A stretch of 64,000 nucleotides of DNA from Verrucomicrobiia bacterium (GTDB lineage Bacteria; Verrucomicrobiota; Verrucomicrobiia; Limisphaerales; UBA11358): the NCBI GenBank assembly GCA_036489615.1, contig DASXFM010000562.1, positions 4,002-68,001 on the forward strand, in the 5' to 3' direction. The position numbers and the translations under genes are program-made. Every line of letters begins with the position of its first letter. Within the stretch, counting starts at the first letter, position 1. Positions 1 to 64,000 of the stretch are shown piece by piece. The notes beneath the pieces were generated by a model. It was not told the origin of the DNA and searched no databases. It worked only from the letters and a program-made list of their open reading frames with translations.

Positions 1-634
1 GGATCGTGCCGGCATCAATCAGGCGGCCAAAAAGCTTTTTCGGAAACTTCATCGCGCCGATGATTTCCATCTCCCAATTGCGTGACCGGGGATCGAGTAG
101 TTGGCTCGTGCCGGCGATGGTTCGTTCATTGACCTGAATGCCGCTCAGAAGAAAGTGAAGCAGGTCCGGCATGAACAGCATCCGTTCCGCGCGTCCGAGG
201 TCCTTTTCTGACAGCAGTTGAAAGAGCGTATTGAAAAACATGAACTGAATGCCGGTGCGCTGGTAGATTTCTGCGCGCGGCATTTGAGTGAAGGCCTTTT
301 CCTGCATACCGTTTGTGCGGGCATCGCGATAAATAAACGGCGCGGCAAGCATCTTTCCGCCGGCATTGAGAAGACCGTAGTCAACGCCCCAGGTGTCCAC
401 GCCGGCGGATACGACGGCGTCGCCGTATTTTTTTATGGCCAGCGCGATGCCTGTCTTGATGTGGCCGAAAAGCTGATCCAGGTCCCAGTGCAGCCCGTCC
501 GACGCCTTGACCGGGTCATTGGGGAATCGGTTTAACTCGTCTATGTTGAGCCGGTTGCCGTCCCAAATTCCGGCGACAACGCGGCCGCTGCCGGCGCCCA
601 AATCAATGGCCAGGCATATTTTTGTTTTTTTCAT
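1..634 (-). CDS. rhaB: rhamnulokinase (FGGY sugar kinase), N-terminal ~211 codons; the 3' part lies beyond the window edge
   Basis: Absent from the ORF track because it runs off the window. Manual minus-strand translation from the ATG at 634-632 gives MKKTKICLAIDLGAGSGRVVAG...VDTWGVDYGLL...IYRDARTN...FMFFNTLFQLL...LFMPDLLHFLLSG, with no stop down to base 1. The ATG overlaps the DeoR stop (ATGA at 631-634). Confidence 0.85.
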   Translation of the reverse strand, partial: MKKTKICLAIDLGAGSGRVVAGIWDGNRLNIDELNRFPNDPVKASDGLHWDLDQLFGHIKTGIALAIKKYGDAVVSAGVDTWGVDYGLLNAGGKMLAAPFIYRDARTNGMQEKAFTQMPRAEIYQRTGIQFMFFNTLFQLLSEKDLGRAERMLFMPDLLHFLLSGIQVNERTIAGTSQLLDPRSRNWEMEIIGAMKFPKKLFGRLIDAGTI

Positions 635-1398
635 TTGCCTTGAGATAAAATAAATTTTGCCCCGCCCATTTTTAACGCGCGGATCACGGCCCGGGTGGGC
701 CGCTGATCCGCGATCAAGATGTCGACGTCGGACAATTTGGCGAAAAACCAGGACGATTTAACGCCAATCTTGCTGTGGTCCGCGAGCAAAATGGTTTGCT
801 CGGCAAGGTTCATCATTGTTCGTTTGAGATCGGCCTGTTCCAGGTTGGCCTCACTCAGTCCGCGATTTGGGTCCACGCCGCGGCAGGAAAAAAACGCCTT
901 TTTGACCTGGCACCGTTCCAGGCTGGCTGCGGCAAGATCGCCCTGGCAGGAAAGCGAACTGTGCCCCACAGTGCCGCCGGATAGGATAACCCGGATCGCT
1001 GGACGCCGGGCCAGTTCAATGGCGACCTTCAATGCCGGGGTCAAGACCGTCAAATCCATATTTGGAAGAAGGCGCGCCAGGTGAAAGACAGTTGAACTGG
1101 CGTCAAAAAACAGGGAATCGCCAGCGTGGATGAGGGCCAGAGCCGATTTGGCGAGAGACTGTTTCTCTTCGATGTTGGCGCTTTCACGGCTGTCCAGGGG
1201 CAAATCGCGATGGCTGTCGTTAAGGCGAACGGCGCCGCCGTGCCTGCGGGACAACAGGCCTTCGGCCTCCAGCATTTCAAAATCACGCCGCGCGGTTTCT
1301 TCGGAAATGGCGAGCGACCGCGCGGCCCTGACGGTGCTAATGGCGCCGGACTTGAGGACCATGTCCAAAATGCGCTGTTGTCTCTGGGCGGCGAGCAT
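631..1398 (-). CDS. DeoR/GlpR-family transcriptional regulator (sugar catabolism repressor type)
   Basis: 255-aa ORF. N-terminal HTH: RQQRILDMVLKSGAISTVRAARSLAISEETARRDFEMLEAEGLL. C-terminal DeoR sugar-binding-like domain. Translationally coupled to rhaB. Confidence 0.9.
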   Translation of the reverse strand: MLAAQRQQRILDMVLKSGAISTVRAARSLAISEETARRDFEMLEAEGLLSRRHGGAVRLNDSHRDLPLDSRESANIEEKQSLAKSALALIHAGDSLFFDASSTVFHLARLLPNMDLTVLTPALKVAIELARRPAIRVILSGGTVGHSSLSCQGDLAAASLERCQVKKAFFSCRGVDPNRGLSEANLEQADLKRTMMNLAEQTILLADHSKIGVKSSWFFAKLSDVDILIADQRPTRAVIRALKMGGAKFILSQGK

Positions 1399-1497
1399 GT
1401 GCTTTTTTGTAGCGGATTGGTTTTCTTTTTACTTGTTTCTGAGGCCGGCGCAAGGATAAAATCACAGAAATAACCAATTAAACACAGAAATTCAAAA

Positions 1498-3681
1498 ATG
1501 AGCTTTCAATACGTTAACGACCTGTGGAACGACACCGAAGTGGAAAAACTCTCCGGAATGGAGCGGCTGGTTTACCGGTCGAACAAACTCGGCACCGACC
1601 AGCGCATTACCAATACCGGCGGGGGGAACACTTCATCGAAACTGCAGGAGCGGGACCCGTTGACGGGAGAATCAATTGAAGTGCTTTGGGTGAAGGGCTC
1701 CGGGGGAGATTTACGGACCAGCACGCGCGAAAACTTTTCATCGCTTTACCAGTCCGAACTGATCGGCCTGCAAAAGCTGTACTCAGGACAGAAGAATAAG
1801 GGCCTCAAATCCCAGGCCGAGGATGACATGGTGGCCGCGTACAACCACTGCACGTTCAATCTGAATCCGCGAGCGCCATCCATTGATTTGCCGTTGCACA
1901 GTTTCATTCCGGCGAAGTTTGTGGACCACATGCATCCGAATGCCATTATCGCCATCGCTGCTTCGGCCAATTGCAAAAAGCTGACGAAGGAAATCTTCGG
2001 CGACGAAATGGAATATGTCGAATGGATGCGCCCGGGCTTTGAACTGGGGCTGGCGATGCAGGAAATTTGCCGGCGCAGTCCCAACGCGAAGGCCATCATG
2101 ATGGGCCAGCACGGCTTTATCTCCTGGGCGAGTGACGACAAGGATTGCTACCGGTTGACTTTGGGATTCATCGAGCGCGCGTCGCAATTCATCGAGAAGA
2201 AATATGCTGAAAAAGGCGGCGACACGGCGGCTTTTGGCGGACAGAAGTTTCGCCCGCATGAAAAGCGCAGCGAAATCTTTTCGGCGATTTTGCCGTGGCT
2301 GCGAGGAGTGGTTTCACAACAGAAGCGATTGATTGCGACGGTCCAGGACGACGAAAAGATCCTGCGATTTGTGAATTCAAAGGACGCTCCGCGGCTGGCT
2401 GAGTTGGGGACAAGCTGTCCGGACCACTTTTTGAGGACCAAAATCAAGCCGCTTTACGTGGACTGGGATGGCCAAAAGGAAGACGTCGGGGCGTTGAAGG
2501 AAAAAATCTCCAAAGCCGTGGCGCAGTATCGGAAGGATTACGCGGCTTATTATGAGAAGCACAAACGCGCGAATTCGCCCCTGATGCGCGATGCAAACCC
2601 GTCGGTCATTCTGATTCCGGGCCTGGGCATGATTGCCTGGGGCAAGGACAAGAGCGAATCGCGGGTAACGGCGGAATTTTATAATTGCGCCGTGGAAGTG
2701 ATGCGAGGCGCGGAGGCGATCGACCAATACGTGTCGTTGCCCCAACAGGAAGCGTTTGACATCGAATATTGGCTGATGGAGGAAGCGAAACTGAAGCGGA
2801 TGCCGGCGGAAAAAGAACTGGCGCGCCAGGTAATTATTGTGGTGGGAGCGGGCTCGGGTATTGGCCGGGAAACCGCTCACCGGCTGGCTCGAGAGGGCGC
2901 GCACATTGTGTGTGTGGACCTGAATGAAGCCGCGGCGCGCGCTACCGCAAAGGAGATTACCGACAAACTGGGGGCGGGAATTGGGGTGGCCGGAACGGGA
3001 ATCTCAAATTGCGGTCCGGCGATTGGGCTGGCCTGCGACGTCACCCAGCGCGCAAGCATTCGCAAGATGCTCGACCAAACTGCGCTCGCTTACGGCGGGT
3101 TTGATTCTATTTGCGTGACGGCGGGTATATTCGTGCCCAGCGACACGACGGGTCATATCCCTGATGAAAAATGGGATTTAACCTACAAGATTAACGTGAC
3201 CGGAAGCTATCTGGTGGCTGACGAAGCGGCGAAGACGTGGAAGGAGCAGAATCTGAAGGGCTGTTTGGTTTTGACGACCAGCGCCAATGCGGCGGTGGCC
3301 AAAAAGGGTTCCTTGGCCTATGACACTTCGAAAGCCGCGGCGAACCATTTGGTGCGGGAATTGGCAATCGAGCTGGCGCCGTTGGTGAGAGTGAATGGCG
3401 TGGCCCCGGCGACGGTTGTTCAAGGTTCAGCGATGTTCCCACGCGATCGCGTCATCGGATCGCTTGCCAAATATGGAATTCCATACCAGGACGATGAGCC
3501 GACGGACTCTCTCGTGAATAAGCTGGCGAAATTCTATGCGGACCGCACGTTGACGAAAGCGCCGATAACGCCGGGTGACCAGGCTGAGGCGTATTTTCTA
3601 TTGGTTTCGCAGCGATTGAGCAAGACCACCGGGCAGGTCATTACGGTAGACGGCGGACTGCACGAGGCGTTTTTGAGGTAG
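1498..3681 (+). CDS. bifunctional rhamnulose-1-phosphate aldolase / short-chain dehydrogenase
   Basis: 727-aa ORF. The N-terminal class II aldolase-like half is fused to a C-terminal SDR (VVGAGSGIGRETA Rossmann motif, YDTSKAA catalytic Y-x3-K). Divergent from the DeoR-rhaB pair. Confidence 0.85.
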   Translation: MSFQYVNDLWNDTEVEKLSGMERLVYRSNKLGTDQRITNTGGGNTSSKLQERDPLTGESIEVLWVKGSGGDLRTSTRENFSSLYQSELIGLQKLYSGQKNKGLKSQAEDDMVAAYNHCTFNLNPRAPSIDLPLHSFIPAKFVDHMHPNAIIAIAASANCKKLTKEIFGDEMEYVEWMRPGFELGLAMQEICRRSPNAKAIMMGQHGFISWASDDKDCYRLTLGFIERASQFIEKKYAEKGGDTAAFGGQKFRPHEKRSEIFSAILPWLRGVVSQQKRLIATVQDDEKILRFVNSKDAPRLAELGTSCPDHFLRTKIKPLYVDWDGQKEDVGALKEKISKAVAQYRKDYAAYYEKHKRANSPLMRDANPSVILIPGLGMIAWGKDKSESRVTAEFYNCAVEVMRGAEAIDQYVSLPQQEAFDIEYWLMEEAKLKRMPAEKELARQVIIVVGAGSGIGRETAHRLAREGAHIVCVDLNEAAARATAKEITDKLGAGIGVAGTGISNCGPAIGLACDVTQRASIRKMLDQTALAYGGFDSICVTAGIFVPSDTTGHIPDEKWDLTYKINVTGSYLVADEAAKTWKEQNLKGCLVLTTSANAAVAKKGSLAYDTSKAAANHLVRELAIELAPLVRVNGVAPATVVQGSAMFPRDRVIGSLAKYGIPYQDDEPTDSLVNKLAKFYADRTLTKAPITPGDQAEAYFLLVSQRLSKTTGQVITVDGGLHEAFLR

Positions 3682-3700
3682 CCGCTTGCATTGGCCATCC

Positions 3701-3810
3701 ACCCGCAGGGCAGATACCCTACCCGCCAATCAGGGCCGGCATCAAGCCGCCCATTTGACTGCGCGCCGTTTGCGCGCAGAACTGGCAGGTGGGGTGCGTG
3801 TCCTGCGGGT
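3701..3810. repeat. nested imperfect inverted repeat in a convergent intergenic region (possible bidirectional terminator or REP-like element)
   Basis: Outer arms at 3701-3727 and 3784-3810 (ACCCGCAGGGCAGATACCCTACCCGCC versus the reverse complement ACCCGCAGGACACGCACCCCACCTGCC). Inner perfect 8-bp hairpin CTGCGCGC-CGTTT-GCGCGCAG at 3759-3779. No clear U-tract. Confidence 0.4.
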
Positions 3811-3814
3811 CGAA

Positions 3815-5203
3815 TTACCCCTTCGCTCCTTTGGCGAGTTCTACGCCCGGCCTGACGATGCCGAGTTTTTCCATTAATTCGTAAATTGTCGGCCGGCTTA
3901 AACCAAGTTCCGCCGCGGCAGGGGCAATTTTACCGGAGTATTTTCGCAACGCCTGCTGTATCAATTGCCGTTCGACTGCTTCACGGGCATCTTTGATGGT
4001 TACAGCGCCATTGATGTCAATGCCGCCCGCGTTGAGTTCCAGGTCTCGAGCGGTGACGCGCTTGCCTTCGGCGAGGATGACAGCGCGGCGGATGGAGTTT
4101 TCCAATTCGCGGACGTTTCCGGGCCAGGTATGTTTATTCAAGGCGCGCAAAGCGTCCGCGTCAAAAGCAAGGCTGGCTTTGCCGGCTTCGGTGGCGAACC
4201 GGTGAAGGAAGAATTTGGCCAGTAATAGAATGTCCTCTTCGCGCTCGCGCAACGGAGGCAATGAAATCTGCACCACGGCAAGCCGATAAAATAAGTCCTC
4301 TCGAAAGGCGCCGGAGGCCATATTCTTTTTTAAATCCGCGTTGGTGGCGGCAATCACCCGGACGTTCACATGGATTTCCTCGCGGCCGCCAACGCGTTCG
4401 ATCGTTTGGTCCTGCAAAAACCGGAGCAGTTTGACTTGCAGGGTAGGGGGCATCTCGCCGATTTCATCCAGGAACAATGTGCCGCCGTTCGCGACCTCGA
4501 TGCGTCCCTGGCGCTGGACGTGCGCGCCGGTGAAAGCGCCGCGTTCGTGTCCGAATAACTCGCTCTCCAAAAGGTTTTCGGGAATGGCGCCGCAGTTGAT
4601 GGCCACAAAAGGACCCTTTTGGCGGTCGCTCTTTCTATGGACGGCGCGGGCCACCATTTCTTTGCCTGTCCCGCTTTCGCCTAAAATCAGGACGGGGGCG
4701 TCTGTGGTCGCCACTTTGCGGATCATTTCAAAGACGGGCCGTATCCGGGCGCTGTTGCCGAGAATGCCTTCGAACGATTCACCGGCGCCGACCAGATTTT
4801 GCAGTTCGGCAAATTCTCTCTCCAATTGAGAGACGTGGAAGCAGCGCTTCAAGAGATGATTCAATTCGTCCATTTCGATGGGTTTGCACAGGAAGTCGTA
4901 GGCGCCGCCGCCGATGGCCCGAAGCGCAATTTCCTTTTCGTTTTGTCCGGTAATAACGATGACTTTGGCAAGCCGGTCCACCGCGAGGATATCCGACAAG
5001 GCGGCGAGACCTTCGGTCGGAGTGCCGGGATTCGGAGGCAGGCCGAGATCCAGGAGGACGCCGGATGGTCTTTCGTTGCGAAAGGTTTCGATCGCCGTGA
5101 GGCGATCTGAGGCGAGGACGACGTCGTAGTCGGTGGAGAGCGCCCATTTCATTTGGGCGCGAATTTCCTCGTCGTCGTCAACTATGAGCAATTTCGTATT
5201 CAT
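3815..5203 (-). CDS. prsR: sigma-54-dependent response regulator, PEP-CTERM-box type (PrsR-like)
   Basis: Receiver domain (LLIVDDDEEIR...DLGLPP), AAA+ sigma-54 activator core (GESGTGKE, GAFTGA loop region ERGAFTGA) and C-terminal HTH. The start is set at the internal ATG (5203, MNTKLLIVDDD). It overlaps the prsK stop by 26 nt. Confidence 0.85.
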   Translation of the reverse strand: MNTKLLIVDDDEEIRAQMKWALSTDYDVVLASDRLTAIETFRNERPSGVLLDLGLPPNPGTPTEGLAALSDILAVDRLAKVIVITGQNEKEIALRAIGGGAYDFLCKPIEMDELNHLLKRCFHVSQLEREFAELQNLVGAGESFEGILGNSARIRPVFEMIRKVATTDAPVLILGESGTGKEMVARAVHRKSDRQKGPFVAINCGAIPENLLESELFGHERGAFTGAHVQRQGRIEVANGGTLFLDEIGEMPPTLQVKLLRFLQDQTIERVGGREEIHVNVRVIAATNADLKKNMASGAFREDLFYRLAVVQISLPPLREREEDILLLAKFFLHRFATEAGKASLAFDADALRALNKHTWPGNVRELENSIRRAVILAEGKRVTARDLELNAGGIDINGAVTIKDAREAVERQLIQQALRKYSGKIAPAAAELGLSRPTIYELMEKLGIVRPGVELAKGAKG

Positions 5204-7301
5204 GGTTTTGATTGACGGGCAAAAAGACACGAAAGGTGGTGCCTTTGCCGGTTTCACTTTGGACTTCGATTTTGCCGCGATGCGCCTCGACGATCATCTT
5301 GCTTTGAAACATTCCGATGCCGAGGCCGTTCTTTTTTGTGGTTTGGAATGGACGGAACAGGGATCGATTCAGGAATTCGCTGTTCATGCCGCAGCCGTTG
5401 TCCGAGACGGAAAGCACGGCCCATCCATTGATCTGGCTCGTGGCCACGTGAATGGGTTCATCAACGGGGGACGCTTCCTGGGCGTTGAGCGCGAGGTTGG
5501 TCAGGACTTTGAGCAATTGTTCGCGATCAAAGAACAACTTCGGCAATGGTTGTAATTCTTTGACGAGATTGGCGCCGGAATTTTTTCCAAATTCGGTGAG
5601 AGACCTGGAGATCCAGTCGTTGAGGTCGCCTTCCGTGGGCGCGATTTTCAGCTCGTGCCGCAGGAGGGTCAGCCGGTGGATCAGGCGGTTGATATGAGTG
5701 ACGGATTTTGAGATGCCGCGCAAAGCGTCTTCCCGAAAGGCGGGATCGTCGAAGTGGACGGGCAAATTTTTAAGCATCAGGTTGAGCGTGGACGCAGCAT
5801 TTTTCAAATCATGAACGAAAAATGCGGACATGGTCTGGAAGGCCTCCAGTTCCTTCGCCTGCAATAGTTTTTTGGAGAGATGGGCATTCAGAAGGCTGGC
5901 GGCAATTTCATCGGCGACACATTTGAGCAGGTCGAGGTCCTGTCCTGAAAAGGAGACTCCGCCGATGCGGTCGCCCAGGATAATCAGGCCGAGCAAATTG
6001 CCGCCGACGGCCAGGGGCGCGCACACGCGGCGACCGCCCCTCGTAAATTCCGCGGGATGAATTTTCTTGAGGGTCGCGGCAGATTTTTCGCGGGAGAGAT
6101 CAATATCGAAGGGGGCGGATTTTTGCCTGAGCGCGGAGAGCAATTCGCGCACGTCGTCTTTGTCATGGTTTGATTCGCCGGCCCTGGGGCCCGGCAAAGA
6201 CGTTGAGGCGGCAAATTCGAGCTGCTCGCCGTTTTCGTCCACGAGCCAAATCGTAACGGACAACGTGTGAAAGATATTGGCGGTGAATTTGACGGTGGCA
6301 TGGGCCAATTCACCGGCGCTGACGCAGGAGGCGGTGCTTTCGGTAAATTTTCGCCACAGGTCGCGGTAATCATATTGCGGGCGTTGGAAATGACGGCTGA
6401 TAAAGCGGGCGGACCAAAGACGGACACGGTCTGAGAGCAGCAAAACAGTCAGCAATACGAGGGCGACGAGAACGAAGAAGGCCTTGGCTGCGAACGCATT
6501 GTCTCCGCCCAGGAAAGCGACGACATTGGCAAAAATGCCGATGACAAACAGGTAGATTCCCGTAAGCAGCGCGGTCAGGGAGTTTTGGAGGAGGGAATGC
6601 GATGGATAAATATCCACGTCAAAATGGCCGGTTCGAAACAAGGAACGTGAAATCAGCGCACAGGAGGCGAACAAGGCGACGCTATTGAGGATTTGCAATG
6701 GGAGATCCACGGCATGGAACAAGAGGGCCTGGCTGGCGCCGTAGCAACGGACGGCGAACAAGAGGCCTAACCCGACGATCATGAATTTGATTCGCCAACG
6801 CATCGTACCGACCGCTGAGCGAAATGTCCGTTCCAGGTTCATCAAGACCAAAACCGCGCCGGCGAGGAAAAGCAGGTTTAATGTTACGCCGGATTCCCGG
6901 AGCACGAAGATTCTGTGGCCGTTGGCCAAACGAACCCCTGAGATCAAATGGCTGTGAAGCAGCATTGCCAGCCCAATCGGAATCAAAAAGGCCGCTATTA
7001 GAATGAAGCGCCAACGGCGCAGAAAATCGCGATAATTTCCACGGCCGTAGCTCAGGCTGAAAAAGAGCCATGTTCCCGGAAGAAGGGACATAGCCACCAG
7101 GCGGCATTGTTCCCAAAAAACTTGTTCTTCGGGATAGCGGGCATCAATCGCGAGCCCGTTGAAAACGCTTTCTACCGAAAGCGCGAACATGCCGGTGGCA
7201 AACGAACGATGGGCCGTGCGGCGGCCGCGCCAGGCGACAGCAAACGCCAAAATCCCGCTGAAGAGTGCGGCAATAAAGGCGATGAGAGAAGTAATATCCA
7301 T
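5178..7301 (-). CDS. prsK: PEP-CTERM system sensor histidine kinase (PrsK-like)
   Basis: 707 aa. Polytopic N-terminal membrane region, GAF-like middle, HisKA (FFVHDLKNAAS) and HATPase_c (DNGCGM...GLGIGM). Directly upstream of and overlapping prsR. Confidence 0.85.
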   Translation of the reverse strand: MDITSLIAFIAALFSGILAFAVAWRGRRTAHRSFATGMFALSVESVFNGLAIDARYPEEQVFWEQCRLVAMSLLPGTWLFFSLSYGRGNYRDFLRRWRFILIAAFLIPIGLAMLLHSHLISGVRLANGHRIFVLRESGVTLNLLFLAGAVLVLMNLERTFRSAVGTMRWRIKFMIVGLGLLFAVRCYGASQALLFHAVDLPLQILNSVALFASCALISRSLFRTGHFDVDIYPSHSLLQNSLTALLTGIYLFVIGIFANVVAFLGGDNAFAAKAFFVLVALVLLTVLLLSDRVRLWSARFISRHFQRPQYDYRDLWRKFTESTASCVSAGELAHATVKFTANIFHTLSVTIWLVDENGEQLEFAASTSLPGPRAGESNHDKDDVRELLSALRQKSAPFDIDLSREKSAATLKKIHPAEFTRGGRRVCAPLAVGGNLLGLIILGDRIGGVSFSGQDLDLLKCVADEIAASLLNAHLSKKLLQAKELEAFQTMSAFFVHDLKNAASTLNLMLKNLPVHFDDPAFREDALRGISKSVTHINRLIHRLTLLRHELKIAPTEGDLNDWISRSLTEFGKNSGANLVKELQPLPKLFFDREQLLKVLTNLALNAQEASPVDEPIHVATSQINGWAVLSVSDNGCGMNSEFLNRSLFRPFQTTKKNGLGIGMFQSKMIVEAHRGKIEVQSETGKGTTFRVFLPVNQNHEYEIAHS

Positions 7302-7328
7302 ATGCCGTGAGAAATTCTATGGATGCGC

Positions 7329-7361
7329 AAAAAAAGAATTTTTGGGCGGAGAATTCCGCCC
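7329..7361 (-). terminator. intrinsic terminator-like hairpin downstream of the small PEP-CTERM gene
   Basis: GGGCGGA (7344-7350) pairs with TCCGCCC (7355-7361). A/T runs flank both sides; the minus-strand RNA reads hairpin then AAAAAUUCUUUUUUUGCG. Confidence 0.55.
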
Positions 7362-7389
7362 AAAAATCCTGTAACTGATGCCAGTTCGC

Positions 7390-7992
7390 TTAGGCGAACA
7401 TCTGTTTCTTCACCAGACCAAGTCCGAGAACGCCGAGTCCCAACAACATAGCAGTCGTGCCGCCATCCGGGACAGTCGAAGAGCCGATTGTTCCGTCAGC
7501 CACCTGGAACGAGAAGGTGCCATCCGCGCTTGGGTCGCCCGCGGCGAATTCCCAGGTCATCGCTTCCGGGCTCTGACCGTTACCCATGATCGCGCCGATC
7601 CCGGTCACGAGAACGCCGCCGACGGCCACGCCACCTTGTTCGGTGGTGCCTTGATACGCAATGTGTGATGAGGTCAGATCGAAGGTAAAGCCTCCGACAC
7701 TCCACAGGCTGGATACGGCTCCCGAGTTAAAGAACCACGGAGCGGTGAAATCCGCCGTTGTGCCAGGGGCAATTCCCGAAAAACTTCCGGAATCGCTGAT
7801 GACGATCGGCATTCCCGTTCCACCCGGACCGGTCCACGAAAGAACTTCCGTGGCTGTTGCAGCCGAAGATGAATCCAATGTAGCCCCGCCGGCGAACGTG
7901 ATGTCACCCGAGATTGGGAGCGCCTGAGCGATCCCGCCTGCCCCACAGACGGCCATTGCGACCGCCGACATTATTAACAATTTGCTTTTCAT
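7390..7992 (-). CDS. small secreted PEP-CTERM-domain protein (VPDGG variant of the sorting signal)
   Basis: 200 aa. N-terminal signal peptide MKSKLLIMSAVAMAVCGAGGIAQA and a Gly/Ser/Thr-rich body. The C-terminus is VPDGGTTAMLLGLGVLGLGLVKKQMFA: motif, hydrophobic helix, then basic residues. Confidence 0.85.
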   Translation of the reverse strand: MKSKLLIMSAVAMAVCGAGGIAQALPISGDITFAGGATLDSSSAATATEVLSWTGPGGTGMPIVISDSGSFSGIAPGTTADFTAPWFFNSGAVSSLWSVGGFTFDLTSSHIAYQGTTEQGGVAVGGVLVTGIGAIMGNGQSPEAMTWEFAAGDPSADGTFSFQVADGTIGSSTVPDGGTTAMLLGLGVLGLGLVKKQMFA

Positions 7993-8050
7993 ATTTTAAC
8001 TTTCCTTTTTGTTTCTCCTTGTATTTTGCAATCGTCAGTTTTTTACTTTA

Positions 8051-8065
8051 GCATCAGAAGTGCCA
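8051..8065 (-). promoter_or_regulatory. sigma-54 (-24/-12) promoter candidate for the PEP-CTERM gene
   Basis: The minus strand reads TGGCACTTCTGATGC. This is TGGCAC-N5-aTGC against the consensus TGGCAC-N5-TTGC, with GG and GC at canonical spacing. It lies about 60 nt upstream of the ATG at 7992 and next to the sigma-54 activator prsR. Confidence 0.6.
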
Positions 8066-8220
8066 TCGATTTTGTGCGGGAATTTCAGGGGATATAAGGG
8101 TCGAACCGTAAGTTTTTCCGACGCGTTTCACAAAGATTTTCATTTTCCCTTTGATTCCCGGTCAATCCGGTGATTCGGAATGTGTCAAATTGGCCGACGC
8201 TTTGTATCGTTGGAACCGGA

Positions 8221-11200
8221 TTAATGAAGTTCCGAGAGCGTTTGACGCGCGTCGACGGCTTCCTGGCCTGAAAGGTTCAAGCTTAACGCGTGTTGCAGCG
8301 ACGTTTTGGTTTCGATGTAGTTTTTTAGATGGTATTCACAAATGCCGAGGCAATAGAAGAGCCGGGCGTCAGAGCCTGCCGTATTGGAAATTGTATTAAA
8401 CAAGTTTGCGGCGCGGTCGTAATTACCCTGTTGAAATAGTACCATTGCCAGCGCCCGTGCCACCTGAGGATCGTCTGGAAACGCTTCGCGCGCCTTGATA
8501 GCGATGGGATAGGCCTTCACCGGGTCTACGAGATTTTGGGCATACAGGATGACCAGATTTTTACAGGCGGGGGCGCAATTGGGATGGCGCTCCAGCAAGC
8601 CTTCGTAGGCGCGTTCCGCGCCCACTGCATCGTTATTTTGGGAATCGACCAGGCCCTCCGCAAAGAGAGCAGCTGGATTGTTTGGGTCCGTACCCAGGGC
8701 ATTTTCAACGCGCGATTGATTCGCGGCTGCCGCATTCGGGTTTTCACACACGGTGATCATGTCCAGGAAATTTTTGGCCTGCGTGGACTGAAGGGAAGAG
8801 AGGCCTGCTTGCGAAGCGTTTTGCATGTCGGTCTGCGCTTCAGAAACTTTTCCCAGGCAGAAAGCGGCAGTCGCCAGATCAAAAAGGGTTTGGCCATTTG
8901 TTGGCTGGTCTTGTGACGCCTCATCAAGAAGGCTGAAGGCCAATTGATCGTTGCCCGTAACGGACGCCAGGTGCCCAAGTGTGGCGCAAACATTGGCGTC
9001 ATTTGGTCTGATCTGATAGGCGGTTTTAGCCAGGTCTAACGCCTTTTGAGGGTTTCCGGATTCATAAATCCGGGCGAGAATAATCATGGCTTTGACGTCT
9101 TTCGGATTTGCCTTCAGAGCTGTTTGGCAAAGTCCGATGACCTTGGCCCCATCGTTGGCACGTTGATAAATGGCGGCCAGCCGGGCGAATGCGACGGGAT
9201 CGTCCGGTTGTTCAGAAATTCTTTTTTCCAATTTTGAGCTTGCCGAGCTGTCAGCAGTGGCGGGGTCGATACTTAGAATGTCTAAATATTTCTGGCAATC
9301 GCTTCGATCAGGAAATGGCGCGTCCATCGTGGTCGCATTCTGAAGCTGCTGCTGCGCGGAATCCTCGTTATCGAGCATATACGAGGCGAGGCCAAGATGA
9401 TATTGCACCTCGGGATTGTTTGGCAATCCGGCGGCGCTTTGTTGAAACAAATTGAGCGCGGACGCGTAGTCGTTCCGCCTGAAGAGAATCCATCCAAGTG
9501 TATCGGCAGTGGACGGATCGTTTGGAAGCAGATGGTGGGCGCGTTGGGCGAGGGCGTAGGCCTTGTCCAGGTCGCCCAGGTGATCAGAGTAAAGGCACGC
9601 CAAATTATTGAGCACCGGACCGTATTGAGGACTGATGGCCAACACTTTTTCGTAGGTGGCTGCGGCGCCCGAAAAATCTTTTTGGTCGGTCTGGATCGAT
9701 GCCGCAAACATGAGGAGCGAGGGATCGTCCGGTTTCTTTGTGATGACTACATTGAGCATGTCGAGAGCGTCTTTGTCCTCCTTGAGGCTGAAATACAACT
9801 GTGCCAACAGTAAATTGGCCTCGAGACCGTCAGGAAGGGCGGCGGCCTTTGATAAGGCATCTTCCGCCTGATTGGTCTGGCCGCGGTCGAGAAAAATTTT
9901 CGCCAAAAGAATCTCCGGCTGGGCCTGCCGTGGGTTTTTTGAGACCAGGCTTTGCACGCGCTGCTGGGCCGCGTCATAATTTTTGTCCGTCAGGTCCAGT
10001 TGCGCCAGTTCCTCCTGGGCGCTAACGTTGGCGGGGTCCATTTGCAGGGCGCGGTTAAATTGCGAACGGGCCGCATCCTCGTTGAATTGCTGGATATAGG
10101 TCGAGCCGGCCAGGAGGGGGATATTGGGATTTGTCGGCGCGGATTTTTCAAGCTGTTGATAAACGGACTGTGCGTCGTTGAAATCATTTTGGAGCCGATA
10201 GACGTCGGCGAGGAGCAATCGTGGCTCGATGAGGTCTGGTTGGCTGGCGGTCAAGGGCTTTAGCAACCCGAGTGCGGACTCAACGTCGCCTTTCTTCACG
10301 TCAAGCTGTGCGAGCAGGAAAGCGGCCTGGGGAAAATTGGGCTGCAACTCTATGGTCTCATGCAATTGGTTCATAGCCTTGTCGTTTTTTCCGCCCATGA
10401 GGTATGCCAGGGCCAGTTCATAATGGATGCGGGGCGCCTGACGATAGGTTCCGACGAGATGTTCCAGTTCAGCAATCGCTTTGGTTGTATCCGAGCGCGC
10501 CATATCGAGCCTGGCATTGAGCACCTGCGCCTCAAGGTTTTCCGGGTCACCGGCGAGGACTTTTTTCAGCGCAAGATCGCAGTCGTCGAATTTCTTTTCG
10601 TCAAGCGCCACTTCAGCAAGGCCAAGCCAGGCGGGCATGTAACCGGGCGTTTTTTCGGCGAATCCTTTGAAAAATGTTTCGGCGGCGCCAAAATCGCCCA
10701 TCCCGATTTCGAATTGGCCGAATTCGGTTTGTAATGGAGAAGTGGTGTCTGCGCAATCGGAGGCGGCCTTGAACGCGTCGCCCGCCTTTTTCGGCTGGTT
10801 GAATTGCAAATAGGTGTTGCCCAGGGCGGCATAGGCTGCGGTGAAGCGCCGGTCGAGATTCAGGGCGCGCTGAAAATTCTCCAAAGCCGGCTTGAAATTG
10901 TTTTGCCGTGTGGCCACGACGCCCAAAGCGGTTTCGATGGCTGCGCTATCGCCATTTGCCGCGATCCCGCGCAGTTGTTTTTGCAGGTCTCCCAATTGCC
11001 CCAGGGGCATAGATTGGGCCAGCAGCACCGGGGCATCGTGGTCAGTGGGATCGTTTTTTAGCACAAAGTCCGCCTGCTCTGCGGCCTTCCTGGCGTCTCC
11101 GACGGCCAGGTAGATTTGGGCCAGTTTGACGCGCAGTTCCAGATTGCTTGAGGACAATTCGCTGCCTTTGAACAGGTAGGGCGCGGCCTTTTGGAAACGG

Positions 11201-11430
11201 CCCTCGTCAAAATAAATTATTCCGAGGCGTCCGATTGCCTTGGAATTTTGAGGGTCGCCATGGAGGGCGTTCATGTACTCGGCTTCGGCTTTATCAAACT
11301 GCCCGGAGTCGAAGAAGCGATCCGCCGCCTCAAGGTTGACATGCGTTTTTGCCCGCTCTGAGCATCCAGCGCCAATGAGCGCCATAAGGCAGGCAGCAGC
11401 GAGAATTGGAATGAGAGGATTCGTTTTCAT
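8221..11430 (-). CDS. prsT: PEP-CTERM system TPR-repeat lipoprotein (PrsT-like)
   Basis: 1069 aa. Lipoprotein signal MKTNPLIPILAAACLMALIGAGC followed by tandem TPR repeats throughout. Sits immediately downstream of the exosortase. Confidence 0.8.
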   Translation of the reverse strand: MKTNPLIPILAAACLMALIGAGCSERAKTHVNLEAADRFFDSGQFDKAEAEYMNALHGDPQNSKAIGRLGIIYFDEGRFQKAAPYLFKGSELSSSNLELRVKLAQIYLAVGDARKAAEQADFVLKNDPTDHDAPVLLAQSMPLGQLGDLQKQLRGIAANGDSAAIETALGVVATRQNNFKPALENFQRALNLDRRFTAAYAALGNTYLQFNQPKKAGDAFKAASDCADTTSPLQTEFGQFEIGMGDFGAAETFFKGFAEKTPGYMPAWLGLAEVALDEKKFDDCDLALKKVLAGDPENLEAQVLNARLDMARSDTTKAIAELEHLVGTYRQAPRIHYELALAYLMGGKNDKAMNQLHETIELQPNFPQAAFLLAQLDVKKGDVESALGLLKPLTASQPDLIEPRLLLADVYRLQNDFNDAQSVYQQLEKSAPTNPNIPLLAGSTYIQQFNEDAARSQFNRALQMDPANVSAQEELAQLDLTDKNYDAAQQRVQSLVSKNPRQAQPEILLAKIFLDRGQTNQAEDALSKAAALPDGLEANLLLAQLYFSLKEDKDALDMLNVVITKKPDDPSLLMFAASIQTDQKDFSGAAATYEKVLAISPQYGPVLNNLACLYSDHLGDLDKAYALAQRAHHLLPNDPSTADTLGWILFRRNDYASALNLFQQSAAGLPNNPEVQYHLGLASYMLDNEDSAQQQLQNATTMDAPFPDRSDCQKYLDILSIDPATADSSASSKLEKRISEQPDDPVAFARLAAIYQRANDGAKVIGLCQTALKANPKDVKAMIILARIYESGNPQKALDLAKTAYQIRPNDANVCATLGHLASVTGNDQLAFSLLDEASQDQPTNGQTLFDLATAAFCLGKVSEAQTDMQNASQAGLSSLQSTQAKNFLDMITVCENPNAAAANQSRVENALGTDPNNPAALFAEGLVDSQNNDAVGAERAYEGLLERHPNCAPACKNLVILYAQNLVDPVKAYPIAIKAREAFPDDPQVARALAMVLFQQGNYDRAANLFNTISNTAGSDARLFYCLGICEYHLKNYIETKTSLQHALSLNLSGQEAVDARQTLSELH

Positions 11431-11451
11431 AACAAAGATTTGGTTGATGGT

Positions 11452-12381
11452 TTACGGTTTTCCTTCTGTCTTTCTCAGGAAAATCAGGAGAAGAAAGAAG
11501 GGGATCAGTGACAAAACGAAGAAAAGGGGTCCTCCATGGTGATGAATCGGTGAGTTGATCATTTGCGGACCATACGCCATGCACAGGCGGCCAATGACAA
11601 AAATCCGGAAACCGTTCCGGATGAGCGCCAATGGAACGACGGCCAATACGAGCAGCGCGCGCTTCCAGGGCGAACGCAGAAATAGCCAACTGCCTACGAT
11701 GCTGACAATGGCCAGGACCACTGTGGAGTGTATTCCGCTGCATTCGGGCGCCACTCGTAAAACAATATTCGACAAATGAAAATACAGTCCGTCACGCACG
11801 ACGGCATCGCCGGCGATGCTAAAAAACAATCCTGCAAAGACGGCCGATCCGTGCTGCAACAACGTATCGATGCAATGGAGCAGGGCGGTCGGGAATGGAA
11901 TAGCAAAGACTAAGAGCGCCATGGGACACGCAAATGCGCGCATGAAGGCGCCACCTGGAAAAATGCAGCAAAGAGAGGCCAAAAATAGCAATAACGCGGA
12001 TATATTCCAGGCAAGGTAATCTTCGACGGGCATGACGGCGTCGCGCGTGAACAGCCAGAAGGCAGCCAGGATTAACAGGCCCGCGGAAAAGAACAGCGCG
12101 GCGGACTTGAAGGCCGGTTCAAAAGAGGCCGGCATTCTTTCGCGCCGTAACCAGACAAGATACAAGCTCAAGAAGGGAACCATTGGGAGGTCTGAATAGA
12201 GGTCATTGGTAACCGCCAGTCGGAGCAGGCGATAAAGCGGCGCGCTAAAAAGGAGCGCGAGCAATGCGATCCCGAGAAGAAATAACGCAAGCCTCGATTT
12301 ATTCGCTTTGCCGGAGGACTCCGGCGATTTCAAGGCGAAGCGATTCTTTTCCGATGCTAATTTTAGTTCATTAACAGGCAT
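11452..12381 (-). CDS. exosortase (EpsH/XrtA-like transpeptidase)
   Basis: 309 aa, polytopic. Family signature residues are present in order: Cys in APECSGIHS, Arg in LIRNGFRIF, His in PIHHHGGP. Confidence 0.9.
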   Translation of the reverse strand: MPVNELKLASEKNRFALKSPESSGKANKSRLALFLLGIALLALLFSAPLYRLLRLAVTNDLYSDLPMVPFLSLYLVWLRRERMPASFEPAFKSAALFFSAGLLILAAFWLFTRDAVMPVEDYLAWNISALLLFLASLCCIFPGGAFMRAFACPMALLVFAIPFPTALLHCIDTLLQHGSAVFAGLFFSIAGDAVVRDGLYFHLSNIVLRVAPECSGIHSTVVLAIVSIVGSWLFLRSPWKRALLVLAVVPLALIRNGFRIFVIGRLCMAYGPQMINSPIHHHGGPLFFVLSLIPFFLLLIFLRKTEGKP

Positions 12382-12386
12382 AAATT

Positions 12387-13718
12387 TCAGAAGCTGTAAC
12401 TGACCTCGCCGCCGAATTGGTTGCTGGCAAAGCTATAGCCCGGGGCGCTGGACTGGTCGCTGTTATAGCTGTAAAAGGCCGAAATATTGCCGCGACCAAG
12501 AAAGGAATGGGACAGACGGAAAGAGAGTGTGTAAAATTTGTCGGAACGTCCTTGATTAATCTTCTCAAGTTCAATGTCGTTGGTATTGACGAGGACGAAC
12601 AAATAGGAAGTGGGGGCGACATACTTCACATCGCTGTAGCCGCCATCCACGCTGAAATAAAATTGTCCCAGAAAACGCTGACTGATGGACGCATCCATAG
12701 TCGTGCCTTCGGCATATTCGTTCACCAGGACGGAGGGCGAAACGTAACGGCTGGCCGAAAGAGCGAGCTGAGTTTGGGAGAAAGGCTTGAATTGAAGGGT
12801 CCCGCTGTAAATCGGGCTGAACAGGTCGCTGTATCCCTGCCCTCCAAGAAATTCGGTTTCACTGACGCCGCCGGAAATTTGGAGGCTCAGAACGTCATTC
12901 AGGCGCCAATTTAGCCGGGCCTGTAATTGCTCCCAGACCGAGTCGGAACCAAAAGTCGCATTATTATATCCCAACCCCGGACCGATCCCGAGGCTGAAAT
13001 GGGACTGAGGCTGGTAGTTTAACCAGTCGACCGTCGACCAGGAACGCATGTCTTCGAAACCGCCGCCTGGAAAGATCTGAATGTTTTGGTTTAGAGAGAG
13101 ATCCTCGGAAATATATTTGCTGTCTTCATGATGCCCTGTGACAGACGTATCGAAATACTGTTGGGCCGTTTGCCCGCCAAATTCGATCATGGGGGATTGA
13201 GTCAAAAGAACTGTTTGTAAGAATCCAAAGATCCAATCTCCATAAACCGTTTGGCCGGTCAACGTGAGGGAATGGTCCACCTCGGTCCCGAAATTGGTGT
13301 TGGAATACAGACCAATCGTGAGCGTGTAGTCCAAAGCCCAGTGCGGGCCAATATTAAACAAGAATCCCGGCGAGATCCGTTGGATGGCGGAGTCGACTTT
13401 ATTACTTGGCGCGGCGAGGATGTTATAAGCTTTCGTATATTGATAATCCGCGTGCGGCCGAAGAATGAATTGATCCCATTTAAACGGCTCGTACGGCTGA
13501 GATGCCGGTGCGGGCGGGTATTTGTCGAAAACCTCAAAATTGTTGGTCAAAGCCAGTTGTGAAGTGGACTCGACCGGGGGGGCAACCTGCTGGATGGTTG
13601 CCGGCTGGGTGGTCATCTGTTGGGCCCTGGCTGTGGCGCCCAAAACAAACAAACCAACGAGCGGCGGCAGGTAATACCTTTTTGAGGTGGGGAAAGCCGT
13701 CGTTATTTTTAATTTCAT
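12387..13718 (-). CDS. outer-membrane beta-barrel protein associated with the exosortase locus (EpsL-like)
   Basis: 443 aa. Signal peptide ending ATARAQQ, alternating amphipathic beta-strand pattern and a C-terminal aromatic residue (...EVSYSF), typical of OMPs. Confidence 0.7.
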   Translation of the reverse strand: MKLKITTAFPTSKRYYLPPLVGLFVLGATARAQQMTTQPATIQQVAPPVESTSQLALTNNFEVFDKYPPAPASQPYEPFKWDQFILRPHADYQYTKAYNILAAPSNKVDSAIQRISPGFLFNIGPHWALDYTLTIGLYSNTNFGTEVDHSLTLTGQTVYGDWIFGFLQTVLLTQSPMIEFGGQTAQQYFDTSVTGHHEDSKYISEDLSLNQNIQIFPGGGFEDMRSWSTVDWLNYQPQSHFSLGIGPGLGYNNATFGSDSVWEQLQARLNWRLNDVLSLQISGGVSETEFLGGQGYSDLFSPIYSGTLQFKPFSQTQLALSASRYVSPSVLVNEYAEGTTMDASISQRFLGQFYFSVDGGYSDVKYVAPTSYLFVLVNTNDIELEKINQGRSDKFYTLSFRLSHSFLGRGNISAFYSYNSDQSSAPGYSFASNQFGGEVSYSF

Positions 13719-13720
13719 CT

Positions 13721-14692
13721 TTATGCGGCTGCTCGATTCAATTCATCGTGAAAACTTTGTCCGTGCCAGTTTCTCAGCGCGTCCTCGATCGCGTCCGCGA
13801 GGGGGCGCATGGATACTCCTGTGGCGAGCAGTTTGGACACATCCAGAATGCCGTTGGCGCGTGGGACGCGGTTTCCCTGCCTGTAAAACTCGGCATCATT
13901 TTCCCAAAAGTCGAAATAGCGCGGCGGGTTGAGAATTTTTTGGATCATTTCAACAATCTGACGCGTTGTCACAATACCCGGGTTGGCGACATTATAGGTT
14001 CCGAAGGGAGTCTTTCGTTCCCAAAGGTCAAGGCAGGCGCGGGCGAAATCGTCGGTGTGGGAGCCGGGATGGACGCCGTCATAAATCTTTTCTCCAGTCT
14101 GCAATTGTCGCAAAAGATTTTCAGGTTCATCGCGTTCGTTAAATGGCAACCCCATGCGCCAGATAAAATTGCGTCCAATGCCTCTGATTGCTTCTTCGGC
14201 CAGGGCTGCTGTGCCACTGAAGAAACTGCATGGGGCGGCGCGGAACGAGAAATTCGGTTCGTCGGATTCGGTAAAGCCCCTTAATTTCTGGGGGCATTCC
14301 GCCGTCATTTTCAATAATTCGCCTCGAGCGAGCCTTTTTTCCACCACCACGCCCGTCGCGATGACAATTTTTGCGCCGGAAAAAATGCCGCAGGAGGAAA
14401 TGTGACCCCATGGCGTATTGGTCAACAGACAAACCTGCGAAATAAACCGGGGCAGGATTGTGTTGGTACGGAGCATTTCTTCGCGCGCAGGCTCGCAAAT
14501 CTCCACGTTAGCGCCGGAGTAACTGGCAGCGTTAATTAGAAAGTCCGGTTTCGACTTCCGGATGCAGTCGAACAACGAGTGAAAATCAGAATAGTCCTTG
14601 TCCCGGGGCAGGAGATAATCGTGCCCTCGTCGGCGCAATTCGGCGCAAAATACCCTGCCAACGTAGGTTTCTGCACCCAGGACTAAAACCAT
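13721..14692 (-). CDS. RmlD/extended-SDR-like protein with degenerate cofactor and catalytic motifs
   Basis: 323 aa, colinear with dTDP-4-dehydrorhamnose reductase. The glycine motif is GAETYVG rather than GxxGxxG, and the YxxxK position reads FSGTA. Confidence 0.75.
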   Translation of the reverse strand: MVLVLGAETYVGRVFCAELRRRGHDYLLPRDKDYSDFHSLFDCIRKSKPDFLINAASYSGANVEICEPAREEMLRTNTILPRFISQVCLLTNTPWGHISSCGIFSGAKIVIATGVVVEKRLARGELLKMTAECPQKLRGFTESDEPNFSFRAAPCSFFSGTAALAEEAIRGIGRNFIWRMGLPFNERDEPENLLRQLQTGEKIYDGVHPGSHTDDFARACLDLWERKTPFGTYNVANPGIVTTRQIVEMIQKILNPPRYFDFWENDAEFYRQGNRVPRANGILDVSKLLATGVSMRPLADAIEDALRNWHGQSFHDELNRAAA

Positions 14693-14758
14693 AACTCGTC
14701 AAATTGAATTTGTTCATCCGGTCTTTGGAAAAGCGGGGGAAAAAGCCGGAAATTAAGT

Positions 14759-15757
14759 TTAGACCGGCCACTTCTTTCTGGCGCGGGCGGCCACCAGGCC
14801 CGGACAAAGCAAGATGCCTGCGCATCGCGCAAAATCTCGGAGGCTGGAGGCGAAGAGAATTCCCTCACGCGCGAGGGCCCTGGCCACAGGCCGGTGTCCG
14901 GCGGCACAGGCTATTTCCGCGCGGCGTGATATAAAGTAACCGAACCGCTTCCGCATGACCGACAGTTTTTCAGGCGAAGTTTCCGCCAACCGCCAATACA
15001 TGTGCGCCAAAAGCCGCAAATAGGATTGGTTTCGCCGTGCCTGGGAGGCCAGTTTCAGCGAGAAGGTCAGGCTATTTTCTGAGTTTTCGAAAATCGTGAC
15101 GAGCGGGCTGTCCACGTACAGAAACCCGGTCAAAAAGGACAGGCGGAAGATCAATTCCGCGTCTTCGGCCGCAGGAAAGGATTCGTCGAATAGACCAATC
15201 TTCTCCAGAAGCGTTTTGTCTGCGACCATTGTTTGAATCAAGGGATGCCGGGGGGCGAGGCAAACAGAATCCACGGCATTTTCCACATAAAGAAGTTCCG
15301 ATTCGCGAGCGACCGGCGAAATCGAATCGACGTCTCGCAATAGTTTCCCCTGATTGTTGATGGAGCGGGTGAAGCAAACTTTGGAATTATATTTTTCCAA
15401 TGCGGTGATTTGGCGTCCGAGTTTATCCGGGTACCATCGGTCGTCGGAGTCCAGAAAGGCTATCCATTTTCCGCGGGCGGCGCGGACGCCCGTGTTGCGG
15501 GCTGAACTGGCGCCGCGATTGTCCTGGCGAATGAGATGAATTCTTTGACCGAATTTTTCCAGCACGTCTCCGGTGCCGTCGGAAGAGCCGTCGTCCACCG
15601 CAATGACTTCAACATCTTTGAATGTTTGCGCGAAAACGCTTTCCACGGCAGCGGCGACACAATGCGCGCGATTGTACGCCGGGATAACCACCGATACTGC
15701 CGGAAAGACCGAATCTGTCATGTTAGCGGGTAAAGCTGAATTATCTATTTTGTTCAT
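14759..15757 (-). CDS. family 2 glycosyltransferase
   Basis: VSVVIPAYNRAHCV...VIAVDDGSSDGT, plus the DSDD motif (FLDSDDRW). The start is chosen at the ATG that forms an ATGA overlap with the upstream GT4 stop (15754-15757). Confidence 0.85.
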   Translation of the reverse strand: MNKIDNSALPANMTDSVFPAVSVVIPAYNRAHCVAAAVESVFAQTFKDVEVIAVDDGSSDGTGDVLEKFGQRIHLIRQDNRGASSARNTGVRAARGKWIAFLDSDDRWYPDKLGRQITALEKYNSKVCFTRSINNQGKLLRDVDSISPVARESELLYVENAVDSVCLAPRHPLIQTMVADKTLLEKIGLFDESFPAAEDAELIFRLSFLTGFLYVDSPLVTIFENSENSLTFSLKLASQARRNQSYLRLLAHMYWRLAETSPEKLSVMRKRFGYFISRRAEIACAAGHRPVARALAREGILFASSLRDFARCAGILLCPGLVAARARKKWPV

Positions 15758-16986
15758 GTCGAAATTGTTTTGGGAATAAACTTCCACGTTGAGACCGGGT
15801 CCGATTCATTCGGTTGCGCCGGCCTCCCGCAAACGGTTGCGATGATCTCGGCAATACGGCCGGTTTGCGATTCCCAGGTCCAGGCCTTTGAAAAATGAGC
15901 CCAGGCGTTTTCCGCCAGGCTCGGGCCTTCTGCCTGAATTTCCAGAATGCGCAGGCAGCTTTTGGCAAAATCCTCCGGTTTGTCCGCGATTAATAATTCG
16001 CGTTCATTTTGAACATCGTGACCATAGCAACCGACGGAGGTGGAAACGACCGGACATTTGCGGCTGAAAGCTTCAAGAATTTTGATTCGTGTACCGCCGC
16101 CGGCCAGCACCGGAACGATAGCCAAAGACCAATTGGCCATTTCCGCTTCCATATTTTGAACCCAGCCCAAGGTTTCTACATTTGGGCCTTTGAAAAGATG
16201 GTCGCCGCGTTCGCCGGCGAGCCGCAATGTGGCCCGTGGAAGCCGTGCCAGGATAAATGGCCAAACCTTTTCAATAAACCACTTTACTCCTTCGCAATTT
16301 GCCCAGTAAACGAACGTCCCCACAAACCCGATTTGCGGGGGTGTGGCCGGGTTTCTGGCAGGAGCCGTTGCCGGAAGTTCGAAGCCGTTCGGAAGGACGA
16401 AAACCTTCTCACGGCCAAGCTTTTCCCGGTCCAATTCGCTGCAGACACAAACGGCATCGAAGCGCCGGCGAAGTCGCTTCTCGCTTCGCCGCCACAGGAG
16501 CATTTGCTGCCAGTTAAAATATTTTTTGAAGAAGGAATTGGCCCGCGATAATCGCAGCTGATAAACACTGCTGGGGATATCGTCCACATCCAGGACGCTG
16601 GACGGCCATCTCCAAATGCCGAAAGCATTGGCAGTTTCCAGACCGTGGACCCAAACCAGATCGTGTTCGGCCATGATGCTTTGCAGTTTTTCGCTGTCAC
16701 CGGGGGTTGCCCGGTAGTTTTCCATGCCCGTAAAATCGGGATTTAGACTGGCCCGAACACGGCCGGGGAAAGAATACCAGTTCGGCCAAAACTTTATTTT
16801 ATGGATCAATTCCATGCCCGCCTGGGAAGATTTCGCGTTTTGAAGCACTTCTGCGTAACGACTTCCCAGAACAACCCGGACGTCGCCGTGCCGGGACAGC
16901 ATTTGGGCGATGTTACGGACGCGCAGGACCGAGCCGTAGTCCCGGGCGTTCAGGTCGTGTGCCGTGAAGAGAAGGATTTTTTTCAT
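15754..16986 (-). CDS. family 4 (GT-B) glycosyltransferase
   Basis: 410 aa. C-terminal GT1/GT4 signature region (VPVLAGGGTRIKILEAFSRKCPVVST). ATGA overlap with the upstream GT2 stop (16983-16986). Confidence 0.85.
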   Translation of the reverse strand: MKKILLFTAHDLNARDYGSVLRVRNIAQMLSRHGDVRVVLGSRYAEVLQNAKSSQAGMELIHKIKFWPNWYSFPGRVRASLNPDFTGMENYRATPGDSEKLQSIMAEHDLVWVHGLETANAFGIWRWPSSVLDVDDIPSSVYQLRLSRANSFFKKYFNWQQMLLWRRSEKRLRRRFDAVCVCSELDREKLGREKVFVLPNGFELPATAPARNPATPPQIGFVGTFVYWANCEGVKWFIEKVWPFILARLPRATLRLAGERGDHLFKGPNVETLGWVQNMEAEMANWSLAIVPVLAGGGTRIKILEAFSRKCPVVSTSVGCYGHDVQNERELLIADKPEDFAKSCLRILEIQAEGPSLAENAWAHFSKAWTWESQTGRIAEIIATVCGRPAQPNESDPVSTWKFIPKTIST

Positions 16987-17951
16987 CGGCTGAAGACTTT
17001 TTCGCGCGTCAGCGTCCAGTTAAATTTCATGGTTTTCAAAAATCCGTACCCTCGCGGACGGCGCCACACCGATGCGGCCAGTTCATCCACGTCCAGGCTG
17101 GACTTAAAACTCATTAGTTGCCGCCGGTAAATCATTTGCATGAAAAACCAGTCTTCGAGCAGCGCTGCCAATTCGCCATTCGTCAACGGCCCGTCAGTGG
17201 GAGAATTGTTGTTAAGAAAGTCCGCGGCCCATTCGACGAATTTGCGGCAGGCCTGCAATTTTTGAATTGCCATTGCCAGCGAATTGTCTGTGGAAATGTT
17301 TTTTCCACTGAGCCTCCATTTCAGGAGGGGTCCCGGCATGACGCGAATCGTTTTACGTGAACCGAGGGTGGCGATAAAAGCATCATCGGAAGCCCATCCG
17401 AGCGGAAAATCGGGGAATCCGCCGGCAGCTCCCCATTCAGAGCGTGAGAAGATCAATTCCTGCGCCGTGCTGGTCCGGCCACCACGGAGGCGGGAGACGA
17501 GAAAATCCGGTCCGGTTTCATTCTGAGGATGCCGGGCGTTTTCAGAAATCAGCCGGCCCTGGCCGTTGATTGAGCAGGTGTTGAAGCGATACAATGCATG
17601 ACGGCCCGAGGTGACGGCGAGTTCACGATAAAACGCTTCAACACAGCCTTCTTCCATGAGATCGTCATCCGAGAAAAGCCAGACCCATGGCTCATGGCTC
17701 ATGGCGATGGAGCGCCGCCAATGTTCCGAAAGAGAAATTCCGCCGAGATTTTTTGGAAAGCGGTGATAATGGACCGGAAGTTTGTCCGAGAATTCACGGA
17801 CAATGTCCCGGATATTCTCGGGGCTGGCGTCGTCGCCGATGTAAACCTGAAAATTCCGGCAGGTTTGGGCGGCGATGGATTCCAGGACTTCCCGCAAAAA
17901 TGCCGACTTGTACGCGGGAATGACAATCGCCAATGGATGATGATTCGACAT
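16983..17951 (-). CDS. family 2 glycosyltransferase
   Basis: LAIVIPAYKSAFL...QVYIGDDASPE...LFSDDD motifs. Confidence 0.85.
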   Translation of the reverse strand: MSNHHPLAIVIPAYKSAFLREVLESIAAQTCRNFQVYIGDDASPENIRDIVREFSDKLPVHYHRFPKNLGGISLSEHWRRSIAMSHEPWVWLFSDDDLMEEGCVEAFYRELAVTSGRHALYRFNTCSINGQGRLISENARHPQNETGPDFLVSRLRGGRTSTAQELIFSRSEWGAAGGFPDFPLGWASDDAFIATLGSRKTIRVMPGPLLKWRLSGKNISTDNSLAMAIQKLQACRKFVEWAADFLNNNSPTDGPLTNGELAALLEDWFFMQMIYRRQLMSFKSSLDVDELAASVWRRPRGYGFLKTMKFNWTLTREKVFSR

Positions 17952-17954
17952 AGC

Positions 17955-19292
17955 TTAGACAGAAAGGATTTCAACATTGTCCGCCAGCGCCTCAAATGAC
18001 GGATGGCACGCCGGGCGGCACTTTAAATCAGGCAAAATGATGGATCCCCAGCCGCGGGGCCATTCAGCTACGGTGCCGCCGTCGCCTTCTTCGGGGCGGA
18101 CTTCGAAAGCGAGGGTTTCAACGATGGTGTCAAAATCCACCATGCCAACGCGATGATCGCCTTTCCCAATGGACACTCCGCAGCAGTAGCGGCCGTGCGC
18201 CAGCCGCGGGCGGGGTATAGAAATCTCAAATTCCGACTCTTCACCCTGGTTCAAGCCGGGCCTTTCGGTCCCGAAACAGGTTCCGACAGGAACGCCTTCC
18301 GGCGTGAAAATCGTCATGCTGAAACGAATGCGTTGCACAGTTTCATTCGCTCGAACCCTGGCAATAAATTGAAAGTCTTCGTCCGGGGAAAAAATGGGAA
18401 CCGGACGATCAAAACGAAATGAAATAAAGCGCACGGCTTCAGTGCCCGGGTATTTTCGCGGCGCGTTTTCGACCGGGAAGAATATGGTGGAATCGTTACC
18501 GATGGTGCCGGCGTATTCCTCTACGGCCTTTTCGGTTGGCCCATTGAAAATGACGCGCCCTTTGTCCAGCACCACCGCCCGGCTTGTTAATTGCAGGACC
18601 GCGGACATGTTGTGGCTGACGAACAGGACCGTGCGACCATGGTTTCGGGAAACCTCCTGCATTTTGCCGAGGCATTTCTTCTGGAAGGCGCTGTCGCCGA
18701 CGGCGAGCACTTCATCCACGATTAAAATCTCCGGTTCCAGATGGGCCGCCACGGCAAAAGCCAATCGGACATACATGCCGCTGGAATAGCGCTTTACCGG
18801 GGTATCGAGAAATTTTTCCACCTCTGAAAACGCGACAATTTCGTCAAATTTCCGTTTAATCTCCGCGCGCGTCATCCCGAGAATCGCGCCGTTGAGGAAA
18901 ATATTTTCCCGCCCGGTCAATTCCGCGTGAAAGCCGGTGCCTACTTCCAACAGGCTGGCGACCCGGCCGGTGATTTCAATGCGGCCCCGGGTGGGTTCAG
19001 TGATGCGGCTGAGAATTTTCAATAAGGTCGATTTACCCGCGCCGTTGCGGCCAATAACGGCCACCACTTCACCGGCCTTGACGTCAAATGAGGCGTCGGC
19101 CAGGGCCCAGAAATGTTCGTCCTGGACTTTTTTGCTTTTCCACCACGCCAGGGGATTGCGCACGGCGTATTCGATGGCATGGCGCAAACCGGGCGGATTG
19201 TATTTCATGACGCCGGTGGCGCCGTTCAGATGGCCAATGGAATAGCATTTGGAAAGATTTTTGACGGCGATGACTGTATCGGAGTGCGGCAT
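17955..19292 (-). CDS. wzt: polysaccharide ABC exporter ATP-binding protein with C-terminal glycan-binding-like domain (Wzt type)
   Basis: Walker A GRNGAGKST, signature YSSGM, Walker B ILIVDE. A further ~190-aa beta-rich C-terminal extension resembles Wzt C domains. Confidence 0.9.
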   Translation of the reverse strand: MPHSDTVIAVKNLSKCYSIGHLNGATGVMKYNPPGLRHAIEYAVRNPLAWWKSKKVQDEHFWALADASFDVKAGEVVAVIGRNGAGKSTLLKILSRITEPTRGRIEITGRVASLLEVGTGFHAELTGRENIFLNGAILGMTRAEIKRKFDEIVAFSEVEKFLDTPVKRYSSGMYVRLAFAVAAHLEPEILIVDEVLAVGDSAFQKKCLGKMQEVSRNHGRTVLFVSHNMSAVLQLTSRAVVLDKGRVIFNGPTEKAVEEYAGTIGNDSTIFFPVENAPRKYPGTEAVRFISFRFDRPVPIFSPDEDFQFIARVRANETVQRIRFSMTIFTPEGVPVGTCFGTERPGLNQGEESEFEISIPRPRLAHGRYCCGVSIGKGDHRVGMVDFDTIVETLAFEVRPEEGDGGTVAEWPRGWGSIILPDLKCRPACHPSFEALADNVEILSV

Positions 19293-19311
19293 AATATTTC
19301 AGGACCGGTGA

Positions 19312-20130
19312 CTAGATGATGTCGGCAAACGTGCGTTCCGTGTTTCTGAAATATCGGATACCGCTGAGGAGCAGCAGCATGGTGACGCCCGTGGAGAGCA
19401 AAAGTTCGGACAGTTGAACGGAGTTTCCGCCTCCCAGGAGGCACCAGCGAAAGCCGTCGATGATACCCACGGTGGGATTGAGTGAACAGGCAATGCGCAA
19501 CGTTTCGTGGGCGTGCTGCCTGATGGGAATCACACCTGAAACGAAAACACCAAACTGAACAATAAACGGCACCACAAACCGAAAATCACGATATTTTACT
19601 GTCAAAGCAGCGATCCAAAATCCCACGCCTGTCGCCAGGGCAAAATCGAGCAACACGAATAATGGAATAAAAACAATCTGCCGGGGGGGCGCGACGTGAT
19701 AGTAAAACATGAGGGGGAGCAGAAACACGGCGGCAATGAGGAAATCCATGAAACTGACGATGACGCTGCTGGCCGGGACGACGAGGCGGGGAAAATAGAT
19801 TTTTGAAATGAGGTTGGAATTATTGACCAGGCTGTTGCCGCTTTCCGACATGGCGGTCGAAAAAAATTGCCACGGGAGCAGGCCGCAAAAATAAAACAGC
19901 AAAGGCGGCGCTCCACCGGTGGGAAAGCTGCCGGCCTTCCCGACCAGCGTGATGGCGACCAGCATGAGCAGCGGACGAATCAGCGCCCAGGCAATTCCGA
20001 CCGCGGTCTGCTTATAGCGAATCAAAAAATCGCGCCACGCGAGCAGATAGAATAGCTCCCGGAATCTCCAAAGATCCCGCCAATATTGCCGTTCGGTATG
20101 ACCGGCTTCGATTACCAAAGTTGCAGACAT
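19312..20130 (-). CDS. wzm: ABC-2 type polysaccharide exporter permease (Wzm type)
   Basis: Six predicted TM segments and the ABC-2 N-terminal motif (YWRDLWRFRELFYLLAWRDFLIRYKQT). Start set at the internal ATG 20130. Confidence 0.85.
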   Translation of the reverse strand: MSATLVIEAGHTERQYWRDLWRFRELFYLLAWRDFLIRYKQTAVGIAWALIRPLLMLVAITLVGKAGSFPTGGAPPLLFYFCGLLPWQFFSTAMSESGNSLVNNSNLISKIYFPRLVVPASSVIVSFMDFLIAAVFLLPLMFYYHVAPPRQIVFIPLFVLLDFALATGVGFWIAALTVKYRDFRFVVPFIVQFGVFVSGVIPIRQHAHETLRIACSLNPTVGIIDGFRWCLLGGGNSVQLSELLLSTGVTMLLLLSGIRYFRNTERTFADII

Positions 20131-20141
20131 AGTCTTTGCGA

Positions 20142-21179
20142 TTAATATCCCAATTGAAAGAGAGTCCTGTCCCAGGCCCGGACGGCGGAACGGATCATAG
20201 AATGTTTGAAATGGGGCAGCGATTTTTGGGCCCAATAGGCTGTGCTACTTCCAAATACACGCATCCAGGCGAATTTCCAGCGCAACGGTTCCACGAGACT
20301 CAAGCAACGGTTCAAACACCCGATTTTACCTCCCAGCGACCCGGCCATGGCCTGCATTTGCTCAATGATGTCCGTTCTGTGCGGATCGAACATGGTGACC
20401 CAGGTCTGCAGAAAGCGGATCGCGGCATTGTGAGTCCGCTCGGTGTCTTCCAGTTGCAGCAGATATCGAATGTGCATCCGGATAGAAAGCCACGCCGATT
20501 CCAACTTTTTGTTCGAGCTGTCCACAGTGCTCAGGCTTCCAGGGCCACTTGTCCGGTAATACGTTTTGGCGCCTCGAACGAAGGCCACACCCTGGCTTTG
20601 CGCGATGACCCTGCAAAAATATTCTCCATCGTCATCAAATGACAGCCGTTCGTCCCACGGCCCGGCTGCCTCGGAGAGTTCACGACTGACCAGCCAGCTT
20701 CCGGGTTGCATCCATACATTCAACGTCATTTTTCGCAGCAGCCATTCGAGGGGCGACTGGTTCTGCCACAGCGGCGTGGGGATAAACTGCGCCCGCCTTG
20801 TCCGGTACAGAAACCGTCCCCATTCTGACGACAATAATAACAGCGGGTTTTTGGCGATTTCGGCAATTTCCAATTGCCGCGAAACCTTGTCCGGGGCGAG
20901 TACATCATCGGCGTCCAGCCATTGAATATAATCGCCTCGGCACAGTGAATAGGCATGGTTTCGAGCGGCGGACGCGCCGCGATTCGGTTGTGAAATCACC
21001 TTCACGCCCTCTTTTGAGAACTTCGAGGCGATGGACAACGTGTGGTCTGTTGAACCGTCGTCGACAACAATTATTTCCTTGCGCGGCCAGATTTGGCGCA
21101 AGGCGGAAGTGATTGCGGCGGCGATCCATTGTTCAGCGTTGTAGGCCGGAGTGAGAATTGAGACTAAGGGCTCTTTCAT
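20142..21179 (-). CDS. family 2 glycosyltransferase
   Basis: LVSILTPAYNAEQWI...IIVVDDGSTD...WLDADD motifs. Paralogous to 37269-38285 (similar length and C-terminal region). Confidence 0.85.
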   Translation of the reverse strand: MKEPLVSILTPAYNAEQWIAAAITSALRQIWPRKEIIVVDDGSTDHTLSIASKFSKEGVKVISQPNRGASAARNHAYSLCRGDYIQWLDADDVLAPDKVSRQLEIAEIAKNPLLLLSSEWGRFLYRTRRAQFIPTPLWQNQSPLEWLLRKMTLNVWMQPGSWLVSRELSEAAGPWDERLSFDDDGEYFCRVIAQSQGVAFVRGAKTYYRTSGPGSLSTVDSSNKKLESAWLSIRMHIRYLLQLEDTERTHNAAIRFLQTWVTMFDPHRTDIIEQMQAMAGSLGGKIGCLNRCLSLVEPLRWKFAWMRVFGSSTAYWAQKSLPHFKHSMIRSAVRAWDRTLFQLGY

Positions 21180-22410
21180 GGTCTTGTTCGATTTTCGAAT
21201 CAAGCCCCGGGTCTGTCTCACGGATGATCTGGGAATAGGCTGTGATTATTATGTTGGCTATTTTGGTCCAGGAATGCTTTTCCCTTACAAAATGTTGGAT
21301 TTCGGGTCGTCGGTTTTCCAATTGGCGGAAAAGATTGCTTTGAAAATATTTGCGAATGCAGCGCGCCAGCGCGGCGGAATTTCCCGCCTCGCAAGTGAAT
21401 CCGGTTTCGCCTTCGAGAACTTCTTCCTTCAATGAGCCGGCATCCGTGGCGATCGCCGGAAGTCCAAAGCTATAGGATAAAAACAGGACGCCGCTTTGGA
21501 AGATGCACACATACGGCAGGACAAGAACGTCGGCGGCTTTAAAATAGAGCTCCGTGTCAGCTTCGGAGATATATTCAATCTTTTGAATAATGCGGTCTGC
21601 GTGAGGGCCGGCCGCGATTCGGGATTCAATCTGCTTCCAATAATTTTTTGGTCCCCTGGGTCGTCCGGCGATAATTAATCGAAGAGACGGATCTTCCGTC
21701 GCAACGGCGTCGAAGGCGTCGACGAGGTATTCCACTCCTTTGTAGGGGGCGATGTGGCCGTAAAAGAGAACGACCTTGTCCTGGGCTGTCAGACCAAGCC
21801 GCCGACGGGCTTCGGATCCTTTCAACGTTGTGTTCGGGGCCATATTGTTCCAGCCGTACGGAATCAGGACAACTTTTTCGGCGGGAACGTCGAAATTGCC
21901 GATCAGGTCAGCCTTCATTTTCTGTGTATGAACGAAAATGCGGTCGCAGAGCCGATATTGGAATTTAAGGGTGGCCCGGTTGAGAAATGAATCGTATCCG
22001 TCACGCACGCCTGCGTTGACATTGTGCGCCGTCAACGTGATTTTTTTGCCGAGCAATTTGTAGAAGGCCATCAGCGCCGTGCGATCGAAGAATTCAAACT
22101 TGTTGTTCCACAAAATGTGAAAGATTTTCGCGCGGGAGGTGGCCGCGTAACGGAACAAACGAATGTAGTAGGCGAGCACGCGAAAGGTCTTTTTGGGAAG
22201 GGTGGCGCCGGTGCTCTGATCTCCGCGCAAATTCAGGAAATTAACTCGCGGCGAGGTTCGGAGTTCCTCGCTTTCGAGGTCGTCGCTGCCAACGAAATCA
22301 AGTTTTTGCCCGGCGTCCGCCAGGGAGGATGCGAAACCCAGCGTGTAATGCCGGTCACGGCCTGCCGTCAGTACGCTGATGCGCGCGTCGAAATGTTTTT
22401 GATTAGTCAT
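21133..22410 (-). CDS. family 4 (GT-B) glycosyltransferase
   Basis: 425 aa. GT4 C-terminal region (VLVLPYVCIFQSGVLFLSYSFGLPAIATDAGSLKEEV). Confidence 0.85.
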   Translation of the reverse strand: MTNQKHFDARISVLTAGRDRHYTLGFASSLADAGQKLDFVGSDDLESEELRTSPRVNFLNLRGDQSTGATLPKKTFRVLAYYIRLFRYAATSRAKIFHILWNNKFEFFDRTALMAFYKLLGKKITLTAHNVNAGVRDGYDSFLNRATLKFQYRLCDRIFVHTQKMKADLIGNFDVPAEKVVLIPYGWNNMAPNTTLKGSEARRRLGLTAQDKVVLFYGHIAPYKGVEYLVDAFDAVATEDPSLRLIIAGRPRGPKNYWKQIESRIAAGPHADRIIQKIEYISEADTELYFKAADVLVLPYVCIFQSGVLFLSYSFGLPAIATDAGSLKEEVLEGETGFTCEAGNSAALARCIRKYFQSNLFRQLENRRPEIQHFVREKHSWTKIANIIITAYSQIIRETDPGLDSKIEQDHERALSLNSHSGLQR

Positions 22411-22418
22411 GCGGTTCT

Positions 22419-24203
22419 TTAGTCGCGAGGAAGGTCCCGAAACAGCAGGCGTTCGACAGCTGCAAGTGTCAGCACAGCGTTAATTTCGAGCGAATGATTC
22501 CTTCTTTTCTCAATGTGTTCGGCAGCCATGAGTTCCAGAAACCGGGGATCAAAAAAGTTGTCGAGACGATGTTTTGCGGCCGCCACGGTTTCACGGACAT
22601 AAGGTCCAAATTCATTTTGAAGCCAGCTGCGATAGTGCAGAAACTTGTGAAGCCCGACGAATCCAAGCCGGGTACTTGCGCTCTTCAGCAGCGGCTCGAA
22701 CGGAGCAAGAGCCCGGGGAAAACCTTCGTTATTATAGTAATCAAGTTTGAAGGTCACTTCAGCGAAAAGCCGGCGGGATAGGAATCCCAGACCGGAATTA
22801 GCGTTGGCAAAACCCCGGTCTGTGGGAATTTCGCATAACGCGGCATTGTTTGCGCTGACGACCCGCAGGGAGGGCATCGAGGAGTTTCGCGACGGGGCCG
22901 GCGCCTGAAATGCCAGAGCAACGAGTTCGTTATCCAAATAGGGCGTGCGAAATTGAAGCTGAGACCAGCCGGCAGACAGGTTTCCATACAGATTCCAGGG
23001 GATTTCCTTAAAAGCCGCAAAGGTCATCGGATGCGATTTTCCTGCCGACAGTCGCCCGGGGCGTGATTGTATAATTGGCCGCCAATTGGGCCTTAATAGC
23101 TGCGGTGAAAGATAAAGCGGCTTAAAGGTGGAAATGCCGCGCAAAATTTCGCTACCGTAATTTCCCGTTAATCGCACCGGCGCGAACTCCCTGGCTTTGC
23201 GATTAAAGTAGGTTTCATGCGCGTTGCAAACCCCGGCGCAACCGTCCGTGGCAAATACGGTTTTGTCCACGTGCTCCGGGAATTTCGAAAAGAAGTCCGG
23301 CTCCAACCGCAATAGACTGTGTTCCAGGTTTGACGCCGCGGCCACCCGGGCGGCGATTTTATCATCCTGTGTTTGGCCATTGTTGCCCGAGAATGTGTAG
23401 CAGGTCGTATGTCCATTGTTTTGCGGACGGCAGGCCATGATCATTCGCGTATCCAGCCCGCCGGTCAATGCGATGCCGGTCCTGGAGTCCGATTCGAAAT
23501 ATCGCGGCAAAATCCGCCTGAACGTTTCCGGAAGAAGCTTTTCGTATTCGTCGGTCCCGAGTTCGGAGCGCGATTCCCACATTTCAGGGGAAAAATATTT
23601 CCCCCTATGGCAACGTCCGCCCTCAAACGTCCAAACCGATCCGCCGGGAACAATTTCAATTCCGCGGAACAACGTCCTCCAATCCAGGGTGCTGCCAAAG
23701 GTGAGGTAGTCGGCGACACCTTCGGGGTCGAATTCGCGCAGTTCGGGCAAAATCCGCAGCAGCGCCTTGGCTTCGCTGGCAAAATAGAAGTTTCCGTCGC
23801 TTTCATGAAAATAAATGCGCCGCATTCCGTAACGGTCATTGAACAGGAGTACTTTCTTTCGGTCCTTGTCGATCAACACACCGCAGAAAAGCCCGTTGAG
23901 TTTTTCGAGCATTCCTTCGCCTTCCTGTTCGTACATCCGGGTCAATATTTCCCCGTTTGCGAGGGCGGTCCCGACAAAGCATTCGCCAGAGAATACGAGC
24001 ACAGTGGTCCCGCCCTGGTGTGAATAGATCCCATCAGTGGAATCTTTGAATCCGACAAAGGCGGCATGGGTTCCCATTTCAGACACGGAGCATGTTTGGG
24101 ATTTGTAAAAGTCTTCGTGGGTCATGGCTCCGACCATGGCAGCTATCCGGCGCGAAGACTGTTCAGCAGGCGATTGGCTGATGATCCCTAAGATTCCTGG
24201 CAT
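22419..24203 (-). CDS. asparagine synthase-family protein lacking the N-terminal nucleophile cysteine
   Basis: 594 aa. The verified ATG start gives MPGILGI, where AsnB enzymes have MCGI. The ATP-pyrophosphatase loop is retained as TGGLDT. Confidence 0.85.
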   Translation of the reverse strand: MPGILGIISQSPAEQSSRRIAAMVGAMTHEDFYKSQTCSVSEMGTHAAFVGFKDSTDGIYSHQGGTTVLVFSGECFVGTALANGEILTRMYEQEGEGMLEKLNGLFCGVLIDKDRKKVLLFNDRYGMRRIYFHESDGNFYFASEAKALLRILPELREFDPEGVADYLTFGSTLDWRTLFRGIEIVPGGSVWTFEGGRCHRGKYFSPEMWESRSELGTDEYEKLLPETFRRILPRYFESDSRTGIALTGGLDTRMIMACRPQNNGHTTCYTFSGNNGQTQDDKIAARVAAASNLEHSLLRLEPDFFSKFPEHVDKTVFATDGCAGVCNAHETYFNRKAREFAPVRLTGNYGSEILRGISTFKPLYLSPQLLRPNWRPIIQSRPGRLSAGKSHPMTFAAFKEIPWNLYGNLSAGWSQLQFRTPYLDNELVALAFQAPAPSRNSSMPSLRVVSANNAALCEIPTDRGFANANSGLGFLSRRLFAEVTFKLDYYNNEGFPRALAPFEPLLKSASTRLGFVGLHKFLHYRSWLQNEFGPYVRETVAAAKHRLDNFFDPRFLELMAAEHIEKRRNHSLEINAVLTLAAVERLLFRDLPRD

Positions 24204-24242
24204 AATGACTGGGTTTCTAGTGTGGTTTTGAGTTGGATAAAT

Positions 24243-24318
24243 TGGAGCCGGCGGGAGGAATTGAACGCTCCAGCCTGCTGATTACAGATCAGCCGCTCTA
24301 ACGTTGAGCTACACCGGC
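24243..24318 (-). tRNA. non-canonical tRNA-Thr(UGU)-like gene, copy 1 (CCA encoded)
   Basis: The minus strand folds as GCCGGUG-UA-GCUC-AACGUUA-GAGC-G-GCUGA-UCUGUAA-UCAGC-AGGCU-GGAG(C)G-UUCAAUU-CCUCC-CGCCGGC-U-CCA. It has a 7-bp acceptor stem, 4-bp D stem, 5-bp anticodon stem and a canonical UUCAAUU T loop. Deviations: no G18G19, C33, and a bulged C in the T stem. Confidence 0.7.
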
Positions 24319-24432
24319 GCAAAATTGAATTATGTCGCGATTTTCCGTATCTGTTTCGAGGCGCAACCGTTGTCTATTTCCTGGGGCAAATTTCCCGGGT
24401 TGGCCGTCATATTCATGATTGGTTGGATAAAT

Positions 24433-24508
24433 TGGAGCCGGCGGGAGGAATTGAACGCTCCAGCCTGCTGATTACAGATCAGCCGCTCTAACGTTGAGCT
24501 ACACCGGC
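24433..24508 (-). tRNA. non-canonical tRNA-Thr(UGU)-like gene, copy 2 (CCA encoded)
   Basis: 76/76 identical to copy 1 and exactly 190 bp away. Its 5' end lies 13 nt downstream of the stop codon of the FemAB-like GNAT gene. Confidence 0.7.
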
Positions 24509-24520
24509 GTAAAAATTGAA

Positions 24521-25519
24521 TTATGTCGCGCTTTCCCTTGCCTCATCCAGGGGCTTTGATGAAACCTTTGACCTTCTTTCGTTGAGCCAGCTTCTAGCGT
24601 TGACGGCTATATTCAAAACACGTGACGGCAACAGGCCGGTGGCACCCCGGTGCAGACGCAACGCCACGGCAATTTTCCCTTTCCATGTCAATGGCACATA
24701 ATAGCGGGGAAAATTGATTTGCTCGAAGCCGTTGCGGCGCTTGAGTTCTACCAATGAACTTTGGGTTTTGTTTCCGTAAGTATATTGGCCGTAGACCAGG
24801 TATCCGGCGTTCCTTTGCTCACAGACTTCGACGGCCTTGGCGATCAGCGCGTTGATCGGCCGTTTGTCATAATGCGCATTTGCTCCCAGGATGTGCAAAA
24901 TATGGGCCACGCGGTCCACATAGACGATTTTGATGAACCCAATGAGTTCATTTTCGAAAAAGGCCCCGATAAAATCGCTACGCTCCAAAAACGTTGAATG
25001 CTCGCGTTTGACCGTTTCGAAATCCTTGCCAAAGTGCCAAAAGGGTTTGCCCTGGCGGACCGGTGTTTCGTTGCAAAGATTGTGAATGCCGCGCGCCAAT
25101 TCATCGTTGAAGGGAACCAAATTGACCGTCACACCGCGCTTGGCGGAGCGGCGAACATTCTTTCGTGTTTCCTGCGGCAGGCGTTCCCACCATTCCTTAA
25201 ACGTGGTAATCGGAACCGTGGCAAAATTGTCCCATTCATAGTGAAATTTAAACTTTGGCGCCACGTCGGGCGGCCTCTGCGAGAACGTAAGAAAATCCGC
25301 TTTTAAGTTGCTCTGTTTTAATGCCCGCAGAAATGAGTCCGGACTCTTAACGATTTCGCCTTCGACAAAGTTCTGGTCCTGAATGGCCGCGGTTTTGAGC
25401 CATTTGCCGGTGACAATGACTGTCCGGCCGTCGATGACAGCCGATGGGACGAATGCCGTCTTTCCGCGAACGCGGATTTCGGCAACGCTGTTGGGAATTG
25501 AAATGGAATTTGCAGGCAT
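24521..25519 (-). CDS. FemAB-like GNAT (Acetyltransf_6-type) protein with a distinct ~100-aa N-terminal domain
   Basis: Motifs typical of Fem/aminoacyl-transferase-like GNATs: WWERLPQETRKNVRRSAKRGVTV and ILGANAHYDKRPINALIAKAVEVCEQRNAGYLVYG. The ATG at 25519 is preferred over the TTG at 25591. Confidence 0.8.
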   Translation of the reverse strand: MPANSISIPNSVAEIRVRGKTAFVPSAVIDGRTVIVTGKWLKTAAIQDQNFVEGEIVKSPDSFLRALKQSNLKADFLTFSQRPPDVAPKFKFHYEWDNFATVPITTFKEWWERLPQETRKNVRRSAKRGVTVNLVPFNDELARGIHNLCNETPVRQGKPFWHFGKDFETVKREHSTFLERSDFIGAFFENELIGFIKIVYVDRVAHILHILGANAHYDKRPINALIAKAVEVCEQRNAGYLVYGQYTYGNKTQSSLVELKRRNGFEQINFPRYYVPLTWKGKIAVALRLHRGATGLLPSRVLNIAVNARSWLNERRSKVSSKPLDEARESAT

Positions 25520-25523
25520 AGAA

Positions 25524-35836: not shown

Positions 35837-37228
35837 TTATCGTGAAGGCGCCAATGACAGGCCGTTCCCTAATAGGCCGTCACCGGGATCCATAATCCTC
35901 ACAGCCGCCTTGGCTGGTCGTACGGGATAGTCGGTGGCAATCAGGAAAAAGATGAAAAAAGGGAACGCATTCATTCGAAATGCTGCCTCGGTCCAGTTAT
36001 AGACGATAAACGAGATAAGATAGGCCAGGCGAAACCGCCCAAATTCAAAATTCCGGAACAATTCGCGGCGCGACTTTCCGTAGGTCGCCAGGAGGACCGC
36101 GGCGGTGATGACCACTCCAATGAAGCCCAGGTTCAGATACGTCTCAAGATAGCCATTATGTGCCTCGTTGAGAAAGGACGGTAATACCTGACGGACTTCC
36201 GTCGCGCGATCGCCCAACCAGAAACCCTCATAACCGGTTCCAATCAGCGGGTTGATGTCCCATTGCCAAAGCACTCGCCAAATATCTGTTCTACCGGTTA
36301 ACGTGTCGTTTTTGCCCAGCAAATGAATGATGCCGTCGTACAGGCCGAATCCGAGAAACGCTACGGCTATGGCCGCCGATCCAAAAACGAAATAGGCGCT
36401 GACGCTTCGTTTGTTGATCCATCGAAGTCCCAGGAACAGCATGATCGCGGTAGCCAGCAGAAATGCGACAAGTGATGACGCGCTATGCGCGTTTTTGAGG
36501 AGCCATAAATTCATCCCCATAAGCCCGCCGCATAAAATCAATTCGTCCCGGCGCGCCGCGCTGCGTTCCCATCGCAGCACTTGCAGTATCTGCCAGAACA
36601 GCACCGCCCCCAGAATCCAGCAATCAAAACCGAGTTCATTTTTGTTGGTGGCGATGCCCGTGTTCAATCCCAGCCCCGTCCACTCGTCGAAAGTGCGCCC
36701 CAGGTCCGGGAAATATTTAATGAACAGGATCGAAACCGGGAGAAGAAAATAGGCGCAACGTTTCATCGTCCGTATGAATGCCTCCATCGGCTCGGGTTCC
36801 GTGAGAAGCACCAGGGCCATCACCGGGTCTCCCAATAACTTGAGCCATCGCTTTGCTGACACGAATGGAAAATCCGACCATGCGATGGCCAGCAGGCAGT
36901 ATGCGAGATACAGGGTCAGCCATCGGTTGTTACGAATAAATTCCAGGACCGAAACCCGGCGTTTATGGAGGACCGCGAGGCCGCCGACAATCAACCCTGC
37001 GTTAAAGACGGCGTCCACGGGACTCCCATCTTCTACGGACGTGGCGCCGAAGTGAAAGCCGAACATATCGAGCCACTGGGAAAGGTAACGTGAACCGCCG
37101 CCGCAAACCGCCACCCAGAAAAAAGGAAACCACAGCGCACCCGTCACGTTCGCCTTTTGCCGGAAATCCCGAATGAACAGGACAGCGACAAAGACGAGAG
37201 TCAGCAACAGTGCAAGTGATGAAGGCAT
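35837..37228 (-). CDS. O-antigen ligase / Wzy-like polytopic membrane protein (exosortase-locus O-glycosylation ligase-like)
   Basis: About 10-12 TM segments, with a large loop containing HNGYLETYLNLG (Wzy_C-like). Start set at the internal ATG 37228. Confidence 0.8.
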   Translation of the reverse strand: MPSSLALLLTLVFVAVLFIRDFRQKANVTGALWFPFFWVAVCGGGSRYLSQWLDMFGFHFGATSVEDGSPVDAVFNAGLIVGGLAVLHKRRVSVLEFIRNNRWLTLYLAYCLLAIAWSDFPFVSAKRWLKLLGDPVMALVLLTEPEPMEAFIRTMKRCAYFLLPVSILFIKYFPDLGRTFDEWTGLGLNTGIATNKNELGFDCWILGAVLFWQILQVLRWERSAARRDELILCGGLMGMNLWLLKNAHSASSLVAFLLATAIMLFLGLRWINKRSVSAYFVFGSAAIAVAFLGFGLYDGIIHLLGKNDTLTGRTDIWRVLWQWDINPLIGTGYEGFWLGDRATEVRQVLPSFLNEAHNGYLETYLNLGFIGVVITAAVLLATYGKSRRELFRNFEFGRFRLAYLISFIVYNWTEAAFRMNAFPFFIFFLIATDYPVRPAKAAVRIMDPGDGLLGNGLSLAPSR

Positions 37229-37268
37229 GGCGAAAATCAATTCTGCGCGGAAGGACGGCTGGGAGCGT

Positions 37269-38285
37269 CTAGTTGTCGGAGCCGACGGCGCGACCTTCGA
37301 GTTTAGAGATGGCGTTGTCAAACGCCCGTAACGCGTTTCCTTTCAATCTGTTGTAATTCATCTGAACCGTTGCCGCCGTATTCCAATTCCACACTTTTTC
37401 AATCCAGGCGTATTTCCAGGGCAGTTTTGGCGGCGTAATCTGTCCGCCGAGAGATTCCGCAAGCGATTCCATTTCGGCGGCCAGGTCTGGTCTGCCCAGG
37501 TAAAAAATGTGAAACCAGTTTTGGAGGTATTGCACGCAGGCGGCCCGAGTCCTTTGGCTGTCCTCATAGGACAAAAAGTATTTTATGTGCAGCTTGATCG
37601 AAACCAGAAGGGACTCTTTCTTTCTATCCGAATTTCCAATGACACTAATGCTGCTTGAGCCGGTCCGCCTGTAGTAAATTCCCGTTCCTGGCACAAAACA
37701 GGTTCCTTCCGAGGCCAGAAGCACACGGCAAAAGAATTCTCCGTCCTGATCATAATAAAGACCCGTGTGCCACGGACCGGCCTTTTCAACCAATTCGCGC
37801 TTTACCAGCCAGGTCGCGTTCTGCATGTAAATGCCCTCGTGCATCTTCCTTAAAAGCCATTCAGCCGGCGAAAGGTCCTCACAAAGAGAGTGGTGGACAA
37901 ACTGGACATTTCGTGTCCGATGGTAAAAATGGGCCCATGGCGACGAGGCCAGCAAGCGAGGATTGTTCCGATCCTGAAGCACGGCCAACTGCCGTTCGAT
38001 TTTGTCCGGCGCCAGCAGATCATCAGCATCCAAATATTGGATATAGTCGCCTTGAGAGTGGTTGAAAGCATGATTTTGCGCCGCGGAGAACCCTTCGTGC
38101 TCTAATGATACCAGGGTGACGGCTTTGAATTGCCGTACAATCTCGGCTGTTCGGTCGGTGGATCCGTCATCTGCCACTATGATCTCCGTGTTTGGCCAGG
38201 TTTGGGCCATGGCTGATTCCAGTGTTTCGGCTATAGTCTTTTCAGCGTTAAATGCGCAGATGAGAATGGAGACAAGGGGTTGCAT
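37269..38285 (-). CDS. family 2 glycosyltransferase
   Basis: LVSILICAFNAEKTI...IIVADDGSTDRT...YLDADD motifs. Paralog of 20142-21179. Confidence 0.85.
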   Translation of the reverse strand: MQPLVSILICAFNAEKTIAETLESAMAQTWPNTEIIVADDGSTDRTAEIVRQFKAVTLVSLEHEGFSAAQNHAFNHSQGDYIQYLDADDLLAPDKIERQLAVLQDRNNPRLLASSPWAHFYHRTRNVQFVHHSLCEDLSPAEWLLRKMHEGIYMQNATWLVKRELVEKAGPWHTGLYYDQDGEFFCRVLLASEGTCFVPGTGIYYRRTGSSSISVIGNSDRKKESLLVSIKLHIKYFLSYEDSQRTRAACVQYLQNWFHIFYLGRPDLAAEMESLAESLGGQITPPKLPWKYAWIEKVWNWNTAATVQMNYNRLKGNALRAFDNAISKLEGRAVGSDN

Positions 38286-38352
38286 GGGACAGGGAATGGG
38301 AATATGTCTTGTGCGATTTTAGACAGAAACTCAAAGCCGGGCAGGGGAGTCC

Positions 38353-40605
38353 TCAATGGCTGTTCACCAAAAGGCTTTCCGTCCTGGGCGCCGGAACCGG
38401 CTCCTTTAACAGATTCCCAACCATTCGTAGGAATTTGTCCTGTTCCAGTTCCCAGCAATTATTCTCATAGATTCTGCGCCCGTTTTCGGTCACTCGACGC
38501 AGTTCCGAAGGATGTTCATACGCCCATTCGATTCTGGCCGCGAGGTCGTTCACATTGTCCGGCTCGAAAAACAGGATTTCGCTTTCGTTGAAATAGTCGC
38601 TGATCCCCCGTGTCCGCGGAACGATCACCGGCTTGTTCATGGCCAGATACTCAAAGATTCGGGTTGGAAAATTGATTTGCGTAAAGACGGTCAGCCGGTT
38701 CGGGACGATACCAAGGTCGGTTTTAGAAATGTCGTCGGCGATTTCATTTAGGCTCTTGAAACCATGAAATTGGATCGCCTCTCCCAGGTCCAACTGCCGG
38801 GCCAATTCGAGGATTCGGTCCAGGTAATCCGTGCGCTCACCATAAAGATGAAGGGCGACCCCGGGAATCTTGTGTTTCAGCTTCGCGAGCGCCGCTACGG
38901 CCAGATCCAGGCCATGGCGTTCCACAATCAGTCCGTGATACATGAGCCTGAAGCCCGTTTTGCCATTCGATTTTGGACTGCCTGATTCCAAAGATTTGTG
39001 CCCGTTTACGGCTGCGCCATTTCGTCCGCGGAAAATCGACGCTTCGGGCGAATTCATCACGGTTTGAATTTTATTTGGCGGGCAGCTTCTGGACTTGAAC
39101 AATTCTTTGAACGCAAGGTTGGGCGTCAGAACCAGATCGGCGAAGCCAATGCTGTTGCGTTCCATCTTTTCCAGCCAGCGGACAAAGAAATGGCTCTCTT
39201 CGAGATGATAAATGCTGCGGAACAGTTCCGGCATGGGATCGTGCAGGTCCAATATGACCTTCGCCCCGCGCAATCTCGGAACCAGGCCGCTAAAGACTAA
39301 AAAGTCGGGCATATTATGCACGTGAACGAGCCGGTAACGCTTTTTTAAGCTCCAGAGGGCCAGCAGGGAAAATGAGGCCGCTAAAAAGCAGGCATATTGA
39401 AAAATATACGTCAGTTTGCCCGCACGGCGGCGTTTCAACGGGATGCGATAAATATTCACGCCGTTGAGATTTTCAAACGCCGGTTCAGAGCGATCTTTGC
39501 GAAGGCAGATTACGTCCACGTTCGCGCCTGCCCGGCTCAACGCTTCAGCCTCCCGCCGGGGACGTGGATCCGACGCGTAGTAGGAGTATAACACTACAGC
39601 CGTATTTGCTTCGGATAACTGCGGATCGATATGATGACCATTGGCGCCGTTTGAGCGGTATGGCGGAGTTATCGGAATTTTTGGCCGATAATTCTCCTTG
39701 AACCAATGCGCCATTTCCCTCGGCAACGGATTCCAAAATTGGCCGGCGTAGCGTTGCTGGATATGTAAAAGAAAATCTTCGTACCATTCCGCCGGATATT
39801 CGCAGGCTTCCAATTCCTTTCGAAAACCAATGTAGTCCGGGTGGACGTTGAGTAGCGCCATGCCTCCGTGCTCGACCAGCCAATCCAATTTGGTCTTCCA
39901 GATATCCGGTGATTTTTCATCCAGCACGAGGAACAACGTCGAGTCTTGCGGAAGGGTATAAGGCAATTCCACGTAGCCACCGCCGTTTCCGTCAGAAATC
40001 CAAAACGGAAAGATGGTGTTTACACCGTCCGGCTGCGGCTCAAATGGGTCCGTGTCGAACGTCGACGCGTCGTATTCAATCTTCAAATGGTGCAAGCGCT
40101 CGCGGTCATGCAACATAAAGGCAGCGCGAAAGCCGCTCGCGTTCCAGGTTTCCAGGTAACGGTTGATGCTCCGGGCGCTTTCGAAGAAATTATTTCGGCG
40201 CCAATACAATTTTCCATCGTGGCGCAAGTCGTGGACTCCCACCTCAAAGCCGTTTTCCGAAAGAACATTTCGCAGGTCGGGGGATACCGCGTAATCGCCT
40301 TCCGGAATGAAATTGAATGACGAACGAAAACCCAACCGGCGCTCGATCTCCATCAGTCGAAGGCATTTCGCCAGGCCGCCGGCGCCTTCCACGTCGTGAG
40401 TCAGAACCAGGGCGAATTTCTTTCCGTTCGGCCAGCCGCGCCAGTCCTGGGGAAGCCGCCCGGCAGCTTCGTTGATTGGCCAGACGTTCTTATACGCGTC
40501 ACGTTTCCGCCGCGCAACCAGGCGGCGCATGCCCATCCGCAGTCTCCAGGGCAAATAAGGTTTGAACCGATAGTAAATCCGGTTGCTGAACATGGGCGCA
40601 AGCAT
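38353..40605 (-). CDS. fusion protein: NodB-like polysaccharide deacetylase domain plus GT4 glycosyltransferase domain
   Basis: The N-terminal half has FALVLTHDVE...GFEVGVHDLRHDG (deacetylase-like). The C-terminal half is GT-B (VHVHNMPDF...YHGLIVERHGLD...IFEYLAMNKPVIVPRT). Confidence 0.8.
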   Translation of the reverse strand: MLAPMFSNRIYYRFKPYLPWRLRMGMRRLVARRKRDAYKNVWPINEAAGRLPQDWRGWPNGKKFALVLTHDVEGAGGLAKCLRLMEIERRLGFRSSFNFIPEGDYAVSPDLRNVLSENGFEVGVHDLRHDGKLYWRRNNFFESARSINRYLETWNASGFRAAFMLHDRERLHHLKIEYDASTFDTDPFEPQPDGVNTIFPFWISDGNGGGYVELPYTLPQDSTLFLVLDEKSPDIWKTKLDWLVEHGGMALLNVHPDYIGFRKELEACEYPAEWYEDFLLHIQQRYAGQFWNPLPREMAHWFKENYRPKIPITPPYRSNGANGHHIDPQLSEANTAVVLYSYYASDPRPRREAEALSRAGANVDVICLRKDRSEPAFENLNGVNIYRIPLKRRRAGKLTYIFQYACFLAASFSLLALWSLKKRYRLVHVHNMPDFLVFSGLVPRLRGAKVILDLHDPMPELFRSIYHLEESHFFVRWLEKMERNSIGFADLVLTPNLAFKELFKSRSCPPNKIQTVMNSPEASIFRGRNGAAVNGHKSLESGSPKSNGKTGFRLMYHGLIVERHGLDLAVAALAKLKHKIPGVALHLYGERTDYLDRILELARQLDLGEAIQFHGFKSLNEIADDISKTDLGIVPNRLTVFTQINFPTRIFEYLAMNKPVIVPRTRGISDYFNESEILFFEPDNVNDLAARIEWAYEHPSELRRVTENGRRIYENNCWELEQDKFLRMVGNLLKEPVPAPRTESLLVNSH

Positions 40606-40619
40606 GAAAGTTTAAATGT

Positions 40620-40662
40620 GGGTGGCGGGTCTCCAGCGACAGGCTGGAGACGACCGCCACCC
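40620..40662 (-). other. strong GC-rich hairpin in an intra-operon intergenic gap
   Basis: GGGTGGCGGGTCTCCAGC (40620-40637), loop GACAG, then GCTGGAGACGACCGCCACCC (40643-40662). It lies between the Wzc-like stop (40679) and the next start (40605). Confidence 0.6.
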
Positions 40663-40678
40663 GGTGACGAGTGCAATT

Positions 40679-42895
40679 CTAAAAGTCCGTGAGCGTTTCG
40701 CGATGAAGACGTTCGGGGATATATCTTCGCGTCTTGTTTAGGACGACGCCGATTTTGGTCTTGGAATGTGCCAGCAAACCAATGGCCTGCTGTGCGGCGT
40801 CGAGGTGCGTTTTCTCGGACTGGATGACCAGCAGCACCATATCCATGAATCCCGCCAGGCGGGATGTGATGCTCGTCTGGGTGACGGGCGGCATATCAAA
40901 AATGATATAGCCGTAATCGCTCGAACGAATTCGCGGCAGCAGCGATACGAACAGGCGCGGCAGGATCCGCTGAAACCGTTCGTCCGGTGAGCCAGCCGTG
41001 ACCACATATAGGTTTTCCTGAACGAGTGCCGAGTCCCGCGTTTCCAGCGCCAGCGCTTCATCCAGCCCGCAACATGGCCTGCCCAGGAAAAATTGCTGCG
41101 CGACACCGTGTTCCAATTTCATGTCCACGAGCAACACGCGTTCGCCGGTTTCCGCGAGCGATGTTGCCACTCCGGCGGCGATGGCGCTGACGCCGCAGCC
41201 TTTCTCCGTTCCCGTCACGCTAATCAGTTTCGGCTGAATGATCGTTCTGGAGTTTTCAAAGTAGTTTACCAGCTTGTCCCGTAATGCGTCATAGAACGGG
41301 TTTAGGCAACTGCTGGTTTCCCATGACAGGATTCCGTCCGATTCCCCGTCCGGATTTTGGAATTGCAACTGTCGGCGCTCTGCCGCCTGGATCAGCCGCC
41401 TGTGCCCGTTGCGGCTGATGTCCGGGATTGAAATCAAAAGGGGCAGTTTCAATTGCGATTCGATTTCCTTTGTGCGCCGCACCGAGGTGTCCAGGTAAAA
41501 TTCAATTAAGAAGGCCCAGGCCAACCCCGCCAATATTCCGCCGCCGATCATCATTGCCATGGCCTTGATTTGTTTGCTCAGGTCCTTGTAAGGCGGGGTG
41601 GGGGTTTCCACCGTGTTGATATTGGAAACGCGTCCCGGCCCCAGCGTTTCGTCGATACGCGACTGCTCCAGGCTCGCCGCGAAGTTTTGATAGTTGCCCT
41701 CCAGCATTTCCTTGCGGCGCTGCAAATCGGCGATTTTTGACTCAGCCGCATCCACCTTGACAGCTTCCGCTTGCAACTGGGCCAGTTCCCTTTTCAGGAC
41801 TGAGATTTTTGCCTGAAGCGAAATTGGCGCCAAACGTTGCGTGCCGGCATCCCCGGGCCCCGCGCTTTGCCCCGGAGCCGGAGCGGGCTCGTACGTTCCA
41901 ACCAAATCCGGATAGCGTTGTTCCAGATTCTGTCTGAGCCATTTCGTTTGGGAGATCTCCAATTGCGTTTCCTGCACGAGTCGGTTTTCATCGGTATAAC
42001 CGAGTTGCGTATAATATTGGCTTTCCTGGTTTTGAAGGTAGTCGAGCCTGGCGCAAACGCGCTGGTATTCTTCGACACGGCCCTGAGGGACGTTCAGGCC
42101 CGGCGCAGGCGCCGTCGCTGCCGCGTTCGTCTGCTCCGGCTGAGCATTGAGTGCGCTCTGCTCTGCCGCCAGATCGGCCTGGGATTGAAATAATTGGGTG
42201 TTCAGCCACGCAATCTGGTCGGTATAGGATTTTTCTGCGTCAGGCAGGGAGATGATGCCGGCGCCGGTCTTCGCCGCACGCAACTCATCTTCAGTCTCAT
42301 CAATTTGCGAGCGTAACTGCGCCGTTTCCTGGGACAGATAATCATCGGACATGCTGGATTGATGGACTTGCAGATGTTTGTCCAAATAATCGCTGATAAT
42401 TTCCGATAGGACGGGCTGGACTGTGGTCGGGTCGGCGGCCATGTAAATGACATGAATGACGCTATCCTGCTTTGGCGCTTCCACGACGAGGTTCTTTTTG
42501 ACGATCTCGGCCGCGGCGAGCAGGTTGTTGCCGCCGCCATATTTGGCCAGAATTTTGTCCGGCCCGATGTTTTTGGCGGCTTGCTGGGCAAGGTCAAAGC
42601 TCGTCAAAATCTCAATCTCAGAGTTGATGATGCTTTGGCCCATGGCGTCGGGTGACGTCATTTGCGCGTTCTTTGGGTCGGTGTTGACAGAACGGCTGTC
42701 CAGAACGTAGCGGATAAACAACCGGGCTTCAGATTGGTAGGGGGGCGGATAAAACCACCAGTAAGCTCCCGCCGCGGCAATGCCCGCCAGCGACAGCAAA
42801 ATGATTTTCCATTTGTGCCGAAACAGTATGAAATAAATGTCCCCCGGGCTCATTGCCGGCGGGTCTGTGATTTGATCGTGATCTGGCGTCTTCAT
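40679..42895 (-). CDS. polysaccharide co-polymerase (Wzz/GumC-type chain-length determinant) fused to a degenerate P-loop (BY-kinase-like) domain
   Basis: N-terminal TM, long coiled-coil periplasmic region, second TM, then a MinD/BY-kinase-like domain. Walker A reads TGTEKGCGVS (no Lys). Walker B is YIIFDMPP. There is no C-terminal Tyr cluster. Confidence 0.8.
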   Translation of the reverse strand: MKTPDHDQITDPPAMSPGDIYFILFRHKWKIILLSLAGIAAAGAYWWFYPPPYQSEARLFIRYVLDSRSVNTDPKNAQMTSPDAMGQSIINSEIEILTSFDLAQQAAKNIGPDKILAKYGGGNNLLAAAEIVKKNLVVEAPKQDSVIHVIYMAADPTTVQPVLSEIISDYLDKHLQVHQSSMSDDYLSQETAQLRSQIDETEDELRAAKTGAGIISLPDAEKSYTDQIAWLNTQLFQSQADLAAEQSALNAQPEQTNAAATAPAPGLNVPQGRVEEYQRVCARLDYLQNQESQYYTQLGYTDENRLVQETQLEISQTKWLRQNLEQRYPDLVGTYEPAPAPGQSAGPGDAGTQRLAPISLQAKISVLKRELAQLQAEAVKVDAAESKIADLQRRKEMLEGNYQNFAASLEQSRIDETLGPGRVSNINTVETPTPPYKDLSKQIKAMAMMIGGGILAGLAWAFLIEFYLDTSVRRTKEIESQLKLPLLISIPDISRNGHRRLIQAAERRQLQFQNPDGESDGILSWETSSCLNPFYDALRDKLVNYFENSRTIIQPKLISVTGTEKGCGVSAIAAGVATSLAETGERVLLVDMKLEHGVAQQFFLGRPCCGLDEALALETRDSALVQENLYVVTAGSPDERFQRILPRLFVSLLPRIRSSDYGYIIFDMPPVTQTSITSRLAGFMDMVLLVIQSEKTHLDAAQQAIGLLAHSKTKIGVVLNKTRRYIPERLHRETLTDF

Positions 42896-42917
42896 TTTTA
42901 GTCCTGTGTTGTCTGGT

Positions 42918-44030
42918 TTATGCCCAGTGCCGGTATAAAAATTCCCCCGCGATTCTTGAGGCTGGAAGCGGCAATGCCTTGAAGAGGCAGTTGTGCCAGC
43001 CGGAACCTTCATCCTGCATCGGAACAAAATTCATTTGCCGCAAACAAAATCGAAAATAGTCGATCGTCGTTTCTTCCGCGTTCCAGCCCAGTTTAAACCG
43101 CCGCAGGCCTTCGTTGCCGAGAGAAGTCCTCCCTAAATCCAGTTTCCGGATTCCATTTTTAGAAAACCAGGCGATCGCTTCGCGGAATACCAGGTTATTC
43201 CCCCGGAGATGCTGGTACGAATCGTCCGACGCGCCGAACTTATAGATGGCCTTGCTTCCCGAATGGAAAAATATCGCCCCTGCCACCGGGATTTTACCCC
43301 AGCGCGCCAAAACAACCATGCCCAGGCCAGCAGTGAACACGTGTTTTTGAATATTTTTGAAAAAGGAAAATGGCTGCGGAGGCAATCCATGCCGTCTCCG
43401 TGATTTGCAATGCAGCAGATAATACTGTTTTACCGCCGCCAAATCGGTGGAGATTTCCACACGCACTCCGCTTTTTTCAGCTTTCCGAACCGCGCGCCGC
43501 ACCGGACTCTTTAATTGTGCAAAAATCGCCTCTTCAGCCGCCGGTATTTCTATACAGTGCCCGTAAAACGAGAGCGAAGGCGCCATGCCGTTTAAAAAAG
43601 TTCGTCCACCGCGAAATTCCAAATATTTCCATCCGCGCGCCTGGGCCAATTCGACCGCATTTCGGAAGAGTTCCGAGAAATCGGCTCTGTCGGCGCAGAG
43701 AGGCTCGCAAGTGTCTGTAAAGGGCAGGGCGACCGCCCGCCTTCCGGTGAGGGTGCTATTTACTTCCATCAATGGCAGCACCGAGTGAACTGCGCCGGCC
43801 TCCTTGCTGACAAAATAAACCGGCTCAAATCCGTAAGTTTCTGCCAACGCCTTCGCCCACGCCGTGGTATGGAAAAAGGAACGGGCGGCGCAATTTTGCC
43901 CCGCAATTTGTTCGTCCCAGTCCGAATGTTCCAGCGGATTTGTCCACTGCACGCCTGTCCCGCGCGAAAAGTGTCGTTCGCGGGAAAACGGAATGCTCAC
44001 CGTGGAATGGATGGCGTTTTCAGATATCAC
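42918..44030 (-). CDS. FemAB-family protein, PEP-CTERM/exosortase-locus-associated type
   Basis: 370 aa with a GTG start. Two-lobed Fem-like layout: FFHTTAWAKALAETYGFEPVYF...RRAVRKAEKSGVRV...GASDDSYQHLRGNNLVFREAIAWF. Confidence 0.8.
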   Translation of the reverse strand: MISENAIHSTVSIPFSRERHFSRGTGVQWTNPLEHSDWDEQIAGQNCAARSFFHTTAWAKALAETYGFEPVYFVSKEAGAVHSVLPLMEVNSTLTGRRAVALPFTDTCEPLCADRADFSELFRNAVELAQARGWKYLEFRGGRTFLNGMAPSLSFYGHCIEIPAAEEAIFAQLKSPVRRAVRKAEKSGVRVEISTDLAAVKQYYLLHCKSRRRHGLPPQPFSFFKNIQKHVFTAGLGMVVLARWGKIPVAGAIFFHSGSKAIYKFGASDDSYQHLRGNNLVFREAIAWFSKNGIRKLDLGRTSLGNEGLRRFKLGWNAEETTIDYFRFCLRQMNFVPMQDEGSGWHNCLFKALPLPASRIAGEFLYRHWA

Positions 44031-44122
44031 AGTCGGAAGCCGTTAAATTATTGAGAATTTTCGGGTATCGCTTATCGCCCGGATGAGGCGCCGGGTTTGG
44101 GATTTCTTATCGTCAAACCGCT

Positions 44123-44659
44123 TCAAGATTTCAACGCCTTGCCGCCGTTTTGAGCGAAGCCCGGCGCAGCTTCTTTCACCGTCCTCTTGATGCGCGCGGG
44201 ATTACCCGCCACAATGGCGCCCGGGGGAACGTCCTTGGTAACAACGCTCCCGGCGCCAATCACCGCGCGTTCGCCCACCGTAATTCCGCAAAGCAATACG
44301 GCTCCTGAGCCAATGGACGCGCCCCGTTTGACGACAGTGGGAACGCATTTCCAATCGGATTCCGTCTGCAGTTGTCCTTCTTCATTGGTCGCCCTGGGAT
44401 ACAGATCATTTGTAAAGACAACATGGTGGCCAATAAAAACTTCGTCCTCCAGCGTTACTCCCTCACAAATAAACGTGTGGCTCGAAATCTTGCAGCGGCT
44501 TCCGATTTTCGCGCCCTTCTGAATTTCTACGAACGCTCCGATCTTCACGTCGTCGCCGATTTCGCAGCCGTAGAGGTTGGAGAAATCGTAGATGCAAACA
44601 TTTCGGCCCATCCGGACGCCGGCGAAATTACGCCGTGACGATGCTTTCGGGGCCGTCAT
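44123..44659 (-). CDS. left-handed beta-helix (hexapeptide repeat) sugar N-acetyltransferase (WbpD/WlbB-like)
   Basis: Hexapeptide repeats (IGDDVKIGAFVEIQKGAKIGSRCKI...) and the C-terminal GNPARIKR motif. ATGA overlap with the upstream oxidoreductase stop (44656-44659). Confidence 0.85.
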   Translation of the reverse strand: MTAPKASSRRNFAGVRMGRNVCIYDFSNLYGCEIGDDVKIGAFVEIQKGAKIGSRCKISSHTFICEGVTLEDEVFIGHHVVFTNDLYPRATNEEGQLQTESDWKCVPTVVKRGASIGSGAVLLCGITVGERAVIGAGSVVTKDVPPGAIVAGNPARIKRTVKEAAPGFAQNGGKALKS

Positions 44660-45837
44660 TGCGGAAATATCTCCGGCACCATCGCATTCGGTATTTTCCT
44701 GATCAATTTGGCCGCCCGCTTTTCCCCGTTGAATCCGTTCGTCGAAATATGCTTTTGTTCCCCTCTTTTTGGAAACCCGTTGCGGCGGTATTTTTCTTCA
44801 CTCGGCGCGTCTTGCTCCGGCAGGAAATCCACGGGCGCCCCGCCAAGCCGGAGGGACTTCGACGAAGCTTCCAGTATCCGGACCAATTCCAGCCCGTTTT
44901 TGCCGCCAGTCAATGGAGTCGTTCCGTTCTTAATGCAGTCCAGAAAATGCTGGCATTCGCTGCGGAGCGGTTCCTCCTGTTTTACATAGGGCACATAGAC
45001 GTCGCCATAGTGATAGGCGTATTGAAATTCCGCGAATGTATCGTAGTGGGGCGGAGTTTCGACGCGGGCGTCAAAGACGCGAATTTTTTCCAGCGGCGCC
45101 ACGTCATCATATACGATCATGCGCTTGCTTCCCACGATGGTCATTTCCCGGATTTTGCGCGGATCGAGCCAGCTGTTGTGGATCATGGCCGTGCGTTGTT
45201 TTGGGAATGACAGGCAAATCATCGTGACGTCTTCGACTCCGGGCGTGATGTGGGCGCAGCCGCGGCAGTTCACGGCAATCGGTGGTTCGCCCATGATGTG
45301 TTGAATGATCGATATGTCGTGCGGTGCCAGGTCCCAGGCCACATTAATGTCCTTTTGAAACAACCCCAGGTTGAGCCGCCGGGCGCAAATGTATCGGATG
45401 TCGCCGATGTCTCCCTGGTCCACAATTTCTTTGATCTTTCGGACAACAGGCGAATACAAAAATGTGTGGCCCGTCATCAGGATCACGCCCTTCTTTTCAG
45501 CGATCTCGATTAATTCTTCGCATTCCTGCGATGAACTGGCCATCGGTTTTTCGATGAACGTGTGCTTTCCCGCCAGCAGGCTTGCCTTCGCCATGGGAAA
45601 GTGCCACTTGACCGATGTGGCGATCACTACCGCGTCCAACCCAATGCCATTGAGCATAAAGTCGTAGTTCGTTGCCCGCTGGACGTCAGGATAGAGCGCT
45701 TTGAGATGTTGCAACCGTTCTTCACTGGTGTCGCACATCATTTTGAGTTGGCAGTCCGGCAGTAAATTGAAATTACGGACCAGGTTTGGTCCCCAATAGC
45801 CGCAGCCAACGACACCGACCTTGATAGTTTTTGACAT
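44656..45837 (-). CDS. Gfo/Idh/MocA-family sugar-nucleotide oxidoreductase (WbpB/WlbA-like) with a C-terminal extension
   Basis: VGVVGCGYWGPN Rossmann motif and the EKPMASS motif. Paired with the LbH acetyltransferase as in 2,3-diacetamido-sugar pathways. Confidence 0.85.
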   Translation of the reverse strand: MSKTIKVGVVGCGYWGPNLVRNFNLLPDCQLKMMCDTSEERLQHLKALYPDVQRATNYDFMLNGIGLDAVVIATSVKWHFPMAKASLLAGKHTFIEKPMASSSQECEELIEIAEKKGVILMTGHTFLYSPVVRKIKEIVDQGDIGDIRYICARRLNLGLFQKDINVAWDLAPHDISIIQHIMGEPPIAVNCRGCAHITPGVEDVTMICLSFPKQRTAMIHNSWLDPRKIREMTIVGSKRMIVYDDVAPLEKIRVFDARVETPPHYDTFAEFQYAYHYGDVYVPYVKQEEPLRSECQHFLDCIKNGTTPLTGGKNGLELVRILEASSKSLRLGGAPVDFLPEQDAPSEEKYRRNGFPKRGEQKHISTNGFNGEKRAAKLIRKIPNAMVPEIFPQ

Positions 45838-45852
45838 AGGAATACGAGATAG

Positions 45853-46620
45853 TTAGCCCGCGATGCTGGTTCGCGCAACGCCGGGCCGGGAGTCTGGGTT
45901 CAATGATTTGCGATGCAGGGGGGAAAGAATGCTCTCCCTTTCGATGGGAAAGGCTTTGGTTTCGGTCTTTTTTGCCCGCGTATCCATCACCTGCGCAAGA
46001 AGCGCCGGGACGGTTTTGAAAATGATTCCAAGGTCCAGGGCCAGGCTGCGGCGCCGCGAATACTCGATGTCCAGCCGGACCATTTCCTTGAACGTAGTCC
46101 TGTTTTTGCCGCTGACCTGCCAGAGCCCCGTCAGCCCGGGAACGACGCTGAACCGTTCATACTCTGCCGGCTGATAATACTTAAATTCGTAAGGCAGGCA
46201 TGGACGCGGGCCGACGATGCTCATGTCGCCCAGGAGTACGTTGATCAATTGCGGCAATTCATCCAACCCTGTCGCGCGAAGAAATACGCCGAACGGAATA
46301 ATTCGTTTGTCGCCCCCGGTGTCCAGTTTGGTCATCGGCGTATCGGACTCGATCAAATGCCGCAAATGTCCCTCGTGCGAATTGGAATTCGCGTTTGTAA
46401 ACATGGTGCGAAACTTGAAGCACAGGAATTTTCCACCGCCGCGCCCCACGCGTTCCTGTTTAAAAAGAATCGGCCCGTTCGAAACCAGGCGAATGATCGC
46501 GGACGTGGCGAGCACCAGTGGAATTAAGAGGGGAAGTGCCAAAAGAATCAGTCCGATGTCCAGGGCCCGTTTCCAGCCTGGGGTCCCAAATTCGAGAGTA
46601 GTTTGATTGAAGATTTTCAT
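45853..46620 (-). CDS. small polyprenyl-phosphate sugar-phosphate transferase (bacterial sugar transferase family, initiating enzyme)
   Basis: 255 aa, a single N-terminal TM plus the catalytic domain motifs PILFKQERVG, DELPQLINVLLGDMSIVGPRP and PGLTGLWQV. Confidence 0.9.
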   Translation of the reverse strand: MKIFNQTTLEFGTPGWKRALDIGLILLALPLLIPLVLATSAIIRLVSNGPILFKQERVGRGGGKFLCFKFRTMFTNANSNSHEGHLRHLIESDTPMTKLDTGGDKRIIPFGVFLRATGLDELPQLINVLLGDMSIVGPRPCLPYEFKYYQPAEYERFSVVPGLTGLWQVSGKNRTTFKEMVRLDIEYSRRRSLALDLGIIFKTVPALLAQVMDTRAKKTETKAFPIERESILSPLHRKSLNPDSRPGVARTSIAG

Positions 46621-46718
46621 GGGGATTTAATAAAAGCTCCGCACTTGTTGTTTTTACCAACTTTTCCCTGCCTTTTTTTCCTCCACCGGAGCGACGGATA
46701 ATTCCGACGCTCCTTGTA

Positions 46719-47303
46719 CTAAATGCACGCCGCCGGGCGCGCCAACGCGGGCGCCATATGCGCCAGCGTGTTTTCCAGCAAGATCACCGCGGTCCGATCC
46801 ACCTCGACAGGCGTCGGTTGTCCGAGAATATCCAACAAAATCTGAACCCGGCGTTTCGCGGGCATGTTTCGCAGCACGTGTGCGTGCATGCCGTCGAACG
46901 CGCCGCCTGCCACGGTGACTTCGCTGCCGGGCGTGAGGCGGTTCTCAATGGTCATCGGTTCGTCCGCTTCAAAACATTCCTGAAGCTCTTCAATAATGAA
47001 GTCTTCCACCAGGGGGATTTTTCCTCCAAATTGCACAAGGCTGCTGACGCCGTTTGCATGCTTGATTTCATCAAGCCGTTCGCTGATCACGCAGTGCACA
47101 AAAAGATAACACGGAAACAAGGGCTCAATTGCGCTGATCACACCGCGGCGGGTGGCGCGTTCAAGCCGCAAACGGGGCAGGAACGTCTCCAGGCCGAGAA
47201 TTTTTCGCAGCGTCGCCGCGGCAATGTGTTCGTGCTTCGGTTTCGTTCGCACGCAATGCCATGCCGGGTTTTCTACTTGGACCTCCATTTTCATTCGTCG
47301 CAT
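46719..47303 (-). CDS. NusG-paralog transcription antiterminator (RfaH/UpxY/LoaP-like)
   Basis: NGN domain WHCVRTKPKHEHIAAATLRK...FLPRL, plus a KOW-like segment GSEVTVAGGAFDGMHAHV. It is the first gene of the long minus-strand EPS array. Confidence 0.8.
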   Translation of the reverse strand: MRRMKMEVQVENPAWHCVRTKPKHEHIAAATLRKILGLETFLPRLRLERATRRGVISAIEPLFPCYLFVHCVISERLDEIKHANGVSSLVQFGGKIPLVEDFIIEELQECFEADEPMTIENRLTPGSEVTVAGGAFDGMHAHVLRNMPAKRRVQILLDILGQPTPVEVDRTAVILLENTLAHMAPALARPAACI

Positions 47304-47519
47304 CGATTAACAAGAAATATGCCATCGAATTTTTGCTGGATAATCGTGAGTCATTGGCCCGTGAAAAGGGCGAATTGCAACTTTTGCATGCAACTTGCAC
47401 AAAGAAGGCTCTGGTCGCGGACAAGGAAAAGTTTTGTGAACGCAAATTGGCGGGCCGTCGGAGCAACCGTAATTGCGGCCATGCGTGATCGTGCGCGGAA
47501 ATATTGCGCCGGAACAGTG

Positions 47520-47561
47520 GAAATTCTAAAACTCACGCGGGCCGCCGAAGCGGCCCGCGTG
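47520..47561 (-). terminator. intrinsic terminator after the FN3 protein gene
   Basis: Perfect 12-bp stem CACGCGGGCCGC-CGAA-GCGGCCCGCGTG (47534-47561). On the minus strand it is followed by AGUUUUAGAAUUU. Confidence 0.7.
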
Positions 47562-47583
47562 ATAAACCGGAACTAGACAAAAA

Positions 47584-48123
47584 TTAATTGGAAATAGAGA
47601 CAGTCCGGTAGAAACGGTGGGTAAACTGGCTGGTGTTCGAATCAACAAACCTGAACGGCGCGATGTTTGTTTGCAACGTGACCCAATGGATCAGGTCCGT
47701 CGAAGCCTGCACCACGTATTGGGCGCCGGCGGTGCCGGTCAGGGCAAAGCCAAATTGTCCCGCTGGAAGCCCAACTGCGGCGCTCAGCACCGCCCGGGCC
47801 GCCTGGGTCACGGAACCGACCGTCGCGGTAATTTCCGGTGAAAAGCCGCTTTGGTTCCCGTTCGTGTCAAAGGACGTTGCCGCAATATAATAGGTTTGGC
47901 CGCTTGCCAGTCCGCGAAGGGTCACGTTCGTTGCGCCGAATATGGGCACAGCGGTCATGTAATTGCCGCTGCTGGTGCCGTAGTAGATGTCATAGCCCGC
48001 CACCCCGGCACTGGTGCTGGGAATCCAGGCCAGCGTTAAATTATTTGTCCCGGTTTGTGCCATGGCTTTAGCCCCAAGAAGCAGCGCCCCCGCGACCATA
48101 AGTAGAAGAATTGCTTTGCGCAT
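47584..48123 (-). CDS. secreted fibronectin-type-III domain protein with a C-terminal ...RFYR module
   Basis: The internal ATG gives the signal peptide MRKAILLLMVAGALLLGAKAMAQ. FN3 pattern: LTLAWIPSTSAGVAGYDIYYGTSSGNY...GQTYYIAATSFDTNGNQSGFS. Confidence 0.75.
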   Translation of the reverse strand: MRKAILLLMVAGALLLGAKAMAQTGTNNLTLAWIPSTSAGVAGYDIYYGTSSGNYMTAVPIFGATNVTLRGLASGQTYYIAATSFDTNGNQSGFSPEITATVGSVTQAARAVLSAAVGLPAGQFGFALTGTAGAQYVVQASTDLIHWVTLQTNIAPFRFVDSNTSQFTHRFYRTVSISN

Positions 48124-48515
48124 AGATATAGTTTTTCCGTATTGCTTTTGTTTTAGTCTTTTTCGGAATGCCTGAATTCCGTCGCTCAAAGAAAACGGCA
48201 CTCACCATTTTCGCCTGTTTCGAGCGATATCAACAATTTCAAATGCCGCTGTCCAATTACCTGCGTTTAACAGTCGAATTCGACAACGGCAGCGTTTTAG
48301 AAAACCGCGAAGGAAAACACTGTCGGGAAGATCCAACTTCCACGTGCCTGTCCGCTTCACCAGCTAACTAACTTTACCTGTGAGCCTATCCTATCCCACC
48401 ATCTCCAGCGTGCAAGCTTTTTTTTCGGAAAACTTCAAATATTTTTGCCCAGTTTTTGGACAGGGCGCCGGTTCCGCGGCTTCGCAGTCATTCTCATCGT
48501 CATATCAAAATTTTT

Positions 48516-48543
48516 TTGACGAATTGTGTTTTGAGGTTACAGT
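48516..48543 (+). promoter_or_regulatory. possible sigma-70-type promoter for the Wza-like gene
   Basis: TTGACG (48516-48521), 16-nt spacer, TACAGT (48538-48543). An AAGGAG Shine-Dalgarno lies at 48554-48559, before the ATG at 48562. Pattern match only. Confidence 0.3.
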
Positions 48544-48561
48544 GACCGTGAACAAGGAGTT

Positions 48562-49266
48562 ATGAAAAAAATTATTTGCCAATTTTGCCAATGGCCATTC
48601 TTACGGCATTCAATCATCACAATCGTACTCGTTACCGCCGCCGGCTGCAGCTCGGCGTACTACGACCCCGATACCACGGCTGCGGCCACCGCTGCGCCGC
48701 GGCAGGCAGACGCCGGCCTGGGCAGCTTTGACAACGTGGACACCCGGCAGTCCGACTCGTCCCAGCCGCAGCCAACCATCCTTCGCCAGGGTGACGTCGT
48801 GAAAGTCTCGTTCCCGGGTTCATCAAACCTTAATGAATCGGAACAAATCCGGCTCGACGGAAAAATTTCGCTGCCGCTCGTCGGCGATGTTCAGGCCGCC
48901 GGCCTGACGCCGGACCAACTCCAGCAAAATCTGATCAAACTTTATGCCCCGCAGATTTCCGCAAGCGACGTGACCGTCGCCATCGAGTCGTCCTCTTTTC
49001 CGATCTACGTGACTGGATGTGTTCTGAGCCCCGGCCGGGTCTTATCCAATCAACCCATTACCGCCCTCGAAGCCGTCATGGAAGCTGGCGGGTTTGATTA
49101 TTCGCGCGCCAACCTCCGAAAGGTTCATGTTGTCCGCCGTGAAAACGACACGTCGCAAAGTTACGTTTTGAATTTGAAATCCGTCTTGAAGGGCGAGGAT
49201 AAAAACGACTTTTTCGTGCAGCCCAATGACATAATTTACGTTCCGGAAAAGTTCTCCTGGTTCTAA
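48562..49266 (+). CDS. polysaccharide export outer-membrane/periplasmic protein (Wza/OPX family, short form)
   Basis: Lipoprotein-like signal (VLVTAAGCSS). Poly_export motif LRQGDVVKVSFPG...LDGKISLPLVGDVQAAGLTPDQL. SLBB-like segment. Confidence 0.85.
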   Translation: MKKIICQFCQWPFLRHSIITIVLVTAAGCSSAYYDPDTTAAATAAPRQADAGLGSFDNVDTRQSDSSQPQPTILRQGDVVKVSFPGSSNLNESEQIRLDGKISLPLVGDVQAAGLTPDQLQQNLIKLYAPQISASDVTVAIESSSFPIYVTGCVLSPGRVLSNQPITALEAVMEAGGFDYSRANLRKVHVVRRENDTSQSYVLNLKSVLKGEDKNDFFVQPNDIIYVPEKFSWF

Positions 49267-49347
49267 AAATCGGAGTAAACATCGCCTCGCTGGTTGGGAA
49301 CGATGTGTTTCGCGATATTGATCGCGGATCCACCAGTCCATGAATTC

Positions 49348-49374
49348 AAAAAAAAAGCCCCGCGAAGGCGGGGC
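49348..49374 (-). terminator. intrinsic terminator after the PEP-CTERM gene (convergent with the Wza-like gene)
   Basis: GCCCCGC-GAAG-GCGGGGC (49357-49374), followed on the minus strand by a run of nine U (A-run at 49348-49356 on plus). Confidence 0.8.
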
Positions 49375-49398
49375 TGGGATTGGGTTGGCAACCACCGG

Positions 49399-50304
49399 TT
49401 ATTTACGCCGGCGGAAGATGTATAAAGAGCCCATGCCGAACAGGCTGAGCAGCGCCAGTATGGACGGTTCCGGGACTGGTACGACGAAATTACCCACGTC
49501 GCTGAAAGTCGTAGTTCCCAGATTGCCCGCTGTCGAGCCCAAACCGGGAAGAAGTTGGTTGGACAGATAGTTGACGCCCCCGTTGTTGATGTCAGCCACC
49601 ACGTCAATGTTTCCTGAAATAGTCCCGAGATCGGCCAGCGGTATGAGCAATTCAATTCCGGTCGTGGTGTTTGCCCCGCTGGTTGCGCCGCTCAATGCCG
49701 TTCCCCCCGTGCCCATCGTGCTCACGTGCGTATTGTTAAATGCTTCCTCAAAACCTGGCAAGGAATACGACCCGCCGCCGGGCGTGCCGCTGCCGATGCC
49801 GCCGGAAAGAGCGACTGAGCCAAGGTAACCACCGCCGCTGCCCTGCAAATTGGCCGCGTCCGAATACAGCGTGCCGTTGTAATCATTGATACTAAAGGCC
49901 AGCGTGGCATTCATTGCGGCAAAGGTGGAACCGTTCATATTGCTGATCGGGCTCACGCTGGTGTTCAAAGTGCTTTGTCCAACGGTCGATCCGCTGCCTC
50001 CAATAAAGATTTGAAGGGAATTCTGGCTCGTCCCGCCTTGAACATCACCCGAAAGAAACAGATAAAGGTCTCCGCCGCTCACCGTGCCATAAGCCGCGTC
50101 CAACTCCGAACCGTTATAATCATCTCCGGTTCCCGCGCCTGTGCTCGCGCCAAAGGCCGTATTGACGTTTTGTATCGCCAGCGGATTGCCGTACGAAACG
50201 CCGGTCGTCGTCAAATCGCCCGTGATTTGCGCATGAAGCGGCAGAGCCAGGAGCGCGACGGATGCGGTAATACCCGAAATTGTTCCACAAGTTTTGTTTT
50301 TCAT
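49399..50304 (-). CDS. secreted PEP-CTERM-domain protein (classical VPEP...RRRK signal)
   Basis: 301 aa. Signal peptide and a Gly/Ser/Thr/Asn-rich body. The C-terminus is VPVPEPSILALLSLFGMGSLYIFRRRK. Confidence 0.9.
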   Translation of the reverse strand: MKNKTCGTISGITASVALLALPLHAQITGDLTTTGVSYGNPLAIQNVNTAFGASTGAGTGDDYNGSELDAAYGTVSGGDLYLFLSGDVQGGTSQNSLQIFIGGSGSTVGQSTLNTSVSPISNMNGSTFAAMNATLAFSINDYNGTLYSDAANLQGSGGGYLGSVALSGGIGSGTPGGGSYSLPGFEEAFNNTHVSTMGTGGTALSGATSGANTTTGIELLIPLADLGTISGNIDVVADINNGGVNYLSNQLLPGLGSTAGNLGTTTFSDVGNFVVPVPEPSILALLSLFGMGSLYIFRRRK

Positions 50305-50335
50305 AGAAGGGACGCTTTAACTTATCAAAGTTTAC

Positions 50336-50363
50336 TTTAAAAACCTACCGCATGTTTGTGCGG
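50336..50363 (-). terminator. terminator-like hairpin after the GH13 gene
   Basis: CCGCA-TGTTTG-TGCGG (50348-50363), followed on the minus strand by UAGGUUUUUAAAG. Confidence 0.5.
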
Positions 50364-50380
50364 TTTGGCAATGGTCTTTG

Positions 50381-53300
50381 TCACTGCGATGAAATGACCT
50401 GAATTTCATAGAATTTCTGAGGTACAGGCGGGTCGTTGGCCGTGTCGTCGAAGAAGGTCGATGTGCCCTGGCTGGGAATAATTCCGCTTAAGGGCTCAAA
50501 AGGTTGCGCCAGATTTGTCGTCGCCAGGACCTCGTAATTGAGCCCGGACGTGCTCGCCCAAACGATCAACTGGTCGGCTGGGCTCACACTGGTAATCTGC
50601 AGGGGTTGTCCGATGATGACCGTCTTGGTGTCGCTCACGACCGTCGCCGTCGTGTTGCTGAAGACTACCTGGATTGTGTTACTGCCTTGTGTCGGACCGT
50701 TCCAATTATAGCTCAGCAGCCGCATTCCCGTGCTGCAGCCCGACCCGCCGATCGTGTAAAAATTGCCGTTCAGGGCGCGCGGCTGGAAAACCCCGTTAAT
50801 AAAAATACTGAAATAATTCGGAGCCTGGCTGCCATTAATCCCGTTCAGCAGGTTTGTCGTGAAACAAGCCTGGATGGTAAACGCGGAGCCGCCTGGCAGT
50901 GTGATAATCTGGCCATTCTGTGACGGATTCGAAATGTCCACATATTTTGTCGCGGCGGCGGCGCTGGCGGAGGTTGTCAGCGTTGTGTAGCGGTTTGTGT
51001 AAATGGTCGAAGTCAATTCCTTCAGGCGTACGGTGATCGTGACTGGGCCATTCGTCGGCACGTAGGGAAAATTCATGTCGAACTCCGCAGGATAGTTCGT
51101 GTAGATGGCGCTTAACGCCGGGTTGGGCTTGACCTGGGGAGCAGCCGCAAAAACGGGATTGCCGCTCGCATCGTTTCCAATTCCGTTTGCCTGCCCGGTA
51201 TAACGGTCGTAGCTGTTGGTCTCGGAATCCTGAATATTGACGTCGGCTTCAGTCACGGAACTGTCTCCACGAATGACAATCGTATAAGTCTGGTTGGACA
51301 GGGTGATGCCTGGCGTCGGCGAAACAATTGCGCCTGTGGGCAATGAACCGTCGTAGTAAAAGGTTTGAATGAAAGTGTTGTAAACGCTCGACTGTCCCGC
51401 GCGCGGCAAAAATGCGCGGGCGCGGATGATGTGAAATCCGGTTTGAAGGCCTCTGTACGTATTGGCCGTATTCAGGTCGTCGTGCGTCCAGACGACGGCG
51501 GCGGTCGGGTTAAAGTTAGTTATGGCGGCTTGCGTCAGGCCAAAAAGCTTCGAGCCGCTCGGTTCAGCGTATGAAATCGGAGAAATGCTCGGCCAGTTCG
51601 TCGCATTGCCCGCGGCAAAACCGTAGCTGCCGCCGTTGAACAGACTCACTTTATATCGAATCTGCGTTCCTGACGGCACTCCGGGAATCGTTCCTTTCCA
51701 CCAGTCAACATTGGTAATCGCGCTGTCGTGTGCCACCCAAAATACCGGAATGACCCGCGTCGTGCCGGTTCCAACGCCGAAGGCGCCCTCGGGATTGGAA
51801 CCGTCGGTGGTGTAATAGATATAGCACGTATTGACTTGAAACTCGTAGCCGGACTGCACCCAAATATCCACCGGCTGGCCGCCGGACGGGCTGAGCGGAT
51901 TGCGCTGGAACGGCGCATTGGTGTTCAATGCAGTCACTGCGTTTGTGGGATCATGCCATACCCACGCAGCCGTGGCATTCGTGATGCCCGCGCCGTAGCC
52001 TGAACCCGGAATGTCATTGCTGCCTCCGCCCACGGTGTAATAATAGGTTTCCGCTCCCAGGGAAACCACCGTGTCGTTTGCGGCATCTCGCGCCGCGAAT
52101 TTTTCAGGCCCGTTCCGAAACTGAAGAGCCGTCTGTTCGTAGCCCAGAAAGACATCGTCCGAATAGCCGGGCGGATTATCACGCAGATCGAGAAAATTGG
52201 TCGGAGCCATTCCAACCTGAAAATTCGTCGGCCCCAGGTCCATTTGGCTGTTGAGGTCGATGCCGCCGTCCAATTTGACGAGCGTGTTGGACGTGGAGGC
52301 GTCGCTGTTTACCAAAATATTAAACGGCGCATTCGTCACCACTGGGACCTCGATGCCGTAAGTGAGATTGGAAACGTTCCCTTCACCGGGCGCATAAACA
52401 ATATTTCCGTACGGATCCACGCCCCCGCGCATCTTGAACGGAAAGAGCGGACTATAATTGGTCTGTCCATTCGGGCCGTCATGCCGATAAACCAGGAGTG
52501 AAGGCACCTGTGCGCCGCCCTGCGTGAAAATAATTGCGTTGGTCATCGGGTTGTTCTGGCTCGGCTGCGGCCATTGAATCCCGTACATGACCCATGCGCC
52601 GCTGGGGATCACCAGTTCAATGGCGCCGCCGCCCGTGGCCGGAGTCTGGCCGCCTATATAAATAAGACGGTTCGCCGGGATGGCCGCATTCGTCGAACTC
52701 TGGGCCGCGCTTAGACTCGTCGTTGCGCCGTGGACCAATAATTGATGGTAGGCCCGATAGCCGCCCGTTACGTCGCCCGAACTGGACAATTGCGTCAATA
52801 CCGTGCCGGGTGGAAATCCCACCACGATTCCCAAATGGCGCGAATTTGAAAGCGATGTATCGGCGCTGGCGGAGCCATTGGCCGTGTTCGTGCCCACCAG
52901 ATAATAACCGTCGCTGGTCCGGTTCGTTACTCCGTCGTCAAAGGTGATGTCCCCGGGATAGCCAAAATCATCATTCATCCCAAACAACACCACGGCTTGT
53001 GTCCAGGGCGCCGTGTTCGTGCCTTCGCGATAGTCGTAACGTTCATACAGGACCACGTTTTGATCGCTCCAGCGCGACCAGGTTCCACCGCGTGAAAGCT
53101 GGTTGTGCAGATACATCGTGTCCGGCCCTGAGTTGTCGCCATTTTCGCCGAGAAAATTATAATAGGAGGCAATCGGCGTGTTGCCGCTGGTGTTGTGGTT
53201 GTATCCGTCAGAATAAACCATCGGCAGCCCTTCGTGCATGAAGAAATAGGCATTCTCCAGCGATTCATCGGATGGACAACAGCTGCCCGGGTCCTGCGTT

Positions 53301-54604
53301 TGCGGCATGTTCACTGCCTGTGCCGGGCTGAAATTGCCGTTGCCGTCGCAATTGCCTTGCTCGCCGGTGGACGGCGCGTAATCTCGCCCGTCCATGCCAT
53401 ACATTCCGGGACTGCCGCCATAATTGCCCAGGATGGCGTTAAATTCATTATACAGCGGAAAATTGAGAAGCCGCATTCCCGAATTGAGATAATCGTTATA
53501 ATCCTCGCCCGAGGGCAGGGCAGAAGGGTCGCATTCGCCAAAGAGCATCGCATCATTGCGCGGAACTTCAGTGCTAAAGCAACTATTGCGATCGCCGTCG
53601 GTTTCAAGGTAGCCGTTGCCGGTCACATTATTGCCGTAGCCGTGTACGTAATCGTACATCGCCTGGACCGCCCCCGTGTACCCGCCAAAGGTCGGATCGT
53701 CAGTCTGGCCGGATTCATTGCCAAAAAAATTCTTCGGCACATGTTTTACGGCGTCCAAACGAAACCCATCGCACCCAGTCATGTATTCCGTCCATGCTAT
53801 TGCCCGGCACAGGTAAGTGGATACGTCCTCAGGCACAGGTTGGCCATGGCCGTCAAATGGCCGCCATCCGTATAAGGGGCCGTATCCATTGGTCATTGGC
53901 CAGCCTGTTCCGGCGCCGGAACCCAAAAAAGCCCCGTTCGTGTCCATGTACAAATCCGTCCGGCCCGGGAATCGGATAAAAACCGGCTTGGTCGTCGTGT
54001 CCCCGAGTGCCGGCCCGTAATTCAAATTCACCGCGCCCGGTTCCTGCGCCAGGTCGCACAGGCCTTCCAAAAGTTGATTTTCAACCTGCCATGTGTCGCA
54101 CCAGTCGCTGATGTTTGCCCAACTTTGATAACCGCCCGAAACCGTCTGCAAATGGAAATCCTGTGGAATCAGCCCCGGATAGTACGTCGTCGGTGTGCCG
54201 GACCCCGGATAACCGGGCACAGTGGACGCCCGATGGTTCATCACGTCGTCGAAATAGACGCGGATGCCAAACCGATGCGCCGTTTGGACCATTTGAATCA
54301 ATTGCGACTGGGTCCCGTACATCGTTGCGACCGTTCCTTGTTGATTGGTACTGCCCAGGTCAAATGGATCAAAAACGTCATAACCGACCGAATAACCGCC
54401 GGTGTTGCCTTTGCAGGGATTAGGCAGGTAAAGGCTGTCGTAGCCGGCCTCGGCGATTTCAGGGATCTTCGCGGAAACCTCCGGCCACGTTTGCTGAAAC
54501 AATTCCAGCACCGCCTCGCCCCGGCTCTGTCGCTGTGGTACGAAACAAAGACACAAAAAGGTGGCGGCGAGGATCGCGCGGCGGATAAAAGGCTTTAATT
54601 GCAT
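50381..54604 (-). CDS. very large secreted GH13 (alpha-amylase family) enzyme with a long beta-rich C-terminal region
   Basis: The internal ATG gives the signal MQLKPFIRRAILAATFLCLCFV. GH13 conserved regions: YFDDVMNHRA (I), GFRLDAVKHV (II), LFGECD (III). About 850 further residues end in a ...KFYEIQV module. Confidence 0.85.
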   Translation of the reverse strand: MQLKPFIRRAILAATFLCLCFVPQRQSRGEAVLELFQQTWPEVSAKIPEIAEAGYDSLYLPNPCKGNTGGYSVGYDVFDPFDLGSTNQQGTVATMYGTQSQLIQMVQTAHRFGIRVYFDDVMNHRASTVPGYPGSGTPTTYYPGLIPQDFHLQTVSGGYQSWANISDWCDTWQVENQLLEGLCDLAQEPGAVNLNYGPALGDTTTKPVFIRFPGRTDLYMDTNGAFLGSGAGTGWPMTNGYGPLYGWRPFDGHGQPVPEDVSTYLCRAIAWTEYMTGCDGFRLDAVKHVPKNFFGNESGQTDDPTFGGYTGAVQAMYDYVHGYGNNVTGNGYLETDGDRNSCFSTEVPRNDAMLFGECDPSALPSGEDYNDYLNSGMRLLNFPLYNEFNAILGNYGGSPGMYGMDGRDYAPSTGEQGNCDGNGNFSPAQAVNMPQTQDPGSCCPSDESLENAYFFMHEGLPMVYSDGYNHNTSGNTPIASYYNFLGENGDNSGPDTMYLHNQLSRGGTWSRWSDQNVVLYERYDYREGTNTAPWTQAVVLFGMNDDFGYPGDITFDDGVTNRTSDGYYLVGTNTANGSASADTSLSNSRHLGIVVGFPPGTVLTQLSSSGDVTGGYRAYHQLLVHGATTSLSAAQSSTNAAIPANRLIYIGGQTPATGGGAIELVIPSGAWVMYGIQWPQPSQNNPMTNAIIFTQGGAQVPSLLVYRHDGPNGQTNYSPLFPFKMRGGVDPYGNIVYAPGEGNVSNLTYGIEVPVVTNAPFNILVNSDASTSNTLVKLDGGIDLNSQMDLGPTNFQVGMAPTNFLDLRDNPPGYSDDVFLGYEQTALQFRNGPEKFAARDAANDTVVSLGAETYYYTVGGGSNDIPGSGYGAGITNATAAWVWHDPTNAVTALNTNAPFQRNPLSPSGGQPVDIWVQSGYEFQVNTCYIYYTTDGSNPEGAFGVGTGTTRVIPVFWVAHDSAITNVDWWKGTIPGVPSGTQIRYKVSLFNGGSYGFAAGNATNWPSISPISYAEPSGSKLFGLTQAAITNFNPTAAVVWTHDDLNTANTYRGLQTGFHIIRARAFLPRAGQSSVYNTFIQTFYYDGSLPTGAIVSPTPGITLSNQTYTIVIRGDSSVTEADVNIQDSETNSYDRYTGQANGIGNDASGNPVFAAAPQVKPNPALSAIYTNYPAEFDMNFPYVPTNGPVTITVRLKELTSTIYTNRYTTLTTSASAAAATKYVDISNPSQNGQIITLPGGSAFTIQACFTTNLLNGINGSQAPNYFSIFINGVFQPRALNGNFYTIGGSGCSTGMRLLSYNWNGPTQGSNTIQVVFSNTTATVVSDTKTVIIGQPLQITSVSPADQLIVWASTSGLNYEVLATTNLAQPFEPLSGIIPSQGTSTFFDDTANDPPVPQKFYEIQVISSQ

Positions 54605-54876
54605 TGCGAAGTGAATAGTGAAGTCATCGGTGCAAATGGCTGGCGCTTCCGCGGGACCTTCGAGGATAGGCAAAATTTAGTTGTTCCAGGCATTCCGTAA
54701 ACGGGCTCTCAATAACGCTGTTAACAGTAGTATCGCCTTAGAACTCAATTGTTTCTACCACATTTTTGTGCGGTCATTCAGAGTCACCAGTATTGGTGAC
54801 ATGAGGAAAAACCGATATCTGATATCTTTATCTCGTTGGTAGGCCACACCGTTCTCGATGTGGTTGTGTTTAAAGA

Positions 54877-54902
54877 GGCCGGAGTAGTGTCCGGCCTTTT
54901 TT
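54877..54902. terminator. hairpin plus T6 run; orientation fits a plus-strand transcript better than the adjacent minus-strand ROK gene
   Basis: GGCCGGA-GTAGTG-TCCGGCC (54877-54896), followed by TTTTTT on the plus strand. On the minus strand it is followed by UCUUUAAAC. Confidence 0.55.
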
Positions 54903-54917
54903 ATTTCCCGAATCGAT

Positions 54918-56063
54918 TTACCCGCGTTTTTGATCCAGCTTGCGCAGCGCAAAGGCATACGCCCCGATCGCAATCGCTTCGCTCGTCCCCAGCCGGGAAA
55001 TACCAATGCCAATCCGTTGCAACGAATCGTACTTAATTTTGCGTTTCAAGCCGGGGATCGTAATCGCACGGTTCGCCCCCTTAAGAAATCTTTTCAATTG
55101 GGCTTTGTCCTCCAGATTAAAGGCCGGTTGAGGCAGCCGGCGGAACGTCTCGCCATTCGGAGCCGTGTAGGAATCATTCATCTCTCCAATGAGCGCCGGC
55201 AAAAACAGACGCCAGCCTTTGGAAAGGCCGCCCCCAATGACCGCCAGGCCGTCGATCAGCGTCAGTGCGTTGCCCATGGCGTTGCCCGCCACTTCACCCA
55301 ATCGCCGATACGCTTCCATGGCGGCCCCGCGCTTCCCGGGCGCCTCGCCAAGCGCGATTTGTTCAATCACCCGCGGATCGGGGGCTTCTGCCACCTTAAT
55401 TCCAGCTTCTTCCGCATAAACCCGCCGGATAGCCCGAATGCTGACTCCTTCCTCGACGTTCGTTTTAGGATGGAACTTATGCCGCGTGAGCCAGATTTGT
55501 GACGCGTTTGAATTGTCGCCCGTGAGCAACTCGCCGTCGCGCGCAAGACCTCCGCCAAAACCAGTGCCCAGTGTGACGCCGAAAAGGTTTTTGTAGCGCT
55601 TGGAACTTCCGGCCTTTTCAAGCAATCCGTTGACGTACGGTAAAAACCCGGCGATCGCCTCGCCGTACGTGAATAGTTCTCCATCGTTATTGATGGTCAC
55701 CGGTATGCCAAAAATGTGTGCCAGCATGGGGCCAAGCGCCACGCCGCCGCGGAACGCCGGAAGATTCGGCAAATCACCGATGATCCCCGCCGGATAATCC
55801 GCCGGACCGGGAAAGGCGAAACTAATCGCCACCGGGCGGCGGGGGCACTGCTTTTTGATTTCGGTGAAACCAGCGACGACGTTCGCCAGGCATTTTTTTA
55901 AATCGTCCCCGTTGCTGGGCGTGGTGACAGTTTCCGTGATGCGTTTGTTGCCCCGCATGGCGGAAAAGCGAAAACTCGTGCCGCCCGCGTCGAGCGTCAT
56001 CACAATGCGTGAGTCGTGGTTGTACCCGGCTCTTTTAGAAATCATTGTCATTCTCTTCGTCAT
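54918..56063 (-). CDS. ROK-family sugar kinase (glucokinase-like)
   Basis: LDAGGTSFRF ATP-binding N-terminus and the ROK glycine-rich region GVTLGTGFGGG. The start is uncertain: TTG at 56069, ATG at 56063, 56051 or 56045. Confidence 0.85.
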   Translation of the reverse strand: MTKRMTMISKRAGYNHDSRIVMTLDAGGTSFRFSAMRGNKRITETVTTPSNGDDLKKCLANVVAGFTEIKKQCPRRPVAISFAFPGPADYPAGIIGDLPNLPAFRGGVALGPMLAHIFGIPVTINNDGELFTYGEAIAGFLPYVNGLLEKAGSSKRYKNLFGVTLGTGFGGGLARDGELLTGDNSNASQIWLTRHKFHPKTNVEEGVSIRAIRRVYAEEAGIKVAEAPDPRVIEQIALGEAPGKRGAAMEAYRRLGEVAGNAMGNALTLIDGLAVIGGGLSKGWRLFLPALIGEMNDSYTAPNGETFRRLPQPAFNLEDKAQLKRFLKGANRAITIPGLKRKIKYDSLQRIGIGISRLGTSEAIAIGAYAFALRKLDQKRG

Positions 56064-56380
56064 CCTCAAAATTTAAATCGTCCTTGTCTTCGAAATTTAC
56101 GATTTACGCGCTGAAGGCTGAATCTCAAACCAACTGACTGAAGCCCTGTAAGGGCGACCGATAATAGCCCAGGGCAAAGCGCGAGTTTTGGCAAGTGGCG
56201 CTGCCACCGAGCGCGCCGCCCTGGGTAATGTCGATCTCGAACAAGCCGCCGACTGCGAAGCCGCGCGATAGCGCGAGTCTGATCTGCGGCACCGTCTGAA
56301 ACGAAATACCGTGGTAAAACATGGTTAAAATCGCCCTCAACAGCGCGAGATAATCCGATCGTCAAGATGGGTACGCGCGC

Positions 56381-58237
56381 TTACGCCGGAACGGTGCGCT
56401 TGTCGCGTCCGATTTTATGCCCGATTAAACCATAAAACCCGACATACGCATAGGCAATCAGGGGAATAATAAAAGCGGGCCGCAAGTCATGGGTCAAATC
56501 CGCAACTTTGCCCATCAACTCCGGTAATATTGCGCCGCCGAAAACCGCCATGACCAACAACGATGAAACCTGGCTTTTCAGGACTCCCATGCCGTCAAGG
56601 GCGAGTGAGAAAATATTTGGCCAGCCGATGGATGTGAACAGGCCGACGCCGACGACACACCAAACGGCCATTGTGCCTCCGAAGATAATCGCGAGAGCGA
56701 GGAGCGCAACTATGGTTGAACAAAAGATGAGGAGGGTGCGGCCGGCGAGCGCCTGGCCAAATTGAAATAAAAGCCAGCACAGGGCAACCAGAGGCAAATA
56801 GATTTTAAACTTGCTCCAGTATTGAACAAAATTGCTTTTCCATAATGCCAGAACATCACCTAGGCTCGAACCTCCATGCATCGCATCCAGGGGGGCGCTG
56901 ACAGCGGTCCAAAGAAACAAATAAGCCAGGAGAGGCACCACAATCAGCAACAGTTGCTTTTTGGCCTTCCGCATTTCACTCAACTCAATCGCCCCCATGA
57001 AACGTCCGATCAACATACCGCCCCAAAAGATCGCAACATATTTGCTTGCCTCGACTTCAGGTAATCCGGCGACGTTTTTCTGGCCGAGAAAACTGATGAT
57101 GGAACTGCCAATTGAAACCTCACCGCCCACATACATAAAAATGGCGAAAACACCAAGGACAACGTGCGGATACTTGAGTGCGCCAATTCCAGGTTCCACT
57201 TTGCCTTCACCCACGTGAGGCAGGTGAATCATAAAGAAAATCGCGGCCAATACCAAAAAGGCGATACAAAACATGAGATAGGGCACTTTGACCGAGTCTG
57301 TCCCATGGGCTCCGGAATGCGCGAAATATTGGAAAATCAGAAAGCCGCCGATGAGCGGGCCGGTGGTGGTGCCCAGGGAATTGAAAGCCTGGGAAAGGTT
57401 TAGCCTGCTGGATGCAGTGCGTTCAGGTCCCAATATGGTCACGTAAGGATTGGCGGCGATCTGGAGCATGGCGAATCCAACGCCCACGATGAACAGACCG
57501 GCGAGAAAAATCCAATACGGCAACAAATCTTTATTAACCTCGTGGGAATATGCATCTTCCAACAGTACCCGGTTCAACAACACAAGTGATTGGCCTTTTG
57601 GATTTGTGGAAAGCAAGTCTGTGGTCGTCTGCTCCAACTTGACGCCGGAAAACCGCTGCTGATCATAAATGGAGGGACCGTCGATGATTTTATTCAAATC
57701 CTGGGCTAATGCCGTTTTCAAAGTGTCTTGCCCGGCATTTTGTTTGAGAGATTGTTGGGTGGATTCGGATAAATTATTGAATATGTAAACTGAAACCGGA
57801 TCTTTCTGTTCGCTTAGTTGCTGGCTGAAGGATGACAGGTTCCCAAGGTCCCCCGGCAAAATCATAGACGCGCGTGGAGCGAGCGTCGCCGCTGGCCAAA
57901 ACAGGCCCGCGCCAAGAGCAGAAAGCAAAAGACCAATGATCACGCCGTTCTTGTATCCGATTTTTGCAATAGGGTCGCCGAGCCATGCGGAAATCGCAAA
58001 ATACGCCAGCGAACCGATGAAATACGCTCCAAAGAAGCACATCTGCACGAGCATCGCTTCGGTGTAATTCAATGCGAAGGCTTCTTTGAACCGCGGAATC
58101 AAAATGTCGTTGAAAACCGTCATGAACCCCCACATGAAAAAGAGAACGGTCATAATCGCGAACGGTCCCCGGTAGTTTTGGCCGTCGGTGGTTGAAGACG
58201 CGGTCGCCGAGGAATTGGAAGTCGTTACGTGTGCCAT
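56381..58237 (-). CDS. MFS sugar transporter of the FucP / glucose-galactose transporter family, with a large hydrophilic insertion
   Basis: FFMWGFMTVFNDILIPRFKEAF and LQIAANPYVTILGP signature motifs. At 618 aa it is longer than the ~430 aa I recall as typical for this family. Confidence 0.85.
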   Translation of the reverse strand: MAHVTTSNSSATASSTTDGQNYRGPFAIMTVLFFMWGFMTVFNDILIPRFKEAFALNYTEAMLVQMCFFGAYFIGSLAYFAISAWLGDPIAKIGYKNGVIIGLLLSALGAGLFWPAATLAPRASMILPGDLGNLSSFSQQLSEQKDPVSVYIFNNLSESTQQSLKQNAGQDTLKTALAQDLNKIIDGPSIYDQQRFSGVKLEQTTTDLLSTNPKGQSLVLLNRVLLEDAYSHEVNKDLLPYWIFLAGLFIVGVGFAMLQIAANPYVTILGPERTASSRLNLSQAFNSLGTTTGPLIGGFLIFQYFAHSGAHGTDSVKVPYLMFCIAFLVLAAIFFMIHLPHVGEGKVEPGIGALKYPHVVLGVFAIFMYVGGEVSIGSSIISFLGQKNVAGLPEVEASKYVAIFWGGMLIGRFMGAIELSEMRKAKKQLLLIVVPLLAYLFLWTAVSAPLDAMHGGSSLGDVLALWKSNFVQYWSKFKIYLPLVALCWLLFQFGQALAGRTLLIFCSTIVALLALAIIFGGTMAVWCVVGVGLFTSIGWPNIFSLALDGMGVLKSQVSSLLVMAVFGGAILPELMGKVADLTHDLRPAFIIPLIAYAYVGFYGLIGHKIGRDKRTVPA

Positions 58238-58327
58238 AGGTTTTTCAGATTTTTACGATTCCGGGAGGGAATTGCAATTCCAATCCCGGACCCGGTTCCA
58301 AAAAAGGCCACACCTCTGTTCTGGGCA

Positions 58328-58400
58328 AATGGGTAGCGCACGCGCCCTCGCGTGCGGTTCGACCGCGCCTCGTGGTCGAACGGACGCGCGCCACCGCGCG
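58328..58400. repeat. GC-rich REP-like element (three adjacent hairpins), family 1 copy A
   Basis: CGCACGCG-CCCT-CGCGTGCG (58337-58356), GTTCGACC-N9-GGTCGAAC (58357-58381), CGCGCG-CCAC-CGCGCG (58385-58400). Homologous to 63722-63775. Confidence 0.6.
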
Positions 58401-58551
58401 TGGATCGAGCGCGATAGCGTGTGTGCTCCCCATTGATTTCGTGTCTGCAAAAAGTAGGACGCGCCCTTCTAAAAACTTCCCCCGTTCATTTCTGCGTGCC
58501 CGTCGTATTTTTTCCTTTTTCCTGAGCCCCTTTTCCTTCAATCTCCAGCGC

Positions 58552-59499
58552 ATGAAAAAGCAAAATTTCGAAGCGAAAACGGAGAAAATCCGCGCGGCAT
58601 TCCTTGAACTAAAAAAGAAACAGCCCGAAAAACTAAAGACGCGGCTGAACCTTTCGTGGAGCAACTGGGGTTTTGGCATGGAGCCATTGTCCGACTCCGC
58701 CGCCCGCCTGGAAAAGAGCGGAATCAAATTTATCGAACTCCACGGCAATCACTACGGCCCGGACCTGGGCTATAAAGTCGCTGAAACCAAACAAATCCTC
58801 GGCGATCACGGAGTTCAAGCGGCCGGCATTTGCGGCATGTTTTCGCCCGATAACGATCTTTCGAGCAATCGCGGCATTCACCGGCAGGCCGCGGTCGATT
58901 ATTTGAAACGCGAACTGGACTTCACCAAACAAATGGGCGGCGAATATATTCTCGTGGTTCCCGGCGCGGTCGGCCGGCCAAATGCCTATGACAAATCCGA
59001 ATTCGAACGCAGCGTCGCCACCCTTCAACTGGTCGCCGACTTGTTTGCAAAAAACAAAATCAAAGCGGCCATCGAACCCATTCGCGCCGCCGAAGTCAGC
59101 CTGGTCCATACCATTGCTGACGCGAAGAAGTATATCGCGGCAGTTGGCCATCCAGCCATTGGGAATATCAACGGCGACGTGTATCACATGCAATCCGAAG
59201 AATCGCACATCGGCGAGGCGTTGCTCGATGCCGGGGACCAATTGCTAAACCTTCACATGGCCGACAGCAATCGCTGCGCTCTCGGTGAAGGCGCCATGGA
59301 CCTGGATTCCATCATCATGGCCCTGTACCTCATCGGCTTTAACACCAAAGGCCACTACGTAACTCCCGAACCGCTCGGCCCGGGCGGCGATCCGTATCCC
59401 GCCATGCATGGCAAGCCGGACAAAAAATTACTCGATAAAATGGTCAGCCAAACGGCCCGCTACTTCCGCGAACGCGAAGAAGCGCTCTTAGAGGCGTAG
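58552..59499 (+). CDS. sugar phosphate isomerase/epimerase (xylose isomerase-like TIM barrel)
   Basis: The internal ATG gives MKKQNFEAKTEKI. Length and motif spacing (IELHGNHY...EPIRAAE...HMADSNR) fit the AP-endonuclease-2/TIM family. The upstream part of the listed ORF overlaps the REP element. Confidence 0.8.
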   Translation: MKKQNFEAKTEKIRAAFLELKKKQPEKLKTRLNLSWSNWGFGMEPLSDSAARLEKSGIKFIELHGNHYGPDLGYKVAETKQILGDHGVQAAGICGMFSPDNDLSSNRGIHRQAAVDYLKRELDFTKQMGGEYILVVPGAVGRPNAYDKSEFERSVATLQLVADLFAKNKIKAAIEPIRAAEVSLVHTIADAKKYIAAVGHPAIGNINGDVYHMQSEESHIGEALLDAGDQLLNLHMADSNRCALGEGAMDLDSIIMALYLIGFNTKGHYVTPEPLGPGGDPYPAMHGKPDKKLLDKMVSQTARYFREREEALLEA

Positions 59500-59572
59500 C
59501 AGCGGCTTGGGGGGAGAGGGAATCATCCTCATTGTCATCGTCATCCTCAAGATTACGAATTGCGACTGACGT

Positions 59573-59633
59573 GGCGTAGCAACGGACATGGTGACTGCCG
59601 TGCAAACCGCTCCGCTCTGAGTAATTTCGCGGA
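59573..59633. repeat. short intergenic repeat, family 2 copy A
   Basis: GGCGTAGCAACGGAC...CCGCTCTGAGTAATTTCGCGGA. Related to 61723-61765. A third partial GGCGTAGCAGCGG lies at 59493-59505. Confidence 0.45.
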
Positions 59634-59688
59634 CCCGGCGTCGATTTAAGCTTTCCGCGGAAACGCTTTCCATTACGCTTCCCCCGGC

Positions 59689-61686
59689 ATGCAGCGATTA
59701 CCATCTCAATCGCTTCTCAGAACCATCGTTCGCGGGCTTCCGCGATTCGGTCCAGTGATTGTTTTGACGCTGGCCGTTCAGGGACATGCCTCGGACACCG
59801 ACAGTATCCAATTTGGGCCCCCGCACGATTGGGTCAGACCGCAACTATTCAACCGCCAGGCTGCGAGTCCTCCCGATTCCACCGCCGAAGACCAATTGCT
59901 ATTGCTGGAGCATCAGTTCAACGCCACTCAAAACGAATCCTTCGTTCATTCCGCCACCCGGGTTCTCACGATGGACGGCGTTGAAAAGGATTCCAATTTG
60001 AAAATCGACTTCGACCCGACTTACGAATCTTTGACGTGGCACTGGGCGCGCATTTGGCGTGACGGTCGGAATTTGGAACGGCTTGATACCAATAGTGTCC
60101 AGGTCGTCCGTCAGGAAAAAGACCTGGACGAAGCCATGCTCAATGGCGAAAAGACCGCGATCCTGGTTTTGGACGACGTCAGGGTGGGGGACGTCATCGA
60201 CTATGCGTATTCGCTCAAAGGCGATAACCCCATTTCAGCCGGCCATTTTTCCGCCGTCGTTCCAGTCCAAATGGCGCAGCCCGCCGATCGGTTTCTGACG
60301 CGCGTGTTGTGGCCTCGTGGAAAAGGTCTTTATGCCGTCGGACACGGATGCTCCGTGCAACCGGTGACGGCCACGAGCAAAGATACGATTGAGTTTACCT
60401 GGGATTTCAGGGATGCCCCGGCGGTCGCGAACGAAGATTCTCTTCCGCCCTGGTTCGACTCGGAACACTGGGTCCAGTTGAGCGATTTCAGAACCTGGGC
60501 CGATGTCAATCAATGGGCCTTGAAATTGTTCCAAAGCGCCACCGCTTCCCCAATTTCAGCCGACCTGGCCGAAAAGATCGGAGAATGGAAACAAATCCCA
60601 AACCAGGAACAACAAATCCTGGCGGCCTTGCAATTCGTCCAGGATGAAGTGCGCTATTTCGGAATCGAAATCGGGGCCAGTTCCGAAAAGCCGGCGAGTC
60701 CGTCCACGGTATTCTCCCGGCGCTTCGGTGATTGCAAAGACAAATCGCTGTTATTCGTTTCGATCCTGCGCGCTTTGGGAATTCAGGCGTGGCCGGTCCT
60801 GGTGAATTCCGTGTTGGGACGGTCCATTGAAAGCTGGCAGCCCGGCGCGAGCGCATTTGATCATTGCATTGCCGAAGTCCAATCCTACGGCCAAACCTAT
60901 TTTTTGGATCCTACCCTAACTTACCAGCGAGGGCCGCTGGCGGCGCATTACTTGCCCAACTACGGGCGCGGCCTCATCATTTCTCCCTGGACGACCGGAC
61001 TGGCTGTCATTCCGCAAACCACCGGCCTGCCCGAGACAACCACCACCGAATATTTCCGGATGGGAATGGTGAACCAACCGGCAACTCTGAAAGTAGTCAC
61101 CGTGGCTGGCGGCCGCGACGCCGATTTTTCACGGGCAATGTTTGCCACCACCAAACTCGCCTATATCGAAAAGTACTACACCCATTTCTATTCTGACCAA
61201 TATCCCGAGATTAAAATGTCCTCGCCCATCGTTGTCGAAGACGATGCGGACCAGGACAGGTTCCAAACCACCGAATTCTATACCATCGATAATATGTGGA
61301 CGCGGCCGGATAAAGGCGTCCGCAAGGTCGAATGCCAATTCTACCCTGCCGGCATCGCCGGTTTGCTGAAAAAACCCGTTGATACCGACCGGACATTGCC
61401 CCTCGGAATTGATTTCCCGGAACATCAAATTTTACGCACGGAAGTGACCATGCCTCAGGACTGGCCCCAGGGTAGCGACGAGAAAACGGTCACGGATCCC
61501 GCCTTTACTTTCCGAAAACTGTATCGCGCCGCCGGCAACAAAGTGATCATGGAATACGAATTTCAGGCATTGGCCGATTCAGTCGCACCGGATGGAGTCA
61601 GCGATTACCTTCAGCGGATTGACCAATGCTCAAAATTGGTGGGGAACACCCTGACCTGGAGCACGGTCACCATAGTGTACCCGTGA
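59689..61686 (+). CDS. DUF3857-type N-terminal domain plus transglutaminase-like cysteine protease core protein
   Basis: 665 aa with a signal-like N-terminus. The transglutaminase core is RRFGDCKDKSLLFVSILRALGI, with downstream His/Asp (FDHCIAEV...YFLDPT). Confidence 0.85.
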   Translation: MQRLPSQSLLRTIVRGLPRFGPVIVLTLAVQGHASDTDSIQFGPPHDWVRPQLFNRQAASPPDSTAEDQLLLLEHQFNATQNESFVHSATRVLTMDGVEKDSNLKIDFDPTYESLTWHWARIWRDGRNLERLDTNSVQVVRQEKDLDEAMLNGEKTAILVLDDVRVGDVIDYAYSLKGDNPISAGHFSAVVPVQMAQPADRFLTRVLWPRGKGLYAVGHGCSVQPVTATSKDTIEFTWDFRDAPAVANEDSLPPWFDSEHWVQLSDFRTWADVNQWALKLFQSATASPISADLAEKIGEWKQIPNQEQQILAALQFVQDEVRYFGIEIGASSEKPASPSTVFSRRFGDCKDKSLLFVSILRALGIQAWPVLVNSVLGRSIESWQPGASAFDHCIAEVQSYGQTYFLDPTLTYQRGPLAAHYLPNYGRGLIISPWTTGLAVIPQTTGLPETTTTEYFRMGMVNQPATLKVVTVAGGRDADFSRAMFATTKLAYIEKYYTHFYSDQYPEIKMSSPIVVEDDADQDRFQTTEFYTIDNMWTRPDKGVRKVECQFYPAGIAGLLKKPVDTDRTLPLGIDFPEHQILRTEVTMPQDWPQGSDEKTVTDPAFTFRKLYRAAGNKVIMEYEFQALADSVAPDGVSDYLQRIDQCSKLVGNTLTWSTVTIVYP

Positions 61687-61722
61687 TTGCTGGCGGCAGT
61701 GGTACGGATGGCGTCCTTCGTC

Positions 61723-61765
61723 GGCGTAGCAGCGGACGTCAGTCCGCTCTGACTAATTTCACGAA
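61723..61765. repeat. short intergenic repeat, family 2 copy B
   Basis: GGCGTAGCAGCGGACGTCAGTCCGCTCTGACTAATTTCACGAA. Contains the hairpin AGCGGAC/GTCCGCT. Confidence 0.45.
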
Positions 61766-61863
61766 ATAATCGAGCGGCCTCTATTCGCTATCCAGACTGT
61801 TCAACATCGGTCATGGGAATTCCATCAACTCCATTCGCGAATTAAATCTCTGAACTCTGATCA

Positions 61864-61978
61864 TTCGTCGTACCAAACATCGGCGGATAATTCTCCCTCT
61901 CCCAGCGGGCCTGCGCTCCGTAGCTTCCGAGCGAAGGATGGGAGAGGGCTGGGGTGAGGGAGAATCGTTCGGAAGAGA
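61864..61978. repeat. palindromic MITE/REP-like element, family 3 copy A
   Basis: Left arm TTCTCCCTCTCCCAGC (61891-61906) and right arm GCTGGGGTGAGGGAGAA (61948-61964). The termini TTCGTCGTACCAAACATCGG and GAGAATCGTTCGGAAGAGA are shared with 63822-64000. Confidence 0.6.
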
Positions 61979-62086
61979 ATGTCAGGCGGTTCACAGGTAG
62001 GGTAATTCATTCGAATCTCATGTGGCTCATTGAAACTTCCATCAACTCCACTCGCGCAGCCAATGATTGCACATCGCGCCATCGCC

Positions 62087-62734
62087 TCAATCACGCAACA
62101 CCGCTATTTCCCCCGCGCGCAGGAGCGAAATCACCTCGTCATCTTCAGTGGGAGAAAATGCCTCATAAAATTGACCCACCGCCTGAAAGCTGGCCTCTTC
62201 AGACAACACCTCTACGTCATCAGCGACGCGTCGCAGACGCTCAACGGCATTAATGGATGCTACCGGGGCAGCGACAATAATTCGCCTGGCAAGTTGTTTC
62301 CGCGCGGAGAGCACAGCGACTTCCGCCGTCGCGCCCGTCGCCAGGCCATCGTCCACCAGCAAGATGGCTCTTCCTTCCAGGTTGGGCATTCCGTGCAAAT
62401 GAAATCGGCGGCGATATTCATCAAGGCGTACTTTTTCTTCTCCAATGATTTTATCCAATTTGCTCTTTGAGATGGGGTATTCCGCGAGGTTTTCCTCATT
62501 GAGAAAGACACAGTCCGGTTCCGCCAGCGCGCCCATGGCAAATTCCGGTTGAAAGGGATGCCCGATTTTGCGGACAACCAAAACATCCAGCGGCAGCTTC
62601 AGCTCATGGGCCACGCCCGCCGCGACAACAGCTCCCCCGCGCGGCAGTCCTAAAACAAGGTCCGCTTCAATACCGCGTTGCCGGAGAAACCCTCCCAGCC
62701 GTTCTCCAGCCTCCTGACGCGAGGCGAAGATCAT
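62087..62734 (-). CDS. phosphoribosyltransferase-family protein
   Basis: PRPP-binding loop ILLVDDGLATGAT and N-terminal LGLPRGG. ATG at 62734 (TTG at 62740 is also possible). Confidence 0.85.
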   Translation of the reverse strand: MIFASRQEAGERLGGFLRQRGIEADLVLGLPRGGAVVAAGVAHELKLPLDVLVVRKIGHPFQPEFAMGALAEPDCVFLNEENLAEYPISKSKLDKIIGEEKVRLDEYRRRFHLHGMPNLEGRAILLVDDGLATGATAEVAVLSARKQLARRIIVAAPVASINAVERLRRVADDVEVLSEEASFQAVGQFYEAFSPTEDDEVISLLRAGEIAVLRD

Positions 62735-62759
62735 AAACAAACTAATCGTCCGTTCTTAG

Positions 62760-62798
62760 AAAAAATGCAAGCGCCCTCACACCCCGTAGGGCGGCGCT
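62760..62798 (-). terminator. terminator-like hairpin after pyrH
   Basis: AGCGCCCT (62770-62777) pairs imperfectly with AGGGCGGCGCT (62788-62798). On the minus strand it is followed by UGCAUUUUUU. Confidence 0.5.
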
Positions 62799-62880
62799 CC
62801 GATGCCGCCCAAATTTCAATCGCAATCCACCCAATCGGGCACAGGTGAAATTCCCAGCAATCCACCAATCCAGTCGGAAA

Positions 62881-63621
<741 letters not shown>

Positions 63622-63721
63622 TTAGGGGAAGGGTGCAAAACGCAAACATTGGGCCATCTTGTAACAGCCCCAAGCCCCAAGGTCAAATCAAGACACGATC
63701 CTTGTACCTTGGGTGCATCTG

Positions 63722-63775
63722 AATGGTGGGGAGCGCACGCGCCTCGCGTGCGTCCGACGGCGCCTCGCCGTTGGA
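63722..63775. repeat. GC-rich REP-like element, family 1 copy B
   Basis: AATGGTGGGGAGCGCACGCGCCTCGCGTGCGTCCGACGGCGCCTCGCCGTTGGA. Same two-hairpin layout as 58328-58383, roughly 80 percent identical by eye. Confidence 0.6.
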
Positions 63776-63821
63776 GTGAGATTTCCCCGAAGATTTCGCG
63801 CATTGGACCCCGCCATGATCG

Positions 63822-64000
63822 TTCGTCGTAGCAAACCATCGGACGACCATTCTCCCTCTCCCAGCCCCTCCTCCGTAGCACCGCGCATTGCAGTGCCTTC
63901 GAGATCGCGCAAGTTTTCCCACCCTGCGAGGAACTGCGAAAGAGTGACGCTGCGGAGGGTGGACGGGAGAGGGCAGGGGGGGAGAATCGTTCGAACGAGA
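63822..64000. repeat. palindromic MITE/REP-like element, family 3 copy B (reaches the window end)
   Basis: TTCGTCGTAGCAAACCATCGGACGACCATTCTCCCTCTCCCAGC ... GGGAGAGGGCAGGGGGGGAGAATCGTTCGAACGAGA. The central segment is longer than in copy A. Confidence 0.6.

Follow-up and report, generated by a model that had tools for sequence, protein, structure and literature searches.

Private non-decoding tRNAs that serve a Fem-type transferase have for about 50 years been regarded as a curiosity of staphylococci. The non-proteogenic tRNAGly species of staphylococci are additional isoacceptors that carry changes in the D and T arms, receive their amino acid from the housekeeping synthetase, bind poorly to EF-Tu·GTP and to ribosomes and are preferred by FmhB, FemA and FemB; S. 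aureus and S. epidermidis are reported to be the sole species in which they are detected (PMC7826273). GNAT-fold enzymes of the Sba18/Sbb17 type, which act in actinomycete antibiotic pathways and draw on housekeeping Gly-tRNA, use aminoacyl-tRNA to acylate a sugar-containing intermediate at its amino group, and the Fem-like protein Orf11 aminoacylates an amino sugar (PMC12945691). The terms "dedicated" and "tRNA gene" are absent from the 2026 review that describes these enzymes (PMC12945691). The C-terminal domain of MprF (L-PGS and A-PGS) and fungal ErdS share a tandem-GNAT (DUF2156) fold and pass the aminoacyl group of aminoacyl-tRNA to lipid acceptors; they have no dedicated tRNA gene, and ErdS secures its privacy by fusion to AspRS. 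The title of PMC13219428 reports that ErdS holds a tRNA "like a prosthetic swinging arm", which in concept is not far from a private tRNA.

Two further precedents concern the tRNA and its genetic surroundings. Among the allo-tRNAs and tRNASec-like species mined from metagenomes, minor tRNASec-like forms contain a T-stem bulge (A51a), and polysaccharide or Fem contexts are not mentioned in that paper (PMC5389517). The TIGR03019 family comprises Fem-related genes that co-occur with AsnB-type amidotransferases in exosortase-linked exopolysaccharide (EPS) loci.

Here we analyze a 64-kb stretch of DNA from a Verrucomicrobiia bacterium (64,000 nucleotides, hereafter the window) in which two identical tRNA-Thr(UGU)-type genes lie between a Fem-like gene and an AsnB-like gene. 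A preliminary description of this DNA had proposed that they encode non-ribosomal donor tRNAs dedicated to the locus. Fold, two-way synteny, covariation and the pattern of the anticodon loop support this proposal and, judged from these sequence comparisons, the two genes probably specify a dedicated, non-decoding tRNA that would act as aminoacyl donor for the upstream Fem-like transferase. Our literature search found no earlier description of a Fem-like enzyme paired with a dedicated tRNA.

Results

Two identical, aberrant tRNA genes in an exosortase locus

ARAGORN called two tRNA-Thr(UGU) genes in the 64-kb window and no other tRNA. The proximal copy 2 (24433-24508, minus strand) and the distal copy 1 (24243-24318, minus strand) are each 76 nt long with the CCA encoded and are 100% identical. 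Each matches Rfam RF00005 full-length over model positions 1-71 with 54 bits (gathering score 29, E = 8e-9), and both are recognized by R1, a covariance model of the tRNA family described below, which gives 96.8 bits on copy 2. The preliminary description, which had reported two identical 76-nt tRNA-Thr(UGU)-like genes on the operon strand, is borne out by these calls, and the Rfam alignment likewise bears out the three deviations that it had listed: the D loop (AACGUUA) is without G18G19, position 33 of the anticodon loop (U-C-UGU-A-A) is C, and pairs 52-62 and 53-61 of the T stem are separated by an inserted C. The GG, U33 and unbroken 5-bp T stem of canonical elongator tRNAs are thus all missing. 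The T loop is normal, and the anticodon loop has 7 nt and A37. Both copies also contain the positions to which threonine identity had been ascribed (G1-C72, C2-G71, G35 and U36) as well as U73. Minimum-free-energy folding of the single sequence did not return the cloverleaf, which is assigned because of the covariance model and covariation, not because of such folding.

Both copies lie within a tandem duplication (24232-24537, minus strand), found by a repeat search and in the sequence itself, in which 93 nt at 99% identity and 26 nt at 92% identity recur directly at a spacing of ~190 nt. In the duplicated unit, a leader (the last codons of the Fem-like ORF, its stop and 12 nt) precedes the tRNA and a trailer of 11 nt follows it, and ~100 nt of unique spacer separate the two repeated segments. 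Copy 1 ends 39 nt ahead of the ATG of the AsnB-like gene, as given before, and copy 2 starts 12 nt past the TAA stop of the Fem-like gene rather than the 13 nt given before. A promoter and terminator scan around the tRNAs found neither on the operon strand between the genes, a weak negative result with a sigma-70 consensus that may not fit the phylum. The idea that the tRNAs mark an integration site or island was rejected, as family searches found no integrase and the tRNAs lie 12 and 39 nt from co-directional genes.

The gene directly downstream of the Fem-like gene and the tRNAs (22419-24203, minus strand) encodes a 594-aa AsnB-like protein that scores 108 bits against TIGR01536 (cutoff 267) and matches AsnB in the PDB with E ~1e-6. 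Its N-terminus reads MPGILG, with Pro in place of Cys, and a PP-loop-like motif (TGGLDT) is kept; the combination of N-terminal Cys nucleophile and PP-loop by which the AsnB family is recognized is therefore incomplete. The protein is predicted to be an AsnB-fold adenylating enzyme without glutaminase chemistry. A full-length glutamine-dependent AsnB-type amidotransferase (25524-27428, minus strand; TIGR03108 471 bits, TIGR01536 436 bits, also matched by Pfam) is encoded upstream, with a likely start at 27428, where it reads MCGICG, within a mechanical ORF that reaches 27482, and an end 4 nt ahead of the Fem-like start. The comparison of MPGILG with MCGICG upholds the earlier naming of the downstream protein as a Cys-less AsnB paralog.

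The same strand encodes, between 3815 and 12381, a PrsR response regulator, a PrsK kinase, a VPDSG-CTERM protein, a PrsT TPR protein and an XrtC-like exosortase (TIGR02915 608, TIGR02916 390, TIGR02917 381 and TIGR04151 268 bits; PF18205 VPDSG-CTERM). These family-profile matches confirm the exosortase/EPS operon context that had been assigned to the tRNA pair, and the locus seems to be of the VPDSG-CTERM/XrtC type, not of the XrtA type. A second FemAB-family gene in this EPS locus is TIGR03019-like (42918-44030, minus strand; TIGR03019 129 bits, cutoff 260; PF13480 1.2e-16; PF02388 6e-11) and has no adjoining tRNA according to the ARAGORN run on the window.

The upstream gene encodes a predicted aminoacyl-tRNA-dependent transferase

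The Fem-like gene (24521-25519, minus strand) encodes a 332-aa tandem-GNAT protein, P0001, for which we found no NCBIfam match (24521-25591, E <= 1e-5) and no Pfam match (E <= 0.01). The best Pfam match at a relaxed threshold is Acetyltransf_1 (E = 0.018), and more than 5,800 homologs are all without a name. Membership of P0001 in TIGR03019 (PEP-CTERM FemAB) was rejected for want of an NCBIfam match, and an hhalign comparison of the P0001 family profile with the TIGR03019-like protein of the window was insignificant (probability 2.6%), the single-sequence target probably limiting its sensitivity.

The AlphaFold model of P0001 (pLDDT 80.4, pTM 0.75) was more informative. Its top 19 matches in the PDB are all aminoacyl-tRNA-dependent enzymes (E 1e-11 to 1e-8, TM ~0.5), including Sba18/Sbb17 (E ~1e-11), Weissella FemX (1e-10) and L-PGS/A-PGS/MprF (1e-9), and such transferases outrank acetyl-CoA-dependent tandem GNATs in this search. 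Sba18/Sbb17, the best structural matches, share only 11-12% sequence identity with P0001 at TM ~0.55. Among 74 family representatives, Pfam matches were obtained for PF13480 (Acetyltransf_6) in 32 (best 5.5e-10), PF02388 (FemAB) in 22 (best 2.7e-7) and PF09924 (LPG_synthase_C) in four, while hmmsearch with the family profile against PDB sequences returned single-domain generic GNATs only. The earlier label "FemAB-like GNAT" is therefore backed by the fold and by weak Pfam matches in relatives but not by sequence models on the protein itself. By its structural model, P0001 has the fold of a Fem/aaPGS-type aminoacyl-tRNA-dependent transferase; residues 299-320 form a basic helix at its C-terminus. 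F259-K260 within EFKRRNGF is nearly invariant across the family and resembles the Phe-Lys catalytic motif of Fem enzymes, to which it may correspond.

The Fem-like gene and the tRNA are linked in both directions

Linkage was followed from the protein side, in 80 genomic loci encoding a P0001 homolog, and from the tRNA side, in 108 informative loci retrieved by a metagenome scan with the tRNA T-arm/acceptor pattern alone. A tRNA of the family lies just downstream of the homolog, on the same strand, in 43 of the 80 loci, among them almost every locus at 50% protein identity or above; it follows the Fem-like stop at a median distance of 36 nt, and 10 loci have a tRNA that overlaps the ORF at its 3' end. 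Conversely, a Fem-like gene ends just upstream of the tRNA in 104 of the 108 metagenomic loci, and the remaining four have a Fem-like gene within ~1 kb or are a truncated remnant. ARAGORN called 160 tRNAs over 1.6 Mb of fetched DNA, of which 156 belong to the family and the four others are also aberrant. The enzyme-tRNA pairing thus recurs in ~150 loci from uncultured soil and freshwater bacteria, and the module with its tRNA backbone is also present in lineages labelled Acidobacteriota, Nitrospirota and Proteobacteria. The synteny that the preliminary description had looked to for support or refutation is clearly present across many species and several phyla, from either side, and the genetic linkage is near-obligate and two-way.

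Thirty-six of the 80 homolog loci are without any tRNA, and in ~34 of these contig truncation is not the reason; in L014 and L051 the contig ends right after the Fem-like gene. Where tRNA-less loci contain an AsnB-like gene, it abuts the Fem-like gene in 15 of 20 cases. In most tRNA-less loci the flanking genes abut, so that the tRNA is truly absent, and the enzyme family therefore does not need a private tRNA. Relaxed ARAGORN on the tRNA-less loci found no further tRNAs, and a search of 14 of them at the Rfam gathering threshold added one, in L033. The family covariance model found no new intact member over the 80 loci; beyond the known tRNAs it gave only a copy in L043 that has decayed and a weak match to the Val-like tRNA of L046. 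A custom acceptor/T-arm scan of tRNA-less loci yielded only a third Ser-like tRNA-like, in L179.

The gene order also bears on which enzyme uses the tRNA. The AsnB-like gene adjoins the Fem-like gene, on its downstream side, in 60 of the 80 genome loci, tRNA-less ones included, and a full-length AsnB-type gene lies upstream in 56. With the tRNA placed between Fem-like and AsnB-like genes, it might primarily serve the Cys-less AsnB-like enzyme as substrate or cofactor, or else the Fem-like/AsnB-like pair, both members of which would act on a single tRNA-bound intermediate; by one possible route, the AsnB-like enzyme would adenylate a carboxylate and join it to Thr-tRNA at the alpha-amine, after which the Fem-like enzyme would transfer the N-acylated residue. 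Loci with inserted genes favor such a role where the tRNA or tRNA-like stays beside the AsnB-like gene: in L010, L011 and L013 the tRNA is ~22 nt before the AsnB-like start and 400-900 nt past the Fem-like stop, and in L076, L098, L136 and L179 a tRNA or tRNA-like lies directly ahead of the AsnB-like gene, with an inserted gene between it and the Fem-like gene. In L023, L027, L030, L031, L033 and L047, however, the tRNA stays with the Fem-like gene and the AsnB-like gene is 1-3 kb away. Moreover, Fem/aaPGS-type folds are already established users of aminoacyl-tRNA, whereas we know of no AsnB-family enzyme that uses tRNA, and we consider it unlikely that the AsnB-like enzyme, or the pair, is the primary user.

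The tRNA family conserves its fold and anticodon positions 35 and 36

In the cloverleaf of the family, bulge included, 99.2% of stem cells pair, and compensatory changes occur in 10 pairs, three of them T-stem pairs flanking the bulge, with all slid controls far lower. The deviant cloverleaf read from the window is thus maintained by compensatory changes. The T-stem bulge is present in every family member and is always a pyrimidine, the acceptor stem is nearly invariant and the CCA is encoded in 99 of 117 unique sequences; because the metagenome pattern itself prescribes the T arm and 3' acceptor strand, only the genome set gives an unbiased view of how well these are conserved. The D-loop GG is absent in 98 of the 117 sequences, and C56 is sometimes lost.

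Anticodon-loop statistics were taken from the same 117 sequences. N34 is U in 59, C in 41 and A in 14; N33 is U in 91, C in 15 and A in eight, leaving 23 of 114 without U33; N37 is a pyrimidine in 12 and N32 is A in 74. Some loops have 8 nt, and UGU, CGU, AGU, UCC and ACC anticodons occur on one backbone. By contrast, position 35 is G in 106 sequences and position 36 is U in 108, the only real alternative being a concerted CC in six. The loop is constrained at 35/36 only, to GU or CC, while 32, 33, 34, 37 and 38 drift. GU at 35/36 is the anticodon identity for ThrRS and CC that for GlyRS, and U73 together with G1-C72 fits bacterial Gly identity (PMC9976931). With only 35/36 held, the pattern therefore fits selection for charging rather than decoding: the anticodon loop seems to evolve as expected under aminoacylation identity, and the module tRNA is seen, in silico, to retain the identity elements of housekeeping synthetases. 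Gly-type partner tRNAs are polyphyletic, occurring in at least 3-4 separate protein lineages, and the one in L034 has also switched to G3-C70. No residues of the P0001 family were found to track a Thr-type versus a Gly-type partner.

A few loci, among them L043, L076, L169 and L179, have Ser- or Leu-like tRNA-likes in the same slot, in which a GNRA-type tetraloop replaces the anticodon loop. Their anticodon arms are 8 bp long and end in a GAAA or GCAA cap, and the third Ser-like one lacks a D arm and has UGAA. SerRS does not read the anticodon (PMC9976931).

Such anticodon-less variants invite the view that the tRNA-shaped element is mainly mRNA punctuation, at which RNase P and 3' processing would cut between cistrons and so set stability or stoichiometry, with no need for the element to carry an amino acid. 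The position of the element, always between the same two cistrons, agrees with this view, as do the spacers of 12 and 39 nt in the window with no promoter- or terminator-like site on the operon strand. Processing, however, needs neither G35 U36 or C35 C36 nor U73, acceptor stem and CCA as conserved here, the concerted switches from GU to CC match aminoacyl-tRNA synthetase identity sets, and many homologous operons do without such an element. Punctuation as the main function is accordingly quite improbable.

We find it very improbable that the module tRNA is an ordinary decoding tRNA-Thr, either as an extra copy for Thr-rich exosortase substrates or as the genome's reader of ACA, a codon used 82 times in the operon genes of the window. 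The window copies do score as bona fide tRNAs; their T loop is normal, their anticodon loop is 7 nt long and position 37 is A. Yet the T-stem bulge is universal, the GG is mostly gone, C33 or A33, pyrimidine 37 and 8-nt loops are tolerated, and the anticodon flips on one backbone. A decoding role also sits badly with a tRNA whose tie to a single accessory gene holds strictly across phyla and whose backbone travels with the module into the Acidobacteriota-, Nitrospirota- and Proteobacteria-labelled lineages. Relatives with a CGU-, AGU-, UCC- or ACC-type module tRNA still use ACA codons in their genes and must therefore have another ACA reader, which in these relatives contradicts one refuting case named in the preliminary description, that of a sole tRNA-Thr(UGU). 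Finally, decayed copies in L043 (7330-7404, acceptor stem unpaired) and L091 (3' half only) might suggest a relic or pseudogene, such as a tRNA that once served as an integration site and was then caught in the operon, but the paired stems with their compensatory changes, the conservation over ~150 loci, the recent identical duplication in the window with independent ones of like kind in L040 and L200 and the failure of the family searches to find an integrase among the neighbor genes in the window make this reading scarcely credible.

Discussion

In the model that we infer for the dedicated donor tRNA, it would be transcribed within the EPS operon mRNA and excised by the normal tRNA-processing enzymes. 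Housekeeping ThrRS would charge it with threonine via G1-C72, C2-G71, G35 and U36, and GlyRS would take over in lineages in which the partner tRNA has C35 C36. The pyrimidine that bulges from the T stem, the missing G19 (in some cases C56 as well) and the relaxed anticodon loop (C33 here) may together let the charged tRNA avoid EF-Tu and the ribosome. The Fem-like enzyme would then pass its aminoacyl cargo to an exopolysaccharide precursor, onto an amine that most plausibly belongs to an amino sugar. A subsequent, coupled amide-forming step may be catalyzed by the Cys-less AsnB-like adenylating enzyme.

The closest parallel is provided by the staphylococcal NP1-3 tRNAGly, which likewise combine an altered G18G19 region and T arm with retained identity elements and a Fem-fold partner. 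The differences are substantial. The staphylococcal tRNAs carry only Gly and serve peptidoglycan, whereas the module tRNA would carry Thr, sometimes Gly, and presumably serves an exopolysaccharide. Their T arm is weakened at the 49-65, 50-64 and 51-63 pairs and has a UGC/UGU T loop, while the hallmark of the module tRNA is the bulged pyrimidine in the T stem. Unlike the staphylococcal genes, the module tRNA gene is embedded in the operon of its enzyme and has a degenerate anticodon loop, and it occurs in Verrucomicrobiota and further Gram-negative phyla.

L-PGS/A-PGS and ErdS resemble what is proposed for P0001 in passing an amino acid from tRNA to a non-protein acceptor, and Sba18/Sbb17 do so with an amino group in a sugar-containing intermediate. 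The TIGR03019 family shares the co-occurrence of a Fem-related gene with AsnB-type amidotransferases in exosortase-linked EPS loci, but the tRNA-linked P0001 does not match it and the TIGR03019-like protein of the window is the one without an adjoining tRNA. Irregular bacterial tRNAs share the non-canonical acceptor/T-arm geometry; they have 8/4 or 9/3 branches and long variable arms and are discussed as decoding, whereas the module family is class I, has a 7/5 branch plus bulge and is tied to one enzyme gene.

More tentatively, we speculate that the Fem-like enzyme, the private tRNA and the Cys-less AsnB-like enzyme form a widespread module in which tRNAs have repeatedly been recruited as translation-insulated carriers, in bulged Thr and Gly forms and in tetralooped Ser- and Leu-like forms that would be chargeable and anticodon-less. 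Such modules might install single amino-acid substituents or bridges in exosortase-associated EPS by way of a Fem-like amide to an amino sugar and AsnB-like ligation to a uronic-acid carboxylate. We regard this extended reading as possible rather than probable; if true, the three-part module would be the glycan counterpart of peptidoglycan cross-bridges.

If our interpretation of the dedicated donor tRNA is correct, the private-tRNA principle would be general and would have arisen independently in Gram-negative phyla, with another amino acid, in operon-embedded form and probably for a glycan target. The finding provides a functional lead on an unannotated protein family with more than 5,800 relatives, and on the long-unexplained pairs of Fem-like and AsnB-like genes in exosortase EPS loci. 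The tRNA family also appears to be a natural experiment in which the T-stem bulge, G19/C56, position 33 and the whole anticodon loop can be altered with charging identity kept, with a bearing on the problem of EF-Tu partitioning and on the design of orthogonal tRNAs. Finally, ~150 genes called tRNA-Thr or tRNA-Gly in metagenome-assembled genomes are probably not decoders, and such calls affect estimates of the tRNA complement and the completeness of these genomes.

Two identical, deviant tRNA genes separate a Fem-like gene from an AsnB-like gene

ARAGORN finds exactly two tRNA genes in the window, both tRNA-Thr(UGU) and both on the minus strand, at 24243-24318 (copy 1) and 24433-24508 (copy 2). 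Each copy is matched by the Rfam tRNA model along the full model with 54 bits against a gathering score of 29 (E = 8e-9), and the copies are identical, bearing out the pair reported in the preliminary description from the sequence alone. They lie within a tandem duplication with a spacing of ~190 nt, in which each repeated segment includes the last codons of the upstream ORF with their TAA, 12 nt of spacer, the tRNA and an 11-nt trailer. The three deviations claimed at the time are also all real: the D loop (AACGUUA) lacks G18G19, the anticodon loop (U-C-U-G-U-A-A) has C at position 33, and the covariance alignment places an inserted C in the T stem between pairs 52-62 and 53-61. The genes encode CCA and have U73 as discriminator base. 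There are 12 nt between the stop of the gene for the 332-aa Fem-like protein (24521-25519, minus strand) and the start of copy 2, and 39 nt between the end of copy 1 and the ATG of the AsnB-like gene (22419-24203, minus strand), whose product has lost the catalytic cysteine (MPGILG) and retains a PP-loop-like TGGLDT motif. No promoter-like or terminator-like site was found on the operon strand between the Fem-like, tRNA and AsnB-like genes. Parallel tandem duplications have arisen independently at two homologous loci, L040 (7000-7075 and 7163-7238) and L200 (two copies ~1 kb apart); the duplications at the three loci suggest recurrent selection for tRNA dosage.

The surrounding exosortase-type exopolysaccharide (EPS) locus spans ~3.8 kb to 49 kb of the window and includes genes for many glycosyltransferases, an ABC exporter, a Wzy-like protein, a Wzc-like kinase, a priming transferase and an EPS export protein. 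Its exosortase system (3815-12381, minus strand), comprising PrsR, PrsK and PrsT homologs, an XrtC-like exosortase (best match TIGR04151, 268 bits) and a 200-aa protein with a VPDSG-CTERM motif at its end, looks like the VPDSG-CTERM/XrtC type rather than the XrtA type. A full-length, glutamine-dependent AsnB (25524-27428, minus strand; N-terminus MCGICG; 471 bits against TIGR03108) is encoded immediately upstream of the Fem-like gene. Just upstream of this block are minus-strand genes for an ATP-grasp-like protein (28713-29978) and a weakly alginate-lyase-like protein (27403-28677); the lyase-like gene is conserved along with the block in 45 of 80 homologous loci, and the ATP-grasp gene is not.

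The Fem-like protein resembles aminoacyl-tRNA-dependent transferases

Searches of NCBIfam and Pfam gave no match for the Fem-like protein. It shows 100% identity to a hypothetical protein encoded in a Verrucomicrobiae MAG, and its relatives, all of them unnamed, number over 5,800. An AlphaFold model built on 34 homologs (pLDDT 80, pTM 0.75) was compared with the PDB, and every one of the best matches was an aminoacyl-tRNA-dependent transferase: the streptothrisamine-acting Sba18/Sbb17 (E ~1e-11), Weissella FemX (E ~1e-10) and L-PGS/A-PGS/MprF (E ~1e-9), with TM-scores of only ~0.5 and sequence identity of ~12%. Acetyl-CoA-dependent tandem GNATs ranked below them. Weak Pfam matches among 74 diverse family representatives were to PF13480 (32), PF02388 (FemAB; 22) and LPG_synthase_C (4). 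The window protein's own sequence supports Fem membership weakly; the fold matches and the weak matches of its relatives justify the earlier label of a FemAB-like GNAT at the superfamily level, and this label does not extend to the curated PEP-CTERM FemAB family TIGR03019, to which the protein does not belong. The TIGR03019-like gene of the window is a second Fem-family gene (42918-44030, minus strand; TIGR03019 129 bits, PF13480, PF02388) with no adjacent tRNA, and the EPS locus is thus predicted to encode two different Fem-type enzymes.

The tRNA gene and the Fem-like gene are linked from both sides

A scan from the protein side, with one genome per species, yielded 80 loci encoding relatives at 39-77% identity, and ARAGORN, Rfam and a covariance model of the family were used to look for tRNAs in them. 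In 43 of the 80, a tRNA of this family lies just downstream of the Fem-like gene and on its strand; almost every locus with a protein identity of 50% or more is among these. The median distance is 36 nt from the Fem-like stop codon to the tRNA and 43 nt from the tRNA to the AsnB-like start. In about ten loci (L019, L023-L027, L029, L030 and others) the tRNA and the 3' end of the Fem-like ORF overlap, with the 5' part of the tRNA covering the last 10-44 nt of the ORF when ORF ends are set mechanically by extension to a stop codon; excision of the tRNA would therefore cut inside the Fem-like coding region or its stop. Carriers are labeled as Verrucomicrobiia/Limisphaerales, Ca. Udaeobacter, Nitrospirae, Vicinamibacterales/Luteitalea, Methyloglobulus, Rubrivivax and others, with some MAG labels evidently unreliable. 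Implausible labels such as "uncultured Bifidobacteriaceae" and "Pseudomonadales" (e.g. L010, L018) belong to loci sharing 63-69% identity with those of Verrucomicrobia.

In 60 of the 80 loci, an AsnB-like gene comes after the Fem-like gene. No tRNA was found by the three methods in 36 of the 80, and among the 20 tRNA-less loci with an AsnB-like gene the two protein genes abut in 15 (gap 0-43 nt); the tRNA is thus truly absent. The Fem-like and AsnB-like genes therefore form the deeper conserved unit, and the tRNA is an insert between them, present in one large clade and sporadically elsewhere.

From the tRNA side, at least 120 metagenome loci were collected with a pattern of only 26 nt covering the T arm and the 3' acceptor strand, so that the conservation of these parts is unbiased only in the genome set. 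Among the matches listed, 108 loci extend 300 nt or more upstream of the tRNA, and in 104 of these a Fem-like gene ends just upstream of it. At L098 and L136, an inserted methyltransferase-like ORF separates the Fem-like gene from the tRNA; at L177 (tRNA ~1527-1604), the Fem-like gene is just downstream of the tRNA; and L091 (~2000-2025 of the tRNA-oriented copy) retains only the 3' half of the tRNA, joined to a Fem-like ORF that is disrupted. The ORF upstream of the L177 tRNA is a candidate GNAT-like gene, guessed from its sequence. ARAGORN called 160 tRNAs in 1.6 Mb of collected loci, 156 of them of the module family and none an ordinary tRNA. As far as sampled, and among the matches listed, the tRNA family was never found away from a Fem-like enzyme gene.

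The tRNA family keeps its fold and its synthetase determinants

Among 31 diverse members, the cloverleaf including the bulge pairs in 99.2% of cells, with compensatory changes in ten pairs, of which three flank the bulge in the T stem; register-shifted controls all paired far less. In 117 unique sequences the bulged base is always a pyrimidine (U 75, C 42). The anticodon loop, which has 8 nt in a few sequences, varies at position 32 (A 74, U 27, C 9, G 4), position 33 (U 91, C 15, A 8) and position 34 (U 59, C 41, A 14), and position 37 is a pyrimidine in 12. Position 35 is G in 106 and C in 6, two further U being mis-parsed loops, and position 36 is U in 108 and C in 6. The sole real alternative to G35 U36 is a concerted C35 C36. 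In the anticodon, these are the nucleotides by which ThrRS and GlyRS, respectively, identify their tRNAs, and U73 with G1-C72 is compatible with bacterial Gly identity (PMC9976931). The protein tree has at least three or four separate branches with Gly-type partner tRNAs, and in one such tRNA, that of L034, pair 3-70 has also switched to G-C.

The D loop lacks GG in 98 of the 117 sequences. Some basal members (L047, L049, L050) retain it, suggesting that the family diverged gradually from a canonical tRNA-Thr. In 9 of the 117, U replaces C56, the base that pairs with G19. The T loop UUUAAUU, with U for the near-universal C56, is seen in L001, L002, L006, L007, L010, L013 and L018; these tRNAs also lack G19, so neither base of the 19-56 elbow pair remains. 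C33 is common to the window and its closest relatives L001-L005 (77-72% protein identity), and is thus a stably tolerated state, while L006-L009 have U33. ACA codons are still used in adjacent genes where the module tRNA reads CGU or has a Gly anticodon, so in those genomes it is not the ACA reader. The pattern points to selection of the family as a structured, chargeable molecule and not as a decoder. An ordinary decoding tRNA, a pure RNA-processing element or a relic would each fit this conservation poorly.

Other tRNA types occupy the same slot

Several loci have recruited different elements. At L043, a Leu-like class II tRNA-like (7114-7202), in which the anticodon arm is an 8-bp helix with a GAAA cap, stands beside a decayed family member (7330-7404) with a CCC loop, a damaged T arm and an unpaired acceptor 3' strand, which looks like donor replacement. 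Ser-like class II elements with 8-bp arms are present at L076 (8069-8160, GAAA cap) and L169 (3070-3163 on the reverse complement of the stored locus, GCAA cap), L179 has a Ser-like element with a UGAA cap and no D arm (4332-4417, also on the reverse complement), and L046 has a Val-like tRNA with an odd loop. The 8-bp arms come from RNAfold; the extended stem of L179 was read by eye. These elements all have, as read from their sequences, one extra nucleotide on the 3' side of the acceptor/T-arm helix. Rfam matches to the recruited elements are weak or lacking; ARAGORN calls three of the four tetraloop tRNA-likes and a custom scan all four, and several lie directly upstream of a Cys-less AsnB-like gene. 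Leucyl-tRNA synthetase makes no use of the anticodon. The same holds for seryl-tRNA synthetase (PMC9976931), and the tetraloop elements could thus be charged and cannot decode. We regard such possibly chargeable, anticodon-less tRNA-likes as a lead, not a result.

Discussion

Taken together, our data are most economically explained if the tRNA is a private aminoacyl carrier of the Fem-like transferase, a reading drawn, like our other functional claims on the module, from sequence, predicted fold and comparative genomics. The preliminary description had suggested dedicated donor tRNAs and had pointed to synteny in related genomes and covariation as tests; the suggestion now has comparative support from synteny in both directions, covariation and the anticodon-loop pattern. 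In this model, a housekeeping synthetase would charge the module tRNA, distortions of its EF-Tu- and ribosome-facing parts (the T-stem bulge, the lost 19-56 elbow pair and the relaxed anticodon loop) would shield it from translation, and the Fem-like transferase would draw the aminoacyl group from it. That EF-Tu reads the T stem is established (PMC7826273; PMC3239215). Alternatively, the user of the tRNA may be the AsnB-like enzyme or the Fem-like/AsnB-like pair, a possibility we keep because insertions sometimes leave the tRNA beside the AsnB-like rather than the Fem-like gene.

With the Fem-like transferase as the user, our leading guess for the acceptor is an amino sugar in the EPS, which would be modified by Thr or Gly, because the best structural relatives of the Fem-like protein acylate the amino group of an amino-sugar intermediate (PMC12945691) and the locus belongs to a polysaccharide pathway. 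A second amide is presumably made by the conserved Cys-less AsnB-like partner, through adenylation of a carboxylate; that both enzymes share one target residue would be speculation.

The closest precedent is the pairing of staphylococcal non-proteogenic tRNAGly with FmhB, FemA and FemB; a 2021 study gives S. aureus and S. epidermidis as the only species in which such tRNAs had been detected (PMC7826273). The terms "dedicated" and "tRNA gene" are absent from a 2026 review of aminoacyl-tRNA-dependent enzymes (PMC12945691), and full-text literature searches did not find a pairing of a Fem-like enzyme with a private tRNA gene described. Unlike the staphylococcal system, the module has its tRNA gene embedded in the operon, and it differs further in phyla, amino acid, probable acceptor class and structural hallmark. 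The anticodon-less tRNA-likes possibly go a step beyond the staphylococcal type of precedent.
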